From NCBI RefSeq assembly GCF_036588685.1, contig NC_086386.1, positions 52,204,001 through 52,268,000 on the forward strand: DNA of 64,000 nucleotides, given 5' to 3'. This document shows positions 1 through 64,000 of the stretch, one piece after another (positions within the stretch are counted from its first letter, which is position 1; the number at the start of each line of letters is the position of its first letter). The position numbers were made by a program, and so were the translations under genes. Source of the DNA: Mytilus trossulus. Its lineage: Eukaryota. A model generated the notes under the pieces. That model worked only from the letters and a program-made list of their open reading frames with translations, was not told the origin of the DNA and searched no databases.

Positions 1-1583
1 ATATTTCTGTGGAACATGCCAACTATCCAAATAATAAAATTTAGAACGACCCGACTAAAGAGCAGAAAACATCCAAGGCAACGCAATGGGTCTTCAACAC
101 AGCGAGAAATTATGCACTCGTAAGCACGCTTCAGCTGGCTCTAAAACAAAAATGTGTACTTTTTCAATTCAAATGGCGTCTCAGTAATCTCCGAAACATG
201 TAAATAAACTATAAAAAAAAAGAAGACGGAAAAAAGCGAGATGCTACTGACACAAAAATAATTAAAATTGAGAATTATACAAGACAACTTAAAAAGCCCA
301 GAGGCTTCTGACTTGCGTTATGCGCAAGTTAGGCGGGTTTTAACATGTTTTCTGAAATCTCTATCCTCCCTCTATAGATATAGCCATCTTAGAAAAAATC
401 TAACGCACAGCAATACGCGCAGTAAAATTCAGTATAAAAGAAGTCCGGTTCCGATGTTAGAAAAGGTAACAAATGAAACAAGACACAATGATAATGATAC
501 ATAAATTAACGAAATACTACATGTTACTGACATGCCAGCTCCAGATTTCAATTAACTAAATGAAAGACAATTCCCCCCGTTAGGGGTTTACTATCCTACA
601 ATCATGTATACAATTTAAGGAAAAGACCGATTTATTTGAGACGCAATTTCACAAACCATACGAAATCGCAATTATTTGTGTAACATGTACATGATGTATG
701 ACGTATAAATGTCACTGGTGTTTTTTTATTTCCTAAATTTGGCTCTGACACAATTTTTTGTTTCGACAGAAAACTCCATTGTCTAAGAATATATTCAAGT
801 GTGGACCGTCAGCGATCCCGTCATCGATCCGTGTTTTATTCGCCTCCGCGCATGCTCAGTCGACGAACTGCCCTATCAGGCACACCATTAAAAGGTGAAT
901 ATTATATTTTCTATAAACAGGGGTCATTATCGCACCATCGTAATTATATAGGATTGCCACTATATAATTAAATCATCGTCACATTGCTTCTGGTTGTAGT
1001 ATTTTAGTCGATTAGATATTATAAGTAAAAAAAATACAAATACAAGCATACTAGACTTAAAATAAAGTACAGTTTCCAATGCGTTATCCGGCATGCCGTA
1101 AAAAAATGACAAATAAAATAATTGAATTAATAGAGGACGATGCTGTTGATTACAAATTACACCACTAAAAACAAGGCGTAATAATTACTAGTTACATTCA
1201 TTTTGTACTTTATTTCAGTCACGGACCCGGATATTGTTCTAGTAAAATACATAACCCGTACCATGTCAAAAACTGGTTCTAGAATAAATGTGTTTATTTC
1301 CAATGCAAGACCCGATGAGTGAATCAATTTTGATACCAATATGCTATATTTAGTTACCTGATAACAGAATAGCTACTATAAATCTTCTGAGTATATCTGA
1401 TCAAAGGTTTGGTTCGTTTTTTAGGTAAATACCAATATGTCTGTACTTTATATATAATAGTATCATGCACATAAGGTTGAATGTGAAATAGCTGAACGTA
1501 TATCATGTCCTCAAAGTGATTTACATTTACGAATGATTTTCTTGTACCGATCATAAAATTAAGTAAATGTTTTGAATAGTTTG
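1..1583 (-). repeat. Interspersed repeat (PLE-derived 3' region), interrupted at ~630-1243
   Basis: Colinear with 22960-23700 and with the reverse complement of 63440-64000. The 23-kb copy runs into a degenerate PLE RT-thumb motif (YSVYKSQFVRFARVC). Boundaries approximate. Confidence 0.6.
990..1242 (+). mobile_element. Degenerate copy of the 3' part of the non-autonomous Helitron
   Basis: TTCAGTCACGGACCCG..GATAT..TGTTCTAG|T matches the end of 5954-6696, with the hairpin partly deleted. Upstream sequence resembles 6300-6480. Confidence 0.6.
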
Positions 1584-2917
1584 TGATAGCGAAACCCTGG
1601 TGTAATAATTTGTTGGTTATACGAAAAAAGATTTCTTTGAATCAAATATGTTATTTCCTTGTTGAAAAGCTTGGGACAGGTATACAAAAAAATCAAATCA
1701 CTAAAATACTCCGAGAAAAATTCAAAACGGAAAGTTGTTCAGCCACAATTATTTCGTATTGCATTTCTTTAAGAACATAAATGAAAAATAACAAAATACT
1801 ACTGCGCTTTCTCAGTGAAATTTTTACAGTGTGTTGTACCACTTTTAGGACAAATTCTATCAAAATTATAGACAATGCATCGTCTCTAACTCAAAATATG
1901 GACAATTTTATGTTACGGGCGTCTTGAAATCTTTTGACAGCTGGACCAAATCATTACTTTCCTTTACAATTCTGGCCCTACATTGTTTTACAGTGAAATT
2001 TCCCCCTCCCCCGTCCCCCAACTTAAAATTGAGGCATTACAAATAGAGAAATCAATTTGGAAGGGGTGAAAAAATTAATGGCAAGTTACACACTAGGGAC
2101 TATATTCGTGGACAAAGAAAATCAAGGGACGACAATTGTGGTATCGGACTAACACCCTAATCATATAAAGAAAATAGTGGATTGAACTTGGTTTTATAGC
2201 GCTAAACCTCTCACTTTGATGACAATCGCTTTAAATTCATTTATATTTACAACGCTGCGTGAACAAATTAGACATAATAGGTAAAACTATCAAAATAGGG
2301 GTACCTCAGTCATGACAATGTCAAAATCTCAACTATAACAGAATCGAACAAATACTTGTACACACACAAAGCATTACTTAAATTAAACAACCACATTCAT
2401 TGCTTACTGATATATGTATTGTCAATCAACTCGTAAAGGATTGACATATTTGAAGTCCTGTAACTGAATAACAAGGTTTCACATCAACTCTAGAAAAGAG
2501 TCGCGTGTTTAACGTCAAAATGAAAACGACACACAGGATTGATAATCAGAAAAAAATGAATACTTTTGAAATTAAGCAACTACGGCCTGACTTGAGTTCG
2601 CCAACAACTTGTTCAAATCTCGATGTTTTCAGGCTATTATATAATGCCTACCTTAAATCATTTAAAGGCTTCGTGTAGTAATGCTGCATTTTTAAAACAA
2701 GTCGGCAGCTTATTGTTTCGTTCTTTTTAATCTTCGTGTGACGAAAAATATCAGATGGCACCGGGTACCACATGAAGTAATATAAATATTAAGATGACAC
2801 CCCACAGATAACCCTGCGAGAGGCAATATGAACATGGGAATTCAACACGAAACTTAACCATCGCAAGATCTTTGGAAAATATTTTGGCATGCCTTTAATT
2901 TTGCTACCGCTCATTAA

Positions 2918-3657
2918 GGGAGAATTTGCTACGAAATATTAAAAAAAAAATATAATATCATTAATGAAAGTGAATTTATAATTTGCTATAAGCAGCCAGT
3001 ATTGAAAAAATTGTCAAAATAAACCAAGAAGCATTGCTGATGAATTATGATCGAATTTGCTAAAGTGAATAATTCTACCTCCTTGAATCCGTACTCATAT
3101 GTGAACTATAATTTAACTCCTTAGCTAGTGATGAATAATGCATGTATTTTGTATCCTAAGTTCTGTAAAAGAAAATGTTGTCATAATTGATAGCGAAAAA
3201 AGGTAGGTCATTGAATTGACTGATTCGATGGGATCTGTACAAACAAATCGTTCTTATACAGGGAAATACGATGATTTACAGACATTCTTAATTCACAATA
3301 TGAAATTAAACAGATCTAAAGAAAAATCCAATAACATCTGGTCGCTGTAGCAGCATGATTTATTTATTTCTATATTCATGAAAATATCGCTTATATCACA
3401 CTTTTAGGTCATCGGAGGTCAACTCGATGGTTAAGAAGATGATTGGTAATGTCTGTGTCATTGTTGGTCTCTTGTGGACAGTTGTATCATTGATAATCAT
3501 ACCACAACTTCTTTTTTTATATGTGTATACTAAAATGCACACGAAACGACGCTTCATATTATAGAGCCTGTAAATTGTTTATTAAAAACGTTTTATAGTT
3601 TTGATTAATGTTTACATTGTTTTATATCAAATATGGAATTTGACAGCTAGTGGCCCT
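2918..3657. mobile_element. Kolobok-like non-autonomous DNA transposon, old copy
   Basis: Preceded by TTAA, ends GACAGCTAGTGGCCCT, and is colinear with 44699-45382. Confidence 0.55.
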
Positions 3658-3848
3658 TTATATTTCTTGGGAGCCTGAAAAATTCAACCAGTTGTCATAC
3701 CATGCATTAAGATACTCTCGTGAATTGCGCTTTGTTTTTGAAATTCCACAAAAGGGTTATAATGACATTAAAGCTTATTATCTTGGGTTGAAATATGAAT
3801 GATAAAAATTCAAATATGCAAATAAATAAATATATATATATATATATA

Positions 3849-4159
3849 CGAGTCTAAATTGAAAACTACGTTCAAACCTATGACTGCGTTGGATAAAAAT
3901 CGCAATTTTTATACGTGTGCATGTCAAACAAATTTAGATGTAGAAGGGTCTAAAAACAGCACAAACAACATTTTCCAAAAGACCAAAAGAGTGAAAAAGT
4001 ATATTTAAACAAAACGCATTTGACTAACAGGTCGAACAACTGATGTTCTTTAACCCTGCTGACTGCCATTGACGATTGCCAAATAAAATTGATCACAAGA
4101 TGTAACAAACTGGATCTTAATATAAATTTAATACGTCACAGAAAAAAAAAATTGTTAAC
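3849..4159 (-). mobile_element. (TA)n-flanked retroelement 3' fragment (family shared with 62608-62769)
   Basis: (TA)n on both sides. The first ~160 bp are nearly identical to 62608-62769, with a shared fixed end and different truncation points. Strand inferred from the fixed end. Confidence 0.6.
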
Positions 4160-4169
4160 TATATATATA

Positions 4170-5760
4170 TGTTACAGTAAATAGGTGAAATTAGGAATTA
4201 CATGTAATTACTAAAATTTAGGAATTACAGGTAATCCCCGATGCACTTAGTTAATACAAGTAATTCCTGAAACGGCCCAGTTATTACCAGTAATTACTAA
4301 TTTTAAAATGAATTTTTACACCTATTTACTGACTGCTAAAACAATGTTGTATTATGGTCAGGTGATCAAAAGTTATGGTAATACTAACTAAAAAATCAGT
4401 TAGTACAGTACAGTAAATTTTGAATGGTTGATTTCTATAAAAAAATATCTTGAATAAATGTGGACTTTCAAATATTTGGTTAAATCCGAGTAACTTTAGT
4501 TTTAATACAAAACGGTTCAAGTTGAGCATTAAACAGATAATTTTTGACAAATTTCAGCAGACATGGAAATCAGAAATTAAAAATTCTCCTAAAGTATAAT
4601 GTTTTAATTTTTTAAAGAAAACTTTGAATTTTAAGAATATTTAGATTTACTACGTTATACAGATAAGATTGTAAAAAAGGTTAAAAACTGGAACGAACTG
4701 TTATGTGCATTAGCTTCGAGATATAATTTTTTTTTTATATTTTTGTTGTTGTTAAATCATTAATAAAAATGATATAGTGAAATTATAATTCACTGTTAGC
4801 AGCCAATCTGGTTATATTTTGTTAAAATAGCTGAGAAACAAGGTTGATAAGTTGTGCACTTACGAGGGAATATTTGGACCTCATTGAATACGTATTCGTG
4901 TGACCTCCAATTCAACCTCTTGCTGGAGATGGGTTATCGCTGTATTTAAAAGCTATTAAAGTTGTAAGGGTTTTGCAGAACAGATAGCCTACTTTTGCTG
5001 TTAATCGCAGGCTCAACAAAAATGAGGGGAAAATATTAAAATTTTAATCTAGATACTATCTTTTGACTAGTACTGTAAGAAACTTCTGTCAAAATTGGGT
5101 AAAAATCCAGGATGGTTTATAAAACCTAATGTTTTAAAAACTTTAACTGCATAGTGTATGAAATGTTAACTGGAGAAAAAAACTCTAGTCTATTTATAAG
5201 TAATATACGAAAAAAAGGATTCGTTTTACAAACTTTACTTTTGGATATTAACTTATGATCATAAAAAATTGCTTCTGTCCATGTTTGGTATAAAACCAGG
5301 ATATTTGGAGAAAGTTATTTTAAAGTTTAAAACCTCATGATGGAGATTTTAGTTTAACCAAATTATTAAAATCAATTTTAGATAGATATCATTGTCCTGC
5401 ATGCATATATTTACAGAGTTTCAAATCCGATAAAACAACTATTTTCCAGTTTCAATTCACAAACATTAAAGAGTATGCACTTTTGATGTGCCTTATATTC
5501 CTACATCCTTAAGTAACTCCCTTAAAATCCCTATCTCTTTACTTTCTTATTTGGTATTTTGAATTATGGTTTTAATTTAAAAACAAAAACATCAAGTTAG
5601 TAAATAGCTGTAAAAATGACCAAAATAATCAGTGATTACCAGTAATCACTGAAACAACTAGTAAATACATGTAATTACTAAATTGGCTAGTAATTACAGG
5701 TATTTACTGAAACGTTTAGTAATTACATGTAATTCCTAATTTCATCTATTTACTGTAACA
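4170..5760. mobile_element. Non-autonomous TIR element (TGTTAC...GTAACA) with subterminal tandem repeats, inserted in (TA)n
   Basis: ~46-bp TIR TGTTACAGTAAATAG(G/A)TGAAATTAGGAATTACATGTAATTACTAAA with 1 mismatch, ~30-bp AATTACANGTAATT units at both ends, and no ORF. Confidence 0.85.
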
Positions 5761-5765
5761 TATAT

Positions 5766-5945
5766 ATATATAACAAGTCTAAAAGAATACAACATCACCA
5801 AAAACACAATAAAACGAACAATTGTGTTTTGGTGATGTTGTATTCTTTCAGACTTGTTATATATTATATTATGTAGTGTACTGCATCATGTTTATATGAT
5901 CCATCGCCCCGTAAGATTTATCGTTGACTATTTATTCAGTCATTT
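5766..5945 (+). mobile_element. Miniature fold-back PLE 3'-end insertion
   Basis: Arms 5766-5810 / 5821-5864 (1 mismatch, 1 indel) with a 10-nt spacer. The tail 5865-5945 is roughly 90% similar to the reverse complement of 6718-6798. Confidence 0.85.
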
Positions 5946-5953
5946 AATATATA

Positions 5954-6696
5954 TCTATAATACTAAAATTACGAGGTCCAATTTGTCAGCCGTCATCACG
6001 TAAAAACGACGAATCAAAGAATTCAACTTTATATATAACTTATATAGTACAAAGGTGTAGATTAAAAATTACACCACTCCAGGCTCTTTTGTTTTCCACA
6101 TAATTAATATTGCCAACAATTAAGAAGTTCCGGGTCGAGTCCGATACCGATACCAATAGTATATTCATCTGTTACCTATTACCTTATCTGTACGTTCCGC
6201 ATTTGACCAGGCGCACCACCAAACGGTGTATTCAGGATGTGCTATATACACGGGTCATACTCACAGGGTTGACACTACTAATTTGTCAAAATGTAACTTA
6301 TTGTAGTATTCTAATCAGTAAGACTTTATAAGATAACAATACGAATACTAAAAATAAGGCGTATAGGTACAGTTTTCAATTTGTTAGCGGGCATGACGTA
6401 AAACAGCGAATCAAATAATTCAACTTTATTTATAACTAATATAGGACAATGCTGTTGATTAAAAAACACTCCATCCCAGGACCTTTTGTTTTCCAAATAA
6501 TTAATATTACCAATAATTGATAAGTTCCAGTTAGGCGGGTTCAAACAGAAAGATTTGAAAGCAGAGAAAACTGTGATAACTATCTTATAATCGGCATGAC
6601 TTTATCAGATGACAATACTAATACAAAAATAAGTCTTGCGCATAGTTATATACTTTAATTCAGTCACGGACCCGCGATATCACGGGTGTGTTCTAG
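5954..6696 (+). mobile_element. Non-autonomous Helitron
   Basis: A|TC 5' end (TCTATAATACTAAAA), CTAG|T 3' end, GC-rich hairpin ACCCGCGATATCACGGGT at 6670-6687, no TSD, and an internal ~150-bp diverged direct repeat. Confidence 0.85.
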
Positions 6697-6857
6697 TATA
6701 TATATATATATATATATAAAATGACTGAATAAATAGTCAACGATCAATCTTACAAGGCGATGGATCATGTAATATGATTCTGTACACTACAAAATATAAT
6801 ATATAACAAGTCAAAAAGGGTACAACATCACCATAAAATAACTATAAAATATACAAA

Positions 6858-6898
6858 TATTAGATATTTCGGATAACAGATATCCTTCTTCAATAATA
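6858..6898 (-). ncRNA. Minimal type-I hammerhead ribozyme variant (mirror copy)
   Basis: Exact reverse complement of 12689-12729. Confidence 0.6.
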
Positions 6899-7441
6899 GC
6901 ACGATGTCAAATGAATCATGTCAATTCAAATTGAGACTCTATCAAAATCTTGATTTATACAATTTAAGCGAACGCTGGAACAATTTTAAAATTTCCAAAC
7001 ACACCGCAAAGACTACAGAAATATGCCAAAAATAAAAATAGTTATTTACGATGTGAAATGGCACAACTTTAGATTTCCAAAGGATGTGACAGTTGAGATG
7101 TAATAACTGCATTGAGGGCAGTCCTCAAACAAAAAAATCAAAATAATCAAAAGTGTCCTTACCGATCCAGGATGGTATAAATTAGACAACGGCAGGGCAA
7201 TTACAACGGAAACTACATATTAAAGCCTTCCAAACGAATAGCAGTCTAATAGTGATTGAAAAAATAAGTTTTGTATATTGAGCTTAAATAATTGAACGTG
7301 GCAACGTACTTATACATCATCCCGAATCAATGAAAACCTGTAATTTAAACGGTAATTTTAAAAATAATTTCGAACTGTAAAGCCAGTACTAAATCCGGCG
7401 TTGTTTAAAACAGGTGGTCACAGAAAAATGAGGGACTCGTT

Positions 7442-9679
7442 CTATGTTTTTTCATTTATGCCCTCTGGGGAGACTGTCCGTAACTTTCTTATCCAAAATC
7501 TTTCCCGAGCGACTCTGTCGACCTTCGACCAACACTCGTTGTGGTCTATGATCGTGATGGTAAGGTTTTTGAGATCAGCTTGTGTGTGTCCAGGTGATCT
7601 CAAATGACGACTTACGGGTAGGTCGGGCTTGCAAGTGTAGTCACTTCGATGACCATTCATGCGTTTGTTAAATGGCTGCTCTGTCTCGCCAACATACTGC
7701 ATGCCACATCGACACTGAAGGAGGTATACAACATTCTGGGTTTTGCAAGTTACATTGCAATATATAGTGTACACAGACCCAGTCGAGTGGCAAGTGAATG
7801 TTTGAGTATTCAGTATTTGTTGACAAGTCAGGCAACGTCTGTTACCACATGACTTGCACCATCCTGCAGTTGAACAGCTTTTATTTGAGGAAACGTCAGC
7901 TCTAACAAATAAGTCTTTCAGACTTGCTGGTCTCCGAAAAGCTAAGACAGGAGGATTAGGAAAGATCTTGGATAATTTAGGGTGTTTGGCAATAGTTTGC
8001 CAATTGGCACGGATCAAACGTGAAAGGTTATTAAAGGCTGGATTGTATGTAAGAACAAACGGGACTATTTTGCTGCGCCTCTTCTGTTTGTACTGTAAGA
8101 GGTCATTGCGGCTGTTATTGTTAGCGCGCGCAAACCCCTTATCTATGTCCAATTTCTTATAACCTCGTTTTGTCAAAAATCCGCGAAGTTCCTGTAACCG
8201 TTTCGTGACAGCCTCCTCAGAGGAGCAAATCCGCTTGACTCTGAGAGCTTGACTGTACGGGATACTTTTTGTACAGTGTTTTGGGTGACAGCTTTGGGGA
8301 GAAAGGTATTGATGTTTATCTGTGGGTTTACAGTAGAGGTCTGTTGATATGACACCGTCCTTTATAGATGTGGTTGTGTCTAAGAAAGATATCTTAGAGT
8401 CGGAAATTTCATACGTAAATTTAATTGAATGGTGGGCGTTGTTTGCATGTCTGATGAAATCATCCAGTTTTTGTTGAGATTCAATCCATTTCATGTCAAC
8501 ATCATCAATGAAACGGAACCAAGACAAAGGTTTGGATAAAGATGTTGCAATAATTTGTTTTTCTAATTTGCCCATGAAAATATTGGCGTAAGACGGTGCC
8601 ATTTTCGTCCCCATCGCTGTCCCGTTAATTTGAAGGTAATGCTCACCATTAAAGGTGAAATTGTTGCATTTCAGGACCAGAGTAAGCAGCTGGACTAAAC
8701 ATTCAGTAGGTGGTTCTAAAATGTTGCGCGAGTCCCATATTTCCCTACAAGATTGTATGCCGTCATCATGAGGTATGTTGGTATACAATGAGGTGACATC
8801 TAAAGTGACAAGGAGGGTTTCCGGAGGAAGAGGGTTCATGGATTCCATTTTACGAAGATAATCTGTAGTGTCTTGAATGTGGGAAGGAAGATTTTCTACA
8901 TGAGATCTTAAATGAAAATCGACGAATTCCGAGATTTTCTCAGTCGGATGGCCGTTTGCGGATACAATGGGTCTACCAGGGTTGTTAACCTTGTGTATTT
9001 TGGGAAGAAGATACAATCGACCAGGCTTGGCATTCTCTGGCTTTAAATAACCAATTGTATCCTCATCTATGTGACCGTCATTGTACATGGTTTGTAACGC
9101 AGTGATAATTTTGGAGCTAAACTCGGAAGTAGGGTCATAGTCTAGCTTCTTATAAAATCTCTCATCAGAGAGCTGACGCACTGCTTCCGCGATGTAGTTA
9201 GCTTTGTCCATTATCACAACGGCACTGCCCTTGTCTGCTGGTTTTATCACAATATCATCTCGGTTTCTCAGCGATTGTATGGCTTTTTTCTCGTCAGGAG
9301 AAGTGTTGTAAAATGACGAGTACTTGTTGCTAGCTAGATGAACAACATCCGATTTGATTTTGTCGATAACATCTTCCAGTGTAGCAGATTTACTAGGTTT
9401 TGGAATCCATGAACTCTTCTTTTTAAAATGCGGAATTATGATTTCTTCCTCCGAGTCAGACGTGGCTGTGTCCTCCTCATTATCCACCTCTTTATCCTTG
9501 TTACCAAAATATTCTTTGATTCTGAGGGTTCTAGCAAAGTTATCAAGGTCATCTCCCAATTTCATATCATCTATGTTATTGGGAGTAGGGCAAAAATTCA
9601 AACCCTTGGACAAGACTTTAGTTTCGTCCTCAGATAAAGAGACGGAGGATAAATTGACAACCGTGTTGTTGGGATCCAT
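7442..9679 (-). CDS. PLE reverse transcriptase-GIY-YIG endonuclease polyprotein (left arm, probably 5'-truncated)
   Basis: Mirror of 9908-12145 with identical translation. The ORF stays open to 9823 (TTG) and the first ATG is at 9679. Confidence 0.93.
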   Translation of the reverse strand: MDPNNTVVNLSSVSLSEDETKVLSKGLNFCPTPNNIDDMKLGDDLDNFARTLRIKEYFGNKDKEVDNEEDTATSDSEEEIIIPHFKKKSSWIPKPSKSATLEDVIDKIKSDVVHLASNKYSSFYNTSPDEKKAIQSLRNRDDIVIKPADKGSAVVIMDKANYIAEAVRQLSDERFYKKLDYDPTSEFSSKIITALQTMYNDGHIDEDTIGYLKPENAKPGRLYLLPKIHKVNNPGRPIVSANGHPTEKISEFVDFHLRSHVENLPSHIQDTTDYLRKMESMNPLPPETLLVTLDVTSLYTNIPHDDGIQSCREIWDSRNILEPPTECLVQLLTLVLKCNNFTFNGEHYLQINGTAMGTKMAPSYANIFMGKLEKQIIATSLSKPLSWFRFIDDVDMKWIESQQKLDDFIRHANNAHHSIKFTYEISDSKISFLDTTTSIKDGVISTDLYCKPTDKHQYLSPQSCHPKHCTKSIPYSQALRVKRICSSEEAVTKRLQELRGFLTKRGYKKLDIDKGFARANNNSRNDLLQYKQKRRSKIVPFVLTYNPAFNNLSRLIRANWQTIAKHPKLSKIFPNPPVLAFRRPASLKDLFVRADVSSNKSCSTAGWCKSCGNRRCLTCQQILNTQTFTCHSTGSVYTIYCNVTCKTQNVVYLLQCRCGMQYVGETEQPFNKRMNGHRSDYTCKPDLPVSRHLRSPGHTQADLKNLTITIIDHNECWSKVDRVARERFWIRKLRTVSPEGINEKT

Positions 9680-9907
9680 CGGAACTCGAATTTTTCTTTT
9701 AAATCTACGATTTCGAGGTTTTTTCTTAGATTTCGTAGAGGGTCTAATTGAAGGGGTGTTAATTTGCACACCATCACGTTTAAATTTGTACAGATCAACA
9801 AATTTAAACGTGATGGTGTGCAAATTAACACCCCTTCAATTAGACCCTCTACGAAATCTAAGAAAAAACCTCGAAATCGTAGATTTAAAAGAAAAATTCG
9901 AGTTCCG

Positions 9908-12145
9908 ATGGATCCCAACAACACGGTTGTCAATTTATCCTCCGTCTCTTTATCTGAGGACGAAACTAAAGTCTTGTCCAAGGGTTTGAATTTTTGCCCT
10001 ACTCCCAATAACATAGATGATATGAAATTGGGAGATGACCTTGATAACTTTGCTAGAACCCTCAGAATCAAAGAATATTTTGGTAACAAGGATAAAGAGG
10101 TGGATAATGAGGAGGACACAGCCACGTCTGACTCGGAGGAAGAAATCATAATTCCGCATTTTAAAAAGAAGAGTTCATGGATTCCAAAACCTAGTAAATC
10201 TGCTACACTGGAAGATGTTATCGACAAAATCAAATCGGATGTTGTTCATCTAGCTAGCAACAAGTACTCGTCATTTTACAACACTTCTCCTGACGAGAAA
10301 AAAGCCATACAATCGCTGAGAAACCGAGATGATATTGTGATAAAACCAGCAGACAAGGGCAGTGCCGTTGTGATAATGGACAAAGCTAACTACATCGCGG
10401 AAGCAGTGCGTCAGCTCTCTGATGAGAGATTTTATAAGAAGCTAGACTATGACCCTACTTCCGAGTTTAGCTCCAAAATTATCACTGCGTTACAAACCAT
10501 GTACAATGACGGTCACATAGATGAGGATACAATTGGTTATTTAAAGCCAGAGAATGCCAAGCCTGGTCGATTGTATCTTCTTCCCAAAATACACAAGGTT
10601 AACAACCCTGGTAGACCCATTGTATCCGCAAACGGCCATCCGACTGAGAAAATCTCGGAATTCGTCGATTTTCATTTAAGATCTCATGTAGAAAATCTTC
10701 CTTCCCACATTCAAGACACTACAGATTATCTTCGTAAAATGGAATCCATGAACCCTCTTCCTCCGGAAACCCTCCTTGTCACTTTAGATGTCACCTCATT
10801 GTATACCAACATACCTCATGATGACGGCATACAATCTTGTAGGGAAATATGGGACTCGCGCAACATTTTAGAACCACCTACTGAATGTTTAGTCCAGCTG
10901 CTTACTCTGGTCCTGAAATGCAACAATTTCACCTTTAATGGTGAGCATTACCTTCAAATTAACGGGACAGCGATGGGGACGAAAATGGCACCGTCTTACG
11001 CCAATATTTTCATGGGCAAATTAGAAAAACAAATTATTGCAACATCTTTATCCAAACCTTTGTCTTGGTTCCGTTTCATTGATGATGTTGACATGAAATG
11101 GATTGAATCTCAACAAAAACTGGATGATTTCATCAGACATGCAAACAACGCCCACCATTCAATTAAATTTACGTATGAAATTTCCGACTCTAAGATATCT
11201 TTCTTAGACACAACCACATCTATAAAGGACGGTGTCATATCAACAGACCTCTACTGTAAACCCACAGATAAACATCAATACCTTTCTCCCCAAAGCTGTC
11301 ACCCAAAACACTGTACAAAAAGTATCCCGTACAGTCAAGCTCTCAGAGTCAAGCGGATTTGCTCCTCTGAGGAGGCTGTCACGAAACGGTTACAGGAACT
11401 TCGCGGATTTTTGACAAAACGAGGTTATAAGAAATTGGACATAGATAAGGGGTTTGCGCGCGCTAACAATAACAGCCGCAATGACCTCTTACAGTACAAA
11501 CAGAAGAGGCGCAGCAAAATAGTCCCGTTTGTTCTTACATACAATCCAGCCTTTAATAACCTTTCACGTTTGATCCGTGCCAATTGGCAAACTATTGCCA
11601 AACACCCTAAATTATCCAAGATCTTTCCTAATCCTCCTGTCTTAGCTTTTCGGAGACCAGCAAGTCTGAAAGACTTATTTGTTAGAGCTGACGTTTCCTC
11701 AAATAAAAGCTGTTCAACTGCAGGATGGTGCAAGTCATGTGGTAACAGACGTTGCCTGACTTGTCAACAAATACTGAATACTCAAACATTCACTTGCCAC
11801 TCGACTGGGTCTGTGTACACTATATATTGCAATGTAACTTGCAAAACCCAGAATGTTGTATACCTCCTTCAGTGTCGATGTGGCATGCAGTATGTTGGCG
11901 AGACAGAGCAGCCATTTAACAAACGCATGAATGGTCATCGAAGTGACTACACTTGCAAGCCCGACCTACCCGTAAGTCGTCATTTGAGATCACCTGGACA
12001 CACACAAGCTGATCTCAAAAACCTTACCATCACGATCATAGACCACAACGAGTGTTGGTCGAAGGTCGACAGAGTCGCTCGGGAAAGATTTTGGATAAGA
12101 AAGTTACGGACAGTCTCCCCAGAGGGCATAAATGAAAAAACATAG
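9908..12145 (+). CDS. PLE reverse transcriptase-GIY-YIG endonuclease polyprotein (right arm, probably 5'-truncated)
   Basis: Motifs: LSKGLNFCPTP, IKPADKG, RPIVS, LDVTSLYTNIP, GTAMGTKMAPSYA, WFRFIDD, thumb HPKHCTKSIPYSQALR, Cys linker CKSCGNRRCLTC, GIY-YIG NVVYLLQCRCGMQYVGET...RERFWI...GIN. The track start at 9764 is a TTG from the opposite arm. First ATG is 9908 (745 aa). Confidence 0.95.
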   Translation: MDPNNTVVNLSSVSLSEDETKVLSKGLNFCPTPNNIDDMKLGDDLDNFARTLRIKEYFGNKDKEVDNEEDTATSDSEEEIIIPHFKKKSSWIPKPSKSATLEDVIDKIKSDVVHLASNKYSSFYNTSPDEKKAIQSLRNRDDIVIKPADKGSAVVIMDKANYIAEAVRQLSDERFYKKLDYDPTSEFSSKIITALQTMYNDGHIDEDTIGYLKPENAKPGRLYLLPKIHKVNNPGRPIVSANGHPTEKISEFVDFHLRSHVENLPSHIQDTTDYLRKMESMNPLPPETLLVTLDVTSLYTNIPHDDGIQSCREIWDSRNILEPPTECLVQLLTLVLKCNNFTFNGEHYLQINGTAMGTKMAPSYANIFMGKLEKQIIATSLSKPLSWFRFIDDVDMKWIESQQKLDDFIRHANNAHHSIKFTYEISDSKISFLDTTTSIKDGVISTDLYCKPTDKHQYLSPQSCHPKHCTKSIPYSQALRVKRICSSEEAVTKRLQELRGFLTKRGYKKLDIDKGFARANNNSRNDLLQYKQKRRSKIVPFVLTYNPAFNNLSRLIRANWQTIAKHPKLSKIFPNPPVLAFRRPASLKDLFVRADVSSNKSCSTAGWCKSCGNRRCLTCQQILNTQTFTCHSTGSVYTIYCNVTCKTQNVVYLLQCRCGMQYVGETEQPFNKRMNGHRSDYTCKPDLPVSRHLRSPGHTQADLKNLTITIIDHNECWSKVDRVARERFWIRKLRTVSPEGINEKT

Positions 12146-12688
12146 AACGAGTCCCTCATTTTTCTGTGACCACCTGTTTTAAACAACGCCGGATTTAGTA
12201 CTGGCTTTACAGTTCGAAATTATTTTTAAAATTACCGTTTAAATTACAGGTTTTCATTGATTCGGGATGATGTATAAGTACGTTGCCACGTTCAATTATT
12301 TAAGCTCAATATACAAAACTTATTTTTTCAATCACTATTAGACTGCTATTCGTTTGGAAGGCTTTAATATGTAGTTTCCGTTGTAATTGCCCTGCCGTTG
12401 TCTAATTTATACCATCCTGGATCGGTAAGGACACTTTTGATTATTTTGATTTTTTTGTTTGAGGACTGCCCTCAATGCAGTTATTACATCTCAACTGTCA
12501 CATCCTTTGGAAATCTAAAGTTGTGCCATTTCACATCGTAAATAACTATTTTTATTTTTGGCATATTTCTGTAGTCTTTGCGGTGTGTTTGGAAATTTTA
12601 AAATTGTTCCAGCGTTCGCTTAAATTGTATAAATCAAGATTTTGATAGAGTCTCAATTTGAATTGACATGATTCATTTGACATCGTGC

Positions 12689-12729
12689 TATTATTGAAGA
12701 AGGATATCTGTTATCCGAAATATCTAATA
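12689..12729 (+). ncRNA. Minimal type-I hammerhead ribozyme variant in the PLE 3' UTR
   Basis: TATTA-TTGAAGA-A-GGATA(tctgt)TATCC-GAAA-TA-TC-TAATA: stem I TATTA/TAATA, stem II GGATA/TATCC, core UUGAAGA (C3U) and GAAA, palindromic AUAU helix III, predicted cut after AUC at 12724. Confidence 0.6.
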
Positions 12730-12808
12730 TTTGTATATTTTATAGTTATTTTATGGTGATGTTGTACCCTTTTTGACTTGTTATATATATATATATATAT
12801 ATATATAT

Positions 12809-14282
12809 TACTAATAAATCCAACATTTCCGGTATGAATAGTTTTAATTCACAGTACTTTCATGTTTAAATAACAATCTTCAGGTGAAACTATACATGAT
12901 TAACGTAACTATTTAACGGTAGGTATGTAACGTCATAGTTGTCGTTGAGTATATAAAGGGAGATAAATCGTATTACACTAAGTCTATATATAGAAGTATG
13001 GAGCGTCATTATTACACAATAGAAAATGCATAGTTTGCATTCAATCGTGATTTAAATTTTAAAATAAAATGTGTTTTCTTGACTTCTCGTGTAATGTCAC
13101 AACCAATATTCATTTTATAAAATGGGAATATTTAAAAAAATCCCCCTCCACATTCGTCTAAATGTTTGCTTAGGGGGATTTTTCTGTATTGTGGCTGCCT
13201 TATATGTTGTCTATGCATGCGCACTCTTTCTGTTACACTGTTCCCTGTTTTGTGGTTGCCGTTTACTTTGTAGAAGTGTTTCTGTATTTATTAAACGGCG
13301 CATATTTTAATCCTGACCTAGAATAGGTAAATTTGCCTTTGCAACGGGAATAATTTTAAAGTTCCGGGGATTATGTGTAATAACGAACGGTATTTTATCG
13401 TTGTTATTACTCTGCTCCTCGCAGGTGGAGCGTAGTTGGTTGGTTGGGATCTGTTTTGCCATTTGAATTCCTCTTTCTATTAAAGGCTCTGGATAGTTTT
13501 GCTTGATCAAAAATAATTGTAGTTCCTCTAGACGGTCTTCTCTCAAATGTTCATCCTCGACTACTGTACATATTTTTCTTGCTAAACAATAGGGGATATT
13601 CCTATTGGTATGAGATGGGTGGCACGAATTAAAATCTAAATACTGATGAGCATGATGAGTATCAGTACCTTTGTAAAAAATATCTGTTTCAATTTCAGTG
13701 CCATCTTTAATAACAAGAATGTCTAGAAACGGTAATTGGTTGAAATTTTCATCCTTCGTAAACTTTATGGAGGTATGAAGGTTATTTAGTATGTCCGAAA
13801 ATAGTTCTTCGTCGGATTTGTTCCAGATAATGAAGCAATCATCAAGGTATCTTTTCCATGATAATTCAAATTCTCTTGCAAATTAAACTCCAAAATTATT
13901 TTCAACTTCTTGATACAGTCTTTGTTCAAGGAAGCCCATGACTAATGTTGCATAGGTTGGTGCAAATTTTGTTCCCATTGCTGTCCCCCGATGTTGCAAA
14001 TAGTTCTTGCCATTGAAATAGCAAGAAGTGTTTTCAAGAATTAGTTTAGTAGAATCGAGTATAAAGTCAACACTGAATCGATTTGGTATTGCATCTCGAT
14101 GTTTTGCAACCCAATATTGTATTGCCTCTATTCCTAAATTGTGTGGAATTTTCGTATATAGGCTTGTGACATCGAAGCTTACTAAACGAGCGTGAACCGG
14201 TGCTATTTTTGGCAGGTGTGAGAGAAAATCTATATCGTCTCTTATATAGCTCGGTACATATTTACATAATGGTTTCAAAATT
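12809..14282 (-). pseudogene. Second, decayed 5'-truncated PLE (RT + GIY-YIG remnant) of a different family
   Basis: FDVTSLYTKIP, GTAMGTKFAPTYA, KIPFVITHNP and a C-terminal PLSKHLDECG...FILKFKSRLN, with stops, frameshifts and a deletion. TA-rich sequence on both flanks. Confidence 0.85.
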
Positions 14283-15480
14283 ATATATATAATTATATAA
14301 GTAAAACAGTAGGTTTTAACACGGTACTTTGCCTTTGCATAAATTATATCCTCATCTGAATAATGGAATTCGTGTAGCATATTAAACACAATGAATTAAA
14401 AGGATTATCAACTAACGCAACGAATTGAAACAATTGTTATTCATGTGACTTGGTACAAGTATTTCCCGAGGAAAAGGTTATATAGCTAGCTAAACCTTTC
14501 AATTTGAATGACAATTGATTACAGTGCAGTTACGTTGACAACATTTGGTGAGGAACCTAAACATACATAACAGGCTGAATGTGGTAATTATTAGGACCTA
14601 GCAGCAACAAAATGTGTAAAAATACATCACAGACATCAATAACAAAAATCGAGTATGTTTAAGATTGAAAAAAATAGGTCAAGTACAGGTCGAGAATAGG
14701 TTAAAACTGTTTCAGACAGGTCGAATAATGCGATGGTATAGTTAGACTTTTTTCAATGGCGTAAAGGGTTAGGTACAAATCAGTACAGTCAAGTAGTGTT
14801 AAGTCTAAGATACGAGAAGATAGCCTTTAGAAAATTCTTTGACAATACCAACAGAAAAAAACAGTATCATCGTATGTTTGAACTTTGAAACTATAAGTAT
14901 GATCTACATCGTTAAAAGCTTACACTTTAATATGTACTACACTAAAAATAAAACATAAATCGCTTGAACTGTGCATGATACAAACATGTTTTTTGCATGT
15001 ATAAGCATTCATGCGCAAAGCATGCGTTTACAATATATGTGGCACATGCATATTTATACGCGCGAACAGGGCATGTGAAGACCTTGCATTTTACTCATAC
15101 TTCTTATTACACTCTTGTTGCTTGATTCACACATGTACATTTTGTAAAAGCATCATGCGATTTTGACATACTTCATAATTGTATCGCATGACTTGTGCAA
15201 GTGTTGGCTTGTCTGCGTATCTTGTACGTGGCACTTTCACCCTAGTACGATGGCATATTGTTGGTAAATTCTAAATGTATGTCATTTGTTGGAGATATAT
15301 AGGACCATTTCACTATAAATGTTGAATCACGGTATTAAATTAAAACTAACCATACTTCTAAAATAACAAAAATAACCGTGTATTCCTTCTTGTTTTTTGG
15401 CAATTTTAAAATCAAATCCCTGTCAATGTATTTTTCAATTTAGTGTGGTTCTTCTCATGCGATTGCTTACATATATAAAA

Positions 15481-16040
15481 ATAAAGATGTGGTATGATTG
15501 CTAATGAGACAACTGTCCACAATAGACCCAAATGACATAGACTTTAACAAATATAGGTAACCATACGGCCTTCAACAAAGCCTATATCGCATAGTCAGCT
15601 ATCAAAGACCCCGATATGACAATGTAAAAAAAAATCAAACTTGAAAACTAACGGCCTTATTTATATAAAAAAAATGAACGAAAAACAAATAAGTAACACA
15701 TAAATAAACGACAACCACTGATTTAAGGCTCCTGACTTAGGACAGGCACATACATAAATAATGAGGCAGGGTTAAACATGTTAGTGGGATTCCAACCCTC
15801 CCTTAAACTGGGACAGTGGTATAACAGTACAGCATAAGAACTCATAAACTATGAACATCAGATGAAAGGCTTCACTCATCAGATGAACAAAAATACAATT
15901 GGACGTGGCCGGGTACTTGAACATCCCAACAACAAAAAGATACTAGGAACAGATCTGAGAGTACTCACAGTTATCTGACAGCTAGTTCAAAGCAGCTTAC
16001 AACTAATACAAAAATCATGCATCTAAGATTTAACTATGCA
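15481..16040. repeat. High-copy interspersed repeat starting AAGATGTGGTATGATTGCCAATGAGACAAC
   Basis: The same head recurs at ~32290, 33800, 40746, 41170, 47296 and 53214, and inverted at ~3460-3515 and ~24760-24830. Confidence 0.7.
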
Positions 16041-16870
16041 TGTTGCTGCTGTATATTCTTACACTCAACACCTCCTACCGAAAGATGCAGATAAGATTAC
16101 ATGTATGATCGTTGACTAAAGGAGAAATGGGAAGTTACAGCAAGTTGATTAGTATGCTTACCCCAAAAGAACCTCATTTACCGCTTATCTTTTTGTTTTT
16201 AATTTGATTTTTATTGTTCCTGGTCATTCGCTGGTTACAATTATTGCTTTCTTCAATGATCTTAGTGATTGTTTTGCTAACATTGTAACAGTTTAGCATC
16301 ATATCTGTTTCAGTTAATTTCTATGTCGCAAATTTATGAACAGCGCTCGAAGTTCAGATAAAATGCATATATTATTGAATAATTACATTAGATGTATGTT
16401 TCATTATAATACGTTATTCTGATTGGATCACTGCACATCACGTGTTATTCCGTAAGCATGTATCTGTTTTAAGCATGTCTTAAGTTTCGCCTAGAATAAT
16501 AGTTCGTTCAATTAACGAAAATCTAGTCCTGGTATTGTGTTCATCAGACAAGGTGCTTCAGATGCATCAATTGAGTATTGTGATTTTTCCAGAAAATAAA
16601 ACAAAAGTAAATGGTGAGTCTTTTAAAACTATATTGAACAAATGTTGAATACTTTGTAACTAGTACACTATTTTGAATTATTCCGTTAACTCAGGCGACC
16701 AATTCATACAAACATTACCGATATGTCTATCCTATTAACGAAATGTGTCATGTACTTACAGTTGTATAAAGGTACACACTGCATCTGTATTAATAATAAG
16801 ATTATTTTATTACAAGGATAACAAATTCGAAACTTTCAACTGGCAGACTCTATTGTATTTGTTGTACAAA

Positions 16871-17622
16871 TTATATAGTCTTTCTTTTTGAAGCCAATGA
16901 TGTGCCTTTGGACTGTTTTAGGTTTTTGTCAAGCAGATCATCTGTAGGATAAATTGGATTGTTTACTAGTACTCCTCCGTAAATTTGATTTCCAACACTT
17001 TTCGCACTAATAAGTCTGTCATAGCACACTGATCTATTAATGCCATCGTAAGCGGGTTCATCGTAAACCTTTTCTGTCATTTTTTTCTTGTTTGAAAACA
17101 ATGTTCCTTTATTTTCCGACATTTTGTTGAACCAATTGCGCTCTGCAAGAAACATTGGCCTTAAATAACCATCGGAATATTTATTTCCTTCTTCTTTTTG
17201 TATATTTTGATCCTTTATAATTTTTTCTAGACTATGTCGTTGTCTTCGTTGACTTGTTTTTTGGGCTGGTTCAGACTGAGTAGAAAATATTGCCATTGCA
17301 ATACTTCTGGGAGTATCTTTGGTGTCCATCGTATAACATTGACTATCCGTTAAGTCTAAGTAGGAGCTATGTAATGACGGTCTGACGGATGACAGTGCAA
17401 CAGTTTTTGACATAGCTGTTTCGTCTATTTCGTCATACACACCTTCACTTCTCTCTTCAATGTGATGTGGTCCAACCTTATCTGCTTGTATTTGCTCATT
17501 TTGAAGTGGCATTACTAATATCCTTCTTTGTCTTTTTTGACAAACATGCCAGAATCCAAGAAAAACGAGTAGCCCAATAAAAATGATAACGGCAAAAAGT
17601 ATAATTTCCCGTGATGTAATCG
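16871..17622 (-). CDS. EGF-like receptor gene, last exon: transmembrane helix + Tyr-rich cytoplasmic tail
   Basis: Acceptor TTTTTCAG, phase 1. Encodes ITSREIILFAVIIFIGLLVFLGFWHVCQKRQRR followed by the 213-aa track ORF. Confidence 0.85.
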
Positions 17623-18365
17623 CTGAAAAAAGGATTTTATAAACCTATACTCATAGTTTAGTCAAATTTTTTCCAATCATCATGGATAAATGAGATGTTG
17701 TTGATATCATGAGGATTAAATCATCTGTCATTGAATAAAAATATTTTCATATAATAAAGCATTCTTCAAAACGCTCAATAAACATCATTAATATAAAAAT
17801 TATTGTAACATTTTTATATATATGTTTATGATTTATTCTGTACACATTTAATAATTTTTCATGATCTTGTCGCATATTAACCGTTATAAGCTTACATTCA
17901 CTGTTTTGGTATACAAATTGAACAATCCTACAAGACTTCTTCTTTCTTGACGTTAAAAACCAACATGGTTAAAACATTCTGTACTATTACTGTGTCCAAG
18001 CTTTGCAGGCAAGGATTTGCTAACGCTACATTTCTCTTTCTGTTTTAAGACTTTTCAGATTACTCAGTAAGATTTGGGTTTCATCAGATTTTCCACAGTA
18101 ATATTAAAATATATCAACAACAAATTGGACTAATAGTTATCTACGACATGTCGCAGGTAAGGTTGGATGAAAGGGTATGTATTCAGTCAATATGAGTTGT
18201 CTCTCCTCTTATATTTCGAATTAATTGTATGGGGTTCAAATTAATCACTATACCTAAAAGAGAACATTGATCTTTTGAGTTGAGGTCCTTGCTTTATAAT
18301 TATAATATTAAGTTTAAGTTTTCTTTGACACATACCCATTTTCAAAACAAAAGGGACATACTCAC

Positions 18366-18422
18366 AAATTAAAATGTCACCTGCTTCTTCGCTTGCTATA
18401 TAAACGGTGCTTCTCTCATAAT
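18366..18422 (-). CDS. EGF-like receptor gene, putative stalk exon 5
   Basis: Poly-T + TAG acceptor, encodes DYERSTVYIASEEA(GDILI). Two in-frame phase-1 donors: after 18381 (GTGACA) or after 18366 (GTGAGT). Confidence 0.55.
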
Positions 18423-18584
18423 CTATAAAAAAAAAACTAATTATGTTTTGTTTGTCATCCCCGAATAAATATAACATTAACGTGTTTATTATTTTGAATA
18501 ATGAGTTGACGTTGACAACCGGGTAATGATGTGATATAAAAGATAATTTGAAAAGTACAAATTAATTTTACTGTATTATGACAG

Positions 18585-19805
18585 AGGGGCGAAAGATAAC
18601 TAAAGGACAGTCAAACTCATAAATCTAAAATAAACTGACAACGCCATGGCTAAAACGAAGAAGACAAACACACACACAATAGTACACATGACACAATATT
18701 GAAAACTAAAGAATACACAACACGAACCCCAAGGGTAGGCAGATCCTGCTCCACATGTGTCACCCATCGTGTTGCTTACGTAATAACAAATCCGGTAAAT
18801 AGTCTAATTCGGCAGTCAGGGGCATTACTTAAACAAGTATTTTTTTTTAGTTACTTACATTTGTATATAGGTAATTTTTGGTTTAAAATATTATAAAATT
18901 ACTCAATAGAGTTATTTTAAATTTCAATACAAGCGTGGACTTTCATGAATGTTTATAGCATTTTATATCATAACATGAAGAACTTATTAGATCTAGGAGG
19001 AGTATAGAGATAAAGGGTAACTTTAAAAATAATGACAAAAATATTACTTGAATTAGTTATTTTATACATCTTTGAAAGAATTAGTAATAAAACTCATGTA
19101 AGGAACATATGTAATTGTTTTGGGTTACAAATTATAAATAACATCAAGTCTTAATTAATTCACAAGTTTGAATTATTACATGTATATCTGTCTATCTTCA
19201 AGATTGGCGAAGAAAATTATATTTTAATAGTCCCAAGAGACCAATCTTTGACCCAAACGCGTCGATATGACAGATAAGTGCGTCAGAAAGGCAGTTAGTG
19301 TTTCAGAAAGATTACATTTTATATTTCATGGAAAAAATAACCAGATGACCGTGAAAATTTGCTAAAGCTATTAAAGCCTGTATAGTAGGACACCTATAAA
19401 AATAATATTTAGAAAAGTTACTTGTATAAGTAATATTCAAAATAGCCTCGTTTTCAACATTACTTGTATAGGTAATTTAAAATGTTTCTTGTTTAAGTAA
19501 TGCCCCTGACTGTTCGGTAGGTCACATTAATGAAAAAGAAGGGGATTGTAGTTTATACGACGAAAGGAACATATCGGATATCTTTGTGTAAATGGTTATT
19601 CCATAACGGTCAACCAACTCGTTATGGCGTCTGTAAAATTTACGAAGGGTTGATTTCAACTTCACCATTTGGAACTCTTGGTTTAAAAGCTTCCTTGTGA
19701 ACAGCAACCCTTAATCAAGAAATTCTTATAGGAAATGCAAGCACGGGAATATCGTATCAATTGGGAGATATATATCCCGTACATGTATGCTGGTGCTGCT
19801 GGAAC
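18585..19805 (-). pseudogene. PLE-type RT C-terminal/3' fragment split by a MITE
   Basis: ISQLIRYSRAC-like and RKLLNQEFQMVKLKSTLRKFY..H thumb motifs at 19520-19800. The host sequence rejoins across the TTCGG duplication. Confidence 0.7.
18813..19512. mobile_element. 700-bp MITE with 25-bp perfect TIR and 5-bp TSD
   Basis: TIR CAGTCAGGGGCATTACTTAAACAAG, with TSD TTCGG at 18808-18812 and 19513-19517. Confidence 0.92.
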
Positions 19806-22697
19806 AAAGTTATCAAAAAAACAAGTGATGGACTTATCTTTGCCCTGACCATCTGAGGGAAATGTGTAAGCATAGCGTCCGTGACGTCTCTCCTAGCTGA
19901 AAAAGGTATGTTTTCACATTAAAAACCTGACCAGAAAAACAGTATAAAAGCCCAGGTTGTTTTTGGAAGTTATGACGAGAAAGCATTTATCGATATGCAA
20001 GCAGTTTCATGATAACCCTTTTGCATTCAAAATAAAACAAGATAAACAGCAGCAGACAAGAATGGTTGTGTAATAGACAGTATGTTTATGCGTTGTAGTC
20101 GTCATAAAAAGACTTGCCTAAACTGTGACATAAATGTTATTTATTTGTATTACCATTCCTATTCTTTTAAGGAATGGAAAATCTTTTGTGCATAACTATA
20201 AAACAGTTAGAAAAACTACTAGTTGTTGGTTTATGATTCTAAAATTAAAAATAAATACTTTCAAATCGATCTTGGTACAAGCATCTGAATTTATTTTGTT
20301 TACAATGATATTAGATGATATTCATAATAGACAGCTTTATAGAAAAGGAAAGCAAACCAATTATTCAACAGTTAAAAAAAAGTAGAAAGAAATTTTGAAC
20401 CAGGAAAGAAATAAATAGACATAAAACCTGTTCATTAGCATATAATTTTAATAAAAGAATAAAAAATGTAAGTAAAACATAAATTAAAAATGTCAGGTGA
20501 ATCTATAAAAGTATAGAATTTGAAAGTGATACATAAGTCGGAAGAACATTAATTAGAAACAAAATAAGCTTAGAATATTGGTAAGTTATTTTGCTATGGT
20601 GTAATTAGATTGTTTTTCGAGTTATTAGTTAGAAAAAAAACTGAGTCTCTTTTTTCCCTATTTACTATTGATTATTTTGTAAAATTACCCAAAACACTCG
20701 ACAGTAAGGCAAGAATTCACATAAGTCGTCAAATGATGACTGCTGTCATGTGAATTATTTGAAGACCTTAGTTCACAAATAATGTTTGCTAGAAACAATG
20801 TTCTTGTATCGCATGGTTTTCGTTTGCTCAGCAAAAGTTAAAAGCATCATTTTAAAAGAAAGATACAGAACTCCAAAGGGAAAAACAATTAGAAAAAATA
20901 CTCAACAAATGGCAGATTCAAAAGCTTAAACACACCAAACGAAAAGAAATCATATGTCAAATTACTGACTTGGTACTGGCATTTCCTTATGTACATAGTG
21001 AATTTTATGCTTTTATGGCTTGTTAAACCTCTTACTGACCGTTCAATGTGTGACCAAAACAAACAGACATTATAAATAAAAATGTCAAAAATTGGGCAAC
21101 AGCAAAGCTAGAGTCTAAATTACTATGAACATACAACTATGTCAGCATATAGAACAACACAATATTAAATAGACACTCTATGAACATCAACATTATTTTT
21201 GAAAATATATTCACGTGAGAAGGCGCAGTTAAGCGGTTAAAATTTTATTACGATTGCAAAAGAATACACATGCTCACTTAAGTATTAGAGGACGTTTCTT
21301 AATGATTTATGCATAGACTGAACGTTGAGGTTTCACGTTCCCATAAAGTCCTTTAAAACTGTCAGGCATCAGCTAGAACTCGTTTGGAATATTTATAATG
21401 ACAACTGCTTCAATTGTTACTTATACCCTACATTGGTTTCACAGTAAGTTAGGAAAACTTTTTTAATGTTATGTTAGCATGCCTAATTCATTACAGTTAT
21501 ACCGTCTATTAGTACGCATCCCTTTACATGATCACATCTATATACGAAACAGTCAAATGATAAACAAACAATAGTTATTTGATGTATATGTAGTTATATT
21601 CAAACTATTTGAATTATTTTTCTTTCTTAAATGTGGGCATCCATTATAAAAAGTTGATATATATGTTTTTAAATATCACATGAGTTCTAGTGAGTATTTT
21701 TACGCCTTCCTCATTCTTATTCATAGCTTATTCCTTTTCATAGGTATACGTAGATGCAATTAAACCATCTCATGTTTTAATAGCTCTCTTTTACGGTATG
21801 GTTTTTGCATGTTGCCGATTTGAGATTTTCAATTAAATGACATTACTCGACATAACTTATCTATCTGACCGTGTGTCAGACTATTACATTAATGATGACG
21901 GATGAGAGCATAGACTGTTTGAATTTTGGCTCATTGAATACATATACTTTGTTGTGATCGATTCCTTTTTAAATTAGTACTTACATCTATTTTAATTATT
22001 TACATCTTTTGCTATCAAATGTAGGATTATTTTATTGACAACAACCTTTAAAGGGAATAATTAATTCAGTTACCGGTCACCAAGCGCACCGATCATTACA
22101 TATACATTTCCCCTTATCCATATATTTACCTCTCAAATGATGAGTGCTTAAAGCTCCAAATCAAAATTAAAACATATTATCATTGTTTTTTCTTAAAGTT
22201 GTAATACTTAAACAAGAGTTTCAAACACTCCGGGATGCAAAAAGGGTACGTCACTTGCTTGTTTTTATGAATACTTCTATATAACGAATTTCAAGATACT
22301 ATTTTCAAAAGTAAACAATCAGATCACCAATGCATCTTTTAGATAGTACTTTGTCAATTTTTTCTAGATATACATCAGATAATATTGATAAGGTTGCATG
22401 TTAAAGAAAGAAATAGGATTTCACTTTACTGAATCAGTTTTTTTTTCTTTTGTTATAAGGATGAATGCATTAAATGAAGAGCTCGTTCAGACGCAAGCGT
22501 AATTATACGTCATTGCTTTGAAACTGTTTTATGTTTTGTAATGTTTTGCGTTTGACTTATACAACTAGGAAATGTGATCATAGGAAGGTGTCATGATGTC
22601 GTAAGCCCACACATTATTGTGGCCAATGTTTTGATCACTACAGGTACATGCATATAAAAATACTCATCTTAGATACCAGGACTAAATTTAGTATATA

Positions 22698-22739
22698 CGC
22701 CAGACGCGCGTTTCGTCTACAAAAGACTCATCAGTGACG
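22698..22739 (-). ncRNA. Type-I hammerhead ribozyme (retrozyme/PLE-associated)
   Basis: Minus strand reads CGTCA-CTGATGA-GTC(ttttgta)GAC-GAAAC-GCGC-GTC-TGGCG: perfect core, stems I-III and a GUC cleavage triplet. Confidence 0.9.
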
Positions 22740-22959
22740 CTCGAATCTCCAAAAAATAATAATAATATATATCTTTTATATTCATTACTGTCTTTGATCG
22801 CACATTCGCCTCGACAATTAACCCTATAAAGTGATCGGGTTAATATAAATATTGGTCTCATTGTCATTATATGTTATTTAAACAAAAAACTAAATGAAGT
22901 CATAGTCTGTCTCAATTTTTAAATTTTTATGAAAGAGACAGATTCCTACTAACTTCGGT

Positions 22960-24020
22960 CGCACTAAAATCCAGAACATATAAATAAACTATAATTAAAA
23001 AACGACTAACAAAGGTCAGAAGCTCCTGACTTCGGACAGGCGTGAAAATGCGGCGAGGTTTAACCTGTTATGTGAGATCTTAACCCTGTCCCTATGCATC
23101 TCGCAAATGTATAATAAAGAAACACATAACAATACGCTTAATAAAACTTAATTTAAAAGAAGTCCTAGTAAGATTTCAGAATAGGTAATAAAAGGAACTA
23201 ACAAAAAAGGCAATGATACATACATTAATAAAGGACTACTAGCGGTAACTGACATTCCAGCTTCATACCTCAATTAATCTCAGTGAACTATTATGTCTAA
23301 ATCCTATGACAATCAAGTAAAATCCCTCATGTATTGAGTTTAAAATCATACCGTCATAAAATAAATGAGAAGAACATAACCTGTATCATGCCAAAAACTG
23401 GTTCAAGAATAATGTCTTTATTTTCGATGCAAAGACCCACCAATCAATTTTAATACCATAATATGCAATCCTTAATAACTTGACAACAGTATCGTAACTA
23501 AATCATCTCCGAATAAGTCCGTTTAAATGTTTGGTTAACTATTGAGGTGAATGCAAAAATGTTTGTGATTCGTACAAAAATTTTACAACAAATATTGTAT
23601 GTGAAATACCTGAACGTTAATTATGTCTGTATGTTGAGTCATATTTACAAACGATATATTTGTACTGATGATACAATTTAGTAAATGGTTTGACTAGTTA
23701 ATGACCTCGAAAACCCTGGTGTAATATTTTTCAGTAATACAGAGATTTTTTTTGTGGAAATCAAATACGTTGACACATACACGAGCGAATCGAACAAATT
23801 GAGATTTATAAACACTATAACATGGTGTCAAGGGAACGCAAACTTCTAAAAAGTAAAAATATAACAATAGGTGATGAAATATCTCTTTTACTAAAACTGT
23901 GTTATTTGCTTCCCGATATATAGATATCAAGTTACATGGAAGAGCAGTGTAAATTGTTAATATTAACTTTGATAAATCACTTAAGTGTCCTGCTGAAGTC
24001 GTCATTATTGAGGACACTAT
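22960..24020 (-). pseudogene. Degenerate PLE-derived repeat (same family as 1-1583 and 63440-64000)
   Basis: Colinear repeat with remnant PCYSVYKSQFVRFARVC. Confidence 0.6.
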
Positions 24021-25225
24021 ATCATCTAAAAGTCATGGAATACTTTGTTTATACGTTAGTGACGTATTTAATCATATTGAATGGTTGTCAATAAAAGGTA
24101 ACATTACGTTCTTACGTCGAGTTACTGGAAATCTCTATGGTAAGATAACTTATCCTACATCCTCGTCATTTTGTCTCTAATAGTTTAATGTCTCAATGAG
24201 ATATCCATTTTCAAATGATAAAATGATTTTCCCTTGATTGAATGTATGCAACACCATCAATATGTCAGTTGTTTTTTAATTTGCATAAGTAATTGCAATT
24301 TGCCGGCCTATTTGTCTTCAGTTAAATATACTATGTATTGAAATACGTCCTACATGTTTACTTAACTTCATTCATAAAGGCAACATACGTATACCGCTGT
24401 TTAAAACTCGTAAATCGTTTGATAAAAAACAAAATCGGGGTAACAAACCTTAAACCATGGGTGACGTCAGATAAAATTTTTTTTTTTTTTTAGGTTTGTC
24501 TCATCCCAATTGAACCCACAATTATACAAATATTAAGCTGGGTTTGTTTAAATTATTTAAAACAATGATATAACTTGAAGCTGCTTTATATTTGTTACCT
24601 ATATTTCAAATATTTAATTTGTGTTCTGATATAGGCAAAATGCGTTTTGGTTTATTTTTTTAAACAGGAGAGGCAACACACACCAAAGGACATCCACAAC
24701 TATAAGTCTAGAATAAACTGAAGAAAAAATAATTTCAACCACCATTTGGTGACCTATAATTGTTAACTGATTTGTCATTTGGTTGCTTTCGGAAATTTGT
24801 ATTTTATTGCCAATCATATCACATATTCTTATCTTTTCTATGAACCTTTGTATTTGTAAAGATAAGCTCACATGTAGAATGCCGTTTTCATCAGATTGAA
24901 CAAAACTGTATTATAAGAAACAATTCACGTCGAATACATATAGTGATGTAAAACAGAACAGTTTTTGAAAAAGATTAAACCGTATACTCTGACATTGATA
25001 TATATTGAAATGAAATAATCGAACAACTGTAACAGCCAAAGCAAGACATTTAAAATAGCTTTATAAAAACCAAGAAGTATATTTTGCAAATGATTCATTT
25101 TCAATGTCATATAAATATATATTTTTAATTCATATATAGTTATGCTCATGATTGGTCATGTACCTGTCACTGCTGTTACATTGCATGTCAAACTGCAATT
25201 ATGTCCATAAAGTTTACTCTCACAT

Positions 25226-25823
25226 GTTCTATGGGAACGAACTCTGCGCCTCTACTTGCCGACCTCTTCTTATTTTCATATAAATCGGAGTTCCTTCAGC
25301 CACTTGTCAAAAACAAGAAGATCAAAGAAGCCAGGTTATTTAATTTCCCTTTCAGATATATTGATGATGTTCTTTCCATTAAAAATCCGAACTTTTCTGA
25401 TAGGGTTCCATTAATATCCCCTTCAGAACTAGAAATTAAAGAGACCACAGACACAGCTTCCTCCGCCTCATTTTTAGACATATACCTCGAATTGACATAC
25501 ACAGTCAACTCAGTAGCAGAATCTATAACAAACGAGACGATTTCAATTTCGAAATTACCAATTTCCCCCACCTTTGTAGTAATATACCAACTTCACCTGC
25601 ATATGGAATATACATTTCCCAACTTATTAGGTATTCAAGAGCTTGCAGCTCCTATTCAGACGTTGTAAAACGTCACCAGTGTCTGAGCAGAAAGTTGATG
25701 AACCAGGGGTATGTCAAAGAACGTCTCGTCCTTTTTCTAAAAGAGTTCATCGGAAGATACCAAGAACTTGTTGATAAATATTCCGTATCAACTTCACAAA
25801 TAATACAAGATGGTTTTGAAGTA
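25226..25823 (+). pseudogene. PLE-type reverse transcriptase fragment
   Basis: MGTNSAPLLADLFL, FRYIDDVLSI, ASFLD, then after a frameshift AYGIYISQLIRYSRACS. 5'-truncated. Confidence 0.85.
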
Positions 25824-26439
25824 TAGATTTTGCGTACTGACGCTGGTTATCATCTTAATAACGTGTTATGATATTTTTTTATTTGTCTGTATTAATATTA
25901 CTTGTACAGTTAAGTCAGTTTTTTTGAAATATTCTTTTGACGTGACTCTGTGGTTATGTAAAACATCATACTTTGAACGACAAAATTATTTCATTTATTA
26001 TATTACATTTACTAATGATCTTGAAATAATATGAATGACAAAGCTATTTCATTCCATTATACTACTTTTTCTGTTAAGTCTGTTTTTTTTATATATACAT
26101 TTGACGTGAAACTGTACTTATGTATCCCGTCATACTCTGAACCACACTATTATTTTATTTATTTTTATTACTTTATGTTAAGTCTGTTTTTTTGTTATAT
26201 CTACTTTACGTGACTACATGTATGTATGCCGTCATACTTTGAACGATAACATTATTTTTATGTCTACCTGTGCGAATTTCAAACGCGCAATTTTACACCA
26301 GTACTGTAAACCTTCTATCTTTTATGGGTAGACTTACCATATATAAATTCAGTCGTATAAGAAAAGCCAAATGATTATGTTAAATTTGATGTATGCCTTT
26401 TTGTGCTTCTTTGTGACATTTGTTGTTTTTATAGCGATA

Positions 26440-26760
26440 TTAGGACGATAACGCGGTGTTGACTGCTGTACCCCTATTTTTGACATTTTACTCTTTGAGT
26501 ATGTTTGTTTTGTTCATACATCGTTGACAATGTAATGGAATTTCACGCGACTGTCATACAAGTGAGAGGTTTAGCTAGCTATAAACCCAGGTTCAATCCA
26601 CCATTTTTCACATAAGAAAATGCCTGTATCAAGTCAGGAATATGACAGTTGTTATCCATTCGTTTGATGTGTTTGGACTTTTGATTTTGCCCTTTTGTTT
26701 TTGGATTTTCCTTTTTGAATTTTCCTCGGAGTTCAGTATTTTTTTGTTTTTACTTCTTAT
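26440..26760. repeat. Interspersed repeat (GAGAGGTTTAGC..TATAAAACCAGG family)
   Basis: Colinear with ~60965-61262, with inverted copies near 2160-2300 and 20870-21100. Confidence 0.6.
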
Positions 26761-27788
26761 ACATTTTTCACCCGTCGAATGGTGGCCAATTGGACATTCT
26801 AAAAAGAAATTGTAAACGGAGATCGAATGATTTAACCACCTTCTCGGTTCGACATTCTGCTACTAGTATACATGTTAAAATAACGTGAAACATAGTACTT
26901 ATATTTTTTGTTTTATTCATCGTGTGAACTCTTCGTACTGATTGCAATATATAATAAGGCAGACTGACTATTTGAACATATTTTTTTTAATGATGTCAAA
27001 GCATTGTAACTTGTATTCGATAATACAAAAGTATGGGGGAAAAAATTAGCAGATAATAATTAAAAATGATCATAAAAGTAAAGCAGCATTTTATGCAAAT
27101 CAGTTTTTTACCACTATTACCCGTATAAGCCCTTTTAATTCTGAATCCCCAGAATGTACTGGTAGGCTTGACAACACTCTCTAAATCCGGAATTTCTTGC
27201 CAACCCTGTATACATGTACTTTTAACTAGCTATAAACCAGGTTAAATATAATTAAATGTTTAAAAAAAAACGCACTGTAAAATCTACTTCCGCTCGACTT
27301 GATCGGAGGTTCTCTCCGGGATTCTGCGACCAATAAAATCTTACCGCAATGAATAAGCACAAGTGTTAGATATGGTGTTAAACAAAAATGTAGCAATCTG
27401 TCCTGTATCGGAATTGTACCTGAGGACCATACTGCACAAGGAACGCCCGAATATCGGGATGCATAAATACCCAGTCATGTCAAATGTGAAATGTCGAATA
27501 AAAAAAACAGGACGAGACGTTCTTCTATAATAAAAAAAAATCCGCTGGCTAATATTTTTCTTTACTTAAACACCGATGACTATTTAGAAATCCTGAGTAA
27601 ATTATACCGTAACATTCATTTAACACGATTTATTGGAGTTAACTATCAAACATATACACTGGCGCATGGAGACGGTTTAAAATGCACTTACTATCCCAAG
27701 TATAATTTCAGAAATTATCTTCATTAGTATATTTTTGGATTGTTTGTTTACTACTTGAAATTAAGAAATATTTAAATACTAACACGAA

Positions 27789-28719
27789 GGCCGTGTTCAC
27801 ATAGACCTAAACTCTGTGTTTTGTTAGTGTAACTCACACATAAACAAAACACAATTACGTTCCCATTGATAAAACTCAATGTTTACATGTAGTTTAAATC
27901 ATGTTTTGTCTACATGCAGTCGATAGTCGATGTAGGCCTTGTGTAGGTTTAGTGTACACAGAACTAGGCATTAAGAACTTTAATTTTTCCATGTGTATTT
28001 AAAAATGAAACAATTTTTATATAAAATTGATACTTATAACATTTATTAAAAAAGTTCTTCACAGAAATTTTTCTCTTAACTTGAATTATTCATTTGTTAT
28101 AAAAACACGTATCCTTATTCGAGACTTAAATCAATCATCATTGCCGAACATATAATTCATTTGAAAAGGTCTTCCCGAATCGATTGGACGTACACATTGA
28201 CAGAAATTTTTGCCACTGGTTTTTATACTCAAATAACGATTTTCTCATAAATGCATTACTGAAAAAGGGTGAGGTTAATTGTTTCTCAAAGGAGCCACTA
28301 CTTTACTTCTAAACAAAGGGGGGGGGGGGGGGGGTCTGAGTCAAATTTTTTTCGATGGTACCAATTCAATATTTAACACTGTAATGCATGGGAAAACATT
28401 GGATTCAGAATATATTTTCATTCTAATCATCTGAATAACCCTATTTTTTTTAATCAATTTATGGAAAAATCCACTCTCATTTTTTAAAAAGTCAAATGGT
28501 CGTTCCCTAACTGCTAGAAAAGTTGTTTAATAATTTGAATTTGGTTCTACGTAATGAACATTTAAATGGCATATAGTTTACAAGTGTGAACAAATTTTAT
28601 GTACAGGTAGCTAAACAAGGTGTATAGATGTGAACAAATGTAATGTGAAACTAGTGCAGATTACATTAAACAAAATGTAAACATGTTTACTGTACACGGC
28701 GTTTGGTGTGAACACGGCC
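27789..28719. mobile_element. PIF/Harbinger-like MITE
   Basis: TIR GGCCGTGTTCACA / TGTGAACACGGCC. Flanks GAA / TAA fit a degenerate 3-bp TSD. Confidence 0.7.
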
Positions 28720-28842
28720 TAAACGTATTTCATGCCATGAACATGATGAAGTTATTATTTTAAAAAACATAAAGATTCACATGTGCGTGTGCAACTTAAA
28801 GTTAATATCAACGCATGTATGAATGTACTAATGAATGCTTAC

Positions 28843-28877
28843 CGTCTATCGGAACACATCCTATTTCATGATGACAC
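28843..28877 (-). CDS. EGF-like receptor gene, exon 4
   Basis: Pyrimidine-rich CAG acceptor, GTAAGC donor, phase 2->1. Encodes (R)CHHEIGCVPID, completing the EGF-like repeat. Confidence 0.8.
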
Positions 28878-29707
28878 CTGTTGTGAGAAGAACAAAGTCG
28901 TAACGGATAGAATGAAGGACAAAGGTACAGTAATTCAACGGTTGTCGCTTGCTGCTGTCAATTCTATTTGATTTTCGTTTTTGATTTAGCATATATCAGG
29001 TTCATAGTTTGTCTCGTGTGCAATACTTCTCACTATATTTTCATGGGTTTTCAAAACCAAGTGAGCCATTTTTAAATATTTATGTACAACATGTAAATGT
29101 TTATCGTTTTCAGTATTGCTAGAATTAAATATATACAAAATAAACAATACAATGTAACACATCAATATAACCAAAAGACGACTCTATCATTTTTGAACTG
29201 GAAACAACAGTTATATTTGCAAGCCTACACAAATCATTGTAGCATGTTGTATTGTGATTATCATTTGTCAGCCTTAACGCACATAATGCTACACTTATTG
29301 GTTGCGTCATTTTGAGTTCTTACAGAATGCATCCATTCAGAGAAAACGCTGAATTTGCCGCCAATATTCGATTTATTCAAATATATTATAATCTTAGTAA
29401 ATGTTTTAATAATTAATTTATGTTAAATTATTCTGAACGAAATAAGCACTTTATAAACTGCTGAGCACCCGAGAGGTTTTATTGTTTTTTGTTTTGCGCC
29501 GGAGACGCTTAAACATTATCATACGTAGTTGTACTAAATAAAAAAAGAGGCTATCGATAAATAAACACTTAACTAAAACAGAAAAGAAACCACCTTTCAA
29601 ACAGGGTGTGCTTATTTCAAGCTTTTCAATATATGCATTTTTATATATTTTAATCAGTTGCTCTTTTAGGAAGAATTGTCTCGTTGGCAATGGTTCAATA
29701 TCTTCTT

Positions 29708-30644
29708 TTTTTTTTTATTTTAGGTTTTTGTTTTCTTATGAACATAATACAGTTTGATTTGACATATTTTGAGTTAAGCTTTTTTCGGTTCAGTATTGGA
29801 ACGTTTGCTCATTCTATCCGCGGAGGAAGGTGTTGTTGTTCCGTCACTTCTCTTTCGTTTTGGGTCCATTGGTGTGTGTTGTTCTTGTACGCACGGTTTC
29901 GGAGAATGAAAGAAATCGTCAAGTTTTCTGTTAATACTTAGTGCACCTTCGGTGCTTATATGCACACCGCTGTTGTCGGCTTTGTCAAACAAAGATCTGA
30001 TGATTGTTCCATTTTTATAGAACAGTTTCTCTAAATCAACATAATCTATATTGTCCTCGCGAGCGCACACTTTTCTAATAAACTTGTTTACGCTTGTTGC
30101 CGATTGGTTTAATCTGTTTATTTGCGCACTGTTACCTTTACGTGGTATGATGCTACAAAGACCAACATGCGACTCTGGATAGGCGGATTTCACTTGAGCC
30201 ACTGCTTTTGTCACAAGTAAATTTATTTGGTCACTGTCATCCTTATGTTTACTAATATCATTTGTACCGAGACAAATAGCAACCTTATCAACTTTGAAAC
30301 TATCAGTTTTCTGAACAGCAATGTCTAAAATTTGTGTGAAATTTTCAAAATTTGCACCTGATTTTGAAGCATTCAATAAGTTTTCATCAGTTTCGCCGAG
30401 TCTTGTACAATTGGACGCGCCAATAAGGACATTTAGTGTATCGGTAGTGTCATTTTTCCCACTTTCGGAAAAGGTGTCGTTATCACAAACTGAGTGTGTA
30501 TCTGAATGTGCATCTAACTTAGTTTCTTGTCTACCCTCAATTATTTCAGGACCTTGCTTACTGTAACCTTGGTTTTCTTGGTCTTGCTTAAAACTTTCGC
30601 AGTCTCGTCTAGGATGCCCATCTATGTTGCAGTAAGAGCAATAC
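29708..30644 (-). mobile_element. 5'-truncated, ORF1-only poly(A) retro-insertion with 16-bp TSD
   Basis: GGTTCAATATCTTCTT duplicated at 29692-29707 and 30645-30660. AATAAA and a poly(A) tract lie ~60 nt after the stop codon. Confidence 0.88.
29774..30643 (-). CDS. LINE ORF1-like protein fragment: CCHC zinc knuckle + SGNH/GDSL esterase
   Basis: The frame is open upstream of the track ORF. Motifs CSYCNIDGHPRRDC, VLIGASN, SGA, ICLGTND, DNSGVHIS. No start codon (truncated). Confidence 0.8.
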   Translation of the reverse strand, partial: YCSYCNIDGHPRRDCESFKQDQENQGYSKQGPEIIEGRQETKLDAHSDTHSVCDNDTFSESGKNDTTDTLNVLIGASNCTRLGETDENLLNASKSGANFENFTQILDIAVQKTDSFKVDKVAICLGTNDISKHKDDSDQINLLVTKAVAQVKSAYPESHVGLCSIIPRKGNSAQINRLNQSATSVNKFIRKVCAREDNIDYVDLEKLFYKNGTIIRSLFDKADNSGVHISTEGALSINRKLDDFFHSPKPCVQEQHTPMDPKRKRSDGTTTPSSADRMSKRSNTEPKKA

Positions 30645-31063
30645 GGTTCAATATCTTCTTATTTCTGTATTGTTCAACGATTCATTTGCATATAGTATTC
30701 ATAATTATTCGTAATCCTTAACAAAGTACATATCATGTACATCTTTTTATATTCTGCTTAAAATAAATTCGCAATCGTCCTGAACATGTATGAAATATAT
30801 GCCACTTGACGTTAAATTACCAGCAATTGATAAAATCGCATATCAGACTTGTGTATTGTGAACATGACTAAAATGTATGCAATTACTTTGCATTGTTGAA
30901 ATGAATTAGTCAAATTACAGCTGTCACGAGCGATGGAGTCACGGATTTAAGTACATTGTAGCCTTATAAAAATTATTTTATATTTCAGTAGATTTTGCAC
31001 AATATGCATTCCCAACCTTATATAATTATGTTTTTCGTTTATATTGATGAATTAACATCGTAC

Positions 31064-31166
31064 CTTTCCGTGCTGTTACAATTGCATGTTTGTATGCACT
31101 TATATCCATACGTGTTCACACATTTTGTACACACTTTACCCTTGGAAAAGTAGCCTTTTCGACATT
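31064..31166 (-). CDS. EGF-like receptor gene, exon 3
   Basis: TTTTTTTACAG acceptor, GT donor, phase 1->2. Encodes ECRKGYFSKGKVCTKCVNTYGYKCIQTCNCNSTE(R). Confidence 0.88.
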
Positions 31167-31966
31167 CTGTAAAAAAATTGTTAGATGGAAAATAATGACA
31201 AATCCCTTATTGAGGTCCATTGATTTAAACAGTTCTCACCCAACGCCATACACTCTCTGATAAACAAACAGTAATGCGCATGCAATGCAACAAATATAAA
31301 TAAAAAGCATGATTTATCATATATCAAACTGAGAATGTAAATCAGCGATGTATCAAATAGACAACAACCTTACCGAAAAGCAGAAAATCAGTCGAATATA
31401 AAAAAAAATCTGTATGTTTAGGTTTGTTTATTTGTTAAAAAACCCACAATACATGTTAGTACCGATAAAGCTTCAATAACGTAAATAAAAAAGATTTTGA
31501 AATTTGTTTCTAATAATATGTGTGTATTCAACAGATTTAGATGTGGTATGTGAATGTAGTCTTCTTTAGTAGCGGACATCTTTTGGGCTCGATTTACATA
31601 ATACATGTACATGTAATACGTGAAACATTTTCTTATTTAGTATCTACATGTACATGTATTAGACATCTCGTTAGTATATATACTGTGCGTGTTTTTAACA
31701 TTTATTTTAAGAGAGGACAACTAATGCGTTGACTAATTGAGCTACACCACATTATGTGTCAGTAGAAGTATGTTTTTTTTATATATTGTGGTATGTTGGC
31801 ATTGTTAGTACTTATGCGTCTTTTCTCAGCGTTTCTATAAATAACTATGAAATCACATTTGATTAAAATTTCAGATTTGAACATGGGTAAATAGATATAA
31901 AATAGTAAAATCTTAAGACGAATTCACATATTGACATGTTGACTTTGAAATGTAGTCAAAACTTAC

Positions 31967-32025
31967 CAACACATATTCCATTCCTTTCTTCAAAATGGTT
32001 GCAACAAATCGCTTTCTTAACATTC
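31967..32025 (-). CDS. EGF-like receptor gene, exon 2
   Basis: TAG acceptor, GTAAGT donor, phase 2->1. Encodes (R)NVKKAICCNHFEERNGICV (EMI-like CC motif). Confidence 0.85.
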
Positions 32026-35000
32026 CTATAAGTACCATTGACTGATTGTATTCTGAAAAACATCATTACTCGAGTGTATAAATATGTGTGATTTCTGTAT
32101 CTCCTATACATGTATATACTCGATATACAACACAACTGTAATGAAAAATAAATACCACAGTTATCAATTTAGTGCGACATATTTGCATTAGAATTCATTC
32201 CATCGTAAATGTAAGTTTCATCCAAGACATCATGCAATATTCAAACATCGTGATACATGCACATGATGCAGATCATATATAGATACAGGAAGATGTGGTG
32301 TGAGTGCCAATGAGACAACGCTCCTTCCAAAATAGCAAGTTTGAAACAGTAAACCATTATAGGTCGACGTACGGCCTTCAACACGGAGCCTTGACTCACA
32401 CCGAACAACAAACTATAAAGGCCCCCAAAATTACCCGTGTAAAACCATTCAAACAGGAAAATGTGTTAAAAATGCAACAGAAACAATCAGGCAATTGTGT
32501 GGTCTGTTTGAGAATTCAAAAAAGAAGTATTTCAAATCTATCTACAAACTTCAACGAGATGTTCCTGACATTCGATATCGATATGTTTTGTTCTACTTGT
32601 TTGACTTGGTATGTGTGTTAGGAAACAATATTTTTATTAAATGCAAAACAAACAAAAAAACACAATAATAATTATCCTCATTTTTAAATCTCGTTTTTTA
32701 ATATTCAGATGTGAGTCAAAGCGGTATGAATAAAATATATATTGTTGTCAAGTGTTTATTTTGTTTTATCAATTCCTTTGCTCACAATAAATTCCAAATA
32801 AGTTCCAAAACTTTTGTTTAAAGCCCAATTTTCATTTTACAGCATTGTCGCCAGGTAACCTAAATTTGCGACAGTAAAACTACCGATGGACGTCCTTAAA
32901 GCTTCAAATACAATACAGTTATCTCTTAAATGTAACTTTAGACAGGATTAATTGTCCATTTGAATAATAATAAAACAAAAACCCAGCTGTACGACTTTTA
33001 CCATTTTAATACTCACGAAAAATAGTTTTGATAGTTAAAAGTAATACCATTAGTCATAATATGCGACGTTGAAGTGTTAGTTTTGTATCCTCACAGTAAT
33101 TTTTAAAAATATCTTCCTAAGATTTTATTTTACAAGTCAAAGTGGATTTGTAGCCTTCTTATACGTCAGTTACTGTTTTCCTACGTGACGTGTTTACGAC
33201 CGAAATAACAATTTTGGTGACCTTTCGTCTATAACAATTATAAACGATGTAATTACTTCTAATTACACGTGTGAAACGATTGAAATGTTAAATTGCAATC
33301 CCCTTTAATCAAGAACATTCGTAGAAATACATAAATAGGGTTATTTTAGAAAGCAATTATCGTTTTGAAAGTTTGATGGATGGTTTGGTAATGAAAGACG
33401 AACAAGTAGGTAAAAACGAATACCTTATTATGCACAGTCCAAGAAATGGTTTTCAAACAACATATGTTTATCTTAAACAGTGTAAGAACCCACAAACATT
33501 CCATTTGTGCTCAAACAATAACAATTGATACCCACGAATACAAGTACTTTCACAGTAATTGATGTCCTGAGCTTGCAATGTCAGCAACTACTTGCAGGTG
33601 TTTATGTTAGTTTATTATATCTCTTTTGCTTAATTTTTTTCTGTAACAAATTTAATTTTGGTTCGTTTCTATGTTTTAGAGACTTTTAGCGTCCATTTAT
33701 TTGCACTTTATACACATATTGTTAGTGGCGAGCTGCCATTCGCATACGGACGCATAGTTGTCTCTCTGTTTGGAAAACATATCACATTGATATAAAAAAA
33801 GAAGATGTGGTATGATTGCCAATGAAACAACTACCCAAAAAAGACCAAAATGACACAAACATTAACATATATAGGTCACCATACGGACTTCAACAATGAG
33901 TAAAGCCCATACCGCATAGTCAGCTATAACAGATCCAAATAAGATAAGATAAAACAACTCAAACGAGAAAAATAACGGCCTTATTTATGTAAATAATGAA
34001 CGAAAAACAAATATGTAACACATAAACAAACGACAACCACTGAATTACAGGCTCCTGATACAGTGTTTTCTGCTCTTTAGTTGGTTGCTATCTCTTTCGC
34101 ACTGTTTCCATTATTTCTCTAGCATACATCAGCTTTTAAACTGCAAATAACGATTTACGAGTATCATCTTATTTAAACTGCATTGGACTTTAATCTATTG
34201 TTTATCTTTAGACTCTGAACTGTGAATACATTGTTCTGATACTTGAATCTAACATAAGTAATATTTCCTCAAATCAAGTCATATGAGAGCCTATATGCAT
34301 ATTTGACATTATTAGAATAAGTGAACAAATTTTGGACAGGCGTTAAATATCTACTTTCAATATGAAGGGAGGCAAATATTCATTGCCTTTCAGATGAAAA
34401 ATATCAAGAGGTATACTGAAATTCTTAGAGTATTGGAAACACATTAAAAAAACACTCATAACAACCTGATTATGAGGACAAGAGAACATTAAGCTATCAA
34501 ATATGAACTATGATAGTCGTTTTACATGTTCACTCGCATATTCTCTTCGATATATACAGGCAGTATGGTACATATCAAATATTCAAATTTAATATTATGC
34601 ACTGCCATGTTTAAAGCAAACCGAGAGTCCGTTCGCTTTGATAACCGTTTTGCCATTGGATGTTTTATATTTTCATGTTTATGTCTTTTCCGTGGTTTAT
34701 AATGTAAATTGTCAATAAGAATAGAGCAAGCTGAAAATTGTTGAAATTTCTGTAAATGTTTTTTTTCAATTTAATTTTCATATTCAATCCTTAACAGTAA
34801 TAGCAGGAACCTAGTCAGTCATTTGATCCTATATATCACAACCTGGTTATGTTTTATAACTTCTATTTTAAAGATAAATGATTAAGCCATCAATTTACAT
34901 GTATTACACCATGATTTACAAAATGTCAAACATTTGAAATAAAAGAAACAAGATGCGAACAAAATTAGAATCATTTCCTTTCAATTTGTACATCATTGTT

Positions 35001-37041
35001 TTCCCTCATACCAAGCTGACTAGTGAAAACATATGTTTGTGATTTTCTTAAATCCACTAGAGACACCAATAAAACAATCAGTACAAACATATGTACAATG
35101 AAGCAAATATATGTTCTTCATGACTACAAGGCTAGTCAGTCCAGAAACAGTCCTCCTGAAAAAGGTATCGTCCATGTCTATATGTTACGTGTTTGCAAAT
35201 CTAATGGTCTTTTTTTATTTCGTAAACTATCTAGTGTAATTTACATGATATCATTCAAAAAGTAAATCTCTTTTGAAAGCACTAACACAACTGCACATGT
35301 TTGCAAAAAAACAAAAAGCTATATAAAGAAATTATAAAATATTTCGTAAATTTAATGGCGGTCACAAAGGTGTATAGTGGCAGGATGCATATGAAACCCT
35401 ACATTAAATACACAAATGTCATGTACATGCACTAATAGTATACAATTGGTGATGTAACTTTTTCAAATGTAGTTTCATTCCTTCTGCATGTTGAGTGCAA
35501 CTGCATATTCACATATTTTAATTTGAATTAACGGTTGAAGGCTAAATACTGGCGATAGTTTCCTAACGAGTGCAGTGGGGATATCAGTTATCGGTTTATA
35601 GCATTTAATATAATATAAAACTGAACATCTTAACAAATATTTGATTTTAATTAAATGTATGTCTGAAAAAAATTTAACACAATAACAAATTACGCTAATA
35701 TTATACTAAGCTGCCCATGCTCAGCGCTAAACATATAGTTTACAAGAACATAGGATTTCTGTCACATACATGATAACGCATATTTTTTCAGGGAGGGGAG
35801 GGGTCTTGAAGATTTTGTCCGCCTTTCTTTCCAACAAAAACACATTATTATTTATGCATGCTCATCTGAAATATTTTATTTGTTTTTTTTCATTTGATTT
35901 TTTTTGGTAAAAACAAACATTTTCTGCACCAACCCCTACCAACACAGACAAATACCCACCCTTCCCCTCCCCACACACGCACACACGATATGTTATGTTT
36001 CCAAGATTAAACTGGAAGAAATATCACCATAAGATTTATTCTACATCAATGGAATAAAATACAAATGTATTACATTTCATCCTAGATGGTAAAACGTATA
36101 TAGAATAATAATGTAACGATAGCAGATAGATTAAATAGCATTGTTTATATTACAAAAACGGAAAAAATATAGGTCCGTGCGGCATATTACCAACATTTAT
36201 ATGACCTGAACTGGTTAGAGTTTAAACTTATACCAAAAAACTATATTACCCATAACTCCACTTTTGGACTTCCTAAGGAATAAATTTTAGGCGCTATCCT
36301 GTTTTCTTTAATAGTATGAGATGAAATACAGAGATAATCATAATGATGTCTGTGAACCAGTACGTTGATAAATTAACATATCTATAAATGTTATATATCT
36401 TCCTAAACATGCAAAAAATAGTTGTGGATTGTGAAACAGCTCTGTTTATAAAGTGCAACCTACAATTACCATTACATTTTATTTAAAACCATATATGTCA
36501 TGTTAATTTGATGCAAAATTTTAATTGGAATAAGATAATCGTATTGATTTAAGTAATATCACCATGGCAATTTATAAATCATCAAACATCTAGGAAATGC
36601 TGCATGGTAAGAAAATTAATAAGAAATCCTTTTTTTACATCATATTTTGTTGTTTTTTACTAATGAGATAATAAAATCCAGAAACAGCATAGGAATGTTT
36701 GTTCTTTCAAGGTATTTCATGAAAATAATTATCTACTAGAAAAGAGGAAAGTATTTTTTCAAAGTTATCTATCATTTTTGTCAGCTGTTAATTCCATACT
36801 ATATTGTTGTGAGCAATTCGGTAGTTTGAGCGTCAATGATAGACCTATCAGAACAAAACACAAGTTTAACGTTAAAAAATTAAAATTGTGGTTTAATAAT
36901 TACCTTTAGTTATAAATATCTGAATAGGGTTATTAAACCTAGCTCAACGAGTTAGTTAATTGAGTCTTTTCACATACATGTATGAACCATTTTATTTTGT
37001 ATTGGGTTTCATGGTTTGTGGCAAACGTAAACATTACATAC

Positions 37042-37169
37042 CTGCGGAATTCTACACAAACTCCAGGGGTGACCGTTGTTGCCCTTGGAGTACTGACTCC
37101 GGGTGTAAGAGTTCTCGCATGAGCAGTACTCAAAATAAAAATCCCAGTCTTGACTAAAATCCATTCCAT
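37042..37169 (-). CDS. EGF-like receptor gene, exon 1 (signal peptide + short Thr/Pro repeat)
   Basis: MEWILVKTGIFILSTAHARTLTPGVSTPRATTVTPGVCVEFR, CAG|GTATGT donor, phase 2 matching exon 2. An alternative ATG is at 37190. Confidence 0.75.
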
Positions 37170-38505
37170 ACTTTCATGAGAAAATATCATAAATAAAAAT
37201 TCTTCTCAAGGAAATAATACAAAGTAATTCTGATATTGTATGAGAATAAGGAAATATATATATATAGACTATTATTTATTTATAGGAACCAAATAATTCC
37301 TGTTATGCAACCTTAATAGTTTAAGGAGATATATGGTATGTTTAACAAAACATGACTTATTTGAAATTTACAATTAATTCATGAACTTCTGAGCAATAAC
37401 ACATATTAAGCTGTAGTGCAAAAACTACATGTAGTTTTCTGACATAAATTAGACTGACAGTATCCAATGCCTTTTGCATAAGGGTATTATCAATAATCAT
37501 TATGATTGATGTTTTACAAAATGGATATAATTTGTTCGTTTTGAATATTGTCATTTTCTTTTTTAAAGATTGTTCATTAAATCAAATTAGTTGTCCAATA
37601 ACTACGACCGAATTGATAAAATTGCCAATTCTTTTGGAAATTGTAATGGTATAAAAGAGTTTCAAAAGATGCTAGAGGGACATTCAAACTTACAAATCGA
37701 AAACACAACATAGATAAAGCTTCAAATACTGGTTAAAAGAATATACGGAATCAATACAATAATGTTCAAATTAATTGCGTTACCACTTCATTCACATACA
37801 ATTGCATTGTTGGTTTGGTGCTTCATCTATAACAAAAAATAAAACGATATACATGTATGTATGGGTTCGGGTGATGCAGATATATTTGTTGTAAATAACA
37901 ATATTTTTTGTATTCAACCTTTTTTTAAATATTAAACACAAATATTTCAGATAATCGTGAATACATAGTTGTTTCTGCTTAAAAAAGGACGGACGTGACA
38001 CAAAATAAAAAAACCCAACAAAATCCGTGATCCTGCGTTTTAAAGAAAAGAAAAAAATGCTCTTTCTTGTCATTTTTTATAAAAGTTTTATTAAAAAAAC
38101 CGCATATAAAATTCAGAGATTTGTGGACATGATATGAGTTCGATTATATCAAATGTTATAGGTCGAAATTTCAATATAAATGATAATCTAAACAGCACTT
38201 GTCAAAACTTATCGTCAGCATTTATCATTAAAGTGTTTTATCGAGTCAAAATATGTGAATGTATAGTTGTACCCAACATTACCATGAAATGACACTACAG
38301 TTTTAAAAGTCACGTTGATAATCATTTTCGCTAGCCAATGGTTACGATCCACTGCCGCTTTCTCTCACCCTTGGCGGATCGAGCCAGATTTTGTTAAAAC
38401 AATGTTACGCCATCTAGCGATTTTTATATGACACGCCCACTTCTACTACATAATTTTTGACCAATGAGAGCACTTGTAATATATGTAGTTTGGTTAATAA
38501 CAAAA

Positions 38506-40686
38506 ATGGCTGCGCCCAGTATTTACAAACAGATATGTGATAAATTTCAAATTTCTTCTTTGGCGGCTTATCAGGAGAAAGCAATTAAAGCAATTTCGGA
38601 GGGAAATGATGTGTTTGTGGGAACAAAAAATGGAAGTGGGAAATCAATGACATACGAGAGTTTTCCCGTAATTAAACCTGGATCGACGGTTTTAGTGATT
38701 GCTCCGCTGTTGACAATAATGTCAGAACAGTCTGAGAAGTTACAAAAGTTCGGATTTTAAGCTACATATATAGGCAAAAACGTATCCGAAAATGAAGCAA
38801 TTGAACAAGGAAAATATGATTTCGTTTTTGGAAGTCCTGAGGTTCTTGTCGGAGACACCAAATGGAGAGAAATATTGAAATCCGCCGTATACCAGAAACA
38901 GATGGCATTGATTGTGGTTGACGAGGCACACACAGTAGTACAATGGTAGGTTGTTTTAAAACTATAAGTGTTCGAATGAGGCATTTATTTTGTTTTTCAA
39001 TTTTTATATATATAATGTGATAAGACAAGGGGGTTTGAAAGGAAAGCTACATGTAACATGGACTATCACATGTAAACCATGTTAAAATAAGGAGATGTGG
39101 TACACCTAATTTTATAGGCATCAATGCTTCCCCTCAACCTTCAACATTGAGCAAAACCAACAGCATATAGCCAGTCGTTACAGTCATCAACAAATAAAAT
39201 GAACCTAAATTATCAACAATAAATACAAAAAAATAAATATTGTGTACCACAAGCAACAACTGCTGATTGATTAACAGGCTACTAACTTAAGGAGTGTATT
39301 ATATTAGTATTAGTATTAGACTTTAGTATTGTTTTATTCCTAAACCCATAAAATGTTACATTGTAAATACATGTACATGTATGTACTAAAACATGCAGCA
39401 CTAGAATATTTGCTAGCCAAGGGTTACGATCAGATACATGCATTATAACAAAAATATTAGAATATTAATATATTCAGACAAAATAGCTGTATATCATATT
39501 AATTTTTTCAGGGGAGAAAGTTATGACACAGAGGAACCATTTAGAGAATGGTTTGCAAGAATTGGTGAATTGCGATCTTTATGTCCAAATGCATCAATGG
39601 CTGCGTTGACCGCCACATCAGGACCAAGCCAAAGGAGAAAAATAATGAAACTGTTGTGTTTCCGTGCACATTCTGAAGTTATTCTGGATTCTCCAGATCG
39701 CGTAAACATTAAGATTTCCTCATTATGTATTCCCAATAAAGACAATTTGGAAAAAAGTGTTTACTTGGTTGATAGACACTCTAAAAAGTCAAATAGAAAA
39801 AGCTGACAGGCACATAATATTTTGTGAAAGTATAGCAGAGGTTTCAAAAATCTATGCAATGTTCATTAAACAATTTGGTCATAACAGCAAACTTTTTGAA
39901 ATGTTTCATGGCAAAACAAATGAAAAAGTAAAGGAAAAAACCCGAAATGATATGACAGTTGACGGTGATATTCGTATACTTATTTGTACAAATGCTGCAG
40001 GAATGGGCGTTAATTTCTTTGGGGTTCATAACATTATGCATTTGAATTTGCCTCGGCTTATTAATACTTTTGTTCAGCAGATGGGAAGAGCAGGCAGGGA
40101 TGGAGAAGTTTCTGATGAACTAATTATGTATAGGAATCATAAGAGTCACCTGAAGAAGGTTGAAAATTACTTGATTAGAATGGTAAAAGATGATAGCAAG
40201 GGCAAACATGAGTTACTTTGTGGTGCGTACTTGATTTCTCACAAAAAAATTGTTCCTTCTCACAATTGCTGTGACACATGTGCAAAACAATGTTCTTGTG
40301 AGGATGAACAATGTCCACGCACACATGCTGCTTTAACAGTAATCAATGACACAGAATCAGATTCATTAGAGGAAGTAATGCAAAGATATGTTTCTGATAG
40401 TGAAAGACAACTGATAAATCAAAAACTGATGTCATATAAATACACATTAAACTCAGCTTGCTCTGGATTCATTGTAGATTCAAATGTAGTGCATGGACTA
40501 ACTGATGAAGTTGTGACAAACATAGTGGCAAATTGTAATACAATTTTTACTTGTGAAGACGTAATGTGCAAGTTTTCAATTTGGTCATTTCAAACAGTTG
40601 TTGACATCTGTAATATAATATGTGATGTTCTTGGTGACATGGATATGTATAATTTACTGGACTACACAGAGGAGGACTCCAATTGA
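38506..40686 (+). pseudogene. RecQ-like SF2 helicase pseudogene (exons 38506-38945, 39512-40686)
   Basis: GSGKS, IAPL, VVDEAH, ALTAT, AGMGVN, QQMGRAGRDG and CCDTC motifs with a GT-AG intron. In-frame TAA at 38758 and a frameshift in the A-run near 39755. Confidence 0.9.
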
Positions 40687-42010
40687 TATTTGAATAAAAT
40701 AATAAAAGCATCTTAAAAGCTGTACATTGTATGTATACAAAAAAAAGATGTGGTATAATTGCCAATGAGACAACTCTCCACAGGAGACCAAAATGACACA
40801 GAAAATACCAGCTACATGTACATGTATAGGTCACCATATAGACAACAATAATCAAAGCCCATACCACATAGTCAGCTATAAAAGGCCCAGAAATGACACT
40901 GTTAACAATTGCACGAGACAACTGAAGGCCTCATTTATATGAAAAATGAACTTAAGCTCTATACCAAGAATTATCAATATTACAGGATATACATGTACTA
41001 TTATGTGTTATGATTGGTCCTTTAATAGGAAGAACAAAATTTTATTTATTATTTGAAACTGGCTTTGCTGTAAGTACCTTATGTCAACTATGCTAATATA
41101 GTTTTTCTGCTGTGCTAATTGCGCCCTGTGTGGGGTTGATTGCTCACTTACACACTTATATATATAAAAGAAGAGGTGGTATGATTGCTGATGAGACAAC
41201 TCTCCACAAGTGACAAAATGACACAGAAATTATCAACTACAGGGCACCGTACATCCATTGACTAGGGAAGATGCCGTCTGGCCTTCAACAATGTGCATGT
41301 TTCAAGTCAGGAGCCTGTTCTTATGTGGTGGTCATTGTTTCATGCCTATCAAATTTTGTATTAGTTTTCATGTTTCAGGTCTTGGATTTGCATAGTAAAC
41401 TACATTGTCAAAACTCACCAATTGTATATATATACATGTAAAGAAGTCATTTAATTTGAACTCTACTGATTAGTTGTCTCGTTAGGAAGAATCACCACAT
41501 CTCCTTATATGTCAACGAGACAGCCTCACACAAACAAGATATACCAAATATACTATGTCAACTAGCAGTTGTCTATGCAATATCTAGCTATAAATGATCC
41601 AAAGTGAATAAATGTTGTTGGAATAAATACATAAAAAAATCCAAAAATAAAGAAACAATAAAAATACCTTGCGAAGAAACTACAAAACTTCACATGATTG
41701 TGCTGGAGTCCAGTGACAAATACTTCAGTTCCAGGAATGAAAATAACAAGAAAAATCAATGATTAAACGAACCCATTGATGAACCTAGGTGCTCCAAAAG
41801 GACAGGAAATTCATTCTACATGTTGACACATTTTTTGAACTACATTATGAATGTATCAGTTTACAGGATGGGCCATAATCTTGACCAACTTGCAGGCTTT
41901 TTTTATTAGATATAATATGTATGGGGGTCTATGCTTTTTTCATCGGTTAAGCAACGGCAATTATGTGGCATTGGATAACTAGTCATTGACTGTAAAAAGG
42001 TACATTTTAA

Positions 42011-42290
42011 TCCACTTTAATATGTGTACTGAATAGAATGTCATATTACAGCTAATTCTCTAAAGCATGTAGAGCAAGACTTTAGTTAGCTTGCTTGCTT
42101 TGTTTTTATGTTGTACAACCATAAGAACACCCAATCAAATTCAAATATTATACATGTTGAACTATGCCTATATATCATGTATAAGTTGTTTAAATATATC
42201 AATCTTATTGATAAAGCTTGCATAAACAAGCAAGCCAACCAAAGTTTTGCCTTACATGCAGTAGAAAATTAGCTGTAAATTATAAGTGGA
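42011..42290. repeat. Small fold-back/MITE-like element flanked by TTAA
   Basis: TTAA|TCCACTT...AAGTGGA|TTAA with ~70-bp imperfect inverted arms. Confidence 0.45.
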
Positions 42291-42347
42291 TTAAGTCATA
42301 CATGTATTTTATTCCATTAAATAATCAAAAGGCATAAAAGTCATCAT

Positions 42348-43194
42348 CTAAATTGTCTCATATGAAAGACGTTCCTTGTTGTCCGTAATCCACCTATGTA
42401 GCTCGGGCACTTTTAATCTGGAGAAGATGTCTGAGAATAAGGGAAATTTGGTATACTCTCTACCAGAATAAAGTCAAAAACACGTGCAGATTGAAGTTCG
42501 GATACCATAGCAGTAATATCATTTAGTTTGGATCGTTCTGGTCTTCTTCTTCCTGTTATATTCTTGTTAACTTCTTTTTGTATATTTGTAAAAATCTCCT
42601 CCTGAATTTGCAATGTCAAAGCTGCATTTCTTGCACTCTTGTATGTAGCATTAGCACCTTGAGCATATATTTTCTTCTTTACTGCCTGGACCAGCATTTC
42701 TACCAAGTTGTCATTAGGTAAATCATGTCCAATATTGCCATGCATATTGGCAGTACAATTCCAAATATATTCATACGCCATTCGAGGAGTTAATAAGGAA
42801 TAACAATACATGTAGGCCATGAATCTAAATAGCCATAGTTGATATTTTGTATGATTTCCGATGCGAGACAATAACATCTGGAATTTAGCATTTAAAAGAA
42901 TTATATCTCCATCTCCCATCTCGTAGGCATCATTGGTGTCCCTTAACAACAGTGAACACTTCATGAAAGAATCCCGGTACAGTGCTATATGGTCATTCTT
43001 AGAAGGTGTTTCTTGTTCATTGTCAAAGTCCCATTGATGTTGAAGTTTTAAGTGTTTCTTTATGCCCCCTTTTGTTTTATATTGTTTGTTACAAACTTCA
43101 CAAGCATATTTCTGTAAATCATTGTGATGCATTGCTTCGATTTGCCTGATTTGTGTATTTAAGGCAGACGTTTTTCCTGAGAGATCTGGCAAAT
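42348..43194 (-). pseudogene. Academ-type (DUF6589-like) transposase last exon with an inserted C2H2 zinc finger
   Basis: CEVCNKQYKTKGGIKKHLKLQH, DAYEMGDG, HTKY, LTPRMAYEYIWN..N..G..G...PNDNLVE. Frameshift near 42465. A further decayed exon lies at ~43713-43810. Confidence 0.8.
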
Positions 43195-43815
43195 CTGAAA
43201 TATTGAATGAAATAATTAGGACATTTAATAATATACATACATTGTACAAGTACATGTAAATAACCAGTCAGATATTGTCTGTCAGCTTTTTTATCATGAC
43301 CTAATTAACATATCACCAAGTAATTGCACTTTGAAATGTAGGTCATTGTGATTCATGTGCAACCAAAAGTAATTGAACCATACATGTTTGCATGTAAATA
43401 TTTTTCGGTATTTAACTTATTTCAAAGAAATTTACCAATTGTGTAAGATGCAAGAACAGTTTGATTCATTATATACTGAAAACAATCCACACACCCCTTC
43501 TTTTGTGGGAAAACATTTTGTTTTTAAATATAGTAAAGGGATCACTAAAGTAACAATGGACCCTGCTCTTCTGATTATTTATGTAACTGCCACTGGTTTT
43601 TATATATTAAATTCTATTTATAAATTATAAAAATTGTCTTCTTTTGGTTTCATATTTTTTCAGGCTATCAATAAATACTATACAACCACTTTCAGTGTGA
43701 TTGTTTAATTACCGTTTGTTATCTTTATGTATTTCTCCAAGATGTCTTCTGATACTTTGAAATATATCTGTACTTTTCATCTTCTGGTAAAATGTCAAAC
43801 TATGGCTGTTTTCTT

Positions 43816-46800
43816 ACGAGTAGTCAGGTCAAGATCCGATCCGCTAGCCGAGGACCTTGAACTGACTACCCGTGTAGAAAAAAAAAACTTTACGACAGAT
43901 TGTTTCCGGTTTGTTTTTTTGTTACTTTTGTTTTGTATTTGACTTGTACTACGTTTTAAGGAAGATATATTACATTTTGCAAAACTGATTATTCGAGAAA
44001 CTTTAATGGCCTTAAATCAGTAAATGTAAGTTATAGTATTAACATTATTTTCTGTGAATTTCCCTTCAACGGAGGTTTTTTTTCTAGAAAAAAATCAGGA
44101 ATAAAAAAAATTGATAAAAACAAAAGAACAATTTTAGGCTTAGGATGAATGTTATCACGTTTGAGACTTTTTTTTTAAAATGCAACTTCGTTAAAAAGTA
44201 ATATATTAAAGAAATATGATAGTGGTAAGTAAGCTAATGTTCAATTTTAGGAGTGGAACGGAAAGCGGGAGGGGGCTTAAATTGATTTAAGATAAACAAG
44301 TTCTGACCTTCACTTTGATGACAAAATTCAGGATGTGCCATTTCATTTCGTCATTACATGATTACCCCTTTAAACATTTAGTGAAAATCGCACGTTTGCT
44401 GCCAAATGCATGAATTTAATATTAAGTGGAGGAGCGGGTGCAGGGGGTTGGAATCCCCTTTTTTGGACGATCAATGTATCTGATTGTGGACAAATAGTTA
44501 AAACCCCCTTTTCCCTAGGTTGGGAACACCTTTCCCAAAATGACTGCATCCGCCCCGGTAGATTTAAATTCAAAATATAATCAAATTCAATAACAGTATG
44601 AATGTATCAAAAGAAAATAAATTTTCTTCTTCATTAGTGAGTGAAATGTTATGAAAAATCAGATTTTGTTCTTTTATTGAATATATTAAACATGCTAAAG
44701 GGGCACTATATACGAGATATATGAAACATTAAAGTAAAATGTGTTTGTTCAATCAATAATCAAAGTGAAATAGCGAAATAATAATTCGCTTTTAGCAGCC
44801 AAAATGGTTCAATTTTGTCAACTGAAGCGAAGAAACATTGTTAATTACTCATTCATTTGCAAGTTAATAAGTCGACCTCATTAAATCCATATTCATGTGA
44901 ACTTCAATTTAACCCCTTTTTAGAGATTGAATAACATGCATTATAAGTGTAATGGCTATTTAAAGAAAAAGAATGTCAACAAAGAAACTGTAACTGCGGT
45001 GATTCATTTGATTACTGATTCGATCCATATAAAACCATCCTCATACGGTTTAAATACAACGAGAAACATATTTCTTTTAAATCTATAAAATAAACTCAAA
45101 CAGACCTAAAAAAAAATCCAATTGCACGTGTTGATTTAATCTTTTCATATCTTTATTCATGTTTACATCGCTTATATGGACATATCAGGTCAAATCGATC
45201 GTTTATTAGATGGCGTGTGGACTAAAATACACACAAAACGAACCTGCATATCATCTACCCATGCTCTGTAAACTGTTTATTTCAGACTTTTGGTAGTTTG
45301 GATAAATGTTTAACATTATCATAAATTAAATATGAGAATTTGAGTCAAACCGGTCACCACGAATTTGACAGCTAGTGCCCCTTTAAGACAAATAATTAAC
45401 TACGTGTTGATCGCGATTAATTAAACACGTGTTACTAGACCAACAGCTGCCAACCGTACAAAATTGAGGCCTGACATAAGTTGAATTATTTTCTTCAAAA
45501 GTTGCTGCTTATTAGGACATGAATTACACGATCACTTTTTATTTATAGGACCAATCGTGCATTGGTGCGCTCATGGGGATTTTATCTTTTGATTAGATTT
45601 GATTTTTAATTACATATTTCCTGTCTTTTTAAATTGAAATATAAACGTCGGTATCATCATTTCTTCACTTTCAGCCTATCCAAAATTTCTATTCATACCC
45701 ATGTTTCGTTTAAAAGGGGGAGTGGGTGAGTACTTTTCTGAATAAATTAACTATTTACCTTTTAAACACCATCTACTTTTTTTTTAATTAGCACTTTTAT
45801 ATATATATACGGTATTCGAAAAATTAGGAATCATGCAGATCATTTATTTGTTATCTGCTTGACCATAGTATTTTTTTTCTCACACACTTTGGGATCAAAT
45901 ATTATTTTTATTAGGAGAAAAACATACCCCCCTCTTTTAGGAGTTTAATGTACGAATCTCGTGGTATACTGATATGAATAGTATTTTACTTGAAATGCTG
46001 GTTTTTTTTAAATATTGATGACAACGTAGAGCAAGACAGGAAATATGTCAGTGAACCGAAAAGTTCAAATCCAATTGAAAGTTAGAGTTCCCATGAACTC
46101 ATTATTTATGCACGAGTGGTTCTAGTCATACAACGTGTCAGTGTAACAACTCAAAAGAGTCCATGTATCGTTTAAAAGAGTCCGTGTAAAATCTGTTAAT
46201 GTACTGTTTTTCTATAGTTCTGCGGGGGTCAAAATCGTAAACAAATAATGTAGTCGGTGTCATCGTGAGGTTCAAGTAAAAAAAGTTTTCGAAACTACAT
46301 GTCATATAAATAAGACACTGTCATGAAAAAATTGAAATATGAAATTATTTATTATGTTAATCTGACTTTTATGAGAGGTTTCAAACGAATTGTTTTTATC
46401 TTTTATCATGTTTGTTTATGTTATAGATTGTCTTAGATAACCTTACATGCCAGAAATTATAACATGAGCAATATGTTTCAGCTGAACGAATCCTCAACTT
46501 TTCAGAACTGCATTTTTAATCAAAAGTACATTGTACACAAGTGAATATATAAACCTTTGTAACGAATCTCAGTTGTAATTCAGTTTAATATCAAATTATC
46601 ATCCCGTGTGGCATGTATATTGTCGAATACTATTTTTAAAGACATACTACGCACACGTTGCCATGATAACTTGAAATCAGTATACGTGTCTATGAATATC
46701 GATGGTTAAAAGCAACTGCGTGGAGACCGTGTATATTCCATATTAGGTAAGTTGACGGCGCTTATTGCAATGCATGATTAGTGGTGGATATGTTTTCCTT

Positions 46801-49204
46801 TATTCAAACAACACGGTGTTCAGATCATATCTTTAAGGTTTTAACCAGCGATAAACCTAATAGTTTGTTATTTTTGGCATTTATTTTCCTTTTACTAACG
46901 GTAGTGAGGACTTGATCATTTTCATAAGCCATAAGTATAAATACCAAAAACATGTGAAGATAGTCGTTTACACAAATTCAATACAAGGTGAAACTAATAC
47001 GGTATATATGGGGTTGAAAAATTCAGTAAGTTGATTCGAGCTTTGCTCTCATCCGTTATGGAATTTATTGATCCCATTGGTTTAAAGCAATTTCAATATA
47101 CGGTTTATAGTTAAGATTCGATACTGGCAATATTTGATTTTCTCAATGCATTGAAAGTTCTGTTTACTGTTGTTATGTCAAGGTTGTATATATCAAATTG
47201 ATATTGTCGACATTATTTATGCTCTGTGCAGACCAATGGGAGTAGGTTTTTAAAATTTAACACTCGAACACTTTACTATAAAATGTATAAAGTAAGAAGA
47301 TGTGTTATGATTGCAAATGAGACAACTCATGTCCACACTCACAAATGAAGATAGTTAAAAAATAAACTTATTACATAGTAAACAAGTGATTCAATATGAT
47401 ATTAACGGGGTCGGTAAATTCCATATGGGAGTCAAGTTTCACTCTCAATCCATATGGAATTTACGTACCTCGTACATATCATATTACGTCACTAACTTAC
47501 TATATACAATGCATGATTTATAATGGTTTTTTTTTTTAGAATTGTGTCAAATGTATTGATTTGTACTTTTTACTCTGTCAGAATTCATTGTCTTTTATTT
47601 TCTCTTTAAACATGTTATACTGTGTGTTTTCTCACTATCATAATACAATGCTGATAAACTTTATAGTGTTTAACGTAATAAAGAATATAGTTATAGTTTC
47701 AACTGTGGATATATATTTATATGTGCCAAAATATACCGCATAATGATGTACATGTACATGTTCTTAGGTGAGGTTTTGGAGTTTTCCCAAGCAATACAAG
47801 GTAAAAATATTTGCCCCATAACACACATTTGTTTTCTCACATGAGATTAAATAGCTCATGAAAGGTCATTTATCAAGATTTTAAAAAGATTCTTGGTCTT
47901 CCTTCTTTCGATTTGAAACCTAAATATAACCAATGTAAATGTAAGGTGAAAGTCCGAATCAGCCATTTTACGCCATATTTTAAATCTCAAATATCACGAA
48001 AAGAAGGTCCATGACCGATCATTATTTTAATTTATTTTTAACCTAACGATTGTCTTACCGGTTAAAAATATCAATTTTAAATCCTTGATTTATCAAATGT
48101 CACCTGAGTTCATCCTTAAGATGGTTTTATCTACGTGATTGCAATAGAAACTCTAAAATTATATGCATCCGATAGTATTTATATTTACAACATTTTAACC
48201 GATATCAAATTTTTCATTGCTTGTTTTTACTTCACAACCTATATTCCATTTTGGTTTTGTGTAAACAATACATGGTGTATGTGTTTGACGTCTGCTTTTG
48301 TTGTAAATGTAACACTGGAAATCAAACAGCAAAATTAATATTTATCCTAAATGTGCAAAATGCATATCCAAATTAATCATTATATATAAAGGTAAACGGA
48401 AGAAACAACGCTTGTGTTTGTGTTTAGGAGTTGCAACTTTTTTGTTTAAAATCTATCTATTATTTCGTTCTGTTTTGAGAAATATATATAAGAAAATCTA
48501 CGATAAGTCAGCATTTCACAAACTTTTTTAAAGTTCTCCAAATAGATCTTGATTATGTAAAACAGTGTCACTGTCAAAATGATTAGATTATTATATCGGT
48601 AAGAAGCACCAGATTGATGGTAACATCTATACAAACGATAAATTTACTTAACTCACCTGTGCGATTTATCAAACATTAACTGTCTAAATTAATAAATCAA
48701 TAAGACTTTACAATGAAATACGAACCATGCCAGTTGTAAATCTTGTTTTAAAAGCAAATATTTGAAAACAGTAAACATGTCTGGTGAAATGGTTCAACAT
48801 TATGATAAATGAACTTTAAATCTTCATCCTTTCACAAAAGTACGCATTGGAGAATGCTCGTCTTCATATGAATGACATAAAAAGTGGTTTTTATGTTTAT
48901 GACAAACAATGTGCTTCGTTGAAAAACGCAACTAAATTATTCAAACATTTTATTGTTTTTGATTGTGAGAAATCTTGTACTGCATTTTAATGATCAGGTG
49001 GTTGACAAATGTATTGACAATGTGTGATAACAAACTGTTTGAAGGTGTCCTAATCAATCTGCATTATACTTGGTTCATTGTATACTCAGTGTACTCAAGG
49101 ATTTAATAACTATTGGTTATTGATATTTTATTTCTTGAACAACAAATGACTGATTATTTTTCACATCATTTATTAAACATTATAAACAACATAAACAACA
49201 CATT
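43816..49204. repeat. Segmental tandem duplication, copy 1
   Basis: Colinear with 49728-55076 (offset 5912 at the start), with scattered SNPs and indels. Confidence 0.95.
44699..45382. mobile_element. Kolobok-like MITE
   Basis: AGGGGCACTA...TAGTGCCCCT termini with flanks CTAA/TTAA. Confidence 0.7.
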
Positions 49205-49727
49205 GTTATCAATTATCAGTCGTTCAAAACAGGTGAAATCCTAATCAGCGATTGAACTTTAATCGATACAGGTAAATACACCCCCAAAAGTAGCCTTGTC
49301 AAAGCTGCAAAATAGGTAAGGGTTGTTTTGTTTTTTGTATTATATGGTTAGCTTTTAAGGTTATTCCCAAATTTGATGACAGTCAGAAACTAATTGATGC
49401 ATTTTATTACCCGTTTCAATTTTGCCTTTTATAGATACGTACAATAATCATTCGATGGGTGTAAATACAATGATTATTAAACTGATTTTATTTTTCAAAA
49501 TTACACATGATTTGATGAAAAACTTGTGAAGAATGTGTTTACTAGTATACAAAAATGATTGGTTCGTGTTAACGGAGAAGTGGGGAATGATTTTCCAAAA
49601 TTCTTAGTGCAAGGAAAGGAATGTGAAATTAATAACCGACATATTTATGTATGATTGTGTATTAGATACAATATAAAGGTCACACAGAAACAGGCCGCTA
49701 ACAACCGTTGCCGGATTGTTTTTCTGC

Positions 49728-52700
49728 ACGAGTAGTCAGGTCAAGATCCGATCCGCTAGCCGAGGACCTTGAACTGACTACCCGTGTAGAAAAAAAAACT
49801 TTACGACAGATTGTTTCCGGTTTGTTTTTTTTTGTTACTTTTGTTTTGTATTTGACTTGTATTACGTTTTAAGGAAGATGTATTACATTTTGCAAAACTG
49901 ATTATTCGAGAAACTTTAATGGCCTTAAATCAGTAAATGTAAGTTATAGTATTAACATTAATTTCTGTGAATTTCCCTTCAACGAAGGTTTTTTTTCTAG
50001 AAAAAAATCAGGAATAAAAAAAATTGATAAAAATAAAAGAACAATTTTAGGCTTAGGATGAATGTTATCACGTTTGAGACTTTTTTTTTTTAAAATGCAA
50101 CTTCGTTAAAAAGTAATATATTAAAGAAATATGATAGTGGTAAGTAAGCTAACGTTCAATTTTAGGAGTGGAACGGAAAGCGGGAGGGGGCTTAAATTGA
50201 TTTAAGATAAACAAGTTCTGATCTTCACTTTGATGAAAAAATTCAGGATGTGCCATTTCATTTCGTCATTACATGATTACCCCTTTAAACATTTAGTGAA
50301 AATCGCACGTTTGCTGCCAAATGCATGAATTTAATATTAAGTGGAGGAGCGGGTGCAGGGGGTTGGAATCCCCTTTTTTGGACGATCAATGTATCTGATT
50401 GTTGACAAATAGTTAAAACCCCCTTTTCCCTAGGTTGGGAACACCTTTCCCAAAATGACTGCATCCGCCCCGGTAGATTTAAATTCAAATTATAATCAAA
50501 TTCAATAACAGTATGAATGTATCAAAAGAAAATAAATTTCTTCTTCATTAGTGAGTGAAATGTTATGAAAAAGCAGATTTTGTTCTTTTATTGAATATAT
50601 TAAACATGCTAAAGGGGCACTACATACGAGATATATGAAACATTAAAGTAAAATGGGTTTGTTCAATCAATAATCAAAGAGAAATAGCGAAATAATAATT
50701 CGCTTTTAGTAGCCAAAATGGTTCAATTTTGTCAACTGAAGCGAAGAAACATTGTTAATTACTCATTCATTTGCAAGTTGATAAGTCGACCTCATTAAAT
50801 CCATATTCATGTGAACTTCAATTTAACCCCTTTTTAGAGATTGAATAACATGCATTATAAGTGTAATGGCTATTTAAAGAAAAAGAATGTCAACAAAGAA
50901 ACTGTAACTGCGGTGATTCATTTGAATACTGATTCGATCCATATAAAACCATCCTCATACGGTTTAAATACAACGAGAAACATATTTCTTTTAAATCTAT
51001 AAAATAAACTCAAACAGACCTAAAAAAAAATCCAATTGCACGTGTTGATTTAATCTTTTCATATCTTTATTCATGTTTACATCGCTTATATGGACATATC
51101 AGGTCAAATCGATCGTTTATTAGATGGCGTCTGGACTACAATACACACAAAACGAACCTGCATATCATCTACCCATGCTCTGTAAACTGTTTATTTCAGA
51201 CTTTTGGTACTTGGATAAATGTTTAACATTATTATAAATTAAATATGAGAATTTGAGTCAAACCGGTCACCACGAATTTGACAGCTAGTGCCCCTTTAAG
51301 ACAAATAATTAACTACGTGTTGATCGCGATTAATTAAACACGTGTTACTAGACCAACAGCTGCCAACCGTACAAAATTGAGGCCTGACATAAGTTGAATT
51401 ATTTTCTTCAAAAGTTGCTGCTTATTAGGACATGAAGTACACGATCACTTTTTATTTATAGGACCAATCGTGCATTGGTGCGCTCATGGGGATTTTATCT
51501 TTTGATGAGATTTGATTTTTAATTACATATTTCCTGTCTTTTTAAATTGAAATATAAACGTCGGTATAATTATTTCTTCACTTTCAGCCTATCCAAAATT
51601 TCTATTCATACCCATGCTTCATTTAAAAGGGGGAGTGGGTGAGTACTTTTCTGAATATATTAACTATTTACCTTTAAAACACCATCTACTTTTTTTTTTT
51701 AATTAGCACTTTTATATATATATACGGTATTCGAAAAATTAGGAATCATGCAGATCATTTATTTGTTATCTGCTTGACCATAGTATTTTTTTTTCTCACA
51801 AAATTTGGGATAAAAGATTATTTTTATTAGGAGAAAAACATACCCCCCTCTTTTAGGAGTTTAATGTACGAATCTCGTGGTATACTGATATGAATAGTAT
51901 TTTACTTGAAATGCTGTTTTTTTTTAAATATTGATGACAACGTAGAGCAAGACAGGAAATATGTCAGTGAACCGAAAAGTTCAAATCCAATTGAAAGTAA
52001 GAGTTCCCATGAACTCATTATTTATGCACGAGTGATTCTAGTCATACAACGTGTCAGTGTAACAACTCAAAAGAGTCCATGTATCGTTTAAAAGAGTCCG
52101 TGTAAAATCTGTTAATGTACTGTTTTTCTATAGTTCTGCGGGGGTCAAAATCGTAAACAAATAATGTAGTCGGTGTCATCGTGAGGTTCAAGTAAAAAAA
52201 GTTTTCGAAACTACATGTCATATAAATAAGACACTGTCATGAAAAAATTGAAATATGAAATTATTTATTATGTTAATCTGACTTTTATGAGAGGTTTCAA
52301 ACGAATTGTTTTTCTCTTTTATCATGTTTGTTTATGTTATAAATTGTCTTAGATAACCTTACATGCCAGAAATTATAACATGAGCAATATGATTCAGCTG
52401 AACGAATCCTCAACTTTTCAGAACTGCATTTTTAATCAAAAGTACATTGTACACAAGTGAATATATAAACCTTTGTAACGAATCTCAGTTGTAATTCAGT
52501 TCAATATCAAATTATCATCCCGTGTGGCATGTATATTGTCGAATACTATTTTTAAAGACATACTACACACACGTTGCCATGATAACTTGAAATCAGTATA
52601 CGTGTCTATGAATATCGATGGTTAAAAGCAACCGCGTGGAGACCGTGTATATTCCATATTAGGTAAGTTGACGGCGCTTATTGCAATGCATGATTAGTGG

Positions 52701-55076
52701 TGGATATGTTTTCCTTTATTCAAACAACACGGTGTTCAGATCATATCTTTAAGGTTTCAACCAGCGATAAACCTAATAGTTTGATTTTTTTTGCATTTAT
52801 TTTCCTTTTACTAACGGTAGTGAGGACTTGATCATTTTCATAAGCCATATGTATAAATACCAAATACCACATGTGAAGATAGTCGTTTACACAAATTCAA
52901 TACAAGGTGAAACTAATACGGTATATATGGGGTTGATAAATTCAGTAAGTTGATTCGAGCTTTGCTCTCATCCGTTATGGAATTTATTGATCCCATTGGT
53001 TTAAAGCAATTTCAATATACGGTTTATAGTTAAGATTCGATACTGGCAATATTTGATTTTCTCAATGCATTGAAAGTTCTGTTTACTGTTGTTATGTCAA
53101 GGTTGTATATATCAAATTGATATTGTCGACATTATTTATGCTCTGTGCAGACCAATGGGAGTAAGTTTTTAAAATTTAACACTCGAACACTTTACTATAA
53201 AATGTATAAAGTAAGAAGATGTGTTATGATTGCAAATGAGACAACTCATGTCCACACTCACAAATGAAGATAGTTAAAAAATAAACTTATTACATAGTAA
53301 ACAAGTGATTCAATATGATATTAACGGGGTCGGTAAATTCCATATGGGAGTCAAGTTTCACTCTCAATCCATATGGAATTTACGTACCTCGTAAATATCA
53401 TATTACGTCACTTACTTACTATATACAATGCATGATTTATAATGTTTGGTTTTTTTTTGGAATTGTGTCAAATGTATTGATTTGTACTTTTTACTCTGTC
53501 AGAATTCATTGTCTGTTATTTTCTCTTTAAACATGTTATACTGTGTGTTTTCTCACTATCATAATCCAATGCTGATAAACTTTATAGTGTTTAACGTAAT
53601 AAAGAATATAGTTATAGTTTTAACTGTGAATATATTTATATGTGCCAAAATATACCGCATAATGATGTACATGTACATGTTCTTAGGTGAGGTTTTGGAG
53701 TTTTCCCAAGCAATACAAGGTAAAAATATTTGCCCCATAACACACATTTGTTTTCTCACATGAGATTAAATAGCTCATGAAAGGTCATTTATCAAGATTT
53801 TAAAAAGATTCTTGCAAATGTAAGGTGAAAAACCAAATCAGCCATTTTACGCCATATTTTAAATCTCAAATATCACGAAAAGAAGGTCCATGACCGATCA
53901 TTATTTTAATTTATTTTTAACCTAACAATTGTCTTACCGGTTAAAAATATCAATTTTAAATCCTTGATTTATCAAATGTCACCTGAGTTCATCCTTAAGA
54001 TGGTTTTATCTACGTGATTGCAATAGAAACTCTAAAATTATATGCATCCGATAGTATTTATATTTACAACATTTTAACCGATATCAAATTTTTCATTGCT
54101 TGTTTTTACTTCACAACCTATATTCCATTTTGGTTTTGTGTAAACAATACATGGTGTATGTGTTTGACGTCTGTTTTTGTTGTAAATGTAACACTGGAAA
54201 TCAAACAGCAAAATTAATATTTATCCTAAATGTGCAAAATGCATATCCAAATTAATCATTATATATAAAGGTAAACGGAAGAAACAACGCTTGTGTTTGT
54301 GTTTAGGAGGTGCAACTTTTTTGTTTAAAATCTATCTATTATTTCGTTCTGTTTTGAGAAATATATATAAGAAAATCTACGATAAGTCAGCATTTCACAA
54401 ACTTTTTAAAGTTCTCCAAATAGATCTTGATTATGTAAAACAGTGTCACTGTCAAAATGATTAGATTATTATATCGGTAAGAAGCACCAGATTGACATCT
54501 ATACAAACTATAAATTTACTTAACTCACCTGTGCGATTTATCAAACATTAACTGTCTAAATTAATAAATCAATAAGACTTTACAATGAAATACGAACCAT
54601 GCCAGTTGTAAATCTCGTTTTAAAAGCAAATATTTGAAAACAATAAACATGTCTGGTGAAATGGTTCAACATTATGATAAAGGAACTTTAAATCTTCGCC
54701 CTTTCACAAAGGTACACATTGGAGAATGCTCGTCTTCATACGAATGACATAAAAAGTGGTTTTTATGTTTATGACAAACAATGTGCTTTGTTGAAAAACG
54801 CAACTAAATTATTCAAACATTTTATTGTTTTTGATTGTGAGAAATCTTGTACTGCATTTTAATGATCAGGTGGTTGACAAATGTATTGACAATGTGTGAT
54901 AACAAACTGTTTGAAGGTGTCCTAATCAATCTGCATTATACTTGGTTCATTGTATACTCAGTGTACTCAAGGATTTAATAACTATTGGTTATTGATATTT
55001 TATTTCTTGAACAACAAATGACTGATTATTTTTCACATCATTTATTAAACATTATAAACATCATAAACAACACATT
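49728..55076. repeat. Segmental tandem duplication, copy 2
   Basis: See copy 1. This copy lacks ~40 bp corresponding to ~47895-47935. Confidence 0.95.
50613..51295. mobile_element. Kolobok-like MITE (duplicated copy)
   Basis: Same termini and flanks as 44699-45382. Confidence 0.7.
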
Positions 55077-55373
55077 TCAGTTGATTACTGAAGATAATAT
55101 CAGAATAGGATTAGCTGCTGCAAAATACATAACTGTTACAGCTCAAATAGCTTTACACATCTTATGCCAATTTATGCCAATTGAGTTTTGAACCATGATC
55201 TAATGCATTACCACTATAATATAAAAAGAACTTTGTTTAATCACATTGAGTGTCGCAGTCGATAAACACTTCTGCTTATGATATTTAACATGTGTAATCA
55301 GTGAGACATGAACTGCCTCTCATCTTTCAGTAGGTTGTCAAAATAATTTTATTTTATTTTTTCAGCATTCAGA

Positions 55374-55418
55374 ATGATGTCGAAAAACTTTAATATACAA
55401 GTCAACAGGATTTTCCTT
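55374..55418 (+). CDS. Cys-rich TNFR-like protein gene, putative first coding exon
   Basis: Upstream TTTTCAG acceptor, MMSKNFNIQVNRIFL, GTAAGT donor, phase 0 matching the next exon. Confidence 0.55.
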
Positions 55419-56799
55419 GTAAGTATATATATCTATCTTCAGCCTTTACTTAAATTTTTACTTCTTAGTACTATGAACATCAAAATTATTTCCTTTCTCC
55501 GTTCATACTGTATATTTTGGAAATGCTGATAAAACATATGTTATTGTGAATTTGTTCACTGAAATATATTATCTAAAATGTCATTTGAAATGCCCCGCTT
55601 TAAAAAAATATATATCATACATGTATGCATGATGAGTATGACTTATATGTGTGATACGAATCATAAGTATTACTTGTTGTCGTGTGAATATTGAAATGAT
55701 CGCTCTCCAGTTTTGTAGAATATCTTAATAATTTAAAGCTTTACTAAAAGGTTTTTTCTTTATGACCGAATTAACAGGAAGTTACATGTATGAAGTAATC
55801 GATGGTTTTTTTTGTTGGACAATAACTACATCGGCATTGCTATTTTAAACGGACAATACCGAAAAAACTTAAATCGCAGATCAATTAAACACAATCAGAA
55901 ACATGTTTGAAAGAAATAATGTCCCACATGTTTTTATCAATACAATGTTTATTGGAAATTCTGTTGAACTTCTAAATTTTGCAACGATTAATTTGCTGAT
56001 ATTCACACTTAATTAAGTGAACATCATGCAAAGCGCAGAACCATTCAACTTTTGGTATAAATTTTATAAACATTATACATGTAGTATTATAAAATCTCCA
56101 AACACATGAAACATTGGATATGGAAGACTATAACTGCAGTACGACATACAAAACGACGCTTAAGAATAATAATTAAAACACTGCTATTTCGGGATTTGAG
56201 TAAATTTCTATCAGACATCTATCTGTTTCTCATAAAATGTTTATTTGTTTTCCCCAATTATTTTAGAAATGTAAAGTTTATGTTTAATTTATATTATATA
56301 AACATGTAGAGAGAGTTTTTTTTTCCATCTTCTTCAGTCAAATTTAGACTTATCTTATGTGATAAATCCAGCACTTGTAATGTTCAGACTGGTTGCTTGC
56401 AGACAATTGAATATGATGGTAATAGCCTAGTTTAATAACAAATACTTAATAGTCTGAATAAGTAGATATACGAAGATATGGTGTGAATATGCTAATGCGA
56501 CAAATCTTCATCCAAATCACAGTTCATATAAGTATTGATATAGGTCATACTATTGTCTTCAGTTTCACCTCAATCCGAACATCGAGCTATAAAAGATTGA
56601 ACAGATCGGATTTGTTTTCTGCCTGCAGTATTTTTGCGCCTGCCAGAAATTTCTGGCCTTTGTTTGTCTTGTATGTTTTCTGATTTGGTTTGTCATATTC
56701 GGGGTAAGGTTACAGGATTCTAACCTTCATTGTAAATGTTTAGATGTAGGTCATGATATGATTCACGCTCAACTGTAGTATGTAATCACTTTATTTCAG

Positions 56800-56980
56800 A
56801 CTATGCTGTTATACCAGTTGTCCGAAGCTATCTATAGCTTGAAATGTCCTGTTCAGGCACACTGGACACACAGATCAGAATATCTTTGTCATTCTGTTGA
56901 AAATTATTGTTGTTTGTATGATCAGAATAAAAAAAACTATATCGAATTTTGTAGAAAGAATGCAGACTTCGAAGCACCAG
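56800..56980 (+). CDS. Cys-rich TNFR-like protein gene, exon
   Basis: TTTCAG acceptor, CAG|GTAATG donor. Encodes TMLLYQLSEAIYSLKCPVQAHW...YCCLYD...EFC...APG. Confidence 0.85.
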
Positions 56981-57660
56981 GTAATGTGTTATTATATATC
57001 ATCAATTTGAAGATGTTTTTGCATCTTGTTTTATATATAACCGGCCTTTCTCAAAATAATTATGATTCATTAGATACAGGTATGCACCTGCGTGCTGGCG
57101 ATCCCTTATAATTAATAAAAGATATGTTTAAATAAAATAAAAAAAGATATTCGAACAAAATGATAGTTGACTCGGGAAAAGGATCACATATTCAAGTATA
57201 ACAATGAACATATCGAATGTACTGAAAAACCTTATAAATGATTTAATCAAAAATATTGTCCTCAAATCATGAATAATATTTGGAATGTATTACGGTAGCA
57301 CGTACACAATTTGTTGACAGAATCAAATAAATTAATTGATTGTAATTTAGCAATATGTCTTTCTGAAAACGTCAAAGGATTCATTTTTATTGACCGAAAT
57401 TTAAACTGTTAACCTAAAGGTTGTTCTTAAACAGTTATTCTTAAACCCCTTGTTCATTGCTGTTCTGATGACTGAAGTTAAGATTCGATTAGAACTGCAT
57501 TTGTACAAAATACCTTATTTTATTGAGTTACAAGTACATTTAATATAAGAAACAAACCTTACATATTATCCTCACATGTAGACGTTTTATTTGCGACGTC
57601 AAGTTGCTATATATTAATGTAATATCATTATTTATTTATTTTATTTTAAATATCATACAG

Positions 57661-57975
57661 GACAAAAGCTAATAGTGGCTGGATCTGTTCAAGGAACTCT
57701 GCAAGGAGCTGACTGTGACGATGAATTTTATCAACCTTTTCAATTCATGTCTTCCCGAAATAGTCGTTGTATTTACAAAAAATCTTTGTGCAACGATGAA
57801 GGACAAATATATTCAAATAATGGCACATTGAAAAAGAATAGGATATGCCGTTGTGATTATACGAGAGGTTATGATTTTGTCGTAAGGCCAAATCAACGAT
57901 GTTATTGTGAACCATCAGAAGAAGATTGTTCTTGCTACCTTAAACTATGTTCCTCTTATGAAATGTTATCACCAG
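57661..57975 (+). CDS. Cys-rich TNFR-like protein gene, exon
   Basis: ACAG acceptor, CAG|GTATGT donor, phase 1->1. Encodes C..YQPF..C..KSLC..EGQ..NG..CRCDY..GY..C.C.P.EEDCSC. Confidence 0.88.
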
Positions 57976-60142
57976 GTATGTAATAAGTTATGTTCATTTT
58001 GTATCACCTGAAAATTATTTCGATCGAATTGAATTTGGTAAATCAGGAACACTGAGAATGTGCAAGATTAGTCGGTAAAATATTGATTTTTTTTTTATTT
58101 CGAAATAACAAATAATTGACGTAAAACTTTATGATTCAAATTATCAGTAAATGCAGAACGTCACTTATAAGAGATCAATCTCACCTATTTTGATTTTTAG
58201 TCATACAACCTTCTTACCCATGCAAGGTTAAGTTCTGTTATGTATTTTGCAAATTATCAAAGTATTACCATCCGTGTCATTCTAGATAAAGGTCACCTGT
58301 GTTCTTCTGTTACACATCCTAGTTTCGTCTGGGTTTGCCATATGTAAAGAAAAGAAAATTATCCTACATATCACTACAGTTTTCAATTGGTAATCTTGTC
58401 AAATAAGTGATGTACCGTGATGATTATTTTGTAAAGTGTTTAACATATAATCTACCACTGTCCGAATATCAATTCAAATAAAATGATTTTGTCTATGCAT
58501 TTGCATGTTTTGGTTAAGTTTTTAAACAATTGCATTTTCTTTTTCAAACAAATTGCAATATCAAAAAGGAATACTTCAATGACACATCAACTTGACCAAA
58601 GCGTAGAAAAACAACCCGAGGCCAACACAATGTCGTCACCACATAAACATTATCTCGCACCAGGAAGCAGGTGTCATATTGCCCATTAACAATAATGGAT
58701 ACATGTACATTAACAATCGACATCACACAATATTTCGAAACATATCAATGAATCACAATGAAAAATGTGCTAGACACATGTCAGAACTTCCTGACTTTGG
58801 ACAAGGCATATATAGGGAGGAGGTTAATGATGTGAGATCTTAATCCTCTACTATACCTCGGTATTTTGTGTATGAGTACACACACATTTTTTTCTACAAC
58901 TGTGTCTATGAGTCTACTCTCGAAAAAAAACCAATCATCTATCATGTCTATTTCCAACAAATTTTAAATTCATCGATATAACTTATCATTACTTTCTTTA
59001 TACCCAATTATGTTTTTGTTTTAGTAAAGATATTTAAAATTAGTAGTATTATGAAAAAGGGAGTTTCGTTTATTCATAAATAGTAAATAAGAACCTGTCC
59101 TTATTGTAAATATTAAGATCACAAACAGAGTGAAAGCTATAACAAGAAAACAGTAAACGTTATACACGAAAGAAAAATCAAAGGGTTATTTTTTGCCATT
59201 AAAATCCATTTTTATCAGTATAATATGTTGGATTATATTAAAAATTACACGCTATTAATTTCTTGCGAAATTTGAAATTCGAAGATGTATAAGTACCGAA
59301 CTGTTGAAGAGCTATATGTCAAAATACCTAAAATAAATAGCCAAATGCATCTAAAGCCAACTTTCCCTGAGGGAGTTGAAAAAGTAAGACAGATCAACTA
59401 GATTAATTTTAATATCTGTAATCTTTTATTTGTATCCTGTTCTATTGGTTGTTTATAATTAAATCAATATGAATATGAATATGTATACTTTTAGTTAAGT
59501 TTGATAGTAACAAACAACCATATTTACTCATGAATATATCACACAATAGGTGAATACATAACTAACAGGTATTCTTACATCTTTAGTTGTTATATTATAT
59601 GCCCATACATTTTAATACTGATAATTTTGAAACTAATTTCATCAATTTAAAAAATCAAAGTTTGCATTATGTATGATGGACACACTGTACCTCTATAAAT
59701 GGATGAACATGAATTGGGACATTTCTTATTTTATTTTATACAAACTGTCGAAGAAAAACGTTTTCAAGAATGTATTTTATAATATTGCGTACACAATGTA
59801 TAATCTGCTCTTTCGGAATTTTACATAGATGTACCAAATATGTTATTAGCTATAAATAGTTATATAACGTTTGTAACGGAAGTCAATACCAGTTTAATTT
59901 ATGCTTTATACATATGTTACCAAATATTTTCATTTGTATGAAAATCATTTTATAGAACTTGTCTGTATATAAATTACAAAACATGAAACATTTGTTCGAC
60001 TATATTACATATAGAGTATTACAGTGAACAGATATGAGACAAGTTGCATTTTCATGCAAACTGTATGCTGTTTAATTTCTGCTTTCGAATTTGATCAAAT
60101 TATATTGACTCAACATTGATTTAGTTCATACGTATTTTACAG

Positions 60143-60209
60143 ATTATGAGTGTATTAAAAAGAATGAGTGGAAATCCTCATTTAACTGCAAACCAATTGC
60201 CCTTGACAT
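60143..60209 (+). CDS. Cys-rich TNFR-like protein gene, exon
   Basis: TTTTACAG acceptor, GTAAGT donor, phase 1->2. Encodes DYECIKKNEWKSSFNCKPIALD. Confidence 0.82.
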
Positions 60210-62193
60210 GTAAGTGTTTTGTCGTACTTGTGGTGCTGCACAATAATGATGAACAAGGTTCATAATCATTCTTATGTCGGACCCGCAAACTACTCTTTAC
60301 AACAAGATAAACATAGGATTACTTAGCACGGAGACAATACGGAAGTAAAGTATTACATTACAACTGGCTATCAGGGGCTTTGTTTTTGTCATGCTGTGTA
60401 TGCCAATCGTTGAAAATGTGATAGATAGTGATGCTTATTTGTTTGCATCTTATATTTTTGTTTAACTATTTGTAAGAGTTTAGTAATCAATGACTTTATG
60501 CAGATACCAAATTGTATCCGTGCTATTTAATAGTAAATTTCGAATGAGAATATAGAGTATTAGTATATGCATAGTTTTTTTTTTTATCGATAAATGCTTT
60601 TCTACTGTTGTGAAGCTCTATACTTATCCATCTTCAGTTTAAAATAAATGGTTTCTCTGGAAAGGTAACACATCATATATGTTCTTGACCTGTAAATGAG
60701 GTAGTTGTATATATGTATGGTTACTTCACGCTTTTTTATTTTTATGAATTACAGACGCATAAAAACTACCCTTTATTTTAGCTTAAAGATACATTAATTA
60801 TATATAGATTAAGTACATGAGTATATCAAACTTCCACCAATCATTAATCGATTAAGAGAGAAAAAAGTACCATTTATGACGTCAGACACTCAAGTTAATA
60901 CATGTGTTCGTAGATAGATGTTTTTGTGTTCTGCTAAATTGTCCCTTTTAAATTTGTTATGCGATGATGACTGATGTACCCATATTTTGACTATTTCATT
61001 AATTGTGACTGTTTATTTTACGCATCATGTAAATATAACGAAATTTGATGAGACTGTTATTAAAGAGAGAGTGTTAGCGCTATAAAACCAGGTTTAATCC
61101 ACCATTTTCTACATTTGAAAATGCCGGTACCAAGTCTGGAATATGACAGTTCTTGTCTATTCGTTTTTGATGCGTTCTGTTATTTGATTTTGCCATGTGA
61201 TTATGGACTTTCCGTATAGATTTCCCTCTGAGTTCAGTATTTTTGTGATTTTACTTTTTCTTACTTGGTACAGGCATTTTCTTATGAAGACATAACTACC
61301 ACATTCATGTCTTGGTACATGGCATTTCAAGAAAAATGATAAATTTAACTCTATTGCGTCTATGGCACTGTTGAAATGATATCGCTTAAATGACAACACT
61401 ACGAGCCATGAATACAGTCCAAACCCTTACAAACAATAGCACAAGACACCACATTTAGTTTCAATAATAATGTCCTAAAAATAAACATGTTATCAATTGC
61501 TATAAATAAAGGCAACAGTAGTTTACCGCTGTTCAAAACTCATAAATCCATGGACAAAAACAAAATCGGGGTAACAAACTAAAACCAAGAGAAACGCTTT
61601 AAAAATAAGAGGAGATCAACGACATAACACTTAAATGTAACACACACAGAAACGGACCGAGCATCAGACAAAATCCCACGAGAATATAAAATATAACATT
61701 TTGGGATAGACAAGAACGTGACACGTCTTATCGCAATGTGAATTTACAATCAAAAATAAGAGAAAACAAACGCACAACGTTAAAATGTAACACACACAGA
61801 AACGAACTATACTATAACAATGGCCACATTCCTGACTTGGTACATGACATTGTTAAAAGAAAAAAATGGTGGGTTGAAACAAGTGGCAAGTATATAACGA
61901 GTATATTGAATTCTAAAAAACTGTACAGAAGAGAAATACCAGGAATTGAAACTAATTGCTGTTAATACATTGCGATACAAAAATTGAAAAAAAAAACAGT
62001 TCAAAGTTTGACTTATGAAATTATTTCCTTTTATTTATGTTAACTTTACCTTTGTGATTGCAAGAAGACAAGACTTTCAAAAACAAATTCTAGAACAGTA
62101 TTGAGAATGTCTCACTCTGAACTAATAATATTAAAAAAAGATATTTAGAAACAAGTATGTTAGCGCTAAAAGTATATTTATTATTTATACTAG

Positions 62194-62255
62194 GTTGCCC
62201 GGAGTTATCAAAATATCATCGACTCTTGATCAATCTGATTGGTCTAATATACCAG
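62194..62255 (+). CDS. Cys-rich TNFR-like protein gene, putative stalk exon (gene continues)
   Basis: TAG acceptor, CAG|GTAGG donor, phase 2->1. Encodes LPGVIKISSTLDQSDWSNIP. Confidence 0.6.
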
Positions 62256-62570
62256 GTAGGTTAAAATTAACATAAATGTGTGCTTGAAAAATGCATGTTT
62301 AATTTACATCTTAGTGTTATTTTTATAATAAGGTATTACAGTCCATGTGGCATTTGATTTAGTATAATTAAAACGTAAAAGGCAAATCCGAAAGAGATCA
62401 AAAGAAAATATAATAGCAAATTTTAGTGTTTACTTTTATTATGTAAATTACTTGAAATATGTGGTTCCAGATCAGCTAAATTATCTATAGTAAAGGATCC
62501 TACAAATTAATGTTAGATACAGCCACAGAAAATAATTATATATTATTATATTTATACAATGGTGTAATTA

Positions 62571-62607
<37 letters not shown>

Positions 62608-62608
<1 letters not shown>

Positions 62609-62769
62609 GAGTCTAAATTGAAAACTACGTTCAAACCTATGACTGCGTTGGATAAAAACCGCAATTTTTATACGTGTGCATGTCAAACAAATTTCGTTGT
62701 AGAAGGGTCTAAAAACAGCACAAACAACATTTTCCAAAAGACCAAAAGAGTGAAAAAGTATATTTAAAC
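62608..62769 (-). mobile_element. (TA)n-flanked retroelement 3' fragment
   Basis: Near-identical to 3849-4010, with (TA)n on both sides. Confidence 0.65.
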
Positions 62770-63439
62770 ATATATATATAGTCCAACATGAAGAGATGTA
62801 GTAAATATATCCAATAGAAACACGAGGAAGTTAAAATAAAGTTTGAAGAAGTTTGAGTAGAACACACGTCCAAGGTTTCACATAACATGGTGTCCGATAT
62901 TCACCCTTATTGGATCGACATCGTTGTCGCAATATTGAAATGCTAAAAAAAAAGCTCTAATTTAAAACTATATTTTCTGCGGAACAAAAGTTATTGTGTT
63001 TGTTAATTACAAGTCTTGTACCCAAATACAATAATTATATTCAATAAAATCATGTGTGTTATAAAATTTAGTGAGGTTCTAGTCAATAGACTAGAAGATA
63101 CAAAAAAAACCTTCGATGCTTCAAGCGCTGGAGCCATGCTACTAATGGTTGACATGTCACCGGAGTTTTTTGACCGACAAGTAACTATTACTCTACGATA
63201 GACATATGCATATACTATTGTTGACATTTATCTTTTTTTGTACATAAACTCACAATGAACATGATAAAATATTGAATAATTTGAAAATTAAGGGGTTTTA
63301 TGCTCTCCAAACTATGATTTAAACTGTTTGAAAGGACAAAGGGTTATTGCTTACATTAGTTTTGTTATAAAGATGAAAGTTGAAATGCCAAATTGCATAG
63401 TCATAAACAGTGTTACCCGAAAAAGGTACCAGAACATAT

Positions 63440-64000
63440 ATATAAGTATAAAACGTTGTCAGGACATTAAAGATTGCATATTTTGGCTTTAATATTGATT
63501 CACTGATAGGGTCTTTGCATCGGAACTAAACACATTTATTTCTAAAAAACAGTTGTTGGCATGACACGGGTTATGTTCTTCTCATATATGGTATGATAGT
63601 ATGATACTAAACCCCTAATAGGAGGGATTGTGTCTGATATTCATATAATGAAGACATAATCTTTCAATAAGTTTAATTGAGGTCTGGAGCTGGCATGTCA
63701 GTTAACTGCTAGTAGTCTGTTGTTATTTATGTATTATTGTCATTTTTTGTTGTTGTTACATCTTTTGACATCGGACTCGGACTTCTCTTGAACTGAATTT
63801 TAATGTGCGTATTGTTATTCTTTTACTTTTCTACATTGGCTAGAGGTATAGGGGGAGAGGTGAGATCTCATAAACATGTTTAACCCCGCCGCAATTTTGC
63901 GCCTGTCCCAAGTCAGGAGCCTCTGGCCTTTGTTAGTCTTGTATGATTTTAAATTTTAGTTTCTTGTGTATAATTCGGAGTTTAGTATGACGTCCATTAT
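63440..64000 (+). repeat. PLE-derived interspersed repeat, runs off the window end
   Basis: Reverse complement of the family at 170-630/1249-1350 and 22960-23470. Confidence 0.65.

What the first reader, a model, noticed from the sequence alone, without database searches (positions are those of the whole stretch)
5766..5945. Miniature fold-back PLE with the same asymmetric architecture as the 6-kb palindrome
Seen: (TA)n, short arm (5766-5810), 10-nt loop, long arm (5821-5864), ~80-bp tail ending TTTATTCAGTCATTT, then TA. The tail is about 90% similar to the tail of the big element. In both insertions the short arm stops at the same internal motif, GACTTGTTATATAT, and merges into (TA)n. The mini differs from the big one in sequence, arm length (45 vs 2991 bp) and orientation, so it looks like an independent event. 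Inference: fold-back with a fixed short-arm endpoint is a family property. This is the best internal evidence that the big palindrome is not an assembly artefact.
Basis: partly seen in the sequence, partly recalled or inferred. Interest (0 to 1): 0.8.

Follow-up and report, generated by a model that had tools for sequence, protein, structure and literature searches.

The report
Small Penelope retroelement hairpin insertion in mussel
This is a tiny, real insertion of a young Penelope-like retrotransposon in a mussel (TA)n microsatellite, built as these elements are known to be built: a mirror-image partial copy on one side and an extra "tail" on the other.

Summary
The anatomy is: (TA)3, then an inverted copy at 5766-5822, then a direct copy at 5821-5864 plus an 81-nt tail at 5865-5945, then (TA)4.

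The mini is the 3' end of a 3.5-kb RT + C-terminal GIY-YIG Penelope-like element (PLE). The family has about 900 or more candidate copies. The genome is probably Mytilus trossulus.

I examined the 30 best tail-bearing copies:
- 17 of the 27 I could judge carry an adjacent inverted, tail-less, 5'-truncated copy.
- The outer end of that copy lies at the same TTATATAT|(TA)n point in 14 of the 16 I could judge.
- The two arms of a locus share private variants. They are 99.4-99.96% alike in 12 of 14 loci, against 97-99% to a reference copy. Each fold-back is therefore one event from one template.

The big palindrome's subfamily shows 5 more head-to-head pairs.

This is, however, the published PLE insertion signature: an inverted 5'-truncated copy plus a one-sided "tail". 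That signature has been explained in vitro by two RT start sites and by priming from both target strands.

Details that seem new:
- The tail is 81 nt, against the usual 30-40.
- The tail-less copy reaches further 5' in 15 of 18 fold-backs.
- 8 of 18 fold-backs are near-perfect palindromes.

The scan's earlier follow-up on the big palindrome (s1-826662) reached the same classification.

The parts
5760..5765 (.). Upstream remnant of the (TA)n target microsatellite. The boundary with the element's own ATATAT is ambiguous within 5760-5773.
   Evidence: sequence. The same junction, (TA)n|ATATAACAAGTC, is seen in 13 of 14 other fold-backs.
5766..5822 (-). Inverted, 5'-truncated, tail-less copy of the PLE 3' UTR (reference positions 3456 to 3396).
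   Evidence: BLAST to natural copy L031: window 5760-5822, minus, 96.8%. (observed sequence follows the antisense continuation up to ...CGAACAAT).
5821..5864 (+). Body of the direct, 5'-truncated copy (reference 3408-3451). It joins the inverted copy through a 2-nt AT overlap at 5821-5822.
5865..5945 (+). 81-nt 'tail' (reference 3452-3532). It is the 3' end of the element and is present on this arm only.
   Evidence: all 30 copies end ...TTCAGTCATTT followed by (TA)n. The tail is 100% identical in 28 of the 30 copies (the mini itself included).
5946..5954 (.). Downstream remnant of the (TA)n target (A + (AT)4).
6697..6718 (.). (TA)n next to the 3' end of the neighbouring big element (context).
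6719..12788 (-). Big head-to-head PLE dimer from a second subfamily (context). Tail at 6719-6798. Tail-bearing copy at 6799-9789 (minus strand). Tail-less copy at 9790-12788 (plus strand), whose first 8 nt form the 'loop'.
   Evidence: 793-aa ORF with RVT_1. (reference 454-3456 against 461-3532). (contigs of other copies read the natural upstream sequence into 9790).

Best explanation
The mini is one retrotransposition event of a young, active, canonical (C-terminal GIY-YIG) Penelope-like element into a (TA)n microsatellite. The event aborted after about 50-125 nt of cDNA.

The proposed mechanism has these steps.
1. Both strands of the cut target primed cDNA synthesis on the same RNA.
2. One strand primed at the 3'-terminal start site. 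That copy carries the 81-nt tail.
3. The other strand primed at an internal start site 81 nt upstream, at the UUAUAUAU tract. That copy lacks the tail and ends up inverted.
4. The two cDNA 3' ends were then joined through a 2-nt overlap, and each was filled in on the other. The result is a head-to-head hairpin with a one-sided tail.

The big 6-kb palindrome is the same product from a sister subfamily, after about 3 kb of synthesis.

Shown here: the anatomy, the fixed outer endpoint, the (TA)n target, and the origin of both arms from one template. Inferred: priming from both strands, and two start sites. That inference rests on the in-vitro work on the lizard element PAc.
For: - **Element identity.** A natural unit of 3532 nt has a 928-aa ORF with RVT_1. 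Its C-terminus visibly carries CxxC...CxxC and a GIY-YIG-like core. Relatives at 54% identity over residues 680-928 carry Pfam GIY-YIG PF01541.
- **Tandem partial copies (pLTR arrangement).** Seen in L031, L035 and L045, and as arrays with about 3530-nt spacing.
- **3' end and target.** 30 of 30 copies end at TCATTT and abut (TA)n.
- **Inverted partner.** 17 of 27 judged copies have an inverted tail-less partner. 14 of 16 judged outer ends lie at reference 3451-3456. independently shows tail-less arms ending at query positions 687 and 682, which correspond to reference 3456 and 3451.
- **Orientation.** All 8 opposite-strand pairs in subfamily A and all 6 in subfamily B are head-to-head. In each of the 6 B pairs only one member appears in the tail-containing hit list.
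- **One template.** Arms are 99.4-99.96% alike in 12 of 14 loci, while each arm is 97-99% alike to the reference.
- **Junctions.** Inner junctions show 0-6 nt overlaps or 5-11 nt fillers.
- **Literature (passages seen).** PLE insertions often have an adjacent inverted 5'-truncated copy, a 30-40-bp tail at one end only, and a (TA)n bias (PMC8557442). The same is reported for rotifer elements, with palindromes at the inverted junction (PMC3846280). Purified PAc protein cleaves and extends both strands and starts reverse transcription at two sites whose spacing is the tail (PMC11167929).
Against: - Nothing here observes the priming itself.
- No empty site or target-site duplication could be seen.
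- Reads were swamped by other copies. No listed piece spans the mini or the big centre.
- Pfam finds only RVT_1 in this protein, not GIY-YIG.
- No hammerhead ribozyme was found at E <= 1, although canonical C-terminal-EN PLEs usually have one.
- The tail is 81 nt, not 30-40.
- 9 of 27 copies have no inverted partner. Two outer ends deviate (L044 at about 3478; L025 at 3441).
- The sample is the top-scoring 30 of 890 candidates, so it is biased towards young copies.
- The mini's two arms differ at 2 of 44 positions. One of these (T4/T5) is polymorphic in the family, so two different templates cannot be excluded for the mini itself.
Confidence: 0.85

Rival explanations
1. Snap-back (self-priming) of a single cDNA. 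The nascent cDNA folds back on itself and copies itself, giving the hairpin.
For: - Self-priming was proposed for PLE palindromic junctions (PMC3846280, passage).
- 8 of 18 fold-backs are near-perfect palindromes.
- L038 has a zero-length loop at a natural CG.
Against: Loop polarity is wrong for this model. In 15 of 18 fold-backs the central unpaired stretch continues the tail-less copy (for the big element, the loose end at 9790).

- If the tail-bearing cDNA snapped back, the loop would belong to that copy instead.
- If the tail-less cDNA snapped back, the product could not contain the 81-nt tail.

Ten of the 18 fold-backs have inner ends 72-1105 nt apart, which no snap-back gives.
Confidence: 0.07
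2. Two independent insertions in opposite orientation into the same (TA)n microsatellite, or a later DNA-level rearrangement of a simple insertion.
For: - (TA)n tracts are reused targets. The mini and the big element lie about 750 nt apart.
- L045 is an inverted pair of tandem arrays in which every unit carries a tail.
- L043 and L044 have arms only 97.6% and 95.5% alike.
Against: - Arms share private variants in 12 of 14 loci.
- The inverted copy lacks the tail and ends at one fixed site in 14 of 16. An ordinary second insertion would carry its tail next to the flank.
- The 5'-truncated ends abut directly, with overlaps of a few nucleotides.
Confidence: 0.04
3. A foldback or MITE-type DNA transposon with 45-bp terminal inverted repeats, or an assembly artefact.
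For: - The structure is a hairpin with AT-rich flanks.
- The big element's arms are 100% identical with an 8-nt centre. That pattern resembles long-read chimeras.
Against: - The arms are the 3' UTR of an RT-encoding element.
- Arm lengths differ at every locus, from 44 to 2991 nt.
- There is a one-sided tail and an element-specific outer end.
- The unique flanks differ on the two sides.
- The hairpin is only about 100 nt, well inside any read length.
- The big element's subfamily has 100% (rounded) identical copies at about 18 other places, so perfect arms are expected for a recent event.
Confidence: 0.03

Closest known systems
Canonical EN+ Penelope-like element insertion architecture (Penelope/Poseidon, Neptune, Nematis; also Naiad), as described by Arkhipova and co-workers
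   Same: [quoted passage not shown]
- Heavy 5' truncation.
- Partial tandem copies (pseudo-LTRs).
- An adjacent inverted 5'-truncated copy.
- An extension ('tail') at only one end.
- A (TA)n insertion bias.

The published description comes from passages of PMC8557442 and PMC3846280.
   Different: - The tail is 81 nt here, against the 30-40 bp reported.
- No hammerhead ribozyme was detected by Rfam.
- Clade assignment is by eye only. The CxxC linker plus CCHH-like residues suggest Neptune or Nematis type. No phylogeny was run.
PAc (Poseidon of Anolis carolinensis) in-vitro reaction, Frangieh et al. 2024 (PMC11167929; passages seen)
   Same: Two reverse-transcription start sites internal to the RNA, whose spacing equals the genomic tail. 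The protein cleaves and extends both target strands. This is exactly what a head-to-head dimer with a one-sided tail requires.
   Different: [quoted passage not shown]
- Here the internal site is a (TA)3.5 tract, the terminal site is followed by AATAT in tandem copies, and the target is (TA)n. Base-pairing could therefore guide priming, but this was not tested.
- Nothing was measured in vitro here.
Twin priming of human L1 (inversion with 5' truncation).
   Same: The second target strand primes cDNA on the element RNA. The two cDNAs are joined through microhomology. The product has an inverted 5' segment.
   Different: - L1 twin priming copies different parts of one RNA, giving an inversion without duplication.
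- Here both cDNAs copy the same region, giving a palindrome.
- Here both start at defined sites 81 nt apart near the 3' end.
Foldback transposons and MITEs
   Same: Hairpin-forming inverted arms in AT-rich DNA.
   Different: - No conserved pair of termini.
- No target-site duplication seen.
- The arms are retroelement 3' UTR.
- Arm length varies at every locus.
- One-sided tail.

Membership tests
Penelope-like elements (EN+) | Reverse transcriptase domain | tested here: met
   RVT_1 at E = 1.3e-09 in the big element's 793-aa ORF. RVT_1 at E = 5.1e-10 in the 928-aa ORF of the mini's subfamily. A PLE-specific RT phylogeny was not run.
Penelope-like elements (EN+) | GIY-YIG endonuclease fused to the RT (C-terminal in canonical clades) | tested here: inconclusive
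   Pfam gives no GIY-YIG hit on this protein at E <= 0.1. The translation shows ...VVYILQCRCGMQYVGET...R...H... after a CKSC...CLTC linker (read by eye). Relatives at 54% and 41% identity over residues 680-928 (P0002, P0007) carry precomputed PF01541.
Penelope-like elements (EN+) | Partial tandem copies forming pseudo-LTRs | tested here: met
   In L031, L035 and L045 a full 3532-nt unit is directly preceded by a 5'-truncated copy. Arrays with about 3530-nt spacing appear.
Penelope-like elements (EN+) | Adjacent inverted 5'-truncated copy | tested here: met
   17 of 27 judged tail-bearing copies. 8 of 8 pairs in subfamily A and 6 of 6 pairs in subfamily B are head-to-head.
Penelope-like elements (EN+) | Short extension ('tail') at only one end of the insertion | tested here: met
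   14 of 16 inverted copies stop 76-81 nt short of the 3' end, at reference 3451-3456. The tail is 81 nt, longer than the published 30-40 bp.
Penelope-like elements (EN+) | Hammerhead ribozyme motif in the pLTR (typical of canonical clades, absent from Naiad) | tested here: not met
   No hammerhead family at E <= 1 in window 5000-13500, nor in the full unit with its flanks, L031 600-5300. CTGANGA words exist but were not tested for folding. Minimal PLE-type hammerheads may escape Rfam models.
Neptune/Nematis-type PLE clade | CX2-5CxxC zinc-finger-like linker upstream of the EN, plus a CCHH motif inside the GIY-YIG core. The definition is taken from PMC8557442 passages. | tested here: inconclusive
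   A CKSCGNKRCLTC string and C/H residues within the EN core are visible in the translation. There is no alignment to clade references and no tree. That paper's supplementary family lists were not available.
Foldback / MITE DNA transposon | Conserved terminal inverted repeats on both ends with a target-site duplication, and copies of uniform structure | tested here: not met
   The two ends are not equivalent (one-sided tail). The inner break-points differ at all 18 fold-backs. No target-site duplication is discernible in (TA)n.

The most novel reading that the evidence does not exclude
Two reverse transcriptases may travel in convoy on one RNA.

1. The (TA)n 3' ends of the two cut target strands base-pair with two TA-rich sites on the RNA. 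These are the internal UUAUAUAU tract and the terminal UUUAAUAU. The 81-nt tail is then simply the spacing between two primer-alignment sites, in a telomerase-like way.
2. The RT primed at the internal site leads, and the one primed at the terminal site trails and cannot overtake. This would explain why the tail-less copy reaches further 5' in 15 of 18 fold-backs.
3. It would also explain why 8 of 18 are near-perfect palindromes with 0-33-nt offsets. The trailing enzyme catches up when the leader stops, and the two ends are then joined.

A bolder corollary is that part of the flanking (TA)n is synthesised by reiterative copying at these sites.
Probability: 0.25. Interest if true: 0.55.

Novelty: new member of a known kind. 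Interest (0 to 1): 0.3.

Why it matters
For the scan, this settles two things.
- The mini hairpin and the 6-kb palindrome beside it are genuine products of PLE retrotransposition. They are not assembly errors and not a new class of mobile element.
- Such palindromes should be expected throughout this mussel genome.

For PLE biology the mechanism of tandem and inverted insertion is still called undefined in the literature. This very young, high-copy family gives an unusually clean natural data set.
- It has a fixed tail-less endpoint.
- Both arms of a fold-back come from one template.
- There is a strong directional bias in which arm is longer.
- There is an excess of near-perfect palindromes.

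These are quantitative constraints that any model of two-strand priming must meet. They can be tested in the in-vitro system that now exists for another PLE.

Tried and rejected
- **Rfam** on the window stretch and on a full unit. It returned only spurious miRNA-type hits caused by the hairpins, and no hammerhead.
- **RNA fold of the arm end plus tail**. The z-score is -1.06, so there is no evidence of a conserved 3' structure.
- **TATATA depletion.** The tract at the endpoint is the only TATATA in the 3532-nt unit. The expectation is only 1.2-3, so this is not significant. Subfamily B has a second TATATAT tract at position 2032 of its long arm that was not used as the endpoint in the big element (n = 1). 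I therefore could not separate 'specific start site' from 'microhomology with (TA)n'.
- **An apparent recurrent 'filler' (CGGGAAAG)** at inner junctions turned out to be element sequence at reference 2742-2750.
- **Flank repeats as old PLE arms.** I tested whether the recurrent flank repeats next to (TA)n are old PLE arms. Local alignment scores of 25-27 lie within the shuffle range, so I rejected this.
- **PDB sequence search** with the ORF found nothing.
- **Reads**. The 24 listed runs hold at most 0.55 of the sampled words. Coverage over the element parts comes from other copies. No listed piece bridges the mini or the centre at 9790-9797, and no empty-site joint was seen. The only use was the set of loose ends at 9790, which show that the 8-nt centre is natural element sequence.
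- **Supplements.** The supplementary tables of PMC8557442 (its family lists) were not consulted. They may show that this mussel family is already catalogued.

Full report
**What is there**

Searches show the following layout.
- (AT)n at 5760-5771.
- An inverted repeat with an ungapped core at 5766-5803 / 5827-5864 (38 nt, 97%). With one 1-nt indel it extends to 5766-5810 / 5821-5864.
- An 81-nt stretch at 5865-5945 ending TTTATTCAGTCATTT.
- AATATATAT after that.

About 750 nt downstream lies the big palindrome. Its arms are 6799-9789 and 9798-12788, 100% complementary, with 8 nt between them. A 793-aa ORF on the minus strand carries RVT_1 and reads towards 6719. The roughly 80 nt at 6719-6798 are therefore the 3' end of that copy. 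They are absent from the other arm, which ends GACTTGTTATATAT followed by (TA)n at 12775-12808.

The mini's direct arm plus tail is homologous to that 3' end at 85-91%.

**Which element it is**

A search of the window's own genome with 5821-5959 gave 890 candidates. Forty were scored, and 39 of the 40 near-full matches were 96-99% identical; the fortieth is the query's own place.

The genome has 1.3 Gb in 541 contigs. It is probably Mytilus trossulus. A homologue named from that species sits on a contig of 81,773,519 bases, exactly the length of the window's contig C14.

A natural full unit (L031) is 3532 nt, with a 928-aa ORF.
- Pfam sees RVT_1 only.
- The C-terminus shows a CxxC...CxxC linker and a GIY-YIG-like core by eye.
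- Relatives at 54% identity over that region carry Pfam GIY-YIG.

Full units are preceded by 5'-truncated tandem copies and form arrays with about 3530-nt spacing. This is a canonical C-terminal-endonuclease Penelope-like element.

The mini belongs to subfamily A, which is 97-100% alike among the copies examined. The big palindrome belongs to subfamily B, which is about 87% alike to A. Subfamily B has copies at 100% (rounded) identity over 724 nt at about 18 other places. The two are independent events by two active lineages.

I took the 30 top-scoring tail-bearing places (L001-L030). Twenty-one of them (L002-L022) lie within the twenty 10-kb stretches that I fetched. The rest have 1.5 kb each side.

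All 30 copies end at TCATTT and abut (TA)n, followed by unrelated flanks. The base after TCATTT is A in 12, T in 16 and C in 2. The tail is 100% identical in 28 of 30.

Layout against the natural reference:

| Class | Count | Places |
|---|---|---|
| Adjacent inverted, 5'-truncated, tail-less copy | 17 | L001, 2, 3, 5, 7, 10, 11, 12, 13, 15, 16, 18, 19, 21, 22, 24, 25 |
| Inverted pair of tandem arrays, all units with tails | 1 | L017 |
| No inverted partner | 9 | L004, 6, 8, 9, 14, 20, 26, 27, 28 |
| Copy runs off the fetched flank (not judged) | 3 | L023, 29, 30 |

The outer end of the inverted copy could be read in 16 of the 17.
- In 14 it is at reference 3451-3456, that is TTATATAT merging into (TA)n.
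- L016 (seen in L044) ends at about 3478 and is old (arms 95.5% alike).
- L025 ends at 3441, against an older diverged copy.

Searches without letters add to this.
- A tail-including query shows two tail-less arms stopping at query positions 687 and 682, which are reference 3456 and 3451.
- All 8 opposite-strand pairs in subfamily A and all 6 in subfamily B are head-to-head.
- In each of the 6 B pairs only one member appears among the tail-containing hits. This is indirect, because only 40 candidates are scored per search.

**One event, one template**

Within a locus the two arms are 99.4-99.96% alike in 12 of 14 cases, while each arm is 97-99% alike to the reference. L038, for example, has 0 mismatches over 2240 nt, against 21 mismatches from each arm to the reference. 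The inner break-points differ at every locus. The structures are therefore made anew at each insertion and are not copied from a master fold-back.

Arm lengths are given below as tail-less copy / tail-bearing body, in nt, measured to reference 3451.

| Locus | Tail-less / tail-bearing | Note |
|---|---|---|
| mini | 56 / 44 | |
| L032 | 97 / 90 | |
| L025 | 150 / 88 | |
| L040 | 325 / 350 | |
| L041 | 512 / 798 | |
| L034 | 611 / 610 | 106-nt extra piece at the centre |
| L043 | 628 / 407 | |
| L031 | 703 / 148 | |
| L044 | about 703 / 151 | |
| L047 | 1053 / 711 | |
| L049 | 1072 / 1061 | |
| L050 | 1174 / 1141 | |
| L036 | 1365 / 1267 | |
| L024 | at least 1426 / 1345 | |
| L039 | 1700 / 1492 | |
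| L046 | 1708 / 603 | |
| L038 | 2234 / 2234 | |
| big element | 2999 / 2991 | |

**The centre**

The 'loops' are templated.
- In the mini the inverted copy continues as natural antisense sequence to 5822. It meets the direct copy at a 2-nt AT overlap.
- In the big element the 8 nt match the natural continuation of the tail-less (plus-strand) copy. This follows from the reference. It also follows from contigs of other copies that read natural upstream sequence into position 9790 (loose ends in X1 and X6).

Across 18 fold-backs the tail-less copy reaches further 5' in 15, ties in 1 (L038), and is shorter in 2 (L040 by 25 nt, L041 by 286 nt). My own two-sided sign test on 15 of 17 gives p of about 0.002.

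Eight of the 18 are near-symmetric, with an offset of at most 33 nt. Junctions are of three kinds:
- overlaps of 1-6 nt in 8 fold-backs;
- fillers or local stutters of 5-11 nt in 8 fold-backs;
- blunt in 1 fold-back.

**Mechanism**

Simple snap-back does not fit the loop polarity.
- If the tail-bearing cDNA snapped back, the loop would belong to that copy.
- If the tail-less cDNA snapped back, the product could not contain the tail.

Two cDNAs made on the same template fit all the observations. One is primed by each target strand, starting 81 nt apart, and the two are joined at their 3' ends.

This is what the literature already proposes or shows for PLEs, in passages I read:
- an inverted 5'-truncated copy next to the insertion, and a 30-40-bp tail at one end (PMC8557442);
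- the same in rotifer elements, with palindromes at the inverted junction (PMC3846280);
- in vitro, a lizard PLE protein that cleaves and extends both strands. It starts reverse transcription at two internal sites whose spacing corresponds to the tail (PMC11167929).

[quoted passage not shown] The L1 twin-priming comparison is recalled.

**What remains open**

- The internal start site coincides with the only TATATA tract of the unit, and the target is (TA)n. Priming could therefore be guided by base-pairing, unlike what is reported for PAc. The tract count is not significantly low, and I could not separate the alternatives.
- No hammerhead was found.
- Reads did not verify either structure directly.
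- The sample is 30 of about 900 candidates, chosen by score.

**Verdict**

The phenomenon is the known insertion signature of Penelope-like elements, seen here in a very young mussel family with an unusually long tail.

The directional bias and the excess of near-perfect palindromes are useful constraints on the mechanism, not a new kind of element.

The scan's earlier follow-up on the big palindrome (s1-826662) reached the same classification. I re-derived that classification from my own calls.

Noticed in passing
window 5615-5741: Directly upstream of the mini lies a 29-nt unit repeated about four times (69-79% alike). It also forms 42-54-nt inverted repeats (D2, D3, I2, I4). Its nature is unknown.
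   Followed up: no
window 5835-6669: The stretch between the two PLE insertions holds a 129-nt direct repeat (6003-6131 / 6400-6528, 84%, D1). It has by far the highest depth in all four runs laid. It is therefore another very high-copy repeat family.
   Followed up: no
L034 (G000:C7:4103353-4113352), oriented positions 7880-9286: A near-symmetric fold-back (inner ends at reference 2841 / 2842). An extra 106-nt direct piece of the 3' region (reference 3384-3489) sits at the centre, joined by 2-3-nt overlaps. It looks like an additional template jump.
   Followed up: partly
G000:C8:23278060-23278916: A tail-to-tail arrangement. A direct copy ends at the normal 3' end and is followed within 2 nt by an inverted piece covering reference 3487 to 3394. 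The sequence was not fetched.
   Followed up: no
L031 (G000:C5) and L044 (G000:C5:20454982-20464981): Two different loci share almost the same pair of inner break-points (about 2750 and about 3301-3304) but have different fillers. The two sites share an AAAG-TTTTG-GATA-like word, which suggests a recurrent microhomology jump.
   Followed up: partly
flanks of L005, L011, L017, L021, L026, L027, L030, L031, L034, L040, L046, L050: Two repeat families that carry (TA)n at one end recur as insertion flanks. In L034 the same repeat flanks the insertion on both sides in inverted orientation. Their resemblance to the PLE arm end is not significant.
   Followed up: partly
G000:C40:1096023-1111589 and G000:C13:16144700-16156051: There are long tandem arrays of full units with about 3530-nt spacing. 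The C40 locus has three minus-strand units facing two plus-strand units head-to-head, and all the units listed carry tails.
   Followed up: partly
window 5800-5850: The mini's two arms differ by one substitution and by a T4/T5 run length that is polymorphic among family copies. At the 12 other loci where both arms could be read, the two arms agree at that run.
   Followed up: partly

Follow-up and report, generated by a model that had tools for sequence, protein, structure and literature searches.

A 6-kb palindrome in the Mytilus trossulus genome is a head-to-head dimer of a Penelope-like element and suggests coupled priming on both target strands

Here, we show that a 6-kb palindrome in the genome of Mytilus trossulus consists of two 5'-truncated copies of a 3532-bp Penelope-like element (PLE) joined head to head, the product of one retrotransposition into a (TA)n microsatellite. 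Our preferred reading, to which we assign a rough probability of 0.55, is that this dimer of a young, Neptune/Nematis-like PLE arose by coupled priming from both target strands on one RNA. It represents the known inverted-copy architecture of PLEs at full coding length, an unusually large and clean example rather than a new system, and further copies in the genome offer hints on the way these dimers arise. An earlier note on this DNA had presented the locus as a candidate fold-back retrotransposition system; this was an overstatement, since inverted copies, a one-sided tail, and a bias to (TA)n are typical of PLEs and already described (Craig et al. 2021, PMC8557442; Arkhipova et al. 2013, PMC3846280). 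Positions refer to the window, the stretch of 64,000 nucleotides that was analyzed as a whole, or, where prefixed with U, to the unit of the element.

RESULTS

Structure of the palindrome

The two arms occupy 6799 to 9789 on the minus strand and 9798 to 12788 on the plus strand, and each corresponds to U542-3532. An inverted-repeat search found them to be 2991 nt each, 100% complementary, and 8 nt apart, and blastn counted 0 mismatches in 2991, in line with the earlier note, which had found none in spot checks. Remnants of the (TA)n target microsatellite could be read directly at 6697 to 6718 on the left and at 12789 to 12808 on the right. On both sides, symmetry stops within (TA)n at the element end ...GTTATATAT, where the right arm terminates without a tail, and the outer flanks differ. 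The left arm alone extends a further 80-85 nt (6714/6719-6798, minus strand) up to its (TA)n, the last 5 nt being ambiguous with the microsatellite. This tail (6714 to 6798) is U1-85, the opening 80-85 nt of a following tandem unit: tandem copies continue past U3532 with this sequence, at 98.8% identity over U1-85 (L004:4492-4576), and the left arm itself is 99.8% identical to the unit from L004. The end of symmetry at the element boundary, the non-mirrored flanks, and the restriction of the tail to the left arm, all noticed before, were thus borne out. The flanks had also been taken to be unique; both turned out to be other abundant repeats. At least four different repeats adjoin TA runs within 5760-13250. 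The locus is situated 52 Mb into a chromosome-scale contig.

The 8-nt "spacer" ACAGATCA (9790 to 9797, plus strand) is U534-541, which continues the right, tailless arm in the 5' direction and does not form a loop of the tailed arm. By blastn, this arm comprises 9790-12788, i.e., U534-3532 including the spacer, and the full unit at the axis point reads ...AAACAGATCA followed by ACAAATTT.... The query match ends at q2993 for the right arm and at q3073 for the left arm. In the left arm, the 3' UTR (6799-7441, minus strand) is followed by an RT-linker-GIY-YIG frame (7442-9789, minus strand) that is open up to the axis; the right-arm frame runs to a stop at 12145 and continues into its 3' UTR (12146-12788, plus strand). 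The open frames at the axis, 7442-9823 (-) and 9764-12145 (+), have 793 codons, and the 3' UTR measures 643 nt, matching the earlier estimate of ~640 bp. Both arms lack U1-533/541, that is, the 5' end and ~129 codons, and neither is a complete element. The uninterrupted coding frame previously ascribed to each arm is therefore real as far as the axis but N-terminally truncated compared with the family open reading frame of 911 aa, which starts at U154, the arms beginning at U534/U542.

The element family

Pfam assigned RVT_1 to the locus protein (E = 1.3e-9), and its translation contains "KPADKGSAVV" with the PLE-type DKG motif, a criterion for PLE reverse transcriptases (PMC8557442). Among 2287 homologues at E <= 0.001, the top ones were Mytilus proteins with RVT_1. 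A putative GIY-YIG core, "VVYLLQCRCGMQYVGET" followed by R/H residues, is readable in the translation, with two Cys between GIY and YIG, as the CCHH motif of PLE endonucleases would have. Full-length homologues of 45-61% identity carry precomputed PF01541, and the local Pfam scan gave no GIY-YIG match for the locus protein even at E <= 5. Upstream of this core lies a Cys linker, "CKSCGNRRCLTC", which is of CX2-5CxxC type; such a Zn-finger-like linker is present in Neptune/Nematis and absent from Penelope/Poseidon (PMC8557442). The organization is likewise of PLE type: copies occur in tandem with a period of 3532 bp, with partial units upstream, and as head-to-head pairs, and they show the U1-85 tail and (TA)n at their flanks. 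The element thus appears to be an endonuclease-containing PLE of Neptune/Nematis-like type, the clade label being drawn only from domain order and linker motif; the RVT_1 match and the readable motifs support the earlier call of a PLE with RT, Cys linker, and GIY-YIG. The family is abundant in the Mytilus genome, its copies are 98-100% identical, and it is young, consistent with the recent insertion proposed before.

Rfam searches gave no hammerhead or twister ribozyme match at E <= 1 in either the arms or the full unit, nor any across the whole window at gathering score; they returned only spurious miRNA matches on the hairpins. Minimal PLE hammerheads may escape the models. A loose search for CUGANGA...GAAA produced nothing convincing. 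Hammerheads are typical of PLEs and not universal, Naiads being without them. RNA folding around both start sites was no better than in shuffles (z = -0.8), and a search of solved structures by sequence yielded nothing relevant.

A miniature pair in the same window

A second head-to-head insertion, at 5760 to 5950 and TA-rich on both sides, belongs to an older (87%) subfamily and aligned with that of L030. Its tailless arm (5766-5814, minus strand) is U3482-3532, and its tailed arm (5827-5864, plus strand) is U3495-3532, followed by the tail at 5865-5950. Here again, the surplus inner nucleotides are on the tailless arm. This miniature copy is an insertion independent of the 6-kb dimer.

Copies and pairs in the genome

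Per search, the census scored the 40 best among some 1300-1900 candidates from a first look, and it is biased to long copies; the pairs C1, C7, C22, C8:153, and others were scored from blast coordinates only. Head-to-head pairs made up about half of the long copies that could be scored, so the possibility raised in the earlier note that other copies are never inverted, which would have spoken against its proposal, does not apply. Every family insertion examined is bounded by (TA)n. Simple insertions have two end points, with the tail (n = 10) or at U3532 (n = 5), and the same 85-nt tail closes the simple insertions L003, L012, L016, L022-24, and L029. Both outer ends could be seen in 17 head-to-head pairs from two subfamilies, and in all 17, exactly one arm is tailed. 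Under independent choice of end points, this is expected with a probability of 0.44 per pair, giving ~1e-6 for 17/17 (the explicit calculation was made in 13- and 14-pair versions). Pairs lacking any tail were absent (0/17), though about one-third of singles are tailless.

About 20 pairs include 6 near-symmetric ones. Inner ends lie <= 17 nt apart in 5/15 scored pairs (binomial p = 5e-7), and the sixth near-symmetric pair, C8:15322680-15327237, has zero offset. Where the offset is not zero, 4/5 near-symmetric pairs have a surplus of 5-17 nt, carried by the tailless arm or by the one facing the tailed arm; this polarity, 4 to 1 plus one zero, is not significant alone. The miniature copy (5766-5950), L010, and L017 share the spacer polarity of the locus, the surplus nucleotides of L010 lying on the arm opposite the tailed one, the outer end of which is not visible. 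The exception is C1:93612170-93616108, in which the tailed arm is longer by 2-4 nt with a 2-nt microhomology. In at least seven pairs, the tailless arm is longer by 180-1300 nt; among asymmetric pairs, the tailed arm exceeds its partner about half of the time. A short query consisting of the 3' end and tail, directed at short-armed pairs, recovered only one new pair.

In older pairs, arm divergence amounts to 0.1-3%, and almost all differences between arms are private to one arm (L013, 11/11; L025, 26/28; L027, 19/20), which implies that the arms were identical at birth and that such structures persist in the genome. At the locus, the arms are identical to each other, yet at least 3 substitutions separate them from every other sampled copy, as expected for the single retrotransposition event into (TA)n already proposed. 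Copying of a palindromic master was ruled out, as the axis position is unique to each pair. The youngest pairs are mostly near-symmetric. An asymmetry that simply grows with age is doubtful: L021 and L007, at 0.1-0.2% divergence, are already strongly asymmetric, and the miniature copy and L010 are old yet near-symmetric.

DISCUSSION

In the mechanism that we favor, the GIY-YIG endonuclease would nick both strands of (TA)n, and both 3' ends would prime reverse transcription on one RNA of several units, at two neighboring start sites rich in A/U. A start at U3526-3532 would give rise to the tailless arm, and initiation at U80-85 of the following unit, 80-85 nt farther downstream, to the tailed arm; because both primers share one RNA, each start site would be used once. 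The downstream (tailed) cDNA would trail and displace the upstream cDNA, and at the truncation stop its 3' end, a few nucleotides short (8 at this locus), would switch to the displaced leading cDNA. Each cDNA might then be copied to complete the opposite strand, leaving a near-perfect palindrome with one tail and dispensing with separate second-strand priming. Nicking and priming are modeled on published in vitro data for another PLE and on our census; the later steps, from displacement to completion, we infer. Counting against coupled priming, the tailed arm is longer in about half of the asymmetric pairs, so that the leading or trailing order does not fix final arm lengths. The model thus requires extra assumptions, namely, an early stop, a switch at 2-9 nt of microhomology, or later deletions.

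The in vitro reaction was described for PAc, the Poseidon element of Anolis carolinensis (Frangieh et al. 2024, PMC11167929). The purified PLE protein, predicted to form a dimer, cleaves and extends both target strands (PMC11167929), and PAc reverse transcription starts at two adjacent internal RNA sites, the interval between which is the "tail" (PMC11167929). The authors reported that top and bottom strands did not differ in their start sites, a point against coupled priming, but addressed neither head-to-head products nor strand-specific start sites (PMC11167929). PAc and the mussel element share two alternative cDNA starts spaced by the tail, an AT-rich target, and a template longer than one unit. 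The start sites of PAc are without target homology, whereas both candidate sites of the mussel element are rich in A/U, and pairing with (TA)n would be possible.

Self-priming is a classical property of reverse transcriptases. It was already proposed for PLEs in 2013 (Arkhipova et al. 2013, PMC3846280), and the earlier note presented a version of it in which a cDNA begun at the tail end snaps back and copies itself up to the internal TATATAT, which anneals to the other (TA)n end. The perfect symmetry and identity of the arms, the existence of a near-symmetric class, and the pairs C8:15322680-15327237 and C1, with zero offset and a tailed arm longer by 2-4 nt, respectively, are as a hairpin would give, and stopping at the (TA) microhomology would likewise leave exactly one tail. 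That the arms should be symmetric about one axis and identical at birth is, however, expected under coupled priming as well. Fold-back predicts that the secondary arm adds nothing, whereas the tail is present only in the left arm and U534-541 only in the right arm. With the spacer contiguous with the tailless arm and the tail on the other, neither arm is a plain copy of the other. A hairpin loop must belong to the primary, tailed arm, but the surplus inner nucleotides join the tailless or opposite arm, in sense orientation, at the locus and in three near-symmetric pairs, and in at least seven pairs the tailless arm is longer by 180-1300 nt. A perfect fold-back palindrome with a later small central deletion on one arm would mimic this spacer polarity, and rescuing the fold-back indeed requires either such a one-sided deletion or a spacer inversion. 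Moreover, tailless cDNAs should fold back into tail-less pairs, the absence of which among 17 has a probability of (2/3)^17, ~0.001, and fold-back offers no reason why copying never passes a 7-nt TA stretch into the tail. We therefore consider self-priming unlikely as the origin of the dimer.

It is considerably less probable still that the palindrome is absent from the animal and stems from a mis-join or from a long read that was chimeric or folded back. Long perfect palindromes are a classic artifact of long-read libraries and hard to assemble, assembly problems with these elements have been noted (PMC8557442), and both flanks here are repeats. A fold-back read would, however, mirror the flanks, whereas the mirror stops at the two natural ends of the element, in (TA)n, with differing flanks, 52 Mb inside a chromosome-scale contig. 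The locus also follows the same one-tail rule as 16 other pairs, and older pairs with private arm mutations (0.1-3%) show that this type of structure is real in the genome. Hardly credible is an origin from two independent, opposite insertions in the same (TA)n, or from a later inverted duplication or gene conversion of one insertion at the DNA level. (TA)n runs are re-used as landing sites, as the several repeats abutting TA runs in 5760-13250 illustrate, but the chance that two independent 5' truncations in 3 kb fall no more than 8 nt apart is ~0.5%, and such coincidence recurs in six pairs. Independent insertions would not be expected to obey the one-tail rule, nor to show 0 differences in 2991 nt when the nearest other copy differs at 3 sites; an inverted duplication of DNA would copy flank and would not stop at element boundaries.

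Canonical endonuclease-containing PLEs (Penelope/Poseidon, Neptune, Nematis, and Naiad) form pseudo-LTRs, with an adjacent inverted 5'-truncated copy and a one-sided tail of 30-40 bp (PMC8557442; PMC3846280). The mussel element shares with them the RT and a predicted C-terminal GIY-YIG domain with two Cys within the putative core, as well as tandem or partial-tandem and head-to-head copies, the tail at one end, and insertion into (TA)n; the CX2-5CxxC-type linker is shared with Neptune/Nematis. It differs in that the inverted part spans 3 kb, a full arm that equals its partner rather than a short pseudo-LTR; in that the arms do not enclose a complete unit; in that the tail has 80-85 nt instead of 30-40; and in that Rfam found no hammerhead ribozyme in the unit.

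Twin priming in L1 produces LINE-1 insertions with inversion and 5' truncation. By analogy, both target strands would prime in one event in either system, with the cDNAs joined by microhomology. In L1, however, the second primer anneals internally, which places an inverted 5' segment beside a direct 3' segment without duplication, whereas the mussel dimer has the element 3' end in both arms and a duplicate of the entire body. Another parallel is offered by first-strand cDNA that self-primes by snapping back and by the fold-back chimeras of strand-displacing polymerases: the polymerase jumps to a DNA strand of opposite polarity, and the resulting inverted repeat has little or no spacer. The acceptor in the favored model would be the second displaced cDNA and not the same strand, because each arm holds sequence that the other lacks.

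The origin of the tandem and inverted structures of PLEs and of their one-sided tail has been described as still undefined (PMC8557442), and the only biochemical study stops short of it (PMC11167929). The mussel family is young and abundant and has many head-to-head pairs with cleanly readable ends. These are natural products for which the models differ in what they predict for the number of tails per pair, the sign of the axis offset, and the existence of tail-less pairs. As the locus shows, an animal chromosome can harbor a perfect 3-kb palindrome, and related pairs last long enough for their arms to diverge by up to ~3%. As a tentative generalization, to which we give slightly less than an even chance, PLE dimers might be products of a concerted reaction rather than accidents of self-priming, with one, probably dimeric, ribonucleoprotein priming from both nicked strands at two neighboring sites of one RNA, after which the trailing cDNA would switch to the displaced leading one and the two would complete each other. 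If true, such a concerted reaction would explain the one-sided tail, the inverted copies, and second-strand synthesis of PLEs at once.

Structure and age of the palindrome

The 6-kb perfect palindrome described in the earlier note, with its (TA)n ends, unmirrored flanks and tail on the left only, was seen again by repeat search and blastn. Located 52 Mb into contig C14 of the host genome, it consists of two arms of 2991 nt each (6799-9789 and 9798-12788), 100% complementary and 8 nt apart, which blastn aligns with 0 mismatches and no gaps. In each arm, an open frame of 793 codons runs to the axis and across it (left arm, minus strand, 7442-9823; right arm, plus strand, 9764-12145), and a 643-nt untranslated stretch lies on its 3' side. 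The outer ends of both arms (...GTTATATAT) merge into (TA)n runs, read in the sequence at 6697-6718 and 12789-12808, and a tail of 80-85 nt (6714/6719-6798) lies between the end of the left arm and the left run; the outer flanks differ from each other. Since no difference separates the arms over 2991 sites and the nearest other family copy differs at 3, the comparison indicates a single, very recent event, in agreement with the recent one-step insertion first proposed. A one-step, recent inverted duplication mediated by a Penelope-like element (PLE) holds as the reading of this locus, but its framing as a new system is unjustified, because it is the textbook inverted arrangement of PLEs, here at its largest.

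Identity of the element and its family

Assignment to PLEs with a reverse transcriptase, a cysteine linker and a probable GIY-YIG endonuclease stood up. An RVT_1 domain was found in the arm frame by Pfam, and the translation contains a DKG motif, a CX2CX4CxxC linker and a GIY...YIG core with two internal cysteines. The local Pfam scan of the arm protein reported no GIY-YIG domain, which is annotated in full-length homologues at 45-61% identity. The motif, linker and core are features that define PLEs with a C-terminal endonuclease and a linker of the Neptune/Nematis type, which are associated with (TA)n targeting (Craig et al., PMC8557442). The closest proteins, at 96% and 91%, come from Mytilus edulis and M. 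trossulus, respectively, and the host is a Mytilus mussel. Rfam searches of the arms, the full unit and the whole window revealed neither a hammerhead nor a twister ribozyme.

The host genome (1.3 Gb, 541 contigs) contains many family copies at 98-100% identity and a second subfamily at 87%. Tandem copies have a period of 3532 bp, and the natural tandem at locus L004 served as the reference unit (U1-541 = L004:4492-5032; U542-3532 = L004:1501-4491). The full family open reading frame, of 911 amino acids, starts at U154. The unit's first 533-541 nt, and with them about 129 codons, are missing from each palindrome arm; thus, neither arm is a complete element.

The tail corresponds to U1-85, the start of the following tandem unit (98.8% identity). 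Ordinary insertions are built as [partial upstream unit][U1-3532][U1-85] or [Ux-3532][U1-85], and among the single insertions scored, 10 were tailed versus 5 ending at U3532, i.e., about a third are tailless. The family thus has two alternative 3' ends, separated by 80-85 nt and both in A/U-rich sequence. The 8-nt spacer ACAGATCA is U534-541 in the orientation of the right arm; hence, the tailless right arm comprises U534-3532 and the tailed left arm U542-3532 plus U1-85.

Conservation between the subfamilies is much higher over the final 40 nt of the unit plus the tail (alignment of U3493-3532 + U1-100; ~91% mean column identity, with long invariant runs) than over whole units (87%), which suggests a constrained cis element around both start sites. 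RNA folding around the two start sites gave no significant prediction (z = -0.8). At L028:1405-3841 (G000:C9:19915669-19918112), the 17 terminal nt of the unit and the 85-nt tail stand ahead of a tailless, 5'-truncated copy (U1190-3532) in direct orientation. The tail is thus on the 5' side, as if synthesis, on reaching U1190, had moved over to the second start site.

Surroundings and landing sites

The palindrome sits among nested elements, all adjoining TA runs. A miniature head-to-head copy of the 87% subfamily (5760-5950) has the same plan in mirror image, and a complete 737-bp repeat with TA-rich bounds (5960-6696) lies between the two PLE insertions. This repeat has two internal direct repeats of 129 nt (6003-6131 and 6400-6528, 84%). 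A genome search gave about 3000 first-look candidates for it, and all 40 that were scored are full-length at 95-97% identity. Two further repeats lie to the right (12810-13250 and 13247-13600; 105 first-look candidates), the first beginning at the base directly after the (TA)n run. This first repeat occurs elsewhere in inverted pairs with its (TA)n-side end outward, e.g., at C3:85905926-85906325 and C7:71175014-71175488, and may be a non-autonomous element mobilised by a PLE.

Many family insertions (L003, L015, L016, L018, L022, L023 and L028) lie in the (TA)n end of one SINE-like repeat with a tRNA-type box (GGTTCGAATCCCGG), and this microsatellite end appears to be the commonest landing site of the family. 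L018 and L019 (G000:C2:14612193-14614797 and 14669250-14671854) are tailless, share their truncation point and identity values and lie 57 kb apart; they are probably a segmental duplication carrying one insertion.

Head-to-head pairs in the host genome

The earlier note had held that its reading would fail if other family copies were never inverted; this is clearly not so, as roughly half of the long copies scored sit in head-to-head pairs. In the census sample, drawn from the best 40 candidates per search and biased to long copies, exactly one arm was tailed in 17/17 pairs with both outer ends visible. These are, in the main family, the window pair, C22:230371, C1:93612170, C7:6668141, C8:13903537, C8:52217144, C15:2114145, C8:38242206, C13:11027343, C5:77271101, C7:47173383, C8:52453 and C6:53120151, and in the 87% subfamily the miniature copy, C8:15322680, C5:36340514 and C5:60704802. 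With 2/3 of single insertions tailed and independent choice (0.44 per pair), the chance of this outcome is about 1e-6. The same rule is apparent in head-to-head tandem arrays on contig C40, which "look the same". At G000:C40:1096011-1111594, two arrays of full 3.5-kb units face each other; the minus side holds 2.5 units or more and the plus side 2 or more, one outer end being tailless and the other tailed (or continuing).

In 5/15 pairs scored, the inner ends lie <=17 nt apart (p = 5e-7 for independent truncation points, about 1% per pair). A sixth near-symmetric pair, C8:15322680-15327237 of the 87% subfamily, is a second perfect palindrome, with both arms starting from the same unit position, no spacer, each arm 100% identical to the query and a tail on the plus arm only. 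Expressed as tailless-arm minus tailed-arm length at the axis, the offset is +8 in the window pair, +13 in the miniature copy, +17 at L017, 0 in the C8:153 palindrome and -2 to -4 in the C1 pair; at L010, the arm opposite the tailed one is longer by 5 nt, its outer end being out of view. At L017:4158-4193 (G000:C8:52219805-52219840), 31 nt of the plus arm (U890-920) form a near-symmetric axis, immediately after which that arm has a 950-nt gap and resumes at U1871; either synthesis jumped between templates or sequence beside the palindrome centre was deleted later. In the remaining pairs, one arm or the other is the longer by 180-2800 nt, and the joints often show microhomology of 2-9 nt.

Origin of the inverted pairs

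A fold-back read or mis-join at the window locus is very unlikely: it should produce mirrored flanks, whereas the mirror stops at two natural alternative element ends in (TA)n between different flanks, and the locus fits the one-tail rule common to 16 other pairs. Moreover, the arms of older pairs differ by 0.1-3%, and compared with about 40 other copies nearly all differences are private to one arm (11/11 at L013, 26/28 at L025, 19/20 at L027 and 4/5 at L020). The arms of each pair were therefore identical at birth and have mutated in the genome since. An artefact is thereby excluded as the general explanation, as are two insertions from different source copies, and independent insertions or DNA-level events as a whole are scarcely credible.

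A propensity for self-priming has been inferred from palindromes at inverted junctions in PLEs (Arkhipova et al., PMC3846280). The route originally proposed, in which a tailed cDNA folds back and is copied to an internal TATATAT, is not favoured and seems unlikely to us. It predicts a loop contiguous with the tailed arm and nothing extra in the tailless arm; the window pair, where the spacer sits with the tailless arm, the miniature copy and L017 show the opposite, as does L010 as far as visible. A tailless cDNA folding back cannot supply a tail, and, with a third of single insertions tailless, fold-back should also yield pairs without any tail, of which 0/17 were found ((2/3)^17, about 0.001). 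A perfect fold-back product would mimic the offset sign described above if one of its arms later lost a few nucleotides near the centre.

Inverted 5'-truncated copies, a tail at one end and a microsatellite bias are typical of PLEs, by a mechanism "still undefined" (PMC8557442). With a purified PLE protein, for which a dimer is predicted, both target strands were cleaved and extended, and reverse transcription began at two adjacent internal RNA sites whose interval corresponds to the tail (Frangieh et al., PMC11167929). We favour, with a probability of roughly 0.55, a coupled route with two primers. The polarity of the pairs that contradict fold-back, together with the lack of no-tail pairs, would require two RNA-templated initiations, one per start site. 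With the two primers on different RNAs, pairs with two tails or with none should also arise, and neither was seen in 17; if both primers were on one RNA, they could not share a site, making one tail per pair obligatory. For the steps after priming, we infer that the upstream-started, tailless cDNA would lead, while the tailed cDNA, begun 80-85 nt downstream, would trail and displace it. When synthesis halts, the trailing end would stop short of the leading end by a few nucleotides and could switch onto the displaced leading cDNA, so that each cDNA templates the second strand of the other. It is tempting to speculate that the 5-17-nt offset is the footprint of the leading enzyme.

This coupled route accounts for the near-symmetric class, the usual offset sign and the identity of the arms, and needs no separate second-strand primer. 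Its weak points are an offset sign of 4 to 1 plus one zero, not significant alone, the extra events needed for asymmetric pairs (early stops, microhomology-mediated switches or later central deletions) and the report of no start-site difference between strands in vitro (PMC11167929). The locus is a clean specimen in a young family, in which simple rules of the pairs discriminate between models of PLE transposition.
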